IMG/VR virus record: IMGVR_UViG_3300029267_002792
DNA: 64,000 nt
Origin: a virus
Direction: 5' to 3' (one strand)
A program made the position numbers and the translations under genes. Positions 1 through 64,000 of this stretch are shown here, in pieces (position 1 is the stretch's first letter; the number at the start of each line of letters is the position of its first letter). Under the pieces are notes generated by a model that saw nothing but the letters and a program-made list of their open reading frames with translations, made no database searches and was not told the DNA's origin.

Positions 1-799
1 CACCAAGTTCGTTTTTGTTCTTGGTATCGTTTCCATATTGTCTTTTGTTCTTGGAACTTGGACGTCCAGAAACGTTAGCGTCCGAAGGGTCGGCCATGAG
101 CTTGGGCTGGGGGCCTGATATATGCTCCGGGGGCTCGCCCCCGGTATATTCCTCGGACTTATCTATTCCACTCCCCGAAGGGTTATCTATTATCAAGTGC
201 CCCTGTGGCACTACTCCCCCCTCCACTAGTGCCACTGTGGCACTAGGGTAGTGCCTCTGTGGCACTACCCCGGGCGCTGTCGTGTAGATGCTGGGAATCA
301 GTACGGACCGGTCGCTGCGGTTCAACCACTCCCGGGCCAGCCTAGCTCGGTCGAGCACGGGAAGCTTCGACACAGTGGTCTCCTGCTGCTCAGCCAGGTC
401 GGTAAGGTGGTTGCAGAACTCTCTACAGTCCACATCGGCGTAGAAGACCTCCAGGCCGCCGGGAAGAACGTACCCGAGCTGGAACACAAGCGCCTCGCCA
501 GAGCCGTGGCCATTCTCGGCTCGAATCCACCCAATGCTGCGGAGGTAGTTGATGCGGCGCTGGACCGTTCTCACGGAGAGTCCCAGGGAATGGGCAATCG
601 TGGTCCGGCAGAGACTGGCGGAGAGGTCGCCACTCTTCGCGGCGTCTCTGAGCTTGCGAGAGCCCTGAACTCGCGACCGCCAGACGTGCGTTCGTATCTC
701 CTCGTAGATACGCTCTGTGTCCACTCCGAGCGCGGCGGTCATCTTCGACCTGTAGAACGCCAAATCCTTGAGCAAGAAACTTTCAGACCCTCCGCGCAT
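1..799 (-). CDS. Winged-HTH replication-initiator-like protein (runs off the window start; absent from the supplied ORF track)
   Basis: ATG at 799 after GAGGAGGAG RBS; open to base 1: MRGGSESFLLKDLAFYRSK...IAHSLGLSVRTVQRRINYLRSIGWI (HTH) followed by a low-complexity linker containing palindromic repeats. Confidence 0.75.
   Translation of the reverse strand, partial: MRGGSESFLLKDLAFYRSKMTAALGVDTERIYEEIRTHVWRSRVQGSRKLRDAAKSGDLSASLCRTTIAHSLGLSVRTVQRRINYLRSIGWIRAENGHGSGEALVFQLGYVLPGGLEVFYADVDCREFCNHLTDLAEQQETTVSKLPVLDRARLAREWLNRSDRSVLIPSIYTTAPGVVPQRHYPSATVALVEGGVVPQGHLIIDNPSGSGIDKSEEYTGGEPPEHISGPQPKLMADPSDANVSGRPSSKNKRQYGNDTKNKNELG
196..270. repeat. Three tandem palindromes AGTGCC-NCTGT-GGCACT (candidate iterons/origin)
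   Basis: AGTGCCcctgtGGCACT 196-212; CTAGTGCCactgtGGCACTAG 226-246; GGGTAGTGCCtctgtGGCACTACCC 246-270. Confidence 0.85.
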
Positions 800-1238
800 T
801 GCGCTCCTCCTCGATCTCGTTCAACCAATTCTTGGCCGCGGCGACGCGGTGCGTCGTCGATTCCACACCTACCAACTTCCGGTGGAGCCTCAAGTAGGAC
901 TCGTAACCGTAAAAGACGTCCCCTCCACCAGCGCTCTGAAACCCCAGCTCGAACCCCTCCCCACGCCCCCGCAGCCAGCCCCAACGCATGAGCTTCAGCA
1001 GCGCGTCTTCGACCTTTCGGACGCTTACGCCGATGGACATCGCAATCTCATCCAGGTCTACGGTGGAGACGAACCGAACGACGCCCTCTTCCGGAATCCG
1101 TTCTGCGTGGTGTAGCAGCTGCTCCAGCACGGCCTTCGGAACGATCCCGGTCGCACACGTAGCGTCCATGGCCGCACAGTGCACGAATACGTTCCCCTCG
1201 AAGTCAGTGATCACGGACGACCACCTTCCTTTCGGCAC
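783..1238 (-). CDS. Winged-HTH protein, paralog of the downstream gene
   Basis: IAMSIGVSVRKVEDALLKLMRWGWLR...FELGF...DVFY aligns by eye with IAHSLGLSVRTVQRRINYLRSIGWIR...FQLGY...EVFY. Confidence 0.7.
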   Translation of the reverse strand: MPKGRWSSVITDFEGNVFVHCAAMDATCATGIVPKAVLEQLLHHAERIPEEGVVRFVSTVDLDEIAMSIGVSVRKVEDALLKLMRWGWLRGRGEGFELGFQSAGGGDVFYGYESYLRLHRKLVGVESTTHRVAAAKNWLNEIEEERNARRV

Positions 1239-1504
1239 ACTCTTTGTGAAAAAAGAGCGAGCCCGCTAGGAGGCCCAACGAGAACCAGGGGCGCTAACCG
1301 AGTGACGTCGGCGCTGAGGAGCGCCGTTGGGCGAGGCTTGCGCCTACGCCAACCCTGGAACCCGTACTCCTAGCGGGCTCGCTTCAAGAGGTACAATATC
1401 ACATAGCGGCAGATCGGTTAGCATTTTCTTCCCCGTGCCCCTGGTTCAGTAGTTGGGCGTCCACCAAACCAGCGGACTGATGATGCTCTACTCGGATCGC
1501 GGGG

Positions 1505-2569
1505 TCAAGAGTTTTCGCCCTCGTCACCTTCCGGGGCGATTGCCGTCACCGTCAGCTGGGTTTCAGCAGGCCCCTGGAGACTCGGGAACCCCATCTCAAT
1601 GCAGACGGGATCGATATCGTCCGGGCACCCTCGGCGACCCGGACGGCACCAGAACGCGTTCAGAGTCCCCGCATTCTGGATTCTGGCTAGGCCGCGGGCG
1701 CAGGCGATGCGGTCGTCGCACGAGGCTTTCCCCGACTCGCAACGTCCTCCCCACGTGATCGGCCTACCTGGCAACCATCGGACGCGAGCACCCGGCCTCG
1801 ACTCTGGTAGCTCGCCTGCGATGAGCCTGCGGGCGTCTGCCACTGTCTGGGGGCACACCTTAGTTCCGTAGTGGGAGTTCCACCGGTCCTCAGAGTGCGG
1901 GTATCCTTCAGGGCGCGTGCAGTCGGTAGTGAGATTTCGCACCCACGCTGCGCGCCTGTTGTGGGCCTTGATCATGCCCAAAGCATGTCGCTGAGATCGG
2001 CGCAGCGCGGACAGCATGGTTTCTCCGTCCTCGTCACACTCGGTGATGCGTTGCAGATGGGGTGTGTCTCGATCGCAGGTCCTCCTCCGGATGTTGCTGA
2101 CTGTCTGCCAGATACCAACACAGTCTTGGGGTCGACCATCTGCCTCGGCGATGCACACACGCAGCAGGGCCGTCAAGAGAGCCTCATCCGATTCCTCGTC
2201 CGGTACGTTCCATATCCTCCCCCGGGCATCAGCTGGACTCTCCCACTGGAACCTACGCACCCGCCGTCTCTTCGGCGGGGGAGCTTTTGCAGCCTCCTCT
2301 TCCATCGTCTGGACGCGAGCTTCTGCTTCTGCCTCGAGTCTCTCCCAACGCTCAGCACGCGCGCGGTCCCGCTCGTCCCAATAGCGATCAGGGTCGTCGT
2401 ACTGAGGAGCCGGAGTCTCTATCGGGTCTCCGATCCTCTCCTCCGCCTCGGCGAAGTCGCAGGAAGACAGAGAGAACGCTACTGACGCTCCTACTGCCAT
2501 GGCAGCGAGGGCTGCCCCCGCCACCACAACCTTCCTGAATCCGGTAAATGCACTACGCCAAGTAGCCAT
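1505..2569 (-). CDS. Membrane-anchored, Cys-rich protein with a SleB/Hydrolase_2-like segment (putative cell-wall hydrolase)
   Basis: Start MATWRSAF after AAAGGAGG; N-terminal hydrophobic helix ending SLSSC; LLRVCIAEADG..DCVGIWQTVSNIR resembles the SleB LARLIYAEARGE motif. Confidence 0.55.
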   Translation of the reverse strand: MATWRSAFTGFRKVVVAGAALAAMAVGASVAFSLSSCDFAEAEERIGDPIETPAPQYDDPDRYWDERDRARAERWERLEAEAEARVQTMEEEAAKAPPPKRRRVRRFQWESPADARGRIWNVPDEESDEALLTALLRVCIAEADGRPQDCVGIWQTVSNIRRRTCDRDTPHLQRITECDEDGETMLSALRRSQRHALGMIKAHNRRAAWVRNLTTDCTRPEGYPHSEDRWNSHYGTKVCPQTVADARRLIAGELPESRPGARVRWLPGRPITWGGRCESGKASCDDRIACARGLARIQNAGTLNAFWCRPGRRGCPDDIDPVCIEMGFPSLQGPAETQLTVTAIAPEGDEGENS

Positions 2570-2690
2570 GGGGCTACCTCCTTTCTGAGCCCGGCACACC
2601 GGGGTCAGAGCTACACGATGTACGGGGTGAGATCGGTGTGCAGAGCTTCAATCACGGCCTGGAAACATAGCACAGGCCACCCCGATCTTG

Positions 2691-3020
2691 CTACTCACCT
2701 GGAACCTTCTCCGCCGCCTCTATCGCCTTCCCCAGGGCTTCAAACGCTTGGTCTAGGTTGTCTTGGTCAGCGTGTCTACTCCACAGGCGGTAGACCTTGC
2801 GAGCCTCGCGAGCGACCGAGCTGCTCAGTTCCTCGTCGTCACTGATGGAGGCCCAAGCTTCTAGTGTCGGTCGCAACTCGCGGGCAAGGAACGCAATCGA
2901 ATCGTCTACCCATTCGTCCGTGACGTGCATTCCGTCCGGGCGAGTGCCTGTTTTCACGTAGTGTTCGATTTCGACCAGTCGGATCGTGTTTGCTTTGCTG
3001 AGCCCGCGAAGCGTTTTCAT
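2691..3020 (-). CDS. Hypothetical protein
   Basis: 109-aa ORF in the minus-strand gene run. Confidence 0.7.
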   Translation of the reverse strand: MKTLRGLSKANTIRLVEIEHYVKTGTRPDGMHVTDEWVDDSIAFLARELRPTLEAWASISDDEELSSSVAREARKVYRLWSRHADQDNLDQAFEALGKAIEAAEKVPGE

Positions 3021-3453
3021 CCGCCCCTTCTACCACATACCACGGGGATGGTCAATACCCGCATGTAGAGGTAGAAGTCGTGGGCGGAGTCACATAGAAG
3101 TACACAAGGTTCGTTCCAGCGCTCCAGGTACTCGAGACGTCGATCGATGCCCGAGGTCGGCTGCGGCGGTGCGGCTCCGCAAACCTTCCCACGGGTCGGC
3201 CCTCCTTCTTGAACTCCTCCAACCACCTCAACCAGCACAAGGCCTCGGGGTTCCACTCCCCGTAGCTCGGAGGAAGAGCAGGGCGAAACACTCTCGACTT
3301 GAGCTGAGTTCGGGCGCGAACGTTGTGAGTAAGCCGAACCGGAGGTCTAGGAGATCGGTATTGGGTTCGCCTGTCGGTGAAGTTTTTTAGTCCTCGTACG
3401 TGCGACATCTGCGTCTAATATACGCTACCCAGAAACGAGAACACCATCAAACA

Positions 3454-3722
3454 GGTCCATCCTCGCGCGTGCGGGAGAACCGCCTGAAGCGGAGAAGATC
3501 GCCCTGGTCCATCCTCACGCCTCACGCGTGCGGGGAACCGGGCACTGTAGCAGACTCCGCTCTCACAGCACCGGTCCATCCTCACGCGTGCGGGAGAACC
3601 ACACGCCCGTGCGGAACTTCGAGGAGCGCGACGGGTCCATCCCCACGCGTGTGGGGGAACCTCACCGCCGATGATGTACAGGCCCTCGGAGGACGGTCCA
3701 TCCCCACGCGTGTGGGGGAACC
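3454..3722 (-). CRISPR. Mini-array 1: 5 type I-E-like 28-bp repeats, 4 spacers
   Basis: Repeats (+ strand GGTCCATCC(C/T)C(A/G)CGCGTG(C/T)GGG(G/A)GAACC) at 3454, 3506 (34 bp, slipped), 3573, 3634, 3695; spacers 24, 33, 33, 33 bp; 61-bp period. Confidence 0.95.
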
Positions 3723-3855
3723 CCTGTGCCACGCTGAGCCGAAAAAAAACGGTTCTCCTCCACACACATGAGTTCCTCGTTCGAGACGAGGCAAGAACAC
3801 CGCGCTCTCACGCAGTGCCACCGACTGGAATATCGGCAAGCGGTGGTATTGTCAA
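3723..3855 (-). promoter_or_regulatory. Conserved CRISPR leader, copy 1, with TTGACA box
   Basis: Near-identical to the reverse complement of 20177-20286; TTGACA at 3855-3850. Confidence 0.85.
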
Positions 3856-3869
3856 CTATTTTTTAGGCT

Positions 3870-4403
3870 TCAGAACAGGTCTTCTGTCGTGCCGATCTGA
3901 GGGGACGTTTCCCGATCTCGGGCGAACGGAGACTTCCGAATGACTTCCAAGGCTGACGAAGAAGTGCTCACGACGTAGACCCGCACGTTGGTGGTGTGCT
4001 CGGAGTGGCTGCCGAGGAAGACCTTCAACCCCAGCGGTCCAAAAGGGCCGGCAATTCCATCCTCGCCGTCCACGAAGAAGACCTTGACCCGTCGCGTGGC
4101 GTCGTACTCGCTCGGATCTGTGACGTAAGGCTTTCCCGTCTTTTTATCCGTCCGGATACGACTTGCGACAGATCTATAAAGCAGCTCCAGGACTTCCAGG
4201 GGCACAATCCAGTCGGACGGGTCCGGAATCCCTAATGTCCCTGCCAGCCGAACTTTGGTGGGTTTGTCACAGCAGGGGCAGCGACCCACTGAGCCTTCGT
4301 AGATCAACCTTTCCTTGAAACGAGCTTTGGACTTCGACATCTCCACTCTCTGACTCAAAGGAGCTTTAGATTCCAGTATCGCCCATCGAACCCGAGCTAC
4401 CAT
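3870..4403 (-). CDS. Hypothetical protein
   Basis: 177-aa ORF abutting the vWA gene. Confidence 0.7.
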   Translation of the reverse strand: MVARVRWAILESKAPLSQRVEMSKSKARFKERLIYEGSVGRCPCCDKPTKVRLAGTLGIPDPSDWIVPLEVLELLYRSVASRIRTDKKTGKPYVTDPSEYDATRRVKVFFVDGEDGIAGPFGPLGLKVFLGSHSEHTTNVRVYVVSTSSSALEVIRKSPFARDRETSPQIGTTEDLF

Positions 4404-6316
4404 CAGCCTCCCCGCAGGTAGCTAACGAAGGCTCCCGTCACGAGCTGCACCAGATCGTGCCCGAATGTCTGATCCTTCATGATGCGCCAATTTCGAGGAG
4501 GCCCGAACATCTTGCCCATCTCTTTCGCGCCTACGTCGCTCCCGATCAGGACTCCCGTCACTCCGATGCCTTTGCGCCTTGCGTTCTGGATGTTCATCCG
4601 AACAAACGACATGAGCGCTCGGGTACCGTACTGCGCACCATCGTTCCGGACGAATATCGGGAATCCGTCGGATATGACAAACAAGTGCTTTCGATCTGTG
4701 CCATCCTCCAGGTCTTTCAAGGCAACGCGAATGGCGGTGTGAAGAGGTGTCGTGCCCCCAACCCTGGAAGTGGCTGACTCGAAGACCTCCTGTCGGGGGC
4801 GAAATCGGGTGATGTCGACCTGCCCATCTTTCAAAGACTGAAATCCCCATACCCGGCTGGTGACGAACGGAAAGTCCAGCGCCCGGGAGATGATTCGACA
4901 AGCTCTCTCAGCCTGAGCGGTCCGGCGCCCTTGCATAGAGGACGATCGGTCTACTAGTACCAGCGTCCGGAAGCCTCGGCCAAAAGAGTCGACAGCGAAG
5001 ACTGGAAGAGGTTCGCCCGTCATACGACGAGTGATGTAGGCGGGGACGTCTAGCCGTGTTCCAGCGTCCTCGAGAGTGTTGATTCGGCGCCCCAGAACAC
5101 GGTGGAACATGGCTCGGAGCCTCTTCACGGTGTTCTCGTCCTCGTCGTTTAGGAGCGAGCTATCAGAACGTGGCCCGGATGGTTCCACGTCGGTGAAGAC
5201 CACCTTGGCATAGCCCTCATGGCGAATGCGATCGTCGTGATTGAACGCGTTCTTAGTCGCATTTCGGGCCTTGTCCACGAGGCGAAGCATCTGGGCCGAG
5301 GAGGCATCGAGAATGTCTTCGAGCTTGCTCGCGTTTTTCACGTTGGCCGTAATGGCAGCCTGAGCCCGCCTGTCGGCAGCTGCTTCCTCTCCGCGTTTTT
5401 TGTACTTCGACTCTCCAACCTCGCTGGAGATGTCAGATGGAGCCTTTCCAAGACGATTGATCGCGTCCTGAAGGGCCTGGGATCGCTCTTTTAGCCCGGC
5501 ATCAACCTCGGGAGGCTCCCAGGTTTCGTCAGGATGGTCCTCAGACGGCTCTTGCGGGTTGCTGCCCTCTCCGGCCTGCTGCTCGTCCTCGTCCCCTGAC
5601 GCCCCATCAGAGCCGCTCCCGAGCTGCGGGGCAGGTCCGGGCGGAGGGTCCTCCCCTCGCGATTCTCGGATAATTTCCGACACCAGCTGTACTACGAGCC
5701 ACTTCGCCGCTACCAAGCACCCGAAGTAGTCCCGGAAGCGTACCTTCCTCAGGGCTTCCTCCATGTAGGGCACGAAGCGGTCAAGCTTCCCGGGGGGTAT
5801 CGGGTTGCCGCTCGCAACGCAGATGAACAGGGACAGAAAGTCTTGGTGAGCCAGGTTCAGGTGTGCGGCCGACTCCTCCCGTTTCATACGGCGCATGATG
5901 GCCCCGGAGCCACGGTAGAGCAGGCCCCAGAGGGAGATGACGCGCTCGTCATCAAGGACGCCAACGATACCTTCCAAACCCGCCCTCAGCATGCGCTCGT
6001 TGATGGTGAGGTGAGCCTTTTTGGCGACCTGCCCGATCTTCCTGGAGTACTCCTCGATGAACTTCTGCTTCGCTAGGAAATCCGACTGGAACAGGATGTG
6101 GGAGATCTCGTGCTCACAGTACTGGTACGCCCGCGGGTGTTGGAAGGGCACTTCAATCAGGTACCCGTTGGTTCTCGCCACCCCGTCCTGGGAGTTCTTG
6201 AGCCAGAGACGTCGCTTCAGGATGCCAGAGAACACGTCTACGGTTTTGTAGCACATGGCTTTGGGGGACGAGTCCACCTCAACATTGATGAGTGCATCCA
6301 CGTCGATGGTCGACAT
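4403..6316 (-). CDS. vWA-domain protein (CobT/NorD/CbbO-like partner of MoxR ATPase)
   Basis: Start MSTIDVDAL after AGGAGG; HEISH motif; acidic linker; MIDAS DRSSSM, GGTTPL, VISDG. Confidence 0.9.
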   Translation of the reverse strand: MSTIDVDALINVEVDSSPKAMCYKTVDVFSGILKRRLWLKNSQDGVARTNGYLIEVPFQHPRAYQYCEHEISHILFQSDFLAKQKFIEEYSRKIGQVAKKAHLTINERMLRAGLEGIVGVLDDERVISLWGLLYRGSGAIMRRMKREESAAHLNLAHQDFLSLFICVASGNPIPPGKLDRFVPYMEEALRKVRFRDYFGCLVAAKWLVVQLVSEIIRESRGEDPPPGPAPQLGSGSDGASGDEDEQQAGEGSNPQEPSEDHPDETWEPPEVDAGLKERSQALQDAINRLGKAPSDISSEVGESKYKKRGEEAAADRRAQAAITANVKNASKLEDILDASSAQMLRLVDKARNATKNAFNHDDRIRHEGYAKVVFTDVEPSGPRSDSSLLNDEDENTVKRLRAMFHRVLGRRINTLEDAGTRLDVPAYITRRMTGEPLPVFAVDSFGRGFRTLVLVDRSSSMQGRRTAQAERACRIISRALDFPFVTSRVWGFQSLKDGQVDITRFRPRQEVFESATSRVGGTTPLHTAIRVALKDLEDGTDRKHLFVISDGFPIFVRNDGAQYGTRALMSFVRMNIQNARRKGIGVTGVLIGSDVGAKEMGKMFGPPRNWRIMKDQTFGHDLVQLVTGAFVSYLRGG

Positions 6317-6324
6317 GGGACCTC

Positions 6325-7155
6325 CTATTTGATTGTGGCACCGAAGATGGACGCGACACGAGTCTTGAAGAAATCTCGGTCCTGACCCTCGAACTTGCCG
6401 GCGGCGAGTCGTAGCGCTGATTCCACACCGCAGGCTTCGGCATCCTCGATGATTTGAACCGTGTCGCGCGGGGACAGGGAGTACTCCAGGTTCCGCTGCC
6501 GGGTCTCGTGCGCTAGCGTGAGAACGTCTTTGAGGAGGGCCTCCTTGGCCCACTTCCCAGCGACAGCCTTCAGGATGCGTGTCTCGTCGCCCTTGCTCGG
6601 ATAACCGACGGCCAGCATCCGAAACCGCGATTTCAAGTCCTCGTTCAGGGTGTAGACCCCGCCGTAGACAGACGTGTTCATGGTGCCACAGAGCCAGAGA
6701 TTGGCCCCCTCTTTCAGCTCGAACACGCGCTGACACTCCGGGACTTCGATGCGCCGCCGATAATCCCCGATCGAATTGAGCATCTTCTGAACGGCCGGCG
6801 TTAGGGCATTGATCTCTTCCAGGCAGAGAATGCAGTGCCCGACCTCGTTGGCCACCTCGATAGCCGTTGGCAGCGGTCCCATCACATACGGGCTCTCGTG
6901 CCCTCGCAAGGTGAATAGCCCGAGCAAGTGGGACCTGCGCACGTCCTCGGAGCAGTCGAAAGTGATGATCGGGTGCTTGTGCTGCCCGGCCCACGAGGCG
7001 ATGGACAGTGTTTTGGCTACCCCCTTCGGCCCGACCAGGATGAGGTTGGCTTTGAACGCTACAGCTTCAAACAGCGGGTGCAGATCGAAGACGTCCTCGT
7101 ATATCAAGTCCGTCTTCGGGGCGAAGGCGTCCGATGGTAGCCGCTCAACGATCAT
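6325..7155 (-). CDS. MoxR/CbbQ/NorQ-type AAA+ ATPase
   Basis: Walker A GPKGVAKT, Walker B LCLEEINAL, GTMN sensor, LNEDLKSRF, SPRD motif. Confidence 0.92.
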   Translation of the reverse strand: MIVERLPSDAFAPKTDLIYEDVFDLHPLFEAVAFKANLILVGPKGVAKTLSIASWAGQHKHPIITFDCSEDVRRSHLLGLFTLRGHESPYVMGPLPTAIEVANEVGHCILCLEEINALTPAVQKMLNSIGDYRRRIEVPECQRVFELKEGANLWLCGTMNTSVYGGVYTLNEDLKSRFRMLAVGYPSKGDETRILKAVAGKWAKEALLKDVLTLAHETRQRNLEYSLSPRDTVQIIEDAEACGVESALRLAAGKFEGQDRDFFKTRVASIFGATIK

Positions 7156-7157
7156 GT

Positions 7158-7739
7158 TCAGCCTCCTTTCCTGGACCCCGCAGCCTTTGAACGCTTGGAC
7201 ACGTTTCGGGCCTTGCGCGGCGCGTTCTCCGTCACGGGACCTCCAACGATCTCCTCCAGGGCGTCAAGGAGGTCGGGGTCCTCTTTCACGCGGAGCGCCC
7301 ATACGATCTTCTTCGCGCTTTCCACGTCCACCTTCGGGAGCTTGCCCAGGTCGACGAGGTTCTGGACCTTGCTGGCGTCCATCACGACCTTCGTCACCTG
7401 GGTGAAGGCCTGGTCTGGAGCTAGGTCGTGGTCCTCTAGGAGAGCACGCAGCTTCTCCTCGTCAGGCAGAGAAGCCTTCCGCTGTTCCCGGACGACTGTG
7501 GACCCCTCCACGCGCAGCTTCTGGCCCCCGTTGTCGGTCGTGCGACCGAACTCGTTGGCGCGGGCTAGGAGGACTGTCCGGAGTTCCTTCACGCGCTTGT
7601 CGATTTGGTCCTGGGTGTACTTCAGGATGATCCAGGCCTCGACCAGGGATGAGATGTTGGCCCGCGTCGCGTCTCCCACGAGGAGAGGTCCGCGCAGCAA
7701 GGCGCCCACGTACATTTCCACCGCTTCTCTGAATGTCAT
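7158..7739 (-). CDS. Hypothetical protein
   Basis: 193-aa ORF coupled to the AAA gene. Confidence 0.75.
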   Translation of the reverse strand: MTFREAVEMYVGALLRGPLLVGDATRANISSLVEAWIILKYTQDQIDKRVKELRTVLLARANEFGRTTDNGGQKLRVEGSTVVREQRKASLPDEEKLRALLEDHDLAPDQAFTQVTKVVMDASKVQNLVDLGKLPKVDVESAKKIVWALRVKEDPDLLDALEEIVGGPVTENAPRKARNVSKRSKAAGSRKGG

Positions 7740-7812
7740 CGGTTCTTACTCCTTCTCGCAGCTAAGTGCCAGATCTTCTATCTACCAGACATACCATATA
7801 GGCAGGGGATTG

Positions 7813-8079
7813 TCAATCAGAATCGTCAATCTCTACGATGAGCTGCCGACCGTCGACCATACCTATGGCCGAAAAGATCTGTCTGATGGCTGTGATGGTC
7901 CGGCCGCGCTTGCCAATCACCAGCCCTCTGTCGGCAGGGCGCACGTACAGGGAAAGAATGGTTTTATCGCCGCGTTCGGTCTCATTCACGCGTACGTGTA
8001 CTGGCGAAGTGACTAGCGCGCGAGCCACTTCAGCTAGAAGGGCACGATCCTCAAGTGGGTGTACCGGTCGAGCCTCCAC
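7813..8079 (-). CDS. khpA: KH-domain RNA-binding protein (KhpA/UPF0109-like)
   Basis: ALVTSP..VRV...LYVRPADRGLVIGKRGRTITAIRQI (GxxG loop), family-typical size. Confidence 0.85.
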   Translation of the reverse strand: MEARPVHPLEDRALLAEVARALVTSPVHVRVNETERGDKTILSLYVRPADRGLVIGKRGRTITAIRQIFSAIGMVDGRQLIVEIDDSD

Positions 8080-8305
8080 GGTTGCCTCCTTCCTTTTTCG
8101 GTTCCGCTTTGTACAGGTCGCGAAGGCGGGCCTTGATCAGCTCGCAGTAATCGAAGTAATCGCAGTCCCAGCACGAGGACACGCGTTTGGCTTCTTTGCA
8201 GAGCAGTACCTTGCGAGATCGAAGTTCTCGCTCAAAGGGGTATGTGTCGGGCTTCAACCCGGCGGCTTCCAGCTCACGACGTAGAGCTTCGAGGGCTTTG
8301 CTCAC
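8051..8305 (-). CDS. Small Cys-cluster hypothetical protein
   Basis: C..CWDC..FDYC motif. Confidence 0.65.
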   Translation of the reverse strand: MSKALEALRRELEAAGLKPDTYPFERELRSRKVLLCKEAKRVSSCWDCDYFDYCELIKARLRDLYKAEPKKEGGNRGGSTGTPT

Positions 8306-8501
8306 GGGCAGCCCTCCGAAGCTCGTCCACCACCATCTTGGGGGACTCGATAGCCTGCGCGAAACACGACTCGTGGGCGTTCCCGAACAAGGAGCGCTCC
8401 TTCCACTCGCCAGAGCGGAGCGTCCCCTTCGTAATGCGGACGCCCTTGCCCTCTATCGGCTTGCCGCACACGACACAACGGTCTCGTTTTCGACCACTCA
8501 C
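8274..8501 (-). CDS. Small zinc-finger protein
   Basis: CVVCGKPI...HESCF. Confidence 0.65.
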   Translation of the reverse strand: MSGRKRDRCVVCGKPIEGKGVRITKGTLRSGEWKERSLFGNAHESCFAQAIESPKMVVDELRRAAREQSPRSSTS

Positions 8502-8537
8502 GCACCTGACTATACGCTAGTTTACTGGTAGTCACAA

Positions 8538-9189
8538 CTAGTGCCCCTTGTCCTTCATCAGTTCGAGGCTGAGAGTGCCGTACGACGGTGAGTACCAGAA
8601 CCGAACTCTCCCCTCGTACTCGTCCGCTCGTTTCAGGGCGTCGGCGGAAGCGGAGTCCGGTCCCAGAAGCTCCGCTGCGTGCTCGACCGTCTCGCGAGGC
8701 ACCTCGACAGCGTCCGGATCGAGGGGGATTAGAGATTCGGCGTGGCTGAAGCGATTATTGGCCTTAGGCATCGCGTACGGTGTCTCCGACATCAACCACT
8801 TCGCAGGTGCGAAAGACAACACCCTCCAACGCGATCTCCGACTCTGTGGCGTCTAGCCGGCCAGCCCGTTGACCGCCCAGCTCGATACCGACGCCGAAGG
8901 GCAGATAGCTCGGGTCCGCAATGCTCAAAACGACGCAGCGTCCTGCATTGCCGTCGCGTTCGAGCAGGGTGGCTGTAACCTTGTCTGCCTCCCGAACTTC
9001 CTGGAACAGGTTCTTGCCAGGGGCGATAGCGCGCCACACCTCGAACCCATGTGGTGTGACCGCAGCCACGATCGCGCCGACGTCTTTGGTGTCGTAGTCT
9101 CGGTGGGAACCCCTCACGCCCGAAAAGTAGAACCGTAGGGTGAACCTATATACGTGAAGCCACGACTGCGCTATGTTTGCTTTGACCAT
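8538..9189 (-). CDS. Two overlapping hypothetical ORFs (8538-8822 and 8764-9189)
   Basis: Consecutive minus-strand ORFs; no recognised motif. Confidence 0.55.
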
Positions 9190-9297
9190 ATCATCCTCTT
9201 GTACTTCCAGATCGGTAAAGGGTTCCTACGAGTAGAGCACCTGTGACCCCTCCGAACAAGAACGCACCTATCACAAATCCGACCGTGATTGGGTCCA

Positions 9298-9978
9298 TCA
9301 CGCCTCGCCTCCGAACAGTGGACCGGCGTTCTGCTCCCCTGCCTTGAGAGCCTTGACGTGCGCCATGGCCTTCCGCAGGTCGTCCCACGCCGGCTGCTTG
9401 TACTCCTCGGACCGAAGCATGGCGGCGGGATGGTAGGTTACCTGGACCGGGAGCTTGTTCCAGGTATGCAGATTCTTGCGCATCTGAATGATCGACTGCC
9501 CTCGCGTGCCGAGGAGTGTATTCCCGGACACCTTTCCCAGAGCCACGATCATACGCGGTCGAACGGCTACGATCTGCGAGGTCCAGACCTGGGAGCAAGC
9601 CTCGATTTCGTCGTCTTTCGGGTCCCGGTTTCCAGGGGGTCTGCACGCCACGACATTGCAGATGTAGACAGCGTCTCGAGACAGGCCCATAGCGTCCAGG
9701 ATCTTGTCCAGGAGCTTGCCAGCTCTTCCTACGAACGGCAGAGCCTGCTCGTCTTCCTGGGCTCCCGGGCCTTCGCCCAGGAACAGAAAATCAGGCCTCT
9801 CAGTGTTCCCGATTCCGAAGACGATGTTCTTCCGGCCCTCATGCAACCGGCATCGGGTGCAGTCCTTGACCTTCTGCTCCCACACTGTCTGGAGCGCTAC
9901 CTTGCCTATCTGGTCTTCCATCCAAATCCTCCAGCCCTTGTCATCGTAAGGGCACGACCAAATCCACTCCCACCTCAT
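9298..9978 (-). CDS. udg: Uracil-DNA glycosylase, family 4
   Basis: CTRCRLHEGRKNIVFG, GEGPGAQED...PFVGRAG, ICNVVACRPPGNR, TYHPAAMLR. Confidence 0.95.
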   Translation of the reverse strand: MRWEWIWSCPYDDKGWRIWMEDQIGKVALQTVWEQKVKDCTRCRLHEGRKNIVFGIGNTERPDFLFLGEGPGAQEDEQALPFVGRAGKLLDKILDAMGLSRDAVYICNVVACRPPGNRDPKDDEIEACSQVWTSQIVAVRPRMIVALGKVSGNTLLGTRGQSIIQMRKNLHTWNKLPVQVTYHPAAMLRSEEYKQPAWDDLRKAMAHVKALKAGEQNAGPLFGGEA

Positions 9979-10208
9979 TTGTCCGCAGCCTTGGCTTCAT
10001 CGAAGGGTCGAAGGGATTGCACTTCACTCCCCTCCTCCACGGCGGACAGGAGGAGACGACGAAGGTTGTCCAAGACGTGTTGGGTGATAGGGTCGGGTGC
10101 CACCACATTGCTGAGGGCGTTTGCGTAGCAAAAACACGAATCGCCGCGGATGAACACTCCAGGCCAGTCGCCTTCAAATACCATAGGTCCATTTTCGGGA
10201 CGACTCAT
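9975..10208 (-). CDS. Hypothetical protein
   Basis: MSRPENGPMVFEGDWPGVFIRGD; downstream of the promoter at 10275. Confidence 0.65.
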   Translation of the reverse strand: MSRPENGPMVFEGDWPGVFIRGDSCFCYANALSNVVAPDPITQHVLDNLRRLLLSAVEEGSEVQSLRPFDEAKAADK

Positions 10209-10297
10209 TGGTAGCGCTCTCCCTACGGGGAATCCCCGTATCCACAAAATACGGTACCAAGTCCTTAGGAAAGTGTCAAGAGCAAAGAAGGGACGGC

Positions 10298-11167
10298 TCA
10301 GTCGTTGCGGAGGGTCTTCAGGAAAGCTTCGGCGTAGCTGTTGAAGCGCGGGCTTTCGGGGTAGGTGAACTTCGCGCTCCACCAGTTGTGCGCCACCGGG
10401 GAGTACGCCAAGGCAGCCTCGAAGGAGACTTGCATAGCCTCTTGAGGAGGCACGATCCGCCATCCGCTACCGTCTCGCTGACGGAAGTGATCCTGGTTCC
10501 AAGCCGCGTGCCCTACACCTAGTTCTGGTTTCCCGTCCTTGACGCCGGGCACCTCCAAGGTTCGATCGATCGTGAGCTTCTGCATGTTCCCAGGGCCGAG
10601 ACGATTATCCCAAGAGATGTCTCGACCATCACGCTCGTCTACTGCGTAAGCTTGCACCACGAGCCGATCCATGTGGGGAGCGGTGCCGGCTCGGATGCTG
10701 TTCTCCGTGTGGTATGTGAAGGTCGTCAGCGTGTTTCGGACTTCGTGCTTTTGACAGATCGCGTGCTTCTCCGCTACGAAACAGTCTCCAGCAAGATCCA
10801 GGTCGGCGAAGCCGCGTACATTGGACGCTCGCCAGTTGAACTCCTGGTCCGTCTCCCACTCGTTGACGCCGCCCGCTTTCAGAAGCTCGTCCATCTTCTC
10901 CATCATCTTCTTGAGGAGCTGTTTGTTCGGATACGGCCATGTCGTCAACCCGATCTCGAGTGCGTAGCGGTCGGCAAGCTTCCATGCACGCTCGATATCT
11001 TTGGCAGTCCACAAGAACTCCACCTCAGGGTCGGCGTTGTCGATCATGATGGACACGAGGTCGAACCTCAGAACTTCGGCCACCCAGTGGAAGAAATACG
11101 GGGACAGTACCGTTCGCTTCGGCAGGTCGACCCACAGTCCTAGACTCACGTTGTCAAGATCGTACAC
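10298..11167 (-). CDS. Hypothetical protein (possible enzyme fold)
   Basis: 289-aa ORF with RBS AAAGGAG. Confidence 0.8.
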   Translation of the reverse strand: MYDLDNVSLGLWVDLPKRTVLSPYFFHWVAEVLRFDLVSIMIDNADPEVEFLWTAKDIERAWKLADRYALEIGLTTWPYPNKQLLKKMMEKMDELLKAGGVNEWETDQEFNWRASNVRGFADLDLAGDCFVAEKHAICQKHEVRNTLTTFTYHTENSIRAGTAPHMDRLVVQAYAVDERDGRDISWDNRLGPGNMQKLTIDRTLEVPGVKDGKPELGVGHAAWNQDHFRQRDGSGWRIVPPQEAMQVSFEAALAYSPVAHNWWSAKFTYPESPRFNSYAEAFLKTLRND

Positions 11168-11191
11168 GCTGTCTCCTTTCGTCTCTCCGGC

Positions 11192-11407
11192 TCACCCGCA
11201 GATTTCGTGAAGGGTGTCAGGGGTGACCCAGAACCCTTCGGGAACGCCATCACAAGTCTTGCACTTCGCTACTTCGTTCGGACCTACGAAGGCACGCCCG
11301 CAGCAGATAGCGACGTACACGCGCTCGTGTCCTTCGGAAAAGAACTTCGGGGCGACCCGCCGGACGACGATTTTGACCGTTTCAAGGTCCGGGCTCGCAG
11401 CGGTCAT
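11192..11407 (-). CDS. Small zinc-binding protein
   Basis: CC...CKTC motif. Confidence 0.6.
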   Translation of the reverse strand: MTAASPDLETVKIVVRRVAPKFFSEGHERVYVAICCGRAFVGPNEVAKCKTCDGVPEGFWVTPDTLHEICG

Positions 11408-11627
11408 CGTTCAACCTTTCCAGCTCGGCGGCTATTTGCTCCAGCGCTAGTGTCTGGCGTTCCTCGAGAGAGGATGGAATTACGGTTTGAGTGTGGTTGT
11501 ACTTCATCAGCAGACCGGCACTGATAGGGACCACGAACATAGCAACGAGGACAATAAAGAAGACCACGGCAGGCCAGTCACTACCTTTCCAGTCTCGGAA
11601 GCCTTGAAGGCTTGGGGGAGCCATCAT
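11382..11627 (-). CDS. Small membrane protein
   Basis: One hydrophobic helix WPAVVFFIVLVAMFVVPISAGLL; ATGA overlap with the upstream gene. Confidence 0.6.
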   Translation of the reverse strand: MMAPPSLQGFRDWKGSDWPAVVFFIVLVAMFVVPISAGLLMKYNHTQTVIPSSLEERQTLALEQIAAELERLNDDRCEPGP

Positions 11628-12259
11628 CCGCCCTCCACTTGCCAGTCCTCGATCAACCCCTCGATCAACCCCTCGATGTAGTTTTTGCACTTCTCAGCGT
11701 CGTTCGGGAACGGTCCTGCCACATCCACAGCGTTCGATAGAATCGCACCTACGCATCGGACAGTATCGAGGACCTCAGTGGCTACTAGCTCGGGAAGTAG
11801 TTCTTCGACTCTTCCGGTATCGTGCCACACAGCGGCTACGCGAAGACCGCGCTTTTTCGGCGAGATCATTCGAGGGTCTTGAGCGGTCTCGGAGGAGGGA
11901 GGCAGCGTTCCCGCCAACTCATGGATCAGCCGGGCAGACAACGAGCTGAGAATGTACTCTTCAGCTTCGGTCAGAAAACGGTTGTCAGCGAGACCTTCGG
12001 TCTCGGGAGGCAGCCCCAGCATCTCCGGGGAGACGATTTCGGTGTCGTCGGAGGGATCGAGGTACAGGTGCTGCCAACCCGGCTCGTGTTCCCGATAGTT
12101 GACCGATAGCCATCCCACGAGCTTGTCGTCGATGTACAGGGAGGCCTGAGAGTCGCTAGCCATGAGAGAGGACCCGGCTCGAAACGCTACCCGGAACTGG
12201 TGCCCGAACCTAGTTATCTGGACCGTTACAGGGCGCGACTTGTCTTTGCTTTTCGTCAT
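11624..12259 (-). CDS. Hypothetical protein
   Basis: Start MTKSKDK with ATGA overlap. Confidence 0.7.
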   Translation of the reverse strand: MTKSKDKSRPVTVQITRFGHQFRVAFRAGSSLMASDSQASLYIDDKLVGWLSVNYREHEPGWQHLYLDPSDDTEIVSPEMLGLPPETEGLADNRFLTEAEEYILSSLSARLIHELAGTLPPSSETAQDPRMISPKKRGLRVAAVWHDTGRVEELLPELVATEVLDTVRCVGAILSNAVDVAGPFPNDAEKCKNYIEGLIEGLIEDWQVEGG

Positions 12260-12645
12260 TTTCTCACCCAGGACTTGTAGTCGATGATCCACTCTTGGGT
12301 TGGGAACACACCCTCGAACCGGAAAGCTCTGTCGTCGATGAGCAGGAAAGCCGGGGGCTTCTGCGTCGGGAACTCCAACCGATCGAATGTGCTCCGGGAG
12401 AGACCGTGCTTCTCGAACCAGGCCTTCATGGCCTCGATGGCGCCCGGTTCTTTCGACCGACTGGAGTAGATGCAGATAGTGAAAGTGTTGCCCTCCGCGT
12501 CATTGTACTCCACGGTCCTTGTTAGCCACTCGAAGGCTCCCGGAACGGGTGGGTCCGGGATCACGCACGCGCCCTGGTACTCGCTCGCGTAGGAGTGGAT
12601 AACGCCATCGAAGTCCACGCACAGGGTTCTATTTCTACCCATCAC
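12256..12645 (-). CDS. HAD-superfamily phosphatase (cap-less)
   Basis: VDFDGVIH motif I, YSSRS motif II, KP...LIDDR motifs III/IV. Confidence 0.88.
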   Translation of the reverse strand: MMGRNRTLCVDFDGVIHSYASEYQGACVIPDPPVPGAFEWLTRTVEYNDAEGNTFTICIYSSRSKEPGAIEAMKAWFEKHGLSRSTFDRLEFPTQKPPAFLLIDDRAFRFEGVFPTQEWIIDYKSWVRK

Positions 12646-12920
12646 GACACCAACTTTCCATCAGCTCCCAGAATGGGAGTGAGTTTTTCAACGGTGGCTT
12701 TTTCAGCCACACCGAGAACGGTGAGAAGCGCACCAAGCGGTCCCTCGCCCTGGATCACGAGCGGGGCTCCCGCTGTCAGGGCCGCCTGAACGTCGGTTTT
12801 CATCATGTGGATCAGCTTTAGCGCCCGCTTCTGCTTCTCGAAGGCCGGGGCTGCCAGTTCGTCTTGGAGCGATTTTTCGGACATCTTGACCTCCGTACCA
12901 AGTAGGTTACGAATTGTCAA
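12642..12920 (-). CDS. Hypothetical protein
   Basis: Coupled ORF. Confidence 0.6.
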   Translation of the reverse strand: MTIRNLLGTEVKMSEKSLQDELAAPAFEKQKRALKLIHMMKTDVQAALTAGAPLVIQGEGPLGALLTVLGVAEKATVEKLTPILGADGKLVS

Positions 12921-13615
12921 CTAACATTGGCGCGGACCACGTACGTGTCAGTCGCCCCTTCCCGGCAGCGCATCCAGCCCTGGGCCGATCGTTTGGCTTG
13001 CAAGTAGTTCAGGTCGGACTCGAATTTATCAGGAGGTATCCAGCGGAACCGGGTGAGGTGCATGGGCAACCCCTCACGAGACTGCACGTGATGGACAACA
13101 TCGTCCACGAGGTAGGCAATCTCCGCGAATCGGAAGCCGTCCTCGTCGGAGTACTGACGCACTTGAGGGGTGGTAGATGGTTTCTGGTTGAACGTGTTGA
13201 ACACAAAGCAACCAGTCGTCTTCAGCAGCGCCATCAGCCGGCCAACAAGGTCCAGCCTCCACCAATAGTTCACTGCCTGCCGACAGGTGATGAGATCGAA
13301 GGGCTCGTACTCGGCTAGGGTGTTGTCGAGTAGGAGGTTCTCCAGGTTTTTCGTGTGGAATCGCACTTGGCCTGGCAGCGTCGTCACAGCCATTGCCAGC
13401 GACTCTTCCACGGCGATGATGTTTGTTGGGTCAAGACCCATCCGAATAGCCCCCGCGACCACAGCGCCCGAGCCCGAGCAGATATCGAGAAGGCGAGTCC
13501 GGCCGTCCAGAGTTACGGGCGGGTCCGGAGCTACGAGAAGCCGAGTCGGACGCTCAAGATAGCGAGCGTAGAGCTTCTCGTACGTCTGACCGCTCAAATG
13601 CTGGTAGTCGCTCAT
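12917..13615 (-). CDS. Class I SAM-dependent methyltransferase
   Basis: LLDICSGSGA motif I, AVEES, FDLITCRQAVNY, LLKTTGCFVF. Confidence 0.9.
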   Translation of the reverse strand: MSDYQHLSGQTYEKLYARYLERPTRLLVAPDPPVTLDGRTRLLDICSGSGAVVAGAIRMGLDPTNIIAVEESLAMAVTTLPGQVRFHTKNLENLLLDNTLAEYEPFDLITCRQAVNYWWRLDLVGRLMALLKTTGCFVFNTFNQKPSTTPQVRQYSDEDGFRFAEIAYLVDDVVHHVQSREGLPMHLTRFRWIPPDKFESDLNYLQAKRSAQGWMRCREGATDTYVVRANVS

Positions 13616-14748
13616 GGTAGCTCCGTGATCACGTGGAAGACTCCGTGGTGCTCGATCTCGAAGTCACCTTCTGGAAGGTCCCGAAGAGAGTCGCGGACAG
13701 TTCCCGGTGGCGCGTAAGGCAGCTGGGGCAGGTTCGGTCGGCGTCGATGGATGTGGATGACGGCCTTGGCCCGAGGGTTGGCTTTGAAGATCTTGTCGAG
13801 AAGGGGCGCGTTGAGGCTGGCCTTGCCCTGGATGCTGTGGACGCGCCGGAAAGGATGAACCACCTCGGCCACGTGAACGAACTCACTGAGGTCCTTCTTA
13901 CCTCGTTTCGAGCAGATAAAGCCGTTGTTGACCGAGCGAACGGCTACGCACCCAAACAAGTGATCACCTTGAGCGCGTCCGTACTGCTCCATCTCGGAGC
14001 GGAACCGATCGACCAAGGTACGGTACCGCCTAACCGCCCTTCGCATGATTCGCGCCACGACCGTGACTGGCTGGTTGTCAGGAACCTCATAGCTGTACGT
14101 CTGCACCGTCTTATAGTGCTGGTCCCTGGCCATGGTGTTGAGAACTCCGGCCAACTCCTCCACGTTGATTTCGATGACGGACCGCTCCTTGGTCACGAGG
14201 AGCTTGCGGTCCAGGTTTGCCCGATCGTTCGCTACGACGAGGTCGGCTTTCGCTTCAAGGGCGACTGTATAGGCGGCCCGCACCAGTTCCTCGTCTCTCA
14301 CGCCCTGGAGAAGCTTGAATCCGATGAGGGTACAATAAGGGTTGGCCTCCTTCACGAGGTTGATGACACGAGGAGCAACACGGAAAGGGATGTTGACGAG
14401 GTCGCCCTCCTTGTAGGCATGGCTGGGGAACTTCTCGTCCAGCGTCCAGGCTTTTGGTTCCGGAACCAAGTTCGCTACAGCTGCTCCGAGCACGAGCATG
14501 TCGTACTTGGGCGCCAGCATCTCGATCCGTTCCATGTAGTCCACAAAGCCGTCGTGTGTGGACACAGGGACCCGTAACTTGTGGGGAGGAATTGTATGCT
14601 TCGACGTGAGGTACGTGACCTCGTGGTTGTAGGTCTCGAGGGCCTTCGCCAGCGCGGCCATCCGCGTTCCCCGAAACTGGTTGGTCACGATCTTGACCGC
14701 ATCCAGCTTCGCGTGGACGGGTCCCCCGCTCACTAAAATCTTCGCCAT
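13612..14748 (-). CDS. coaB: CoaB-like (phosphopantothenate-cysteine ligase) domain fused to a class II aldolase-like domain
   Basis: KILVSGGP...LDAVKIVTN.FRG, LGAAVAN, IGFKLL, VVAND; C-terminus ASLNAPL..IF..NP.AKAVIHIH...HHGVF. Confidence 0.8.
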   Translation of the reverse strand: MAKILVSGGPVHAKLDAVKIVTNQFRGTRMAALAKALETYNHEVTYLTSKHTIPPHKLRVPVSTHDGFVDYMERIEMLAPKYDMLVLGAAVANLVPEPKAWTLDEKFPSHAYKEGDLVNIPFRVAPRVINLVKEANPYCTLIGFKLLQGVRDEELVRAAYTVALEAKADLVVANDRANLDRKLLVTKERSVIEINVEELAGVLNTMARDQHYKTVQTYSYEVPDNQPVTVVARIMRRAVRRYRTLVDRFRSEMEQYGRAQGDHLFGCVAVRSVNNGFICSKRGKKDLSEFVHVAEVVHPFRRVHSIQGKASLNAPLLDKIFKANPRAKAVIHIHRRRPNLPQLPYAPPGTVRDSLRDLPEGDFEIEHHGVFHVITELP

Positions 14749-14757
14749 GACTGCCCC

Positions 14758-15399
14758 CTACACCCAACGTCGGATGACTTTGTTGACTGCCAACCGGATT
14801 TCTTCCGTTTGGACTTGCGTGAGGGAGTTGGGGCGATCGTTCGAGTACACAGCCACGACCGGGTCTCCCGACGGAAGAGTGATCAGCTTCCAGCGGAGAT
14901 CGAGGCCGTAAATGTTCAGGGGGCCAGGATGCGCGGATGCCGCTGCGTGGTCGAGCCCGCATCCTCGGCAGTGGCCCATGAGTAGATCGATCTCCGCCCC
15001 ACAGTGGATGCAGTGTGTCCTGCACCACTCGCACTCCCCCTCATTGCCACATGTGCACGCGCCCGAAGGATGGAGAGTAGCGTCGGTAATCGCTTTCTTT
15101 TCCTCAGAGCGTTGCTCTAGGCGGTTGACGACGTCCAGGAGGTCGGTCTTCTTCACGTCGTCCTCCCGAGGCTTGACGGGCCGTCCTAGGACGTGGGTGG
15201 CCAACGCCAGAACGGCCCGGGCCATGGCCTGCACGATATCCTCCCCCTCCTCGTGATGCGAAACAACCTTCAGCGACGCTAGCTGCCCCGTCAGTTCAGT
15301 TCGGATGTCAGCGCTCTCATCAGTGCTCAACGCGGCGTCCGCGATCTTGATCGTCGCTCGGACAATCCCGTCCAACAAGTTGAAGGTAGCTGGGTTCAT
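14758..15399 (-). CDS. Hypothetical protein with Cys cluster
   Basis: 213-aa ORF. Confidence 0.7.
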   Translation of the reverse strand: MNPATFNLLDGIVRATIKIADAALSTDESADIRTELTGQLASLKVVSHHEEGEDIVQAMARAVLALATHVLGRPVKPREDDVKKTDLLDVVNRLEQRSEEKKAITDATLHPSGACTCGNEGECEWCRTHCIHCGAEIDLLMGHCRGCGLDHAAASAHPGPLNIYGLDLRWKLITLPSGDPVVAVYSNDRPNSLTQVQTEEIRLAVNKVIRRWV

Positions 15400-15640
15400 G
15401 GGCTCCTCTCCTAGCAGGGTCTACCCGCTCGCACACCTAAGGTATGCTATTGACAGAAAAATGTCAAGGACAAAGTGGGTTGCGTTTCCGCCACCCGTCG
15501 AAGTCGAGCCACTTCAGGTAGGCACTCCCACACCGCGGACAGATCGGGTGTACGACTTTGCTGGGCTCCCCTCGATCGGGCACTTTGAGCCACTCGTGTT
15601 GACACTTCAGGCACAAGTAGTGGGCCGGCTCAACCACTCG

Positions 15641-16285
15641 CTAGCGTCTTCGTGTCCGGGAGTGGATACGGCGTTTCAGGTCTCGCGCTTTCTTCTTCGG
15701 TAGGTAGTCGATCAAAAGCTTCCCCTCAAGGTGATCGAACTCGTGCTGAATAGCCCTAGCCATGTCAGCACCGCACCCCATAGCGTACGGTTTGCCGCGG
15801 TGGTCGCAGGCCTTGAGGATTACGCTGGCGGGTCTAGTGATCAGCTCCACGACGTCGGGGAAAGATAGGCAGCGTTCAGCGTCACGTCGGGTCTTTCCTG
15901 GAACGACCCAGACCTTCGGGTTGACAGCGACCAAGAGCTGGTTCGCCGGTCTCCCCTTCTGAGGCGGTTGGCCGTTCAGGATGTCAAGGACGAAGACCCG
16001 TTCCGGGTCTCCGATCTGCGGGGCTGCCAGACCTACGCCTCCAATTGCGTACATCGTCGTGGCGAGGTCTGCCACGAGCTTTCGGATGCGGTCGTCGAAG
16101 TCGATGACCTCGGCCGCTGGCTCTCGCAGGCGCGCGTTGGGGTAGACTAAGATCGGACACACGACACCGTCGCTGCAATCCTGGAGCAACTCCGGCGAAG
16201 GCGGTCCGAGTCCTTCAGTCTCGGCCGCCATGACGGCCAGATCGTCGCCCATCTGTTCTTTCAACGCTTGACTAGGGGTTTTCAT
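15641..16285 (-). CDS. def: Peptide deformylase
   Basis: GVGLAAPQIG, ERCLSFP (EGCLS variant), QHEFDHLEG. Confidence 0.93.
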   Translation of the reverse strand: MKTPSQALKEQMGDDLAVMAAETEGLGPPSPELLQDCSDGVVCPILVYPNARLREPAAEVIDFDDRIRKLVADLATTMYAIGGVGLAAPQIGDPERVFVLDILNGQPPQKGRPANQLLVAVNPKVWVVPGKTRRDAERCLSFPDVVELITRPASVILKACDHRGKPYAMGCGADMARAIQHEFDHLEGKLLIDYLPKKKARDLKRRIHSRTRRR

Positions 16286-16401
16286 TCTCGTCTCCAGCCC
16301 ACAGACCGCTATCGTTGCTCGTCTCGGTCCTTCAGCAGTCCCACTACGTCCGAGATCGCTAGTACAGCGATCACTCCAGCCACCACCAACGCTTCCATCA
16401 C

Positions 16402-16725
16402 CTAAGCACCCTCCACAGTCAGCTCCGCCACATCCGATATGACGGGAGCGGTAGGAACCCGAGCCCGCCATTGTAGTACGACCTCATCACCATCAGTCAG
16501 GAGTGCCTCGCGCGTGCATGTGAACACATCCCTCAGACCATCAGCCAGCACTATCTCATCCGGGCCTCGTCGGACGATGAGCCTTGCTTCACCGTCGGCG
16601 TAGTCGAACACAGCCCTCACCTTGCAAACTGCCTCACTCCCGGCCCACTCGATCACGATGTCATCCGCCCAGGTAACGATCGGTCGTACTTGTCTTTCGC
16701 TCCGAACCACTGTGTATCGCTTCAT
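16402..16725 (-). CDS. Hypothetical protein
   Basis: 107-aa ORF. Confidence 0.6.
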   Translation of the reverse strand: MKRYTVVRSERQVRPIVTWADDIVIEWAGSEAVCKVRAVFDYADGEARLIVRRGPDEIVLADGLRDVFTCTREALLTDGDEVVLQWRARVPTAPVISDVAELTVEGA

Positions 16726-16746
16726 GGGACGATCCTAGCCTGTATT

Positions 16747-17163
16747 TTAGCTAGGTTCCAACTGCCCTCGCACGGGAGGGCGAACGATCTGTAGACGGTC
16801 GGCAGCCTCACGGACGGGGGCCATATTTGCCCCGTACCCCCACAGGTCTCCCCTGCAGTACCACTCTGGCCACTCGAAAAGGGCTCGCGACAGCTGCTTG
16901 TTGAACATGACGAAGTCCCGAAAGCATTCGACAAGGCCTTTCAACGTGCCCCCGTGATGGAAAGTCGACCACGGCCCGTTGCGGTGCGTGTATGTTCGAT
17001 CGCCCCGCCAAGAGTCTACGAACCAGAGACGTTCCCGCTCGTCTAGTTCCAGCCAACACGTGATGCCTTCGTAACAGAAAAACTTCCGGCCGTGAGACGC
17101 AATGACGTGGATCAGCTCATTGACCCGTTCTAGTCGCTCTTCACGCTCTTCTCGCCGTCCCAT
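16747..17163 (-). CDS. Hypothetical phage protein
   Basis: 138-aa Trp-rich ORF. Confidence 0.75.
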   Translation of the reverse strand: MGRREEREERLERVNELIHVIASHGRKFFCYEGITCWLELDERERLWFVDSWRGDRTYTHRNGPWSTFHHGGTLKGLVECFRDFVMFNKQLSRALFEWPEWYCRGDLWGYGANMAPVREAADRLQIVRPPVRGQLEPS

Positions 17164-17164
17164 C

Positions 17165-18337
17165 CTACCGGTCCTCCTCCGAGTTCATTCCCGGCGTGAA
17201 CTCTGCCTCTCCACACCTGGGGCAGAACTGTACCCCAGCTGGCACTCGCACGTGGCAGTGCTTGCAGACCTCGTAGTGCGTAGTCGCTGAAGGTGGTTTT
17301 GGCTCGGGCTCTCGGGCCTCCAACTCGGCCACACGCTTCTCTAGCTTCCGGACGGTGATTGCGAGCTTGTAACCGGGTATGGTCTGAGCGACGTAGTTCA
17401 TGACTGCATCCACCTGAGGGCTCTTGACATCCCCAACCACAGACCTCGGAACGCCGACGGCCGAGGCGAGGTTGACGAAGTGTGCCTTCCAGTCGAAGGC
17501 TTGTCCTGCGTCTCCCTCGCGCAGCTTCTCCAAGGTGGACTCCAGGTAGTTGACTTTGGCTTCTAGAGAGGCCTTCTTGGCCTCCCACGCGCTGAGAGCT
17601 TGCTCGTGGTCGGTAGCGTTCTCCTCCATGCAGCCGATCAGTCGACGAACGTTGTCGGCGAACCCGTAAGGGCACTTCCCTTCACCGGGCTCATACCCAA
17701 GAGCGGCTCGAACGAGGTTGTCCGCCTCGACCACCTGATCCCGGAGCGTTGTCATGGCCAGCATGAGCGTGTCTCGCTCGGAGGCTGGGGCCTGTTCCTG
17801 CGTTTTCAGCTCTTTTACGAGGCTCGTGAGGTCCTGCCAGGAGGCACCAGCCGGCGCTCCCAGGGCTTCGGAGAGGTCGTTGCGTATCGTTTCAGTGGCC
17901 GTCTTCATGTCCTCGAGAGCGCGCTCTCGCAGATCGTTGTCCGAGCGCTCTTCGTCTTCTTGGGCCGGGCTTCCTACCAGTACCGCGACAGTACATTCAG
18001 CGCTGTGTTGGATTCTGTAGACGTAGCACCCGAAAAGATCGACACCTACTGCAGAGGGGTCAGCTCTCAAGCGAACAAACCCATCTTCGTGCTCCCCCCG
18101 TTCTAGAAGGTTGATCGAATTTCCTCGAATATCCACGTCCAAGACACCTCCACTCGGGTGCGGAATACCGAGCACGGAGATTTCGCAAGGAGCGACTAAG
18201 CCATGTCCGAGCGCATGGAAGGCGGTGAGCCCCTTTTCCACCCTCGCCAGCGTTTCTTTGTCACAGATCTCGAGGTCTTTGTTCGGGAAACGAATGTGGT
18301 AAATGTGGTAACAGCTCCCCTCAAGGTTGTCAGGCAT
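17165..18337 (-). CDS. Coiled-coil protein with C-terminal zinc ribbon
   Basis: Start MPDNLEG; CKHC..CPRC at the C-terminus. Confidence 0.75.
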   Translation of the reverse strand: MPDNLEGSCYHIYHIRFPNKDLEICDKETLARVEKGLTAFHALGHGLVAPCEISVLGIPHPSGGVLDVDIRGNSINLLERGEHEDGFVRLRADPSAVGVDLFGCYVYRIQHSAECTVAVLVGSPAQEDEERSDNDLRERALEDMKTATETIRNDLSEALGAPAGASWQDLTSLVKELKTQEQAPASERDTLMLAMTTLRDQVVEADNLVRAALGYEPGEGKCPYGFADNVRRLIGCMEENATDHEQALSAWEAKKASLEAKVNYLESTLEKLREGDAGQAFDWKAHFVNLASAVGVPRSVVGDVKSPQVDAVMNYVAQTIPGYKLAITVRKLEKRVAELEAREPEPKPPSATTHYEVCKHCHVRVPAGVQFCPRCGEAEFTPGMNSEEDR

Positions 18338-18866
18338 CGGGCTCCTCCGCGTTCTGAGCGACGAGTTCAAGTTCTTCGGTTTCTCCGGTAGAGTTCGCTG
18401 TCACGGCGCTCACCATGCAGCCAGAGAGCCGTAGCATCTGCGTAGGTCCCATCAACAGGACGTTGCCAGCGTCACCCTGGCAGGGCTTTATGGCCTCGAC
18501 GAGAAGGTCAGCTTCTCCCGGCTCACCGTCCAGACACAGGATCTTCGAGTCGAGTAGCCCCAAGCCCAGGTTTTCCGACCCCTCCAGCCACTCAGCGACT
18601 TGATCTCGAAGGTCCCCGTTCTCGGGCAATTTCACTCGATACTTTGGAGATCCGGGGGCGACGTTCGGGTCGGCGTGGAACGATGGCGCGCTTCCAGGAA
18701 CCATCGAAGGCAGAGGCTGGAATCGCGGGTCGACACCGGTCTTGGCTCGTGCAAGCTCTGCCGTCAGACGGTCGATGCGGTTCGCTGCTCGGGCCAGGCC
18801 CTCGGACAGGTCTTCATGCTCCTTTGCCATCGCGCGAAGCCACGCGGCAGTTCCAGGTGCGCTCAT
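18330..18866 (-). CDS. Hypothetical protein
   Basis: 178-aa coupled ORF. Confidence 0.7.
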   Translation of the reverse strand: MSAPGTAAWLRAMAKEHEDLSEGLARAANRIDRLTAELARAKTGVDPRFQPLPSMVPGSAPSFHADPNVAPGSPKYRVKLPENGDLRDQVAEWLEGSENLGLGLLDSKILCLDGEPGEADLLVEAIKPCQGDAGNVLLMGPTQMLRLSGCMVSAVTANSTGETEELELVAQNAEEPDA

Positions 18867-19378
18867 CTCGTACCTCCAACGCCTGCCTTTGGAGGGATTT
18901 CATCTCCCTCCATGAGGGAGTGCAGGCGCAACCGTGTCCGGGGGTGCAGCTCGATCTTGCGATGGTTTTTCGCGTACCACGGTCCCAGCTTCTCGAACCC
19001 CTGAGCCTTTCCGGCTCCCCGCCAGTCGGCCAACATCTCGCGGACGAACTTCTCTGGCATCGGAAGCAGCTTCGTCCCGCCGTCGTCTTCGCGGAGGCGC
19101 CAATACTGCCAGTGGTGAGGATTGCGGTGCTGGTATCGAAGCCACGCCGCGTCGAATGCGGCCTCGACCTCTGGCGGAGCTTTGTACCCGGGCGGTACGT
19201 CCCCCTTGCAGCGCCATTCTCCGTTGAAGTAGTTGACGTAGGGTACCCATTCGTCGGGGCGGAACTTCGACAGGTCGTGAAGGAGACCTCGCAGGGGAAT
19301 GCCGAGCTTCACGCACTCGACGAAGACGAACCAACGGTGGCGGATCACGTACGATGCGTATTTGGTGTGCTTTCTCAT
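18863..19378 (-). CDS. HD-like DUF5662-type protein
   Basis: LLHDLSKF, HRNPHHWQYW, MP..FVREMLADW. Confidence 0.8.
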   Translation of the reverse strand: MRKHTKYASYVIRHRWFVFVECVKLGIPLRGLLHDLSKFRPDEWVPYVNYFNGEWRCKGDVPPGYKAPPEVEAAFDAAWLRYQHRNPHHWQYWRLREDDGGTKLLPMPEKFVREMLADWRGAGKAQGFEKLGPWYAKNHRKIELHPRTRLRLHSLMEGDEIPPKAGVGGTR

Positions 19379-19380
19379 GT

Positions 19381-19614
19381 CTATTCCACTTCCTCGATAT
19401 CCCGAACTCGTCCGAACTTGAAGACGACCCTCATGTCCCGATACCACTCGATACCGCAGTCTCCACACACGAACGAGGCATTCATCGCGTTGCCGCCTAC
19501 CTCGTCCTCATCCAGCTCATACTGGCCCCAGTCCTCGAAGACCTCTTCACCGCACCGTGGACACTTGTCTTCCAGGAGGCAGTGTTGGACGTGCAGCTCA
19601 CTTAGCTTGGCCAT
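19381..19614 (-). CDS. Zinc-ribbon protein
   Basis: CPRCG...CGDCG. Confidence 0.65.
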   Translation of the reverse strand: MAKLSELHVQHCLLEDKCPRCGEEVFEDWGQYELDEDEVGGNAMNASFVCGDCGIEWYRDMRVVFKFGRVRDIEEVE

Positions 19615-20029
19615 TGTGGCGCTCCTCGGCGTAGTGATTGAAAAGCTCCTGTATGTCGTCGATCGGTCCCTTCTCCGGACCGTTGTAGATCGTGTAACCG
19701 TTTCTCTCCAACCATGAGAGGAAGTGCAGGAGAACGTCCGCGCGCTCGGTTGCTATTGTCTTGGCCACGTCCTCAAGGTGTTCGCTTCCGATGGGCTTGA
19801 GATCGCCCTCGATTGTGGCGGTCGCCAAGGCGTCTGCGATGGCCGTGAGATGTATTGAGAGTGTATTGGACAGGATCGAAACGAGCTGACCTCCCCCCAT
19901 CCCGTCATTGGGTACGATAGCGAGGGCTTCCAAGGACTCGGAGGTGCCGCCTCCCCAGTCGAGGAACAAGGTTCCGTGACCTTCAGGCTCTTCACGCAAT
20001 ACCAATGTGATCCGGTGATGGGTGTACAT
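19598..20029 (-). CDS. Hypothetical protein
   Basis: 143-aa ORF behind the leftward promoter near 20097. Confidence 0.65.
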   Translation of the reverse strand: MYTHHRITLVLREEPEGHGTLFLDWGGGTSESLEALAIVPNDGMGGGQLVSILSNTLSIHLTAIADALATATIEGDLKPIGSEHLEDVAKTIATERADVLLHFLSWLERNGYTIYNGPEKGPIDDIQELFNHYAEERHNGQAK

Positions 20030-20129
20030 GCTACCTCCTCCTTCGGAGCCGTTGCCCCGACGACCCCTACCACATAACCCGGAATTGTTAGCGGTGTCAA
20101 TAGCAATCGTCCCCGGAGCTGAAAGGTGG

Positions 20130-20158
20130 TTGACAATGCCTCCGCTTGTTGGTAATCT
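20130..20158 (+). promoter_or_regulatory. Sigma70-type promoter for CRISPR leader/array 2
   Basis: TTGACA (20130) - 17 bp - TAATCT (20153). Confidence 0.8.
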
Positions 20159-20176
20159 CCAGAGCGTGAATCAGAT

Positions 20177-20286
20177 GCCGATATTCCAGTCGGTGGCACT
20201 GCGTGAGAGCGCGGTGTTCTTGCCTCGTCTCGAACGAGGAACTCATGTGTGTGGAGGAGAACCGTTTTTTTTCGGCTCAGCGTGGC
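20177..20286 (+). ncRNA. Structured CRISPR leader RNA, copy 2 (three hairpins)
   Basis: CCGAT-attcca-GTCGG; GCACTGCG-tgagag-CGCGGTGT; CCTCGT-ctcga-ACGAGG. Confidence 0.6.
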
Positions 20287-20366
20287 GCACGCGCGGGGAT
20301 GGACCGGAGTACACGATGGACCAGAGATTTGCAGAGCAGGTTCCCCCGCACGCGTGGGGATGGTCT
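20287..20366 (+). CRISPR. Mini-array 2: 5'-truncated repeat, one 33-bp spacer, degenerate repeat
   Basis: GCACGCGCGGGGATGGACC (20287-305); spacer GGAGTACACGATGGACCAGAGATTTGCAGAGCA; GGTTCCCCCGCACGCGTGGGGATGGTCT (20339-366). Confidence 0.85.
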
Positions 20367-20690
20367 TCCACGGAAGAGCGATCTCCCTCCCCGGGCACGG
20401 TGAACGGAGTACTGATAAGTACGTTCCAAGGAGCGGCGAAAAAGTGTCTGGGAGGCGCATTTTTTACTTGACTCTAGGGTTTGCGCTTGACACTCTGAAC
20501 TCAGCGCACGGGAGTTAGGTTTTAGCTCAGAGCACCCGATAGAGCAGACAATGACACGGCAAGAACAGCGCAGGTTGAAGCATGCTAACGGAGGGTATCG
20601 ACCGTCATGGTTGTGTATACCCTCCTGCGGCGCGAATACCGTCGTGACTTTTGCCGCCGATATTACGCTCCAGGAGGGTAGCCCAGGGTA

Positions 20691-20759
20691 GCGGCTTTCG
20701 CACAAACGCAACATCCGCGAAAGCCGCCCCGGGAAGCCGAGGCGGCTTTTGACGTTTTT
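20691..20759 (+). terminator. Alternative terminator/antiterminator hairpins upstream of the tRNA cluster
   Basis: GCGGCTTTCGC/GCGAAAGCCGC competes with AAAGCCGCC/GGCGGCTTT, followed by TGACGTTTTT. Confidence 0.5.
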
Positions 20760-20794
20760 GGGATTGAAGGTTTGGAGTTTGAAGTAGGACAACT

Positions 20795-20867
20795 GGGTCG
20801 CTAGCTCAATTGGCAGAGCAGCAGGCTTTTACCCTGAAGGTTCCCGGATCGTTGCCGGGGCGGCCCA
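20795..20867 (+). tRNA. trnK: tRNA-Lys(TTT), atypical T-loop ATCGTTG
   Basis: GGGTCGC/GCGGCCC; loop CTTTTAC. Confidence 0.8.
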
Positions 20868-20977
20868 CCGATCGAGAACGAGACTCGCTAGGAGTCTCTC
20901 GGCGACGGCCGCTCGCTCTGTGACAACTGAGCATCTTCGACCCTGGGACTCTACCCAGGTCCCAGGGTCACTATTAT

Positions 20978-21049
20978 GGGTCTCTGGCGTAACGGCAGCG
21001 TCGCGGCCTCTTAAGCCGTCAGGTCCGGGTTCAAATCCCGGGGGACCCA
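20978..21049 (+). tRNA. trnK: tRNA-Lys(CTT)
   Basis: GGGTCTC/GGGACCC; loop CTCTTAA. Confidence 0.9.
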
Positions 21050-21055
21050 CTGCAG

Positions 21056-21128
21056 GGGTCGGAAGTTCAGGAGGTAGAACGGCGGCCTGTTAAGCCGAGA
21101 GTTGTGGGTTCAAATCCCACCCGACCCG
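21056..21128 (+). tRNA. trnN: tRNA-Asn(GTT)
   Basis: GGGTCGG/CCGACCC; loop CTGTTAA. Confidence 0.92.
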
Positions 21129-21132
21129 CGAT

Positions 21133-21205
21133 TGGGGTGTAGTTCAGTTGGCAGAACGGCTGACTCTGGCTCAGCATGTCGGGGGTTCGAGTCCTCCCAC
21201 CCCAA
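21133..21205 (+). tRNA. trnQ: tRNA-Gln(CTG)
   Basis: TGGGGTG/CACCCCA; loop CTCTGGC. Confidence 0.92.
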
Positions 21206-21206
21206 C

Positions 21207-21335
21207 CGATCCGAATGCTCGATGGGGAATACATCGTCTGATAAACGATCGAAGTAGGTTCGATTCCTACCAGCCCGAACTGCCGGGCTGCCAGGTTCGG
21301 GAGAAAAAACTTCTCCGTCATCCCTTGTCGGATCG
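21207..21335 (+). ncRNA. Y-RNA-like 1 (Ile-GAT anticodon arm plus T arm)
   Basis: CGATCCGAATGCT...GGGGAATACAT...CCCTTGTCGGATCG; ATCGT-CTGATAA-ACGAT; GTAGG-TTCGATT-CCTAC. Confidence 0.85.
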
Positions 21336-21338
21336 ATT

Positions 21339-21411
21339 ACCGGAGTAGCTCAACGGAAGAGCGGCGGACTTTGACTCCGCGTCAGCGTAGGTTCGACCCC
21401 TACCTCCGGTG
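21339..21411 (+). tRNA. trnQ: tRNA-Gln(TTG)
   Basis: ACCGGAG/CTCCGGT; loop CTTTGAC. Confidence 0.92.
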
Positions 21412-21532
21412 CTAACCCGAAACCGAGCTTCAGAGCAACGGGCGGGGGCAGCGACCTTCGGGATGCTGCCACGTCTTCGAGAGACGCACACAGCGCCTCG
21501 TGCTACGGATACGCCCTGGCCGGAGACGTACT

Positions 21533-21604
21533 GGGTGACGCGCAGGGTACGCGGGCTGGTCTCCAAAACCGGCTGTCTGCTGAGTTCGATTCTCAGGTCG
21601 CCCG
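21533..21604 (+). tRNA. trnW: tRNA-Trp(CCA), atypical D arm
   Basis: GGGTGAC/GTCGCCC; loop CTCCAAA. Confidence 0.82.
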
Positions 21605-21606
21605 CT

Positions 21607-21723
21607 AGGCCGAATGCTTTGGTGGGAGTACATAGTCTAATTGGTAAAGACATTTGCCTTCTAAGCAAAGATTCCAGGTTCGAGTCCTGGTGTACACAAA
21701 CTCTCATCGTCACTTGTCGGCCT
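21607..21723 (+). ncRNA. Y-RNA-like 2 enclosing a full tRNA-Arg(TCT) cloverleaf (21626-21698)
   Basis: AGGCCGAATGCT...CACTTGTCGGCCT; inside: GTCT/AGAC D arm, TTTGC-CTTCTAA-GCAAA, CCAGG-TTCGAGT-CCTGG. Confidence 0.85.
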
Positions 21724-21728
21724 TACTT

Positions 21729-21802
21729 GGGGCTACGGGCCAGGTGGAGTGGCCGCCTCCCTGTCACGGAGGAGATCGCGAGTTCGACTCTCGTTAGCCC
21801 CG
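21729..21802 (+). tRNA. trnD: tRNA-Asp(GTC)
   Basis: GGGGCTA/TAGCCCC; loop CTGTCAC. Confidence 0.92.
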
Positions 21803-21971
21803 CAAGAGATCAACCCAGTACCGCCTTCCGGTCATTCGGAGGGTTAGCCCCGAACTACGTGGGTCGGGGACGATACGTTCATTCTCCTTGCGAGGGGACG
21901 TAGAGGCGAAAGGTTCGAGATCTTAGATGCTCCCTCGCTCGTCGGACAATCCAGGCGAGCGTTGGAGCGCT

Positions 21972-22043
21972 GGGGAGGTAGTTCAATCGGTAGAACATGG
22001 GATTGAAGATCCCAGAACGTCGGTTCAATTCCGGCCCTTCCCG
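21972..22043 (+). tRNA. trnF: tRNA-Phe(GAA)
   Basis: GGGGAGG/CCTTCCC; loop TTGAAGA. Confidence 0.92.
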
Positions 22044-22045
22044 CT

Positions 22046-22123
22046 GGACCGAATGCTGAAGGGAGTACATTGTCGCCTAAACCCCGACTCAAAGCCCTGT
22101 CTCTCTTTGACCCTTGTCGGTCC
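22046..22123 (+). ncRNA. Y-RNA-like 3 (short)
   Basis: GGACCGAATGCT..GGGAGTACAT...CCCTTGTCGGTCC; payload GTCG-CCTAAACCC-CGAC. Confidence 0.82.
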
Positions 22124-22126
22124 TGC

Positions 22127-22200
22127 CCGCGTGTGGCCCAACCTGGTCGGGCGCCAGCTTTGGGAGCTGGAAGATGCAGGTTCAAATCCTGTCGCGCGGA
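22127..22200 (+). tRNA. trnP: tRNA-Pro(TGG)
   Basis: CCGCGTG/CGCGCGG; loop TTTGGGA. Confidence 0.92.
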
Positions 22201-22208
22201 CTAAGTTT

Positions 22209-22290
22209 CCCCCGATAGACACCTATGGATGGTGGACCGGCTGTAACCCGGTTGCCGACGGCCAGGGAGGTTCGATTCCTTCTCGGGGGA
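22209..22290 (+). tRNA. trnY: tRNA-Tyr(GTA), apparent C1-G72
   Basis: CCCCCGA/TCGGGGG; loop CTGTAAC; long variable arm. Confidence 0.85.
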
Positions 22291-22297
22291 CCGGAAC

Positions 22298-22369
22298 GGT
22301 GGTCATGGTGTAGCGGAAGCACGCCAGGTTGTGGTCCTGGAAGCGCGGGTTCGATTCCCGTTGACTACC
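22298..22369 (+). tRNA. trnH: tRNA-His(GTG) with G-1/C73
   Basis: G-GTGGTCA/TGACTAC-C; loop TTGTGGT. Confidence 0.92.
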
Positions 22370-22375
22370 CCGCAC

Positions 22376-22448
22376 GCCCCTGAGGTCCAACTGGAAGGAC
22401 ATCACCCTCCTAAGGTGAAGATTGCGGGTTCGAGCCCCGCCGGGGGCT
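22376..22448 (+). tRNA. trnR: tRNA-Arg(CCT)
   Basis: GCCCCTG/CGGGGGC; loop CTCCTAA. Confidence 0.92.
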
Positions 22449-22493
22449 CTGGATGTGCTTGTTCTGGAAGAGCGTCGTCTGTAGACTCTGAAC

Positions 22494-24641
22494 ATGGCAA
22501 CAAAGAGCCCGACACAGCACCACTCCTACTGGGGAGTCGTCGCCAGCGCGAGTCAGCTCCCGAACGTGTCTGGAGCTACAATCCAGGACGCAGCCGTTGA
22601 GGCCGGGGATACCGCCTACGTTACTGGTTCCGGTACGTATCAGTGCGACGACGCGACAGTTGGCGCAGCTGTCTGGTCATCCGTAGGCTCCGCCGTTGTA
22701 GGGATAGGGACCATAGCTGCACCAGCTGAGAAGGTCGTTTGGGCCTGGAACGGGGTAGACACCTCGCAGCTTGCAACTCCCCTGGATATCGGAGCCCCGA
22801 CAGGGACGCTCACCGTCGCCCCCTTCCCCACGGGGTACGATACCCCGACTCGGAATCGGTTGCTGTATTCTCACACGGGCACGGGTGCGAACCGGATCTA
22901 TCTCATCGACGACCTCCCGGACCCGATGCCGAATGTCTTCATCATCGAGATTGTCCTTGGGCCGCGAGGGGCCACACTGGGATCGAATACGACGGCATTC
23001 CTGTGGATCGCAGGGCAGGACACCACACACTTCCTGACTTTCAATCGCCACACGGACAACGTCACACCGATTGTCCAGGCCTACAACAACATCTCCCCCA
23101 CCGTCGGTGGGTGCTATCGGTTCCTGGGCGGGGCGATCTTGTCGAACGCGGACGAGGGACAGCTCATCCGCCTGCGCGTCGAAGTCCGCGACCCAGATAC
23201 CTCGAACGACCCCGGGATCAGCATCGTTCCCCTCCATCCCAGCGAGCCGGACATTTCCCCTCACCGGTTCTCCGCGGACGCCATGACACCATCAGGCGGG
23301 GCAACGTGTCCCGCCGCTGGTTGGCACTCCTCCTGGAGATCGGGTGGCACGATCAAGAACATCGGAATCGCCTTCGAGGAGCGAGGTAATCCAGGCGTTG
23401 GCTACGTCTCCGATCTCAGAATCCTGGAGCCGATGCAGCAGATCACTACGACGGGCGGGGGCGGGACCTCGGTGGAGTACGACTGGGCCACAAACTACCT
23501 CTACACCCAGCAGAGCCCGGTCGTGGAGAAGACGATCGGGCACGGATACATGGACGGGGCGGACGTTGGCGGATCGATCTATTTCCGAGCCGTCCTCAAC
23601 CCCCAGTTCTCGGTCGCTGGTTCTGCTCAGGTCAAGCTTTACGACGTTGGGCCGGCGCTGGGACCTCCGGCCGTGCCGACGCTGATCGCCACGCTCACAG
23701 TCAGTTCGAGCGGGTTGGCGTACGTACAGGAGGCGCTCTCAATCGCCGGCTCTCCAGGTCTCGGACAGATCGCGGATAGCGCCCGAATGTACGAAGTCAC
23801 GGTCACGCAGACCTCGCAAGTCGGAGATACGGTCCTGGTAGGCTCGGCCGGGGTCTCTGACAGGGCGAACTTCAGAATCGAGCCTCCGGCAGTTGTCCCC
23901 GCCCAAACCGAACTGTGGGCGTGGGACAAGACCAGCGTGACTCAGCTCGGCGATGGTGTCGGAGGTCCTACGGCTTCGGACATCCCGACCACGGGCTCCC
24001 TCTCCGTAGGAGCTTTTCCGGCAGGCCTGGACTGCGCGCAAAAACCTCGACTTGAGTATGCGCACACCAACGCTGGCGCGCTCGCGTTTTTCGAGATTCG
24101 GGACTTGCCGGACGACTTCCCCGATGACTTCGTGCTCGAATTCAAGTTGGGTCCCCGAGAGAGCAGTCCCGGAGGCCTCACAACCAATCCGCAGGTTGTA
24201 TTGGCGTATCAGGACATCACACACTGGTTTTCGGTGTACCGTGGTGGCGGTCTGACCAACGCTCACCTCAAGTGTGCCAACAACAACAACGGGAAGACAG
24301 CCTACACCTACAAGACGACGATCACGTCCCTCCTGAACAATCAGGAGGGCAGCCACTACCGCATCGCGTGCAGCTACAACGACCCGACGCCGACATCCGA
24401 CCCGGGGTGTGAGTGGGTTCTCCAAATCCCAACGTACACCGGTCGTAGGCGAGCAAACTCAACTGGGTGGAACGCAGTTGGAGGGGCAACTCCTCCCTCA
24501 ACGTCTTGGGATGGCGGATGGAGGACGGGCGGTACGATCAAACGCATTGGAATTATGTTCGAGGAGATGGGAACTAGCCCGAACCCGGGGTTGGGCTGGA
24601 TCTCTGACCTTCGCATCCTGTCTTGGGCGCCGCTGGGATAA
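22494..24641 (+). CDS. Beta-rich putative virion/receptor-binding protein with a duplicated ~250-aa domain
   Basis: Two copies of WAW..T.QL...L.V..FP.G.D...RL.Y.HT...LGPR...W...WR.GGTIK.IGI.FEE.G..G.G..SDLRIL. Confidence 0.8.
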   Translation: MATKSPTQHHSYWGVVASASQLPNVSGATIQDAAVEAGDTAYVTGSGTYQCDDATVGAAVWSSVGSAVVGIGTIAAPAEKVVWAWNGVDTSQLATPLDIGAPTGTLTVAPFPTGYDTPTRNRLLYSHTGTGANRIYLIDDLPDPMPNVFIIEIVLGPRGATLGSNTTAFLWIAGQDTTHFLTFNRHTDNVTPIVQAYNNISPTVGGCYRFLGGAILSNADEGQLIRLRVEVRDPDTSNDPGISIVPLHPSEPDISPHRFSADAMTPSGGATCPAAGWHSSWRSGGTIKNIGIAFEERGNPGVGYVSDLRILEPMQQITTTGGGGTSVEYDWATNYLYTQQSPVVEKTIGHGYMDGADVGGSIYFRAVLNPQFSVAGSAQVKLYDVGPALGPPAVPTLIATLTVSSSGLAYVQEALSIAGSPGLGQIADSARMYEVTVTQTSQVGDTVLVGSAGVSDRANFRIEPPAVVPAQTELWAWDKTSVTQLGDGVGGPTASDIPTTGSLSVGAFPAGLDCAQKPRLEYAHTNAGALAFFEIRDLPDDFPDDFVLEFKLGPRESSPGGLTTNPQVVLAYQDITHWFSVYRGGGLTNAHLKCANNNNGKTAYTYKTTITSLLNNQEGSHYRIACSYNDPTPTSDPGCEWVLQIPTYTGRRRANSTGWNAVGGATPPSTSWDGGWRTGGTIKRIGIMFEEMGTSPNPGLGWISDLRILSWAPLG

Positions 24642-24765
24642 GGCGAAAGGAACGAGTCGCTCGGCGTCTATTTTTACCAACTCACTGCAAGTGCGGGGAA
24701 GGGTACGTCCCAGATCTCCGAATTTTGGAACCAGTGGATTGATCAGTCTGCCAATTCATGAATAC

Positions 24766-24837
24766 CTCCTGGTCGTCTAATGGTAAAGACACCGGTCTGA
24801 TAAATCGGAAATGGTGGTTCGATTCCACTCCAGGGGA
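24766..24837 (+). tRNA. trnI: tRNA-Ile(GAT)
   Basis: CTCCTGG/CCAGGGG; loop CTGATAA. Confidence 0.92.
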
Positions 24838-24841
24838 CCGC

Positions 24842-24913
24842 GGTCCTGTAGCTCGAAGGTACGAGCATCCGGCTCATAACCGGACGGTGTGGGTTCGATT
24901 CTCACCAGGACTA
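24842..24913 (+). tRNA. trnM: tRNA-CAT (elongator Met or Ile2)
   Basis: GGTCCTG/CAGGACT; loop CTCATAA. Confidence 0.88.
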
Positions 24914-24918
24914 CTAGC

Positions 24919-24990
24919 GGGCGAGTGGCCAAACGGGAAGGCGCCTCCTTGACGCGGAGGAGATCGTGGGTTCGACTCCCTCCTCGCCCA
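24919..24990 (+). tRNA. trnV: tRNA-Val(GAC)
   Basis: GGGCGAG/CTCGCCC; loop TTGACGC. Confidence 0.9.
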
Positions 24991-24991
24991 C

Positions 24992-25157
24992 CGAAGGTTT
25001 GGGTTGGGACCTGCTAAGGACAGGATACGTTGAAGATGAGAGCTGGGGTTCTCACCGTCGCCGCCCGATGCGCCCAACATCACCGATTCCCCAGGGTTGG
25101 TTTTTGGCGGGCGCAGGCCCGCGATGGCGTAGCAAAGCCTGTTAGCCCAAATCTTCG
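24992..25157 (+). ncRNA. Orphan structured RNA (~166 nt)
   Basis: 14-bp terminal helix CGAAGGTTTGGGTT/AGCCCAAATCTTCG; exactly fills the gap between two tRNAs. Confidence 0.6.
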
Positions 25158-25160
25158 TTA

Positions 25161-25233
25161 GGGGTACTAGCTCATCCGGGAGAGCGCTACGCTGGCAGCG
25201 TAGAGGTGCGGGGTTCAAGTCCCCGGTACTCCA
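25161..25233 (+). tRNA. trnA: tRNA-Ala(GGC)
   Basis: G3-U70; loop CTGGCAG. Confidence 0.93.
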
Positions 25234-25235
25234 CC

Positions 25236-25309
25236 GGGCCAAATGCTGGACGGGATTACATTGTCTTATTTGGGACTAAAACGTCATCTCGTCAATCCCT
25301 TGTTGGCCC
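25236..25309 (+). ncRNA. Y-RNA-like 4 (short)
   Basis: GGGCCAAATGCT..GGGATTACAT...CCCTTGTTGGCCC (compensatory G-C to A-U pair). Confidence 0.82.
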
Positions 25310-25318
25310 TCCATTTTT

Positions 25319-25391
25319 GGGCCTGTAGCTCAGCTGGGAGAGCGCCTGCTTCGCATGCAGGAGGTCAGCAGTTCGATTCTGCTCAGGTCCA
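25319..25391 (+). tRNA. trnA: tRNA-Ala(CGC)
   Basis: G3-U70; loop TTCGCAT. Confidence 0.93.
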
Positions 25392-25420
25392 CTGCGACGA
25401 ATGATTGTGTCGTCGCTCCC

Positions 25421-25493
25421 GGGTCCGTGGTGAAATTGGGATCACACCTGGCTTGCACCCAGGAGTTGAGGGTTCGATTCCCTCCGGTATCCA
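25421..25493 (+). tRNA. trnA: tRNA-Ala(TGC), bulged acceptor stem
   Basis: GGGTCCG/CGGTATCC; loop CTTGCAC. Confidence 0.85.
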
Positions 25494-25497
25494 CTCT

Positions 25498-25573
25498 GCC
25501 CCGAAAGAATCAATGGCGATTCACCTCCTTGGTATGGAGGAGACGGCGGGTTCGATCCCCGCTCGGGGCTCCA
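25498..25573 (+). tRNA. trnT: tRNA-Thr(GGT), CCA encoded
   Basis: GCCCCGA/TCGGGGC; loop TTGGTAT. Confidence 0.9.
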
Positions 25574-25574
25574 A

Positions 25575-25647
25575 GCCGGTCTAGCTCACCAGGAAGAGCG
25601 TCAGCTTCCCAAGCTGAAGGCAACGGGTTCGAGTCCCGTGACCGGCT
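25575..25647 (+). tRNA. trnG: tRNA-Gly(CCC)
   Basis: GCCGGTC/GACCGGC; loop TTCCCAA. Confidence 0.93.
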
Positions 25648-25648
25648 C

Positions 25649-25769
25649 CGGCCGAATGCTCGATGGGACTACATAGGTTCAACTCCTTTATCCGCCGCCA
25701 AGGCCCCGCACGGGGCCGCTCTATGGCGGATGCCCTTCGGGGGCATGTCTCATCATCCCTTGTCGGCCG
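25649..25769 (+). ncRNA. Y-RNA-like 5 (mini T arm plus GC hairpins)
   Basis: CGGCCGAATGCT..GGGACTACAT...CCCTTGTCGGCCG; AGG-TTCAACT-CCT; GCCC-TTCG-GGGC. Confidence 0.85.
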
Positions 25770-25772
25770 TTT

Positions 25773-25844
25773 GCCGGAGAGATCCTACGGTTGGGTGTCA
25801 GCCTTCCAAGCTGATTGCAGCGGGTTCGATTCCCGTCTCCGGCT
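25773..25844 (+). tRNA. trnG: tRNA-Gly(TCC)
   Basis: GCCGGAG/CTCCGGC; loop CTTCCAA. Confidence 0.9.
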
Positions 25845-25846
25845 CC

Positions 25847-25998
25847 GGACCTCGAATGCTTAGGTGGGATTACATAGCAATTCGAGTCTAATCGATAGAT
25901 AGGAGGTTCGATTCCTCCCCGGCCTGCCGGTCCTCCAGGACCACAATTCTAGGCCGGAAGCTAAATGGGAATAGTCTCACCCCCACTTGTCGAGGTCC
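25847..25998 (+). ncRNA. Y-RNA-like 6 (YrlA-type order: T arm, closed acceptor, D-like loop), directly upstream of rsr
   Basis: GGACCTCGAATGCT...CACTTGTCGAGGTCC; GGAGG-TTCGATT-CCTCC; CCGGCCT/AGGCCGG. Confidence 0.85.
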
Positions 25999-26092
25999 TC
26001 TCTTGACTATCTCAGATGAGGTCGCTTCTCGGTATTCGGAGGAGATTGGCCTGGCCATGGAGCGCCACACTATTGGTGGCAGGGAGGTCATC

Positions 26093-32559: not shown

Positions 32560-33183
32560 CTACGCGGCCTCTTGAGCCGCTGCTGCGGCCTCTGCGGCCT
32601 TCTCCGCGGCCGTTTTCAGGGGTTGGACCTGGAAGGGCAAACCGTCCGGCCCGATGGCCATGTACCCCGAGAAGTGCTTCACGAGGGCTTTCCAGATGCG
32701 CTTGCGGTTGTACTCGTCCTTGGGGTGGACCCAAAAGAAGTGCTGCTTCTTCGAGGTCGAGACCGCCGGGCGCTTGACCTTCGCGCGTGTTTTGGTCCAC
32801 GAGTCGTAGCGGTAGCCATCGTGGTAGGGGGCGCGCACGAAGTAGCAGGTCTGCCCCTCGTGCTCGCCCACAGTGATCGAGATCGGAACGAGTCGGAGGT
32901 GGAAGATGTCAGCGATCTTGGGAAACCCAAGGTCACGGAGCTGGGAGGCAGCAAGCATGGACTCCAGAGAGACCGTGCCGTGGGAGACGTCGCAGGCGAG
33001 TCGGTGCACGATTTTGTTCGCCAGCTCGCGCACGCGCTCGGGAACCTCGAGATCGTACCCGTACTTGGACCGGCAGATGGGACCCATACCAGTCTCCACG
33101 CTCTTAGCATCGACAAGGGGCTTGCCGCATGCACAGCAGTGAGTTGCCATGATCTTGGTGGCGGTTGCGTCTTCGTATCCCAT
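32560..33183 (-). CDS. DUF6011-like zinc-finger protein
   Basis: CCACGKPLVDAKSVETGMGPICR; behind the promoter at 33247. Confidence 0.75.
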   Translation of the reverse strand: MGYEDATATKIMATHCCACGKPLVDAKSVETGMGPICRSKYGYDLEVPERVRELANKIVHRLACDVSHGTVSLESMLAASQLRDLGFPKIADIFHLRLVPISITVGEHEGQTCYFVRAPYHDGYRYDSWTKTRAKVKRPAVSTSKKQHFFWVHPKDEYNRKRIWKALVKHFSGYMAIGPDGLPFQVQPLKTAAEKAAEAAAAAQEAA

Positions 33184-33302
33184 CCGATCCTCCTTCGGGG
33201 CGTTGCCCCGATCGATAAGACCAGCATGGCACAGGAGTGAGGGGGTGTCAAGAGCAAACGTCACTGCCGTGGGCTTTTTTTGAGCCCCGCCCCCGGGGAA
33301 GG

Positions 33303-33920
33303 CTACCGGTCGCAGGTGTGTACACATGGCATCGTCCACAAGTCGTGAGAGCGCCGCGTCATACCGCACTTGGAGCACGCAACCGACTCTACGTCCCCTT
33401 CCCAAACCACGGGGCCATCCCACTGGTGTTCGCACGGCCCCTGTGGGCACTGGCAACGGCACATCTGAGAGCTAGGTCCTCGACAGACGTGGACTTGGAG
33501 GGAATCTTCCGTGTCCAAGCGCAACTCCCACGGACGTGCCTCAGCCTTTCTCCCGTCGTCGGTGATGACTGTGCAGGAGTGCGTGTCCTCGACCGATTCC
33601 ACGGTCACGCGTTCTCCCTTTCGGATGCTAGCGCCAGGAGGGTCCCAACTCACTCCGTGCAGCTCGGTCAGGGTCTCGACTCGGTGCCCCACGACGTCGA
33701 CCGCTGCAAAATCATGGGGAACGCCATTCTCGTCGATGCGCTCGTCCTTCTCCCACGTGATCTCCACCTTCCCGCCAGCGCGGGTGAAAGCTTCCCTGTG
33801 TGGACCATCGTGCTCTGGTTTCAGCGAGCATCGGATCGTCGTGTGGTTGTCGCCGAAGTTGTCTCCGAGGTACAGGCGGGCATTGCACTCACCAGACACG
33901 TTTTTCGGCTCACCGAGCAT
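33303..33920 (-). CDS. Hypothetical Cys-rich protein
   Basis: 205-aa ORF. Confidence 0.65.
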   Translation of the reverse strand: MLGEPKNVSGECNARLYLGDNFGDNHTTIRCSLKPEHDGPHREAFTRAGGKVEITWEKDERIDENGVPHDFAAVDVVGHRVETLTELHGVSWDPPGASIRKGERVTVESVEDTHSCTVITDDGRKAEARPWELRLDTEDSLQVHVCRGPSSQMCRCQCPQGPCEHQWDGPVVWEGDVESVACSKCGMTRRSHDLWTMPCVHTCDR

Positions 33921-34302
33921 GTGTCCGAGTCTCCCAGTCCGAGGGCAAGGTACGCTCCTCGACCACTCTCCCGATCTTCCTGGCTATATCGATGCCGGCC
34001 TGCATGCCGGGAGAGATGCCGTAGTTCGTGTAGACAACAGTCGCGTCCGCGATCGAGCCCCAGAGGAACCCGGCCTCGATGCCGAGCTTTCGCTCCTCAG
34101 GTACCTTGTCGTCGAGGATGCCCGGCTGTGTGTAGAGCAGGTGGCTGGCGAAGGGGACTTCCCCTCGTTCAAAACACTCGCGCAGGCACGCACGAGCGAA
34201 ACGAATGTTCCGATCCGTTGCAGCGTCATCCAACCCGGCAAAGGGACTTTCCACCACAACGAGTCGGCGTTGCGCGTCATTCAGAACGACTCTCTTAGCC
34301 AT
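33910..34302 (-). CDS. DUF4406/nucleoside deoxyribosyltransferase-like phage protein
   Basis: VVVESPFAG...ARAC...GEVPFASHLLYTQ..LDD..PEER..G...YGISPGM. Confidence 0.75.
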   Translation of the reverse strand: MAKRVVLNDAQRRLVVVESPFAGLDDAATDRNIRFARACLRECFERGEVPFASHLLYTQPGILDDKVPEERKLGIEAGFLWGSIADATVVYTNYGISPGMQAGIDIARKIGRVVEERTLPSDWETRTHAR

Positions 34303-34303
34303 C

Positions 34304-35974
34304 CTACACCTCCGTCCAACCACCTTTGCCGTCCGGTACGCTGATCTTGCTATTCTTTGGGTCGATCTGCAGGACCGGTGTCCAGCCCCACCGAGCCGTT
34401 TCCCACCCTGGGCCGTACTCTTCGTCGCAGTAGCCCCTGTACCCGCGCAAGTACTCTTCCCGCTGATCCGCGGGCACGTAGTCGGGGGCCTCCATGGCCG
34501 TGCGTTTGTCCATCCCGCCGGACGAGGCGAAGGGGCAGTTTTCGCAGCGGTCTTGGAAGGCAGCCATCCACCCCCGGTCGTAGGGTTCGCTGTTCCGGCG
34601 CGGCTCAGTCATTGTCGCTCCCGTCGTCGGCGTAGTAGAAGCTGTTCTCGCCCTCCGGGCACTCCTCACGCATCGCTGCCAGCGCCCGGCGGACCGAAGC
34701 TCCGGAAGTGCCGAAGGCCTCGGTGACGGTATCGCAGCATGTGCACGTTGCTCGGACCCCGGTCACAGGGCGCCCGTCCTCGTTTTCCAGCTCTACGTCG
34801 TGCTCTATGATGCACTCTACTCGTGGCATATCTACCTCCTGACCAGTTGTCCCTTCACCTCAGCAGGCCCGAATGCGGTCTGCCACTCCTTGGGTGGAGC
34901 CCCACCCTTCAGGAGCCAGGTATCAAGGGAAATAAACAGCTCCAGGACTTCTTCAACATCATGCGGTCCAGCCTCGGCGAACATCTCCCGGAGCCTGTTC
35001 AGTGTAGCGTCTGGGTCCATTTCAAACCTCGGTGTGGAGTCTCCGAGCCACCTCGACCATGCGCCGGGAGATGTCGAAGAAAGCTTCTTCCGTGTAGCGA
35101 CAGTCTTCATGGGCCGAGTTATGCGCCTCCAAGGCCGACCTCTCCGTTTTCAGGGCCTCCAGTTCCGCTACCAGGGACCACAGGCGGGCGTCTTGCCGGA
35201 TTTCCGCTTCCCCGCGGTTACACATTTTCGGCCTCCTCCAATGCTCGCCTCCCGTGAATAGTCAGTGTGTACCCCTCGCTCCCGAGACGCCGGCCGTAGA
35301 CCATGTGTAGTTGAACCCACCCCAGCTTAGCGAGCTTTCCCAGGTACCCTCCCCCGGCCAGGTTCATGCCACCACCGTATGAAACACCTTTCGGGCCGCA
35401 TTTGGTGTGATGGTGGTGAGCCTCAGCGTCAGGCCACATCTTCTTAGCGAACTCGCGCGGGCGAATGGGACCATAGTCCCGCACGATGGCGAGCGCCCTC
35501 TGCTGTGATTCTGTCATTCTACTCGCAGCTCCTCACGCCTACGCAAGCTCAGGCGCTCACCATCGACGCCTACGTTCAGAAACGTCTCCTTGCACAGGCC
35601 TTCGCGGTCCGTGGGAGAGTTCCGATCATCATCGAACAAGACGAGGAAGATCCCGGTCTCGGTGATCTTCCGGACCGTGCCCGCACGCCTTGTCCGCACT
35701 CCCTTCACGTGGTCGTAGACCCTGTCCCCCACTTTCACTTTCATCGCACCCCTCCGAGCCGCCCGACCCCTCAATGTCTCCCTGCCCTTCGGAAAAGCTC
35801 GCTACGCAGCTCTTCCCAAGCATCCCGCATCCTCTCGTAATCAGCTTGAGAGCGCTCCTTGACACAGTCACCAGCTCTGTAATCCATCACGTTGCCCAAG
35901 CACGCCGGCTCCTCGCGACTCAGGCAAAGCGCTGCCCACAAACACACCTCTCGTTTGGCCTCCCGAGCATTCAT
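34304..35974 (-). CDS. Run of small hypothetical ORFs (34304-34612, 34605-34829, 34832-35110, 35022-35225, 35218-35517, ~35514-35744, 35771-35974)
   Basis: Tightly coupled minus-strand ORFs with GGAGG RBSs, behind the promoter at 36108. Confidence 0.6.
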
Positions 35975-36214
35975 GACTCCTTCGGTCCTTTCCCTGCCTC
36001 TCCACTATGAGGCAAACCGAACCTTGCCCCGTCGGTGGTACATCGCTCATCCTCCTTGGCCGATGTTTCGGCCATCTACAGACAGGCTACCTGATCCCCA
36101 AGGACTTGTCAAGAGCAAACGTGAAGAAATCGCAGCAGCGTACAATGGACGTCGAGACGGTACGGACTTTTAGCAGAGCAAAGACTCGCCGTACAATGGA
36201 CGCTGTGATCGCGT

Positions 36215-36808
36215 TCATGGGAGCCCTTTCAACAGCTCGTCCACCTTGGCCGGCGGGTTGAGCCAGTCCGTCTCTCCCTCAGGCTCTCCTCGGTTCCATA
36301 TCCGAATGGCCTCGTGGGCGTCAGGGTGGTCGGCGTACATGACAAGCTTCTTGAGCCGGCCCACGGTGGCGAAAAGGATCTCCGTGACGCGTTCGTGCTT
36401 GGCCCTCCACCGCGCGGGAGCGCGGTCGTTCAAACGCTGCCCCATGAGTGCTACGGCCTCGCCCACGATACGCACGTGTTCCTTGCTGGCTCCCGTCGGA
36501 AAGTCACCGCGCTCTGCGCCATCCACGTGGAACGTTGCTCCCAGGAACTCGATGCTCATAGGGATGTCTGTTTCATGACCAGGACACCCGTTCTCTGTGC
36601 AGGGTTTCCCGCAGTCGTATTCGTAGACTTCCACCACGCCGAAGTCGTCGTCGTCGGAGACGGGGAGAATCTCCGCTAGCGAGGCCTGCGCAGCCCGCAC
36701 GGCCTCGAATACGTCCAAAAGCCGATCGTCGTGGACCACTCGTTTCGGAGTCAGCTCCTTCAGAGCTTCTCCAACTATGATCTTCAGGGCTTCTTCTGAC
36801 ACCCACAT
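36215..36808 (-). CDS. Hypothetical protein
   Basis: Start near MWVSEEAL. Confidence 0.7.
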   Translation of the reverse strand: MWVSEEALKIIVGEALKELTPKRVVHDDRLLDVFEAVRAAQASLAEILPVSDDDDFGVVEVYEYDCGKPCTENGCPGHETDIPMSIEFLGATFHVDGAERGDFPTGASKEHVRIVGEAVALMGQRLNDRAPARWRAKHERVTEILFATVGRLKKLVMYADHPDAHEAIRIWNRGEPEGETDWLNPPAKVDELLKGLP

Positions 36809-36989
36809 GTTGTTCAAGATCGCCCTCCTTTCAGGATGCGTCGAAGGGTGGTCAGGTCCTGTCGGCCGCTGACCAGCCCCTGCACCTCCTTGAGGAGCTG
36901 CTTCCAAATGGGCGGCCCAAGGTAGGAATCCGGATCGTAACCCAGGGCTTGGGCAAGCTCCCGGCGGCAGTCCTCTTTGGACTTGTTGT

Positions 36990-37726
36990 TCATCTACTCC
37001 TCCTGTCCGCCCGCTCGGGCTCAAGGTCCGCGGAGTAGATCACGTGGTAGCAGGTCGCGTCCCACTCGTGCACGGGCACGATGAACGCATCGCCACCTGG
37101 CGAGACTTTCCGGATGAACGCGGCAGCAGCGTTGGGGGTGCTGAAGCACTGAGAGACTCGTCCCTCCTCTTCGACCGCGTTGTTGATAGCTCCTATGATG
37201 TCCTCCAGCGCGCAAAGTCGCCGCTCGGGGAAATCTCGGTACGGGTGGGAGTCGGAGGTAGGATTCAGGGCCATGCTCGCCGTGTGTCGAATGGCGACCA
37301 TCCGGTGAACAAGAGTGGTTTGCCGATGCTCCAAACAAGCCAGCTCGGAGTCCTTCTCTTCAAGGAGGAGCCTCTGATCGCGATTGGTGCGTCGCACATG
37401 ATAGATGAGCACGTTCAGACAGGAGATCCAGAACAACAGGATGGCTACGACTATACACTCGGTGACGGTAATCATTCCGCCGACTCCTCCCGCGGGTCCT
37501 GGTACGTTCCGCTCGCTACGCCCTTCAGAGCTGCCCACACTGCCCCACCTTCAGCCGCTCGAACCGCGTGCACCGTCAGCGCCCGAACTGCGGTTACCAG
37601 CTCCTGAGGCTGATCTTCAGCCAGCGCGCTGCTCATGGTCTCGGTGAACGACTCGATGTTCCGGATCGCGCGTTTGAGGTCGAGCTTTGCTCCGGCAATC
37701 CCGTCCAGGTTCTTGGGTGTGGCCAT
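36990..37726 (-). CDS. Two hypothetical ORFs (36990-37475 with N-terminal TM helix; 37472-37726)
   Basis: ATGA-coupled ORFs. Confidence 0.6.
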
Positions 37727-37731
37727 GGTCT

Positions 37732-38472
37732 TTACGATACCTTTCTCGGCTGTATTGCGGCGGTCTGCTCCTCGTCCAGCTCCAGCTCGTCGTCGGTCCA
37801 CTCGGCGTCAAAGTTTGCGTCGCAGAGCGCTTGCACGATATCTCGGAGCCGCGTCTTTTTGTGGACTGGGATGTCGAAGGATCGGCTGCGATAGCGGTAC
37901 ATCTTGATGCCCTCAGGCGTCTCCACCCGCTTTGTGTCCACCCAGATGTGCCGCCCGACCTTGATCGTGAGCACGCCGTCGCGCAGCTCGGCCCCGCGGA
38001 AGCGCAGAAGATACTTAGCCCGCTTGTTCCATCGTTCCAACATGGCCTTGATCGCCCACTCGTGCATCTTGCGCTCCCAGCCCTCGGCCGTGACGTGCCA
38101 CGGGATGCCGACGAGCACACTCAGGCGCTCGTTGTACATGCGGAGGATGCGGCCCGGGTTGCCGATCTCGGCGAGCACATAGTGATCGGGCTCGTGCCCG
38201 ACGTAGCGTGCGATGCCCCAGTCGTGGTTGGGGTTGGTCATACACTTCACGATCGAGCCCTGGGGAGGCCTCTCCGTATCGCTGAGGAGGCCGAAGGAGA
38301 GGAACTGGGGAGCAATCTCCCCCATCGTACCGACTTTCACCGTGCGTTCGCCCACGATGGTCTGCCGCCTTTCGTATCGGGGGATGTGGATGTGACTGCC
38401 CATATCCAGCCAGACGATGATGTCTTTGAGAATGCGGGCCTTGTCGTCATTCTGCGGGAACGTTCTTCGCAT
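37732..38472 (-). CDS. Hypothetical phage protein
   Basis: 246-aa ORF. Confidence 0.75.
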   Translation of the reverse strand: MRRTFPQNDDKARILKDIIVWLDMGSHIHIPRYERRQTIVGERTVKVGTMGEIAPQFLSFGLLSDTERPPQGSIVKCMTNPNHDWGIARYVGHEPDHYVLAEIGNPGRILRMYNERLSVLVGIPWHVTAEGWERKMHEWAIKAMLERWNKRAKYLLRFRGAELRDGVLTIKVGRHIWVDTKRVETPEGIKMYRYRSRSFDIPVHKKTRLRDIVQALCDANFDAEWTDDELELDEEQTAAIQPRKVS

Positions 38473-39948
38473 CGCGCCTCTCTATCAGCTCGGGCCAGCT
38501 CCACGTCTTACCCGAAACAAGGTTCTCGGCCCAGCGGCTCTTCTTATCAGCCCGGGCGACTGCGCGAGCAAATTCGGTCGCCTCCTCGGGGGAGGCGGAC
38601 ACTGGCAAATGAAAGTCTACGTACACTCGGAAAGCGAACCGATCCTCGTGTCCGCAACTCCGCATCTCGACACGAACGCCCACGTGTGGGCTGTAGAAAG
38701 CGTGCTGCGGATCACACCCGAAGATCTGCTCGTACTCGAGGCCCTCCGTATCGCGCGGAGTCATGTTCCGACGCAGCTTTCGTTGGATCTCCTTCAGGTC
38801 GTCGGGCACGCTCATCCTATTCTCCTCAGTACCTCGTCCAGGCGGTCAGCCACGCTTTTGAGAGTGACCGCGCCCGCAGCGTGCTCCCGACGCTCGCGGT
38901 TGACGTGCTCCTCGTCGAACTGGTGTTCGATCCTGGTCAACAGGCCCATGGCCAAGTTCAGCTGCCGCGAGGCTTCCTCGACTTCGGGTGCGAGGTGCCC
39001 CTTGACGAGCCTCTCCAAATCCTGAATGCGCTCGGCTAGCGTGCGTGAGTCCTCGTCTGGGTTCTGGGGTTTGTGGTTTTCAAGTGGGTCCATTTCGCAC
39101 CTCAGTAGCTCACGTCCATCCACACCTTCAGGTGGGTGACTTCTTTCGGGAGCTTCTTCAGATCGATGAGGTAGTAGCTGCCTGAGCCGCCTCGAAGGTC
39201 CAGACACATGGTTTCGCGAGCTGCGCCGAACTCCGCGATCGCTTTCTCAACCGCTCGGGTTTTCCCGTCCAGCCCAGGGTCTTCCCAATCGAAGAACTCC
39301 CCTACCTCGTCGGGGATACTGATTGCAGCGGCTACGCAGGAATCCCACACAGCCTTCATCCGCTCCCACGTCTCGTCCGCAGGTTGAACGCCGACTACCT
39401 TCACACGCGCATCCAGCCCCATGTTCAATCGTCCTTTCTAGCCCCCATGCCCACTACCCCCAGTAGCTCCCGAGGTACCAGTGGGGCTTCCCGTCAACAC
39501 CGATCTCTTCCAGGAATGCTAGGTAGCGTTCCAGAGCCACGTCCTTGTGGACGAGGGAGATCGTCGCCTCCGAAATCTCCACAGCGTATCCCCGATTAGC
39601 CACAGTGACCGAGCCCGGTAGGCAGATGATCCACTCCGGCACATTGTCCGAACAGGCGTTGACCATCTCGAAGGGCATCGGGTTGGCTCTCTCCCATGCG
39701 CGCCTATGGGCGTGGTACTCGTCTCGCTTTTCTTGGGGCCACGGCTCCCCGCCAATCCAGTTCCCCGCCGACGTGAACATCTCGAACGGAGGCTTGTAAC
39801 CCCGGTACTCTCTCCACCACACTTCTTCGTCGTGGTCGCAGTCGCTCATGAGGGGGATATCATCACGCGTGCCGGCGGAGAGATCGAGCGGGTGGTCTTC
39901 GCCAGTGATGACGCCGTAGCAGATGATTCCGTCAGTCGATACGCCCAT
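38447..39948 (-). CDS. Run of hypothetical ORFs (38447-38815, 38812-39093, 39102-39422, 39454-39948)
   Basis: Coupled minus-strand ORFs. Confidence 0.65.
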
Positions 39949-40614
39949 TGTCAGTTCCTTTCAAGCAGAGCTGCCGAGCCAGCCAGGATGCTTTGTAGAG
40001 CGCTTCCGCGGCGTCGTGCAGGGACAGGGGATCGCGAAGATTGTGAAGTCGGTCGTCGATGCGAGAGACGAGAGTCAGAAGGTATCCGTAGTCCCTCCCC
40101 TCCGTGAGTCGATCCGGGGCCGGAGCGGGTATGCGCCTGCTCCCAACGTGCCCCACGTAGCGGCACTGGAAGCAGATGTAGAAGTGCGGTCCGTCCCCCT
40201 CGGTATCGATTAGGATGTCCACGTGCCGACCGCAGTCCGGGCAGGTATTGGAGTCAGCTCCGATCATTTGGTACTTCATCTCGTAACCCGATCTTTGGCG
40301 GGCACATCGATCCGCCCGTGACCGACGTGCCAGATGCGTCGGCAGCGAAAGCAGATGTAGAACTGCGGCCCCTTGCCCCACTCCTCGCAGAGCAGGAACA
40401 GGCGGTGGTTGCAATCCGGGCAGAAGGAGGACTCCGCGTGTTGTACGAGGTACTTCGCCCCCTCGGGTTGGGAGAGCACAGCCTCTTGAACTGCGCCGAG
40501 CAGGTTTTTAGCCTCCTCCTCCATCTCGTCGGGGTCGGTAACACCGGCCTCGGCCAGAACTGGTCGTATATAGGCCGCGATCTTCTTCACTACGTCGTCG
40601 CTCTGAAAGCTCAT
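39932..40614 (-). CDS. Tandem paralogous zinc-ribbon proteins (39932-40279, 40276-40614)
   Basis: Both contain CPDC...GP.FYICF.CR...HVG..RI. Confidence 0.75.
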
Positions 40615-41739
40615 TGGTCTTCCTTCTCGGATAAGGGAAGGGGAAGAGGCGGACCCGAGACGAACCGGCCCTTCTCATCACGCGGGTAGAGCGAAGCTTC
40701 CTCGGCTACCATCTCACGCTCGGACTCGCTCCACAGATAGGGCGTTACGGGCTCTGAGAGCACCTCCACAGCCTCTGGCGGCACCCGGTGGGGTTTCACC
40801 GTGGGCCAGCGCGTCACGAGGTAGGCAAGTACTCTGGAGCCTGTCTCCGCGAAGCCTGGCGGGTCGCCTTCCCCCCATTCCCCCGGCAGGTCGCCGGGCG
40901 TTCGGAGCCCGGTCTGGAGGTACGTTGCACCCACGACCCAACCAACAAGCGGGGGTTTGACCGGGAACGGTTTCCACCAGAACTTGCCGTGCTCGTCGCT
41001 CACGCGGTAAAGAACGTGCGAGGCGCGGACCTGCCGGCACATGAAGTCGCGGATGAACGCTCGCCCGTTGAACTTCTTCGTCGCTCGCCGTCCCATTGCC
41101 CCTCACATTTACCCGATACCAAGAACGCGCTGCTCCTCGGAAGTCAGCTTTTCGCGGGCTCGACGGGCTAGCTCCGCCTCGTACTGGAGTCGGCTCGTCT
41201 TCCACACGGGGACGCGATATCCGCGTATGGCGTGCCACACGTCGTCGAGTCCGTACATGATCTGCACTTCCCGGATGTTGTGCGTTCCATTGGCATCCTG
41301 CCATGCGCCCCTATGCGTGGTGTACACGCCTGTCAGCGAACCATCACCATCGAAGAGCCCCCACGCCTCTGCAATCTGGCCGGGCCGGGGCCACTCAGGT
41401 ATGGTGTAGACTCGCTTGGACTCTGATTCCACGGGAATCACCTCCTGTCTACTCGTCGCCCCACAAGACGCCACCCATGGCCTGCAGGGCGTCGTTCACG
41501 GTAAGGTCCCCGCCCTTCTCCTCGGCGACCTTGTCTAGCGCCTTGCAGGCGTCTTCCAAGCTCCCGGCGGCGTTGTCGAGAGTCCGGGCGAGCCGGGCAT
41601 CGGCCCATTCCTCGCGCGCGATGGTCAGGGCCTCCTGTGCAGCCTCTTCGTAGGTCGCGGCCACGACGTCGCACTGCCGTCGTCGGTAGTGACTGGAACC
41701 CACCTTAGCCACGTCCAAAGGTACGAAAAATTTTGGCAT
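40611..41739 (-). CDS. Hypothetical ORFs (40611-41096, ~41109-41432, 41449-41739)
   Basis: Minus-strand run. Confidence 0.6.
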
Positions 41740-41750
41740 TCCGGCCTCTC

Positions 41751-42476
41751 CTATTCCGCATCCCAGTAGGCGGAGGGGTCTTCCCACCGAGGGTAGTGCT
41801 CGTTCAGCCACGCCCTTGCAGCTTTCTGAGCCTTGTTCTCGGCAGCCCAGTACGCTTGCCACGCAGTCTCTTGTTCGGGCGTCTTCTCATCACAGGCGCG
41901 CGGTTTGGTCGGGCGATTGCGGACCTTAGCGCGGAACATCTCAACGGGCACACCGTCGTCGGCTCCGAAATCTAGCACCACGCAATCGTCATCTCCTGGA
42001 GCGTCGCCGTACTCGTGAGGGTCGTTGCTGCGATCGTAGCCTGGCTGCTGGGTTCGGAAACACGCGCCAGTGCGTACCGAGAATCGGTTCTCCGCGATCA
42101 CTTGGGCCTGGCGGTCGTAGAAGGCGGCCTTGTAGAACACTCTCAGGCGCAGGCGTCCGCGAGTGTCCAGAACGCTGGACCACATGGGGTGATCGGTCGG
42201 CACCTTCTTCCACCCCTCCGGCAAAGTGGCCGGGCGGAAAATGGAATCGTCCGCGAACGGCTCCCCGAGCTGAATGCCCATCGCCTCCAGCATGGTTTCG
42301 GTCAGCCCGTGCATCAGCTGCGTAGGCAAGCTCTCGCTACGCACCATTTCGCGCTGTCCTCGGGCCTCGGATGCTTCGATCGCATTGGACATGTTCATGT
42401 AGCCGCCAGTGCTGGCATGCAGAAGCAGCCCTTCGATGAACACGTCGTCGGCCGTAAACTTGCGCGGCTTACTCAT
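41751..42476 (-). CDS. Hypothetical phage protein
   Basis: LPEGW...TDHPMWS.VLD.RGR.R..VFYKAAFYDR motif. Confidence 0.8.
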   Translation of the reverse strand: MSKPRKFTADDVFIEGLLLHASTGGYMNMSNAIEASEARGQREMVRSESLPTQLMHGLTETMLEAMGIQLGEPFADDSIFRPATLPEGWKKVPTDHPMWSSVLDTRGRLRLRVFYKAAFYDRQAQVIAENRFSVRTGACFRTQQPGYDRSNDPHEYGDAPGDDDCVVLDFGADDGVPVEMFRAKVRNRPTKPRACDEKTPEQETAWQAYWAAENKAQKAARAWLNEHYPRWEDPSAYWDAE

Positions 42477-42498
42477 AGTCACTCCGGTACTTACAGGG

Positions 42499-42819
42499 TT
42501 AGATCCCGAGGGCGTCCAACTCCTCTTGGGTCAATTTATTACGGGCTTTTTGGACGATTTCGCGTCTCCTTGTTGTCTTGCTCCGCTTCCTCGGCCTCGG
42601 CGTTCTGCTCGGGTCTCGTAGAACATGCCAACGTCCGTCCAATCCGTACACCATAGAAACTTGCGTGATGTTGCACTCAAGGTCAGCGTCTGCTGCGGCG
42701 TCCTTATGGCGCTCGTACAGGTCAAGCAAAGTTCCGTATCTGAAGAGTCCCCAGGCTGCAGCGATCTGCCCATATCGAGGTTCTTTCGGAGTGGGGTAAG
42801 TGGTGTACTTTTTTGGCAT
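42499..42819 (-). CDS. Hypothetical protein, paralog of the ORF at 41109
   Basis: GQIA.AWGLF...YGLD..WH...AR.KLT.EE...LGI shared. Confidence 0.72.
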   Translation of the reverse strand: MPKKYTTYPTPKEPRYGQIAAAWGLFRYGTLLDLYERHKDAAADADLECNITQVSMVYGLDGRWHVLRDPSRTPRPRKRSKTTRRREIVQKARNKLTQEELDALGI

Positions 42820-42873
42820 AGGCCTAACTCCTCGACGCTGTCTCTTACCACATAGCAAAGATTGCTCTTGACG

Positions 42874-43104
42874 TCAACTCTTTTCTTGGTTCTTCCTTCG
42901 AGGAAGGCTTGCCAGGGCTTCCGCGCGAGTCGTGGAAGCGGCCTCCACGACTTCGCAGACGTCGGCCCAACGCTCCAGCATGAGCCAGATGATGCTTCGC
43001 TTAGCGCCTCCGTCGAAGGTAAAGGGAGCGAGTCCCTGAGCCTCGAACAGTCGCTCAATGGCGTCCAGCTGCCGAGAGCGCCGATCTTCGGGGTGGTCGA
43101 TCAT
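42874..43104 (-). CDS. Hypothetical protein
   Basis: Start MIDHPEDR. Confidence 0.55.
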   Translation of the reverse strand: MIDHPEDRRSRQLDAIERLFEAQGLAPFTFDGGAKRSIIWLMLERWADVCEVVEAASTTRAEALASLPRRKNQEKS

Positions 43105-43165
43105 GGTAGCCTTTCTTTTGCTCTGGGGAGTACTACATAGCGGAGGGGTTGTCAATATCGGCCTG

Positions 43166-45175
43166 TCAGGCACCCTTCTTCCGCTTGAAGCGGCTCTTGA
43201 TGAACTTCCTCAAGGCCCGGTCAGCGTCCGGATCGGGAACGAAGCAGGGGAACAGGGCGGCCTGGGACCAGAGTTCGGTTCTGACCCTGCCCATTCCCCA
43301 GCCGGGCATGTTGGAGAAGACGTTGGAGTAGGCGATGTAGTACCCCGCGCGAATGCCGAAGTAGCCCCGTACGAGGTTCACAACCTCCTCCCGGACCGAC
43401 GGGTGCACGCCCTCCATAAGCTCATTCTGGAACGCCTCGATCATGGGGTGGTCGTAAGCGATCTGCAACAGCCCCTCCGGGAAGTCTTGCCGAGGCGGAT
43501 CGTAATGGGCCGGGAAGTGCTGCACAGTGCGTCCGTCGTCGGTAGAGTCCTGCAACTCGGTGGAGCTTACCCACGTGCACGGGGGTAGCGATCCGGGCGT
43601 CCTTTTCACCTTCTTTTTCGACTTCGACTTTGGCTTCGGCTTCAGCTTCGTGCCAATCCCGAACTTAGTCGGGGCGCCCGGCTTCTCTTCGGCGTCGATG
43701 TCCGTCTGCCTCTCCGGGTCGTCCGGGGTCGTGGGCTCCATGACCTTGCAGTCTTTCCGCAGCTCCAGCTCTAGGACGGAGGGCTTTCTTCTTCCACAGC
43801 AGCGCCTCCTGCGCCGCCCTAGAACCGTGACGAGCTTGCACTTGACGGCGCACAGGTCCTGAGCCTCCTTGAACATCTTCTCGAGGTTTGTGGAGTACTC
43901 CACGACGCCGTACTTCGTCATGTACCGATTGAGCTGAGCGGGGAACTTGCTGTAGAACTCATCGGCCCACTGCGTCCAGGGCAGGGAGTCGGCTCCGTTC
44001 CCGTCCTCGCGCTCCAGGGCGAGCTGTCTGCGAGTACTTCCAGGAAACACTCGCGGGGGCGGGTGAACGATCAGAAAGGTGCGCTCGGCCACGCTGTTGA
44101 GCCCGATTCCGAAGTTTCGGAAGGAGGACAACTTGGAGGAGCGTTCGTACAGCTCGCCGTCGTAAAGGGCAGCAATGAACCCCTTGTCGGAAACGAACGC
44201 GTGGTTGTCAGGCAGGTCTCCGGCTCTGTAGATCCACTGCGCCACGGCTCCGTCCGATAGCTCCACCTCCCCCGTCAGAGTCCGACACGTCCCAGATTTC
44301 GGCTGCGACTTGGTGAGGTAGTGCTCGGCGCCTTGAATCTCCTTGAGCTGGTAGACCCGCACCTTGTCCAGGTGCTTCGCGTCCGGGCGGCGCGTGAGGG
44401 CTTCAACCTTGTCCTTCCTGGCGGGGTCGGATGCGTACCAGTACTCCGCGGAAGAATCGGGCCAATATTCCCGATCGGCGTGGTAGAAACAAGCCGCACG
44501 CACTTCGGTCGGCACCGCGTAGAAGCGATCGTTCAGCTGGCGAACGATGTACTTGAGACCGCACCCGGGAGCACTGGAGTAACCGTCAGGGCCGAAGAAA
44601 GTGTCTTCCTCGCCCGTGTTTCCCATGCAAACGATGACGGTACCGTGATCTTCGATGAAGTCGGGCTTCATGCTCGCCCATGCTCGGTACTGAGGGCTGT
44701 CCAGAGACACGATATCGTACCCATCAATCGAGTCGTCCCCCTGCACAGCTTCCATCTCGTACCCGTTGCCGTTCTCGCTCTCGTGCATGACCATGCCGAG
44801 ACCCTGCGGATACTCCTTCGTCCAGGACAGGACGACAACGCCCATCTTGTTCCAGGGGAGCAGAGTCATGCGAGCCCCGATACCAAAGTTCGCGCGCAAC
44901 CCAACGGTCTTGGCGCTCGCCCCGAACGAGGCCATGTAACGGTCAAGCTCCGAGGCCGTCATCCCGCAACCGTTGTCAGCCACCTTCAGGCGGTAGACCC
45001 CCTCCTGCTGGACGAAGCTCCACTCGGGCGTGAACTCGACCCTCTTGGCCCCAGCTTCGATCGAGTTCTTGAGCAGCTCTCGAAGGTATTGGTGCGGGAG
45101 CGTGTTTTTGAACTCACGATCCACAAGAAGCTGCGCGTCTCTGGGGGTGAACGTAATTCCCTTTCCTGTTCCCAT
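43166..45175 (-). CDS. GHKL (Hsp90/MORC-like) ATPase-domain protein
   Basis: LRELLKNSIEA (N box), VADNGCGM (G1), NFGIGAR (G2); behind the promoter at 45277. Confidence 0.88.
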   Translation of the reverse strand: MGTGKGITFTPRDAQLLVDREFKNTLPHQYLRELLKNSIEAGAKRVEFTPEWSFVQQEGVYRLKVADNGCGMTASELDRYMASFGASAKTVGLRANFGIGARMTLLPWNKMGVVVLSWTKEYPQGLGMVMHESENGNGYEMEAVQGDDSIDGYDIVSLDSPQYRAWASMKPDFIEDHGTVIVCMGNTGEEDTFFGPDGYSSAPGCGLKYIVRQLNDRFYAVPTEVRAACFYHADREYWPDSSAEYWYASDPARKDKVEALTRRPDAKHLDKVRVYQLKEIQGAEHYLTKSQPKSGTCRTLTGEVELSDGAVAQWIYRAGDLPDNHAFVSDKGFIAALYDGELYERSSKLSSFRNFGIGLNSVAERTFLIVHPPPRVFPGSTRRQLALEREDGNGADSLPWTQWADEFYSKFPAQLNRYMTKYGVVEYSTNLEKMFKEAQDLCAVKCKLVTVLGRRRRRCCGRRKPSVLELELRKDCKVMEPTTPDDPERQTDIDAEEKPGAPTKFGIGTKLKPKPKSKSKKKVKRTPGSLPPCTWVSSTELQDSTDDGRTVQHFPAHYDPPRQDFPEGLLQIAYDHPMIEAFQNELMEGVHPSVREEVVNLVRGYFGIRAGYYIAYSNVFSNMPGWGMGRVRTELWSQAALFPCFVPDPDADRALRKFIKSRFKRKKGA

Positions 45176-45326
45176 CGGTCTCGTCTCCTTCAGGCTACAC
45201 GCGGGAGCCTGATCTTGTTTAGAAGGGTTTGAAACCCCGACTCACTCTCTCAGTGATACCAGATAGCGGGAAGATTGTCAAGAGCAAAGTTGGGAGAGAT
45301 CGAAAAAGATCGGATCGGCGAGCCAA

Positions 45327-47157
45327 TCACTCCTCGTCTTCTTGATCGGCATACAGCAGGTGCAAGGGCTGTTCGGTCGTGGGGAGCCACTGATCGAACT
45401 TGGGGTCTGTCTCTTCCCCCTCCTCGTCACCCCGACCGAGGATGCGGGCCACTAGACCGATGACGTGTTTGCGATCTTCCGAATAAAACCGGTGCTCGAT
45501 CGACATGACTTCCATGACGTAGTCCACAGGGTGTGGCTCGTCGCGTCGGGCGATGGGGACGGTGAGGATGTCTCCCACGTGGGGGCACATTTCCACGGGC
45601 AGGCCGATGAGATCGAACCCTTGGATCTTTTCGTCCTCGGTGAGGTACACGGGCTTGATGGCTATTAGCGATTGCATGATCATTTGGTCCGCTCCTTGTT
45701 GATCGATTTCAGTGCCTCGCGCGCGAAGCAGGAGAGGCACCATTTGTCGGTGTCGATATACGCTTCACGGCAAGGTGATTGCGCTGCCCGAACTCGTAGA
45801 CACGTCTTGGCGGCGGACTCTTCGGCGATGTCCACGAAAGCATCTCCGATAGGAGTGACCTGGAACCGGCAGCCGTGGCCGTAGGCGGGGCACGCGTCGA
45901 AGCACCGGAGCATGCGGCAGTGGTCGTCGTCGTGGAGCAGGAGCTTGCGCAGTGCCTCCTCGTATTTGCGCCGCTCATGCAGCTCGCAGCAGTTCCAGCA
46001 CAGGTACGCCCCGTTCGAGAGGATACCCGCTGGTTGCCCACATTCGCCACATAGCTGATCATCCTGTTCCATCAGGAGCCTCCAATACGTTGGTGATGCT
46101 ATCACCGAGGTTCTTGATCCAGCCGTGCCCAAGGTGCTCGCCGATTTCGGTTCGCTGGCCCCACACGGAATCGGGGTTGTCGCTGACGAAAATATCGAGC
46201 CGTCGCTTCCGCGGCCACAAGGTCAGCGTCCGGATGCTGTCGACCTGGAGCACAAGGGCACGGTAGAGCGGGTAGTTGGGGTGGTACCGGAACCGCTCCG
46301 GGCGCCCGCGTTGCTCCAGCTCCTGGTTCACGGCCTGCAGCAGGCCCTTGTCCTCTTTGTTCACACGTCCTCCAGGAGCTTGCGCAGGGTCTCCCGAGCA
46401 TCGATCAGGCCGCATACGCACGCGTTCTCGTCAGCTGCCGGTATCATGACGCTGTAGCAGTAGCTGGTGTGGGCGGGCGTCAGGTTGAAGTCTGGCCCTA
46501 CGAGGTTCTCGTAGGCACGTGCTACGCCCCGCTCCAGGGTCGCGAGGCGGATCTCCAGGCACTGGGCGCACCACACCTTCTCCTGGACCACGACCAGCCC
46601 GCACGCCCTCGATCCGCACTTGTGGCACTCGCTCATGAGTGCTCCAGCATGAAGGGCGACCTCTTTACGGGCTCGGGCGCGTCGCGGTAGATGGCCAGGC
46701 TCTGGAGCACGCTGCGGAACAGGAACAGGAAGCCGGGGAGATCGGTGGCGATGCGGAACTCGTTCCGGGGGTTGTCACCATCGTGCTCCGGATACAGACC
46801 CCCGGCCACCTCTACCAGCGGATCGAAGCGGTGCTCGCCGACGAGCTTGCGGTGCATGAACCGTGGCAGGGGTACTGCGACTCCGGCCGCCACTTCGACT
46901 TGAATGAGGATTTCAATGTCGTCCATGAACCAGATCGTCCAGTCTCGCTCTCGCGGGATTTGGATCTGTCCGTGGCGCAGCTTGTATTCGAGCACCGGGA
47001 GCTGAAGCCCCCCGTATTGGTGCTCCCCCACGACTCTGACATGCTCGTAGTACGTTTGCCCGATGGTGTAGAAGTAGTTCAGGCGCGCGATCCAGAAGTC
47101 CTTGTCATGGCTCTCGATCGGGTTACTCGCGATCCAATCCTGTAGCACTGGTTGCAT
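45327..47157 (-). CDS. Run of hypothetical ORFs (45327-45683, 45680-46072, 46059-46364, 46361-46636, 46633-47157)
   Basis: Coupled minus-strand ORFs. Confidence 0.62.
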
Positions 47158-47226
47158 GGTGGCTCTCCTTCGGGGGAGTCCCCCGATCCATTATCTTCCC
47201 AACCCTACCACCGTTTGCTCTTGACG

Positions 47227-47934
47227 TCAACCCTTATTCGACACCCGGGGCTCGCCCTGGGCAAGTATTTCGATGTCGGCTTCAGACAGGCCTAGCTCCT
47301 GCGCCCGGCTCAGCACGTCGCGATAACGCTGGCGTGCCTCCCGTTCGGCTCCTAGCTCTGCTTGAGCCTTGAGGTCGTCCGGGGTGGAGCGGGCGTAGCT
47401 TACGGGGCCGTAGGTGAGGGTTCGTTGCCAGTCTTTGAGGATCATGTTGTCGAGGTGTACTTTGAACACCGGCACCTGCAGGATTTCGCCATCACTACCC
47501 TGAACGTCCGCTCCGCGGGCAATGCGCAGCGCGGTCGCTTCCAACTGGCACACGGCCCTCGGGATCTGTGTTCCCTTACCTTCAGTACCGTCGGAGTTCA
47601 CCCAGACGACCCAGGCATCGAGATCGCTCCGCTCAATCTTCGGGCCTTGTGCTGGAGCGGACCTCTCCCCCGCGGGCACTAGGAACTCGATCAGGTGGTC
47701 CAGGTCGCGCGTGGTCGGAACTACGACGGCTACATCGAACCCGTCACCCCGCACTATCACGCACGCGTGCCACGGACACTCTGAGTCCGCATTCCGGGCC
47801 AGGTAGCTGTGCAGGGTGAGGTCTGCGTCATCGGACACGTGCTCCTCCCGCGAGGCCGGATCGAATCCGGCCCGGGCGAGATCGCTGTCGTGATAGGGTG
47901 GCTTCAGGGCCGCGCTTGTCGTGGCAGGGTGCAT
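47227..47934 (-). CDS. Hypothetical protein
   Basis: Start near MHPATTS. Confidence 0.65.
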   Translation of the reverse strand: MHPATTSAALKPPYHDSDLARAGFDPASREEHVSDDADLTLHSYLARNADSECPWHACVIVRGDGFDVAVVVPTTRDLDHLIEFLVPAGERSAPAQGPKIERSDLDAWVVWVNSDGTEGKGTQIPRAVCQLEATALRIARGADVQGSDGEILQVPVFKVHLDNMILKDWQRTLTYGPVSYARSTPDDLKAQAELGAEREARQRYRDVLSRAQELGLSEADIEILAQGEPRVSNKG

Positions 47935-48006
47935 GGAGACACCGCGCAGCCCCACTCCCGCTGAATACCAGAGCATGCTATCTCTCTTTCTAGGTCAAAG
48001 ACCGGC

Positions 48007-48302
48007 TCATGCTTTCCCACGCCGACGGCCGAAGAACGGATGCGGGAGGTCGTCATACCGCCGCCAGAATTCCTTCTGCTCGGCTTCGGTCATCTCCGGC
48101 AGCTCGACTTCTCCGGTACGCTGCGGATCGTACTCCTTGTCCCAGAAGTGCTTCGCTTCCAGGTGAGCCCGCAGCCATGGTTCCAGAGCCCGGCATGCGT
48201 TCGGGAGCCTACGATGCGCTCGATGTCGGCGTACACGTCCTCGATGACGGTGTGGAGCTTGCCGGTGGTAAGGTTCCGTAGCCTCTGCACGTTGAACTTC
48301 AT
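48007..48302 (-). pseudogene. Frameshifted small gene
   Basis: MKFNVQRL...IERIVG in one frame continues as LPNACRALEPWLRAHLEAKHFWDKEYDPQRTGEVELPEMT...* in another. Confidence 0.5.
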
Positions 48303-48304
48303 AT

Positions 48305-48643
48305 TCAGTCCTCCAGCCGAGGAACTTGACGCTTCAGGTCTTCGAGGGCTCGGCGCATGGCGCGCTTGCAGTCCTCGCACGTGATCGCTTCCGGGACGGT
48401 TCCGATGTTGTGATCGGCGACGCGCTCGTCGAGGATAGGGCGCCCGCACCAGGTTTGTAGGTTGTCGGCTGGCCAGGGGACTACGAGGGCGTGGGAAGGA
48501 ACTTCCTCTCGGGGCGGACCCTTGGCCCGCTCTTCCCAGTACGCTGCCTCATGATCCTGAGCTGACTCTCTGGCTATGAACCCTTTGCCGTCGGAGCACA
48601 CCCAGTGATGTTGGGGATGCTTCTGCACGTGTCTGATTCCCAT
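48305..48643 (-). CDS. Hypothetical zinc-finger protein (paralog of the ORF at 49598)
   Basis: MGI..V...HWVCSDG shared N-terminus; TWCG...TCEDC. Confidence 0.68.
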   Translation of the reverse strand: MGIRHVQKHPQHHWVCSDGKGFIARESAQDHEAAYWEERAKGPPREEVPSHALVVPWPADNLQTWCGRPILDERVADHNIGTVPEAITCEDCKRAMRRALEDLKRQVPRLED

Positions 48644-48735
48644 TGTGAGTCCCTGTCCCTTCGGGTTCGGGTGCGTGTCCCTTCCGGGACGGTTCCGATG
48701 CGGAAGTCCGAGTGCGGCCCGAATCGACGAGTTTT

Positions 48736-49173
48736 TCATGTTCGGACCTTCGTCCACGTCCTCTTCCCCGTCCACGTCCTCGTCCACGTCCCCGTCAACG
48801 TCCTCGGCCTCGTCCTCGTCCATGTCCCCGTCCCCGGCCTCGTTCCCGTCCTCGTACTCGTCCACGTCCCCGGCCTCGTTCCCGTCCTCGTACTCGTCCA
48901 CGTCCTCGTTCGCGTTAGCCTCATCATCGGACCTTCGTCCACGTCCTCTTCCCCGTCCACGTCCTCGTCCACGTCCCCGTCAACGTCCTCGGCCTCGTCC
49001 TCTTCCCCGTCTTCGTCCTCTTCCCCGTCCACGTCCTCGTCCACGTCCCCGTCCCCGGCCTCGTTCCCGTCCTCGTACTCGTCCACGTCCTCGTTCGCGT
49101 TAGCCTCCTCATCATCGGACCTCCTCGTCTCCGTTTTCGTTCGGGTACAAGCTAGCTTGCGCGGGTCAGTCAT
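48736..49173 (-). CDS. Low-complexity protein: acidic D/E half then basic T/R/W half
   Basis: ATGA-coupled to the upstream gene; the repeat is read in two different frames. Confidence 0.5.
   Translation of the reverse strand: MTDPRKLACTRTKTETRRSDDEEANANEDVDEYEDGNEAGDGDVDEDVDGEEDEDGEEDEAEDVDGDVDEDVDGEEDVDEGPMMRLTRTRTWTSTRTGTRPGTWTSTRTGTRPGTGTWTRTRPRTLTGTWTRTWTGKRTWTKVRT
48740..49115. repeat. Low-complexity (G/A)GGACG-type hexamer tract, tandemly duplicated
   Basis: Two ~190-bp copies of tcggaccttcgtccacgtcctc...tcgttcgcgttagcctc. Confidence 0.9.
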
Positions 49174-49457
49174 CGAGCTTCCGTGAAGGGCTCAAACGGG
49201 TGGGGCCAGTCCGTGACGATCGTACCGGAAGAGGGAAAGGATGCACGAACCCCAGACGGCTCCCACTCGGCATGCTTGTCAGGGGTACCCTGGAAGAACA
49301 GATGACGGCGCCCCGTATCCTTCACGAAACACGGGTTCCGGAGAACGATTTCAAACTCGGTACGCTTCTCGAGCTGGCCCACGTACATGGACGTCCAGCC
49401 GTCGTTCAAGGGGATCTCGATCACCACGTACTTGCACTCGGTTGCATTTTCTTTCAC
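49170..49457 (-). CDS. Small phage protein with DTGR motif
   Basis: YVGQL...IVLRNPCFVKDTGR...EWEP. Confidence 0.7.
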   Translation of the reverse strand: MKENATECKYVVIEIPLNDGWTSMYVGQLEKRTEFEIVLRNPCFVKDTGRRHLFFQGTPDKHAEWEPSGVRASFPSSGTIVTDWPHPFEPFTEAR

Positions 49458-49597
49458 GTTGCCTCCTCTTCACATGCCTAGGATGAGGTACAGGCCGTAG
49501 CCTAGGATCAGATCGCTCCAATTTCCCTCATTCCGATCCGGTCTGCTGCTGCTAGCAATGGCCACAGTCGGGGCACCAGGATGTGGATCGTTCCATA

Positions 49598-52500
49598 TCA
49601 GCCCTCGTTTTTCCTCATTTGCTGTGCTGCTACCACCACCTCGGACCAGTGTACGAAACCACTGACACCCAAGGTCCTTGCCAGATCGCTGAAGCGCTCG
49701 CGCCACCGGTTAGCGTCTCGTTGGTTCTCCTCGGACAGCCCCCTCCAGTGGCGAACCTCGTGTTCTAGGGCGCCAATCTCGGTTCTGTACTTAGCACCGT
49801 CGGAACACACCCAGTGGCCTAAAGCCCCTCCGACCCACTCGATTCCCATGTCACCCGCTTTTGCCTTTCGAGCAGTTGGGGCAGTAGTCCCCGTACGTGC
49901 CGTCTTCCGCGCGTGCGCGCGTCCAGCCTCGCGCACGCAGCCTCCTGCGCGCGAACTCCACGGTCCCGCTAATCTGGTCCCACTGCCCGCACTCGTCGCA
50001 CCAGATGGTGGTTTGTTTCGTGTAGCTCACTCGTCCTCCTTCTTTCTGAAGATCAGGTAGTCGCCGTCAACTCCTCGAACCATCTCGAGAACAGGCGTTT
50101 CCCCGTGAGAACCCAAACGAAGATGTCGAGTGGAGAGGCCAGAGCCGTGAGCACGACTGCGGCCAACCAGAACGGGAACACCACCGCTAGCAAGACCAAC
50201 ATGCCTACGAACTTGAGCGCGAGGGACAATCGCTCCCAGATGTCCGCCGCGCAGCTCACTTCGATTTCCTCGCCGGAGGCACCTCGGTCGGCTCGACCTT
50301 GATCGACTCGTTCCGGACCCAGGTCCAGCAGACGCAATCGCGGATGGCGGTCGTGCTGGCAAGCTCCCAGTCCCTTCCCATGGGCATGGGAACGTCGTCG
50401 GCTCCGGGCTTGATGTCGTTGACGTTCTTCTTCGTTACTTTGTACTGTTTCATCGTATCGTCTTCCTCCAGTCCTGCCCCGCGGCGTAGGCGTCTACGAA
50501 CACACCGAGCTGATCGATTGCCGAGACGTCCCCAGCCTGCGTCGCCGCCAGCACCATGGCGCCCCACACACCTTCCGGCACCCCAAACGTTCGCGCCCGA
50601 GCAGTGACTTCGTCGAGTCTCCGGTCGTTGGCCTCGATCTCTTTGAGTTCGAGCTTCAGCATCACCAGTCTCCACCATCGTTCTCGATGTAAATCGTATC
50701 GATGGCGTAGTCCGGATCAAACCCATCCCTCCTCATGACACGCTCGCCCTCAGCATCTTTGCGCATCACGCACAAGGAACCGCTCGCAGAAAACAACCAC
50801 AAGCTCTTCGGCCATGTCTTTTCCAACCGCTTGAGCGCACGGATGGCTGCTCTCTCCTCCTTAGTCAGCTCGCTGAGCTTCGACATCACTTGCCCTCTCC
50901 CAGCAGCTTGCCTGCGATCCTCGGAAGCAGCTCGGAGACGAGTATCTCTGCGAAGTCCTCCGACTTCACGATTCGGCCCAGTTCCTCGTTGATGGTGCCG
51001 AGACGCTGGCTGAGGCTCATCAGAGCCTCCCACAGCTCGTCGGAATAGGGGAGTTCCACCCCATCATCCGAGTAGCTCGAAAAACGTCTGACATCCGCAA
51101 ACCTCTTCTGGATGTCCTTGCGCATTGCATGCTCCGGGTTGCGGTCCCAGTGCCGCGAGTACCGTTCACCGTCCTCGCCATCGAGCACCCACGTCCGCCA
51201 GCAATCAAACCCTACGCGAGGGCTGTTGTGGCTCTCCCCGGACCGATAGCCTCCGTACCTTGTACGCCTCTGGGAATTGTCAGTGCTGACGATGATGATC
51301 CGGTACCACCGGTCTTCGGACGTTAGCAGGGTATCAGCCAGCTCGTCCGCCTTTTGCCTGGCTCCGGTCTGAGTAGCGTCCTCGACTAGCTTGTGAGCTA
51401 CCGGAGCCCAGAACTTTTTCGAGTCCTTGTTGTAGTAGACAGCAAGCTTGGTCCCGCTGGGTGCATGCGTCCAGCTCTCGACCATCCATTTTTTTGTCAG
51501 CTTGTATTGCGCCATTATCCGCTTCCTCCGGCCCACGACTTGCGCCGGGACCGATGACTGGTTCCCGTACCAGCGTCCCAGCGATGCTTCCGAGCCCGTA
51601 CAACCCCCGCCTCCTCCGGCGTCTCCCCCAGCCGCGTGCGCAGTTGTGACGGCGTCTCGATGTTCACGTGCAAGCCTTTCATCATCTTCTTGTACAACCC
51701 GAGCCACCACTCCTGCGTTTCCAGATCCGGATGATAGCGGCCGATGATCTCGACAGCGTGGGCGGTGTGCATGACGAAGTGCAGGGGTAGGCTGTCCAGG
51801 TCGTCGAGGAACTTCAGGACGTATTCGTCTTCGGGCACCTTGCGCCCGATGAATGAGTTCGAGCTGTCCGCGTTCTGGAGGACCAAGCTCCGGATGCTGC
51901 GGGTGATGCTCTTGCAGGCATCGTTCTTCCGCGCTACGTCGCAGCCTCGCAGCGAGCTGATCAGGACGGCCTGCATGCGGAAGGGCAGAGTCATCACCCA
52001 GTCTTGTAGGACGCTCCGGAGCACTCTACGACTTCCTTTCCAGCTTCACGATGAGCGGGTAGTCTTCAGACACACACCACCGCGGGTCGGATGATCCGGG
52101 GCAGTGCATCACATTGCACAGGGAGCCAGGACCTAGGAAAGGACAGCGATCGGAGACAGACTTCCGATCTTTGTAGCCTCGAACCGTTATCATCACGTTG
52201 CCGCTCACGTGCTGCCTCCCAGCCCCAGGTTCCATGTATACCCGAGAGCAACGGCTCTGTCAATAGCAATCATGCTTGCTATTGACGCCTCAGGATGCAG
52301 GTCTCTCGAGCTGGAAGCCAGAACTTGAACGGATCTTCCTCCTCCCCGCAGTCCTGGAGATCGGCTTGAATGATGACGACGTGAGTACGCCCCACGAAAC
52401 TGTGATGAACGTCTACGATGTCTACCAAGTAGTCCATGGGAGCGTTCGAGTCCTGGCGATGCATCATCGTCAGCTTGAAGGTCTCCCCCGCTTGCGGCCG

Positions 52501-52665
52501 AGGGTCCGAGTGAATGGGAGCTACGTCGTACCGCCCGCCCGCAGCATGGACTCGAAGGACGATCAGCTCCGAGGCTATGGAGCGGAAGCGAGAGGCTACC
52601 CACATCGGTACACCTTCGCGTTGGGCTAGCGTCTGTAGCCATTGAGTGTCTCTGAGGTCCAGCAT
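49598..52665 (-). CDS. Run of hypothetical ORFs (49598-49849, 50053-50337 TM, 50256-50453, 50450-50665, 50662-50886, 50886-51515, 51515-52024, 52279-52665)
   Basis: Coupled minus-strand ORFs with RBSs. Confidence 0.62.
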
Positions 52666-52762
52666 GGTTCCTCCCGGTTCGGCTCATCATGTACCATATA
52701 GCGGTAGGCTTGTCAATAGCGTTCGGTCCGTCCCCGGTAAAGCGTGGCCCCGGTTCGGGGGG

Positions 52763-52866
52763 GGGGCTCGACACATGCCCTCGACACATGCTCTCGAAGT
52801 GTGCTCTTGACGTATGCCCTCGACACATGCTCTCGAAGTGTGCTCTTGACGTATGCTCTTGACGAG
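52763..52866. repeat. 13-bp tandem repeat, 7 units plus a partial unit, with 39-bp higher-order periodicity
   Basis: tgccctcgacaca / tgctctcgaagtg / tgctcttgacgta, twice, then tgctcttgacgag. Confidence 0.92.
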
Positions 52867-52900
52867 GGTCTGGGAGAGAGGCTCGGGCATCAGGCCCACC

Positions 52901-54342
52901 GAAAACTCCAAGCATCGGCCCGAAGCGGAGAAGATAGCTTTGCTCCCGCCCCTCCGGGTGGGAGGAAAACTCCAGGCCACACCAACGCCCCGGCCCGGCC
53001 CCCGTCCTTAGGAGGGAGGGAAAACTCTGGACGCCCGAGCAAACGGCGGGCTCTTTTGCTCGGAGGCCAGAGTTTTCGTCCCCGAAACAACCCAGGCGAG
53101 GGGGGCAGGGGAGGGGTCGCCCTCCCCCGTGTCAATAGCAAACGGATCTGGGCGGCCCCGGCGGCGGCCGTGTCAATAGCAAACGGATCTAGCTGCGGAT
53201 CTGGTGGGGCGAAACCCTAAGGCTTCCGCGACCTTAGGGTGATGACTGAGATGTAATGGTGCCACGGTGGCACCATTTCTCAGTCATCACGGTGAACGTG
53301 GTGAGCCAGCTCCTGCCTGAGATCGTGCTCCTCGGACGCTAGCCTCGCAGCGCGATCGGCCGTGAGTTTTCCCTGCGCGGCCAGGCTGACGCGCTCTTCA
53401 CTAACGTTCCTGAGCAGTTGCCTCAGCTCGGCCTCGCGGGGACTGCGGGGCATGGCGATCTCTCTCGGCCGGCCGCACACGCAGTACTGAGAGGGAAAGG
53501 AGCCGGCAGCGCCCGACCCTTGGGGGGTAGAGGGGCGGACGCCACCGGCACCTGAAGGCTTTATGGTAGAGGACGTGTTGGGAGTTTTCAAGCCCCTCAT
53601 AGCTCGATGTCCCGGGGCTCGTCCTCGGTCGGTGCCTCGGACAATGGAAGGGGATGGGGGTGGCCCTCGAAACCAGTCGAGGCCAGCGCCCGGGGGCAGT
53701 CCTCCGAGCGCTTGCACGCGCGGTCGTGCCAGACCTTACAGATGGTCTCCAACCGTTCCGGGTCGAGCCTCCCCTGAGTGCACCACTTGCGCACGGTCTG
53801 CACCTCCACCTCAAACAGATCGGCCAGGTCCTGGTAGCCGTAGGCCCACAGCTTCGGGCGCCCGCCTTTGGGAACGCGCCCGCTCTCGATCACGTTTCTT
53901 CGGCTTTTGATCGTCAAAATCGGCCTCCAATACCGTTAGTGCGGCACACTACTTACCCATGACAAGCGAGGGCTGTCAAGACCAGAACCCCGCCCCCGGG
54001 GTGGGGGTGGGAGGGAAAACTCTGTGATACCGCAGGGTTCGGGCGCTAGCGTCCGATGGGCTCAACATAAGGGTCGGGCTGGGGCACTCCAGGCGCTTCC
54101 TCGGCCCTCGATCTGGACGCCCCCGGCCCCTAAGATCGGCGCGCAAATCGAGGAAAACTCCATGGAATCAGGTTGTTACACGACCCCCTCCGGATCGCAG
54201 GGAGTTTGTGTAGGGAGGGGTGCGTTTCAGGCACACTTGAGGCTAGAGTTTTCCCCTATTTGCGGCTGCGGGAGGGGTCCGTTTTTGGTCGCCAAAAGGG
54301 TAGTTTTTGGGGGTGTTGAGGCTCGTAAGTGTGCGAAAACTC
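52901..54342. repeat. Eight dispersed GAAAACTC boxes in a gene-poor region
   Basis: Forward at 52901, 52965, 53020, 54015, 54153, 54335; reverse at 53070, 54246. Confidence 0.75.
53597..53917 (-). CDS. MerR/HTH_17-like DNA-binding protein
   Basis: YGYQDLADLFEVEVQTVRKWCTQGRL. Confidence 0.72.
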   Translation of the reverse strand: MTIKSRRNVIESGRVPKGGRPKLWAYGYQDLADLFEVEVQTVRKWCTQGRLDPERLETICKVWHDRACKRSEDCPRALASTGFEGHPHPLPLSEAPTEDEPRDIEL

Positions 54343-54612
54343 CGCGGATTCCCAAAATTCCACCACCGACTGTATGTACGCTCCCCTCCAACCCCCCAAC
54401 CTCAGACCCCGCGATCCTCTCCAACCGAACCCCGTTCCTTGTAAAGACTGTCCCTCCCCCGAGCCCTCTCTCCGACCTTCCCTGTGCTCAGGTTTACTCG
54501 TGCGGGAAGATCGAGGGTGGGGCAACGGGCACCGCTTATCGTAGGAGCGACGGTAATTACGCAGGGATTGAGACGGGTTTCGAGAGGACCGCAAAAAGGG
54601 GGAATCCGGCCC

Positions 54613-64000: not shown

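What the first reader, a model, noticed from the sequence alone, without database searches (positions are those of the whole stretch)
21607..21723. A complete tRNA-Arg(UCU) cloverleaf nested inside a Y RNA
Seen: the Y motif GAGUACA doubles as the 5' acceptor strand (GUACA/UGUAC), followed by a normal D arm, anticodon arm CUUCUAA, T arm and 3' acceptor strand. There is no CCA, and the RNA continues into the 3' Ro stem. A separate ordinary tRNA-Arg(UCU) exists at 28318, so this copy is not needed for decoding. Inference: either a non-permuted tRNA mimic locked by Ro, or a Ro-gated tRNA precursor released by RNase P/Z. It may also be an evolutionary intermediate showing how Y RNAs capture tRNA modules.
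Basis: partly seen in the sequence, partly recalled or inferred. Interest (0 to 1): 0.8.

Follow-up and report, generated by a model that had tools for sequence, protein, structure and literature searches.

The report
tRNA-shaped Y RNA of a phage
A large phage carries, beside its Ro60 gene, a small RNA whose Ro60-binding stem encloses a complete tRNA cloverleaf. Related phages keep the fold but not the anticodon, so it is most likely a Ro60-tethered tRNA mimic and not a working arginine tRNA.

Summary
At 21607-21723 a Y-RNA stem encloses a cloverleaf (21626-21698) that ARAGORN and Rfam call tRNA-Arg(UCU), at 64.6 bits. The stem has the Ro motif GCCGAAUG, an outer helix and an inner helix.

The window is a phage tRNA array with 42 tRNAs, a Ro60/Rsr gene and seven Y-RNA paralogues that share the same stem.

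Ten related metagenomic phages keep this element at the same place, between tRNA-Trp and tRNA-Asp. All six helices covary: 92-95% of cells pair, against about 40% in slid controls.

Four results argue against a decoding tRNA:
- The anticodon is not conserved: UCU in 4 lineages, AUC in 2, and CUC, UAG, GAA and one degenerate loop in 1 each.
- tRNA positions 1-3 pair with the Y 3' strand in 42/42 cells. They pair with positions 70-72 in only 20/42.
- Position 20 is U. All standard Arg tRNAs checked have A20.
- Every relative where that region was recovered also has an ordinary tRNA-Arg(UCU).

Best reading (0.62): a Ro60-bound Y RNA whose effector domain is a non-permuted tRNA mimic with an anticodon arm. 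This is a new variant of YrlA/Yrn1-type Y RNAs. A Ro-gated tRNA precursor (0.22) is not excluded.

Earlier notes of this scan describe the same design on other phage DNA (e1-5301967, e1-5767037).

The parts
21607..21613 (+). Outer (terminal) Y stem, 5' strand AGGCCGA. The Ro motif GNCGAAN0-1G is GCCGAAUG at 21609-21616.
   Evidence: Pairs with 21717-21723 in the fold. All 7 pairs show changes on both sides across 14 family members. The motif is defined in Chen 2014, PMC4201824.
21614..21619 (+). 5' side of the internal loop (AUGCUU), matching the AUGCu of the YrlA consensus.
   Evidence: Compared with the Rfam YrlA consensus as aligned to paralogues Y6 and Y7. Conserved in all seven paralogues.
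21620..21628 (+). Inner Y stem, 5' strand UGGUGGGAG. Its last three bases are tRNA positions 1-3.
   Evidence: Pairs with 21701-21709. Pair probability is about 1.0. 6 of 9 pairs have changes on both sides. The Y register pairs in 42/42 cells, the tRNA register in 20/42.
21626..21698 (+). Complete cloverleaf called tRNA-Arg(UCU): acceptor-like UACA/UGUA, D arm 21635-21651, anticodon arm 21653-21669 (UCU at 21660-21662), T arm 21674-21690.
   Evidence: ARAGORN. Rfam tRNA 64.6 bits. D, anticodon and T stems covary. U8, A14, G18G19, the T loop and A15:U48 are conserved. GC is 0.41, the lowest of the 42 tRNAs.
21695..21700 (+). 3' bulge (CACAAA) between the acceptor-like helix and the inner Y stem. 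In this copy it can also pair with G1 and G3 as C72 and C70.
   Evidence: Bulge length varies from 0 to 6 nt among relatives and its sequence is not conserved.
21701..21709 (+). Inner Y stem, 3' strand CUCUCAUCG.
21710..21723 (+). 3' internal loop UCACUUG (the AcUuG of the YrlA consensus) and the outer stem 3' strand UCGGCCU.
21533..21605 (+). Upstream tRNA-Trp(CCA). It ends 1 nt before the Y RNA.
   Evidence: ARAGORN. The same abutment (0-1 nt) is found in all relatives.
21729..21803 (+). Downstream tRNA-Asp(GUC). It starts 5 nt after the Y RNA, so RNase P cleavage here would set the Y RNA's 3' end (inferred).
   Evidence: ARAGORN and Rfam. The 2-5 nt spacing is conserved in relatives.
26057..27802 (+). 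Ro60/Rsr orthologue, the presumed protein partner. The longest ORF starts at 26003; homologues support a start at 26057.
   Evidence: Pfam vWA_Ro60. PHROG 850 RNA-binding protein. PDB 2NVO Rsr at 7e-20 and Thermus phage phiLo Ro60 9KOP at 4e-10. Homologues are named 60 kDa SS-A/Ro.
28318..28390 (+). Ordinary tRNA-Arg(UCU) with A20. It is the likely decoder of AGA.
   Evidence: Rfam 63.1 bits. A20 is present here and in the standard tRNA-Arg(UCU) of eight relatives.

Best explanation
The element at 21607-21723 is a Y RNA, the small RNA partner of the phage's own Ro60/Rsr protein. Its effector domain is a complete, non-permuted tRNA-like cloverleaf.

How it is probably made (inferred). It is transcribed within the polycistronic tRNA array. 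Processing of its neighbours cuts it out: 3' maturation of tRNA-Trp one base upstream, and RNase P cleavage of tRNA-Asp five bases downstream.

How it folds (shown by covariation). Its 5' and 3' ends form a two-part stem. An outer helix carries the GNCGAAN0-1G Ro motif. An inner helix continues, across a short 3' bulge, into a 4-bp acceptor-like helix. D, anticodon and T arms sit on this in the normal tRNA order and keep the bases that build the tRNA L-shape.

What follows (inferred). tRNA positions 1-3 are held in the inner Y helix. There is therefore no free acceptor end, the RNase P site is buried, and the RNA is not charged or used in decoding.

What it probably does (inferred from the family). 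By analogy with YrlA, Yrn1 and the Thermus phage Yrl RNAs, Ro60 binds the stem. The tRNA-shaped domain then acts as a nuclease-resistant tether or decoy that brings Ro60 together with a tRNA-recognising partner such as PNPase, a tRNA-processing enzyme or a tRNA-repair enzyme.
For: - Y stem. The 5' motif is shared with six paralogues, with 0 matches expected by chance. Both strands match the Rfam YrlA consensus as seen on paralogues Y6 and Y7. A Ro60 gene lies 4.3 kb downstream on the same strand.
- Conservation. Ten orthologues sit between tRNA-Trp and tRNA-Asp in related phage contigs: L095, L098 (identical to L041 and L066), L099, L101, L102, L103, L105, L106, L074 and the window.
- Covariation, sequence-only alignment A2: 92.1% of cells pair against 33-45% when slid, and 17 of 34 pairs change on both sides.
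- Covariation, model-fitted alignment A4 (14 distinct sequences): 95.3% against 34-43%, and 26 of 34 pairs. All six helices are supported.
- Register. tRNA positions 1-3 pair with the Y 3' strand in 42/42 cells. They pair with positions 70-72 in 20/42.
- Energetics. The Y register is 5.3 kcal/mol better than the tRNA register, and P(G1-C72) = 0.0.
- Anticodon. The loops are CUUCUAA in 4 lineages, CUAUCAA in 2, and CUCUCAA, UUUAGAC, CCGAAAA and a 5-nt loop in 1 each. The flanking tRNAs keep their anticodons in every genome.
- ArgRS identity. Position 20 is U in the whole family. It is A in all four standard Arg tRNAs of the window and in the standard tRNA-Arg(UCU) of eight relatives.
- Redundancy. 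An ordinary tRNA-Arg(UCU) is present in the window and in all eight relatives where that part of the array was recovered.
- L-shape bases. U8, A14, G18G19, the T loop and A15:U48 are kept.
- Literature. Y RNAs with tRNA-like domains bind Rsr (PMC4201824). A phage Ro60 binds phage Yrl RNAs and forms a complex with host PNPase (PMC12135203).
Against: - No expression, end-mapping or Ro-binding data exist for this RNA.
- The window's copy is as good a tRNA as the real ones by covariance score, 64.6 bits.
- The four UCU lineages share an identical 7-nt anticodon loop although their stems differ. They are also the most tRNA-like: 64.6, 59.6, 55.7 and 50.4 bits, against 41.7 and below 29 for non-UCU copies. 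This pattern would also fit retained tRNA function in those lineages.
- M. smegmatis YrlA is cut by RNase P and gets CCA in vivo, so being inside a Y RNA does not by itself prevent processing.
- Nearest-neighbour energies ignore tRNA tertiary contacts and proteins.
- Alignment A4 is fitted to the model, which inflates its pair counts.
- The A20 argument rests on the identity rules of studied bacteria. The host here is unknown.
Confidence: 0.62

Rival explanations
1. Ro-gated or Y-flanked tRNA precursor. The cloverleaf is a working second tRNA-Arg(UCU). The Y-like leader and trailer pair and, with Ro60, delay or regulate cleavage by RNase P and RNase Z. Once released, the tRNA receives CCA, is charged and decodes AGA.
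For: - Rfam tRNA score of 64.6 bits, with a canonical loop CUUCUAA, T loop and D loop.
- UCU and the whole anticodon loop are identical in four lineages from three sub-clades of the Ro tree, although their stems differ.
- UCU copies score much higher as tRNAs than non-UCU copies.
- Most true tRNAs of the array also lack an encoded CCA.
- M. smegmatis YrlA is processed by RNase P and gains CCA (PMC4201824).
Against: - The acceptor top (pairs 1-72 to 3-70) is not conserved even among UCU copies: 1-2 of 3 pairs form. The competing Y pairing is always formed and covaries.
- U20 replaces the A20 found in every standard Arg tRNA examined.
- An ordinary tRNA-Arg(UCU) is present in every genome where that region was recovered.
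- Six of ten orthologues carry other triplets or a degenerate loop in the same body, including AUC, which is not a normal bacterial anticodon.
- In L102 the acceptor and Y helices form one uninterrupted helix with no bulge.
- The predicted probability of G1-C72 is 0.0.
Confidence: 0.22
2. Relic without function of its own. A tRNA gene recombined into a Y-RNA gene, or a Y stem arose around a tRNA. The chimera persists only because it lies in a tightly packed array.
For: - The cloverleaf has the lowest GC of the 42 tRNAs (0.41 against a median of 0.63) and no close paralogue (at most 66% identity), as a drifting copy might.
- Some orthologues are degenerate. L098 and L099 score below the Rfam cut-off, and L074 has a 5-nt loop.
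Against: - Compensatory changes keep all six helices in ten or more lineages whose Ro proteins are only 57-75% identical to the window's.
- The bases for tertiary contacts are conserved.
- The position and the spacing to the neighbouring tRNAs are conserved.
- The same design occurs in unrelated contigs and in a bacterial rsr-rtcB locus.
Confidence: 0.04
3. Processing scaffold. The Y-like stem and cloverleaf serve mainly as a structured spacer that guides RNase P, RNase Z or RNase E in cutting the long tRNA-array transcript. Ro60 is not involved.
For: All seven Y modules sit 0-5 nt from flanking tRNAs. No terminator or promoter was found between them.
Against: - The stem carries the specific Ro-binding motif and the YrlA-type loop sequences, not just any helix.
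- The modules travel with a Ro60 gene in every relative recovered.
- Many tRNA junctions in the same arrays have no such spacer.
Confidence: 0.07

Closest known systems
YrlA (Rfam RF02553), the tRNA-like Y RNA of Salmonella, Mycobacterium and mycobacteriophages (Chen et al. 2014, PMC4201824; Wang et al. 2018, bioRxiv 10.1101/312249)
   Same: - A terminal stem formed by the 5' and 3' ends, with the GNCGAAN0-1G motif.
- The AUGCu and AcUuG loop sequences.
- Encoded on the same strand as, and near, a Ro60/Rsr gene.
- An effector domain that keeps tRNA D-arm and T-arm features.
- Six paralogues in this window give sub-threshold YrlA hits or share the stem.
   Different: - YrlA is circularly permuted: its order is T arm, closed acceptor hairpin, D arm. 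It has no anticodon loop, and the Ro stem stands where the anticodon stem would be.
- Here the order is the normal D, anticodon, T. A canonical 7-nt anticodon loop is present, and the Ro stem continues from the acceptor stem.
- The Rfam YrlA model gives no hit on this element even at E up to 10.
Deinococcus radiodurans Yrn1
   Same: As described in PMC4201824, it is drawn with its D-like and T arms flanking an 'anticodon arm', so it has the same unpermuted orientation relative to the Ro stem. It tethers Rsr to PNPase.
   Different: - Its tRNA likeness is weak: no full D arm, a 6-nt loop, no variable region, and no dihydrouridine detected.
- The element here is a full cloverleaf that tRNA finders accept.
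- No sequence comparison with Yrn1 was made here.
Mycobacterium smegmatis YrlA after processing
   Same: [quoted passage not shown] This is the precedent for tRNA enzymes acting on a Y RNA.
   Different: - There the cut opens a closed acceptor loop and yields two halves.
- Here a cut at position 1 would free the 5' Y strand and could release a tRNA-sized piece.
- The 7-bp register is not conserved in this family.
Yrl1 and Yrl2 of Thermus phage phiLo with phage Ro60 (NAR 2025, PMC12135203)
   Same: Y-like RNAs encoded by a phage, upstream of a phage Ro60, found through the CGAA motif. They were shown to bind the phage Ro60 and to form a complex with host PNPase. The window's Ro60 matches that protein's structure entries at 4e-10.
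   Different: No tRNA-like cloverleaf was reported for Yrl1 or Yrl2 in the passages read, and they do not lie in a tRNA array.
Ordinary phage tRNA genes (Rfam RF00005)
   Same: Cloverleaf, conserved bases and score are those of a tRNA. It lies in a tRNA array.
   Different: - Both ends are locked in a conserved Ro-type stem.
- The anticodon varies between orthologues.
- The A20 identity base is missing.
- GC content is far below that of the array's real tRNAs.

Membership tests
tRNA (Rfam RF00005) | Cloverleaf scoring above the curated cut-off | tested here: met
   64.6 bits against a cut-off of 29 at 21626-21698. ARAGORN calls tRNA-Arg(tct).
Functional tRNA-Arg | A 7-bp acceptor stem with free ends, kept by selection | tested here: not met
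   Positions 1-3 pair with 70-72 in 20/42 cells across 14 family members. They pair with the Y 3' strand in 42/42. The window has an A2.A71 mismatch, and P(G1-C72) = 0.0.
Functional tRNA-Arg | Anticodon conserved among orthologues | tested here: not met
   UCU occurs in 4 of 10 syntenic orthologues. The others carry AUC (2 lineages), CUC, UAG, GAA and a 5-nt loop. Neighbouring tRNAs keep their anticodons.
Functional tRNA-Arg | Bacterial ArgRS identity elements (A20, C35, U/G36), taken from established knowledge of E. coli and T. thermophilus ArgRS | tested here: not met
   C35 and U36 are present, but position 20 is U. A20 is present in all four standard Arg tRNAs of the window and in the standard tRNA-Arg(UCU) of eight relatives.
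Functional tRNA-Arg | Processing to 73-76 nt, CCA addition and aminoacylation | not testable with these tools
   No read data could be obtained.
Y RNA (Ro60 partner RNA) | [quoted passage not shown] | tested here: met
   The fold forms it. In the outer helix 7 of 7 pairs, and in the inner helix 6 of 9, have changes on both sides. It is also supported on the sequence-only alignment.
Y RNA (Ro60 partner RNA) | Conserved GNCGAAN0-1G motif in the 5' strand (Chen 2014) | tested here: met
   GCCGAAUG at 21609-21616. CCGAAUGC is invariant in nine orthologues. It is shared with six paralogues.
Y RNA (Ro60 partner RNA) | Encoded near a Ro60/Rsr gene on the same strand | tested here: met
   The Ro60 orthologue is at 26057-27802 on the + strand. 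The same linkage holds in every relative recovered through its Ro60 protein.
Y RNA (Ro60 partner RNA) | Physically bound and stabilised by Ro60 | not testable with these tools
   Inferred only.
YrlA (Rfam RF02553) | Score at or above the curated cut-off (69 bits) | tested here: not met
   No YrlA match on 21607-21723 even at E up to 10. Paralogues Y7, Y6, Y4 and Y5 score 42.7, 30.5, 28.2 and 26.4 bits.
YrlA (Rfam RF02553) | Permuted tRNA-like domain: T arm, closed acceptor hairpin, D arm, and no anticodon loop | tested here: not met
   The order here is D, anticodon, T, with a 7-nt anticodon loop and no closed acceptor hairpin.
YrlA (Rfam RF02553) | tRNA-type tertiary bases in the D and T arms | tested here: met
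   U8 in 13/14, A14 in 14/14, G18G19 in 14/14, T loop UUCRANU in 14/14, A15:U48 in 10/14. The pattern used in the scans forced the T loop for some members, but not for those recovered through Ro60.

The most novel reading that the evidence does not exclude
The Ro60-held cloverleaf is a bait or decoy for enzymes that read anticodon loops: host anticodon nucleases used as anti-phage defence, or tRNA-modifying or tRNA-repair enzymes. Ro60, perhaps with PNPase, would hold a complete but unchargeable anticodon arm in place to soak up or sense such enzymes. The triplet would then turn over between related phages (UCU, AUC, CUC, UAG, GAA, with AUC in two separate sub-clades) as targets change. This extends the published suggestion that YrlA might competitively inhibit an anticodon nuclease (PMC7790460) to a Y RNA that, unlike YrlA, really has an anticodon loop.
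Probability: 0.15. Interest if true: 0.85.

Novelty: new variant of a known kind. Interest (0 to 1): 0.62.

Why it matters
1. Annotation. tRNA finders call this Y-RNA domain a tRNA gene. This inflates phage tRNA counts and creates apparent duplicates and odd anticodons, such as Asp(AUC) or a class-I-bodied Leu(CAA), in related contigs.

2. Origin of Y RNAs. Published work describes bacterial tRNA-like Y RNAs as permuted and lacking an anticodon loop, and speculates that they arose from tRNAs. This family gives a graded series from a full, unpermuted cloverleaf to degenerate forms. They sit next to permuted paralogues in the same array, so that origin can now be studied by comparison.

3. Mechanism. 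A complete anticodon arm tethered to Ro60, inside a phage tRNA array, points to a link between Ro60 particles and tRNA-targeting enzymes in phage-host conflict. A related design also lies in a bacterial rsr-rtcB operon. The link can be tested with standard RNA biochemistry.

Tried and rejected
- Megablast of 21300-22500 against the phage collection found no match.
- The search for related loci with the Ro60 protein in viral contigs found no match. Relatives were reached through DNA patterns and through Ro60 homologues.
- No whole genome is held for this window.
- A stem-only covariance model built from short Y RNAs was dropped, because MAFFT misaligned their 3' strands. Stem membership rests instead on motifs, the YrlA consensus and covariation.
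- The promoter and terminator scan of 20300-26100 was uninformative: 0 promoter-like sites, and terminator-like sites at the chance level.
- Four further Ro60 homologues gave no extra orthologue. Two had no DNA available, and L120 and L121 hold no such element.
- Two reviews on bacterial Y RNAs are not held in the library.
- The idea that the cloverleaf is a recent copy of another tRNA of the array was rejected: the best identity is 66%, which is background level.
- 'No CCA' was rejected as a distinguishing feature, because most tRNAs of the array lack it.

Full report
WHAT IS THERE

The window is part of a large phage-like genome with GC 0.60. It carries 42 tRNA genes on the + strand between 20795 and 32050.

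Inside this array lies an ORF at 26003-27802, whose likely true start is 26057. It is an orthologue of Ro60/Rsr:
- Pfam vWA_Ro60 and PHROG 850.
- PDB matches to D. radiodurans Rsr 2NVO at 7e-20 and to Thermus phage phiLo Ro60 at 4e-10.
- Thousands of homologues, many named 60 kDa SS-A/Ro.
- The best match among isolated phages is Myxococcus phage Mx1, at 38% identity.

Seven elements between the tRNAs share the motif CGAAUGCU-N2-8-GGGAnUACAU on the 5' side and UCUCA...CUUGUCGG on the 3' side. The pattern gives 7 matches with 0.00 expected from shuffles. Four of them give sub-threshold hits to Rfam YrlA, and both of their strands align with the YrlA consensus. They are Y-RNA paralogues.

THE FINDING ITSELF

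At 21607-21723 the same two-part stem encloses 21626-21698. ARAGORN calls this tRNA-Arg(UCU), and Rfam tRNA scores it 64.6 bits, which is within the range of the true tRNAs.
- GAGUACA is both the Y motif and the 5' acceptor strand.
- The anticodon loop is CUUCUAA.
- No CCA is encoded.
- The 3' flank continues into the Ro-type stem.
- An ordinary tRNA-Arg(UCU) lies at 28318-28390.

Two qualifications apply.
- The lack of CCA is shared by most tRNAs of the array.
- The acceptor stem has an A2.A71 mismatch, and its first bases compete with the inner Y helix. In the full transcript the nearest-neighbour model puts G1-G3 in the Y helix with probability of about 1.0. The Y register has -34.6 kcal/mol and the tRNA register -29.3.

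The cloverleaf also has the lowest GC of all 42 tRNAs (0.41, median 0.63) and no close paralogue.

RELATIVES

DNA-pattern scans of viral, metagenome and genome collections, and contigs found through Ro60 homologues of 57-71% identity, gave a clade of phage contigs with the same array order.

In all of them an orthologue of the element sits between tRNA-Trp and tRNA-Asp(GUC). It starts 0-1 nt after the first and ends 2-5 nt before the second. The orthologues are in L095, L098 (identical to L041 and L066), L099, L101, L102, L103, L105, L106 and L074.

This tight abutment suggests that tRNA processing of the neighbours sets the Y RNA's ends. That step is inferred.

STRUCTURE IS CONSERVED

On a sequence-only MAFFT alignment of nine orthologues (A2):
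- 92.1% of cells form standard pairs in the proposed structure, against 33-45% when the partners are slid.
- 17 of 34 pairs show changes on both sides.

On an alignment of 15 hits (14 distinct) to a covariance model built from A2 (R1, A4):
- 95.3% of cells pair, against 34-43% when slid.
- 26 of 34 pairs change on both sides.
- All six helices are supported: outer Y, inner Y, acceptor-like, D, anticodon and T.

A4 is fitted to the model, so it leans towards the structure. A2 is not fitted.

The bases that build the tRNA L-shape are kept: U8, A14, G18G19, the T loop and A15:U48.

DECODING FEATURES ARE NOT CONSERVED

1. Anticodon. The loops are CUUCUAA in four lineages (window, L095, L103, L106), CUAUCAA in two (L098, L102), and CUCUCAA (L099), UUUAGAC (L101), CCGAAAA (L105) and a 5-nt loop (L074) in one each. 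The flanking tRNAs keep their anticodons throughout.

2. Acceptor top. Positions 1-3 pair with positions 70-72 in only 20/42 cells, which is near chance. They pair with the Y 3' strand in 42/42, with covariation at the third pair. The bulge between the two helices is 0-6 nt long and not conserved. In L102 the helix runs without interruption.

3. ArgRS identity. Position 20 is U in the family. All four standard Arg tRNAs of the window and the standard tRNA-Arg(UCU) of eight relatives have A20, the main ArgRS identity base in studied bacteria. That rule is established knowledge and was not tested on this unknown host.

4. Redundancy. The window and all eight relatives where that part of the array was recovered hold an ordinary tRNA-Arg(UCU) after tRNA-Cys.

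WHAT KEEPS THE RIVAL ALIVE

On a Ro60 protein tree, UCU occurs in three separate sub-clades, so it is probably ancestral. The four UCU copies share an identical 7-nt loop although their stems differ.

They are also the most tRNA-like by Rfam score: 64.6, 59.6, 55.7 and 50.4 bits. L101 scores 41.7, and L098 and L099 fall below the cut-off. L102, L105 and L074 were not scored with Rfam.

This fits either a common ancestor that was a true tRNA-Arg(UCU) caught in a Y stem and decaying at different rates, or retained tRNA function in some lineages. AUC appearing in two separate sub-clades is unexplained.

BROADER FAMILY

The same unpermuted design (Y stem, then D, anticodon and T arms) occurs in other, unrelated contigs: L090, L060, L072, L050, L026 and L086. 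In L086 the cloverleaf has its own acceptor stem.

A related form lies in a Phycisphaerae genome bin, between an rsr gene and rtcB, among several Y RNAs.

Earlier notes of this scan describe the same idea on other phage DNA. Those are unchecked AI notes and are not used here as evidence.

COMPARISON WITH WHAT IS KNOWN

Published bacterial and phage YrlA RNAs are described as circularly permuted tRNA mimics with a closed acceptor hairpin and no anticodon loop (PMC4201824; bioRxiv 10.1101/312249).

D. radiodurans Yrn1 is drawn in the unpermuted orientation, but with weak tRNA likeness.

Phage Ro60 has been shown to bind phage Yrl RNAs and to form a complex with host PNPase (PMC12135203).

I found no description of a Y RNA holding a complete, unpermuted cloverleaf with a canonical anticodon loop in the papers I could search. 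Two reviews were not available.

The element meets the general Y-RNA criteria that can be tested from sequence. It fails the Rfam YrlA model and the YrlA architecture. It meets the tRNA covariance model but fails the comparative tests for a working tRNA-Arg.

VERDICT

Best explanation (0.62): a Ro60-tethered, non-permuted tRNA-mimic Y RNA that is cut out of the array by processing of the neighbouring tRNAs. It is a new variant of a known kind.

A Ro-gated tRNA precursor remains possible (0.22).

Shown: the sequence features, the synteny, the covariation, and the lack of conservation of the decoding features.

Inferred: Ro60 binding, the processing route, the absence of charging, and the role of the tRNA-shaped domain.

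Noticed in passing
window 21208-21336, 22046-22123, 25649-25769, 25849-25999, 27906-28046, 28053-28189 (and a weak YrlB-like hit at 25233-25314): Six further Y-RNA paralogues share the stem of the finding but carry different payloads. Y3 has a short hairpin only. Y4 has a T-arm-like hairpin plus further hairpins. Y1, Y6 and Y7 are permuted, and Y1 and Y7 keep an anticodon-like arm (GAU and GUC loops) ahead of the T arm, which published YrlA RNAs lack.
   Followed up: partly
window 21413-21532 (also L098:7456-7591, L099:7009-7146, L101:7831-7967, L106:4131-4266): The spacer of about 120-138 nt between tRNA-Gln(UUG) and tRNA-Trp is more conserved than the neighbouring tRNAs, with an almost invariant GAUACGCCCUGGCCGGAG. 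RNAalifold predicts hairpins in which 10 of 27 pairs keep pairing through changes on both sides. It may be another small RNA of the array.
   Followed up: partly
window 21533-21605: ARAGORN calls a tRNA-Trp(CCA) here, but the Rfam tRNA model does not report it at its cut-off in this window (the best hit is tRNA-Sec at 27.5 bits). Its orthologues in L101, L103 and L106 score 52-62 bits as tRNA. The window's copy has an unusual D arm.
   Followed up: no
window 22494-24641 (+): A 715-aa ORF inside the tRNA/Y-RNA array has no Pfam or PHROG match. Relatives have homing-endonuclease (HNH) genes or other small ORFs at comparable places in the array.
   Followed up: partly
L098:8179-8307, L095:564-692 (-), L106:6011-6138, L103:2583-2712: Relatives hold a second Y-stem-enclosed, tRNA-like element near tRNA-His. 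ARAGORN reports it as a tRNA of undetermined type with a two-base anticodon (aa), and Rfam tRNA scores it about 46 bits. It is absent from the window.
   Followed up: partly
L111:6600-7170 (-), with rsr at 7202-7999 and rtcB at 4333-5829: A Phycisphaerae genome bin has a classical rsr / Y RNAs / rtcB locus with at least four tandem Y RNAs. One of them has D, anticodon (CUUACAA) and T arms in the unpermuted tRNA order, followed by an extra hairpin.
   Followed up: partly
L103:1077-1441: One related phage contig carries a tmRNA gene (Rfam 109 bits) inside the same tRNA array. The window has none.
   Followed up: no
L001:268-391 (Myxococcus phage Mx1, OR576727.2): The isolated phage Mx1 has an unannotated YrlA-like (permuted) Y RNA between two tRNA-Pro genes, about 11.6 kb upstream of its annotated TROVE-domain gene. 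It could serve as a culturable system for phage Ro60/Y RNA work.
   Followed up: partly
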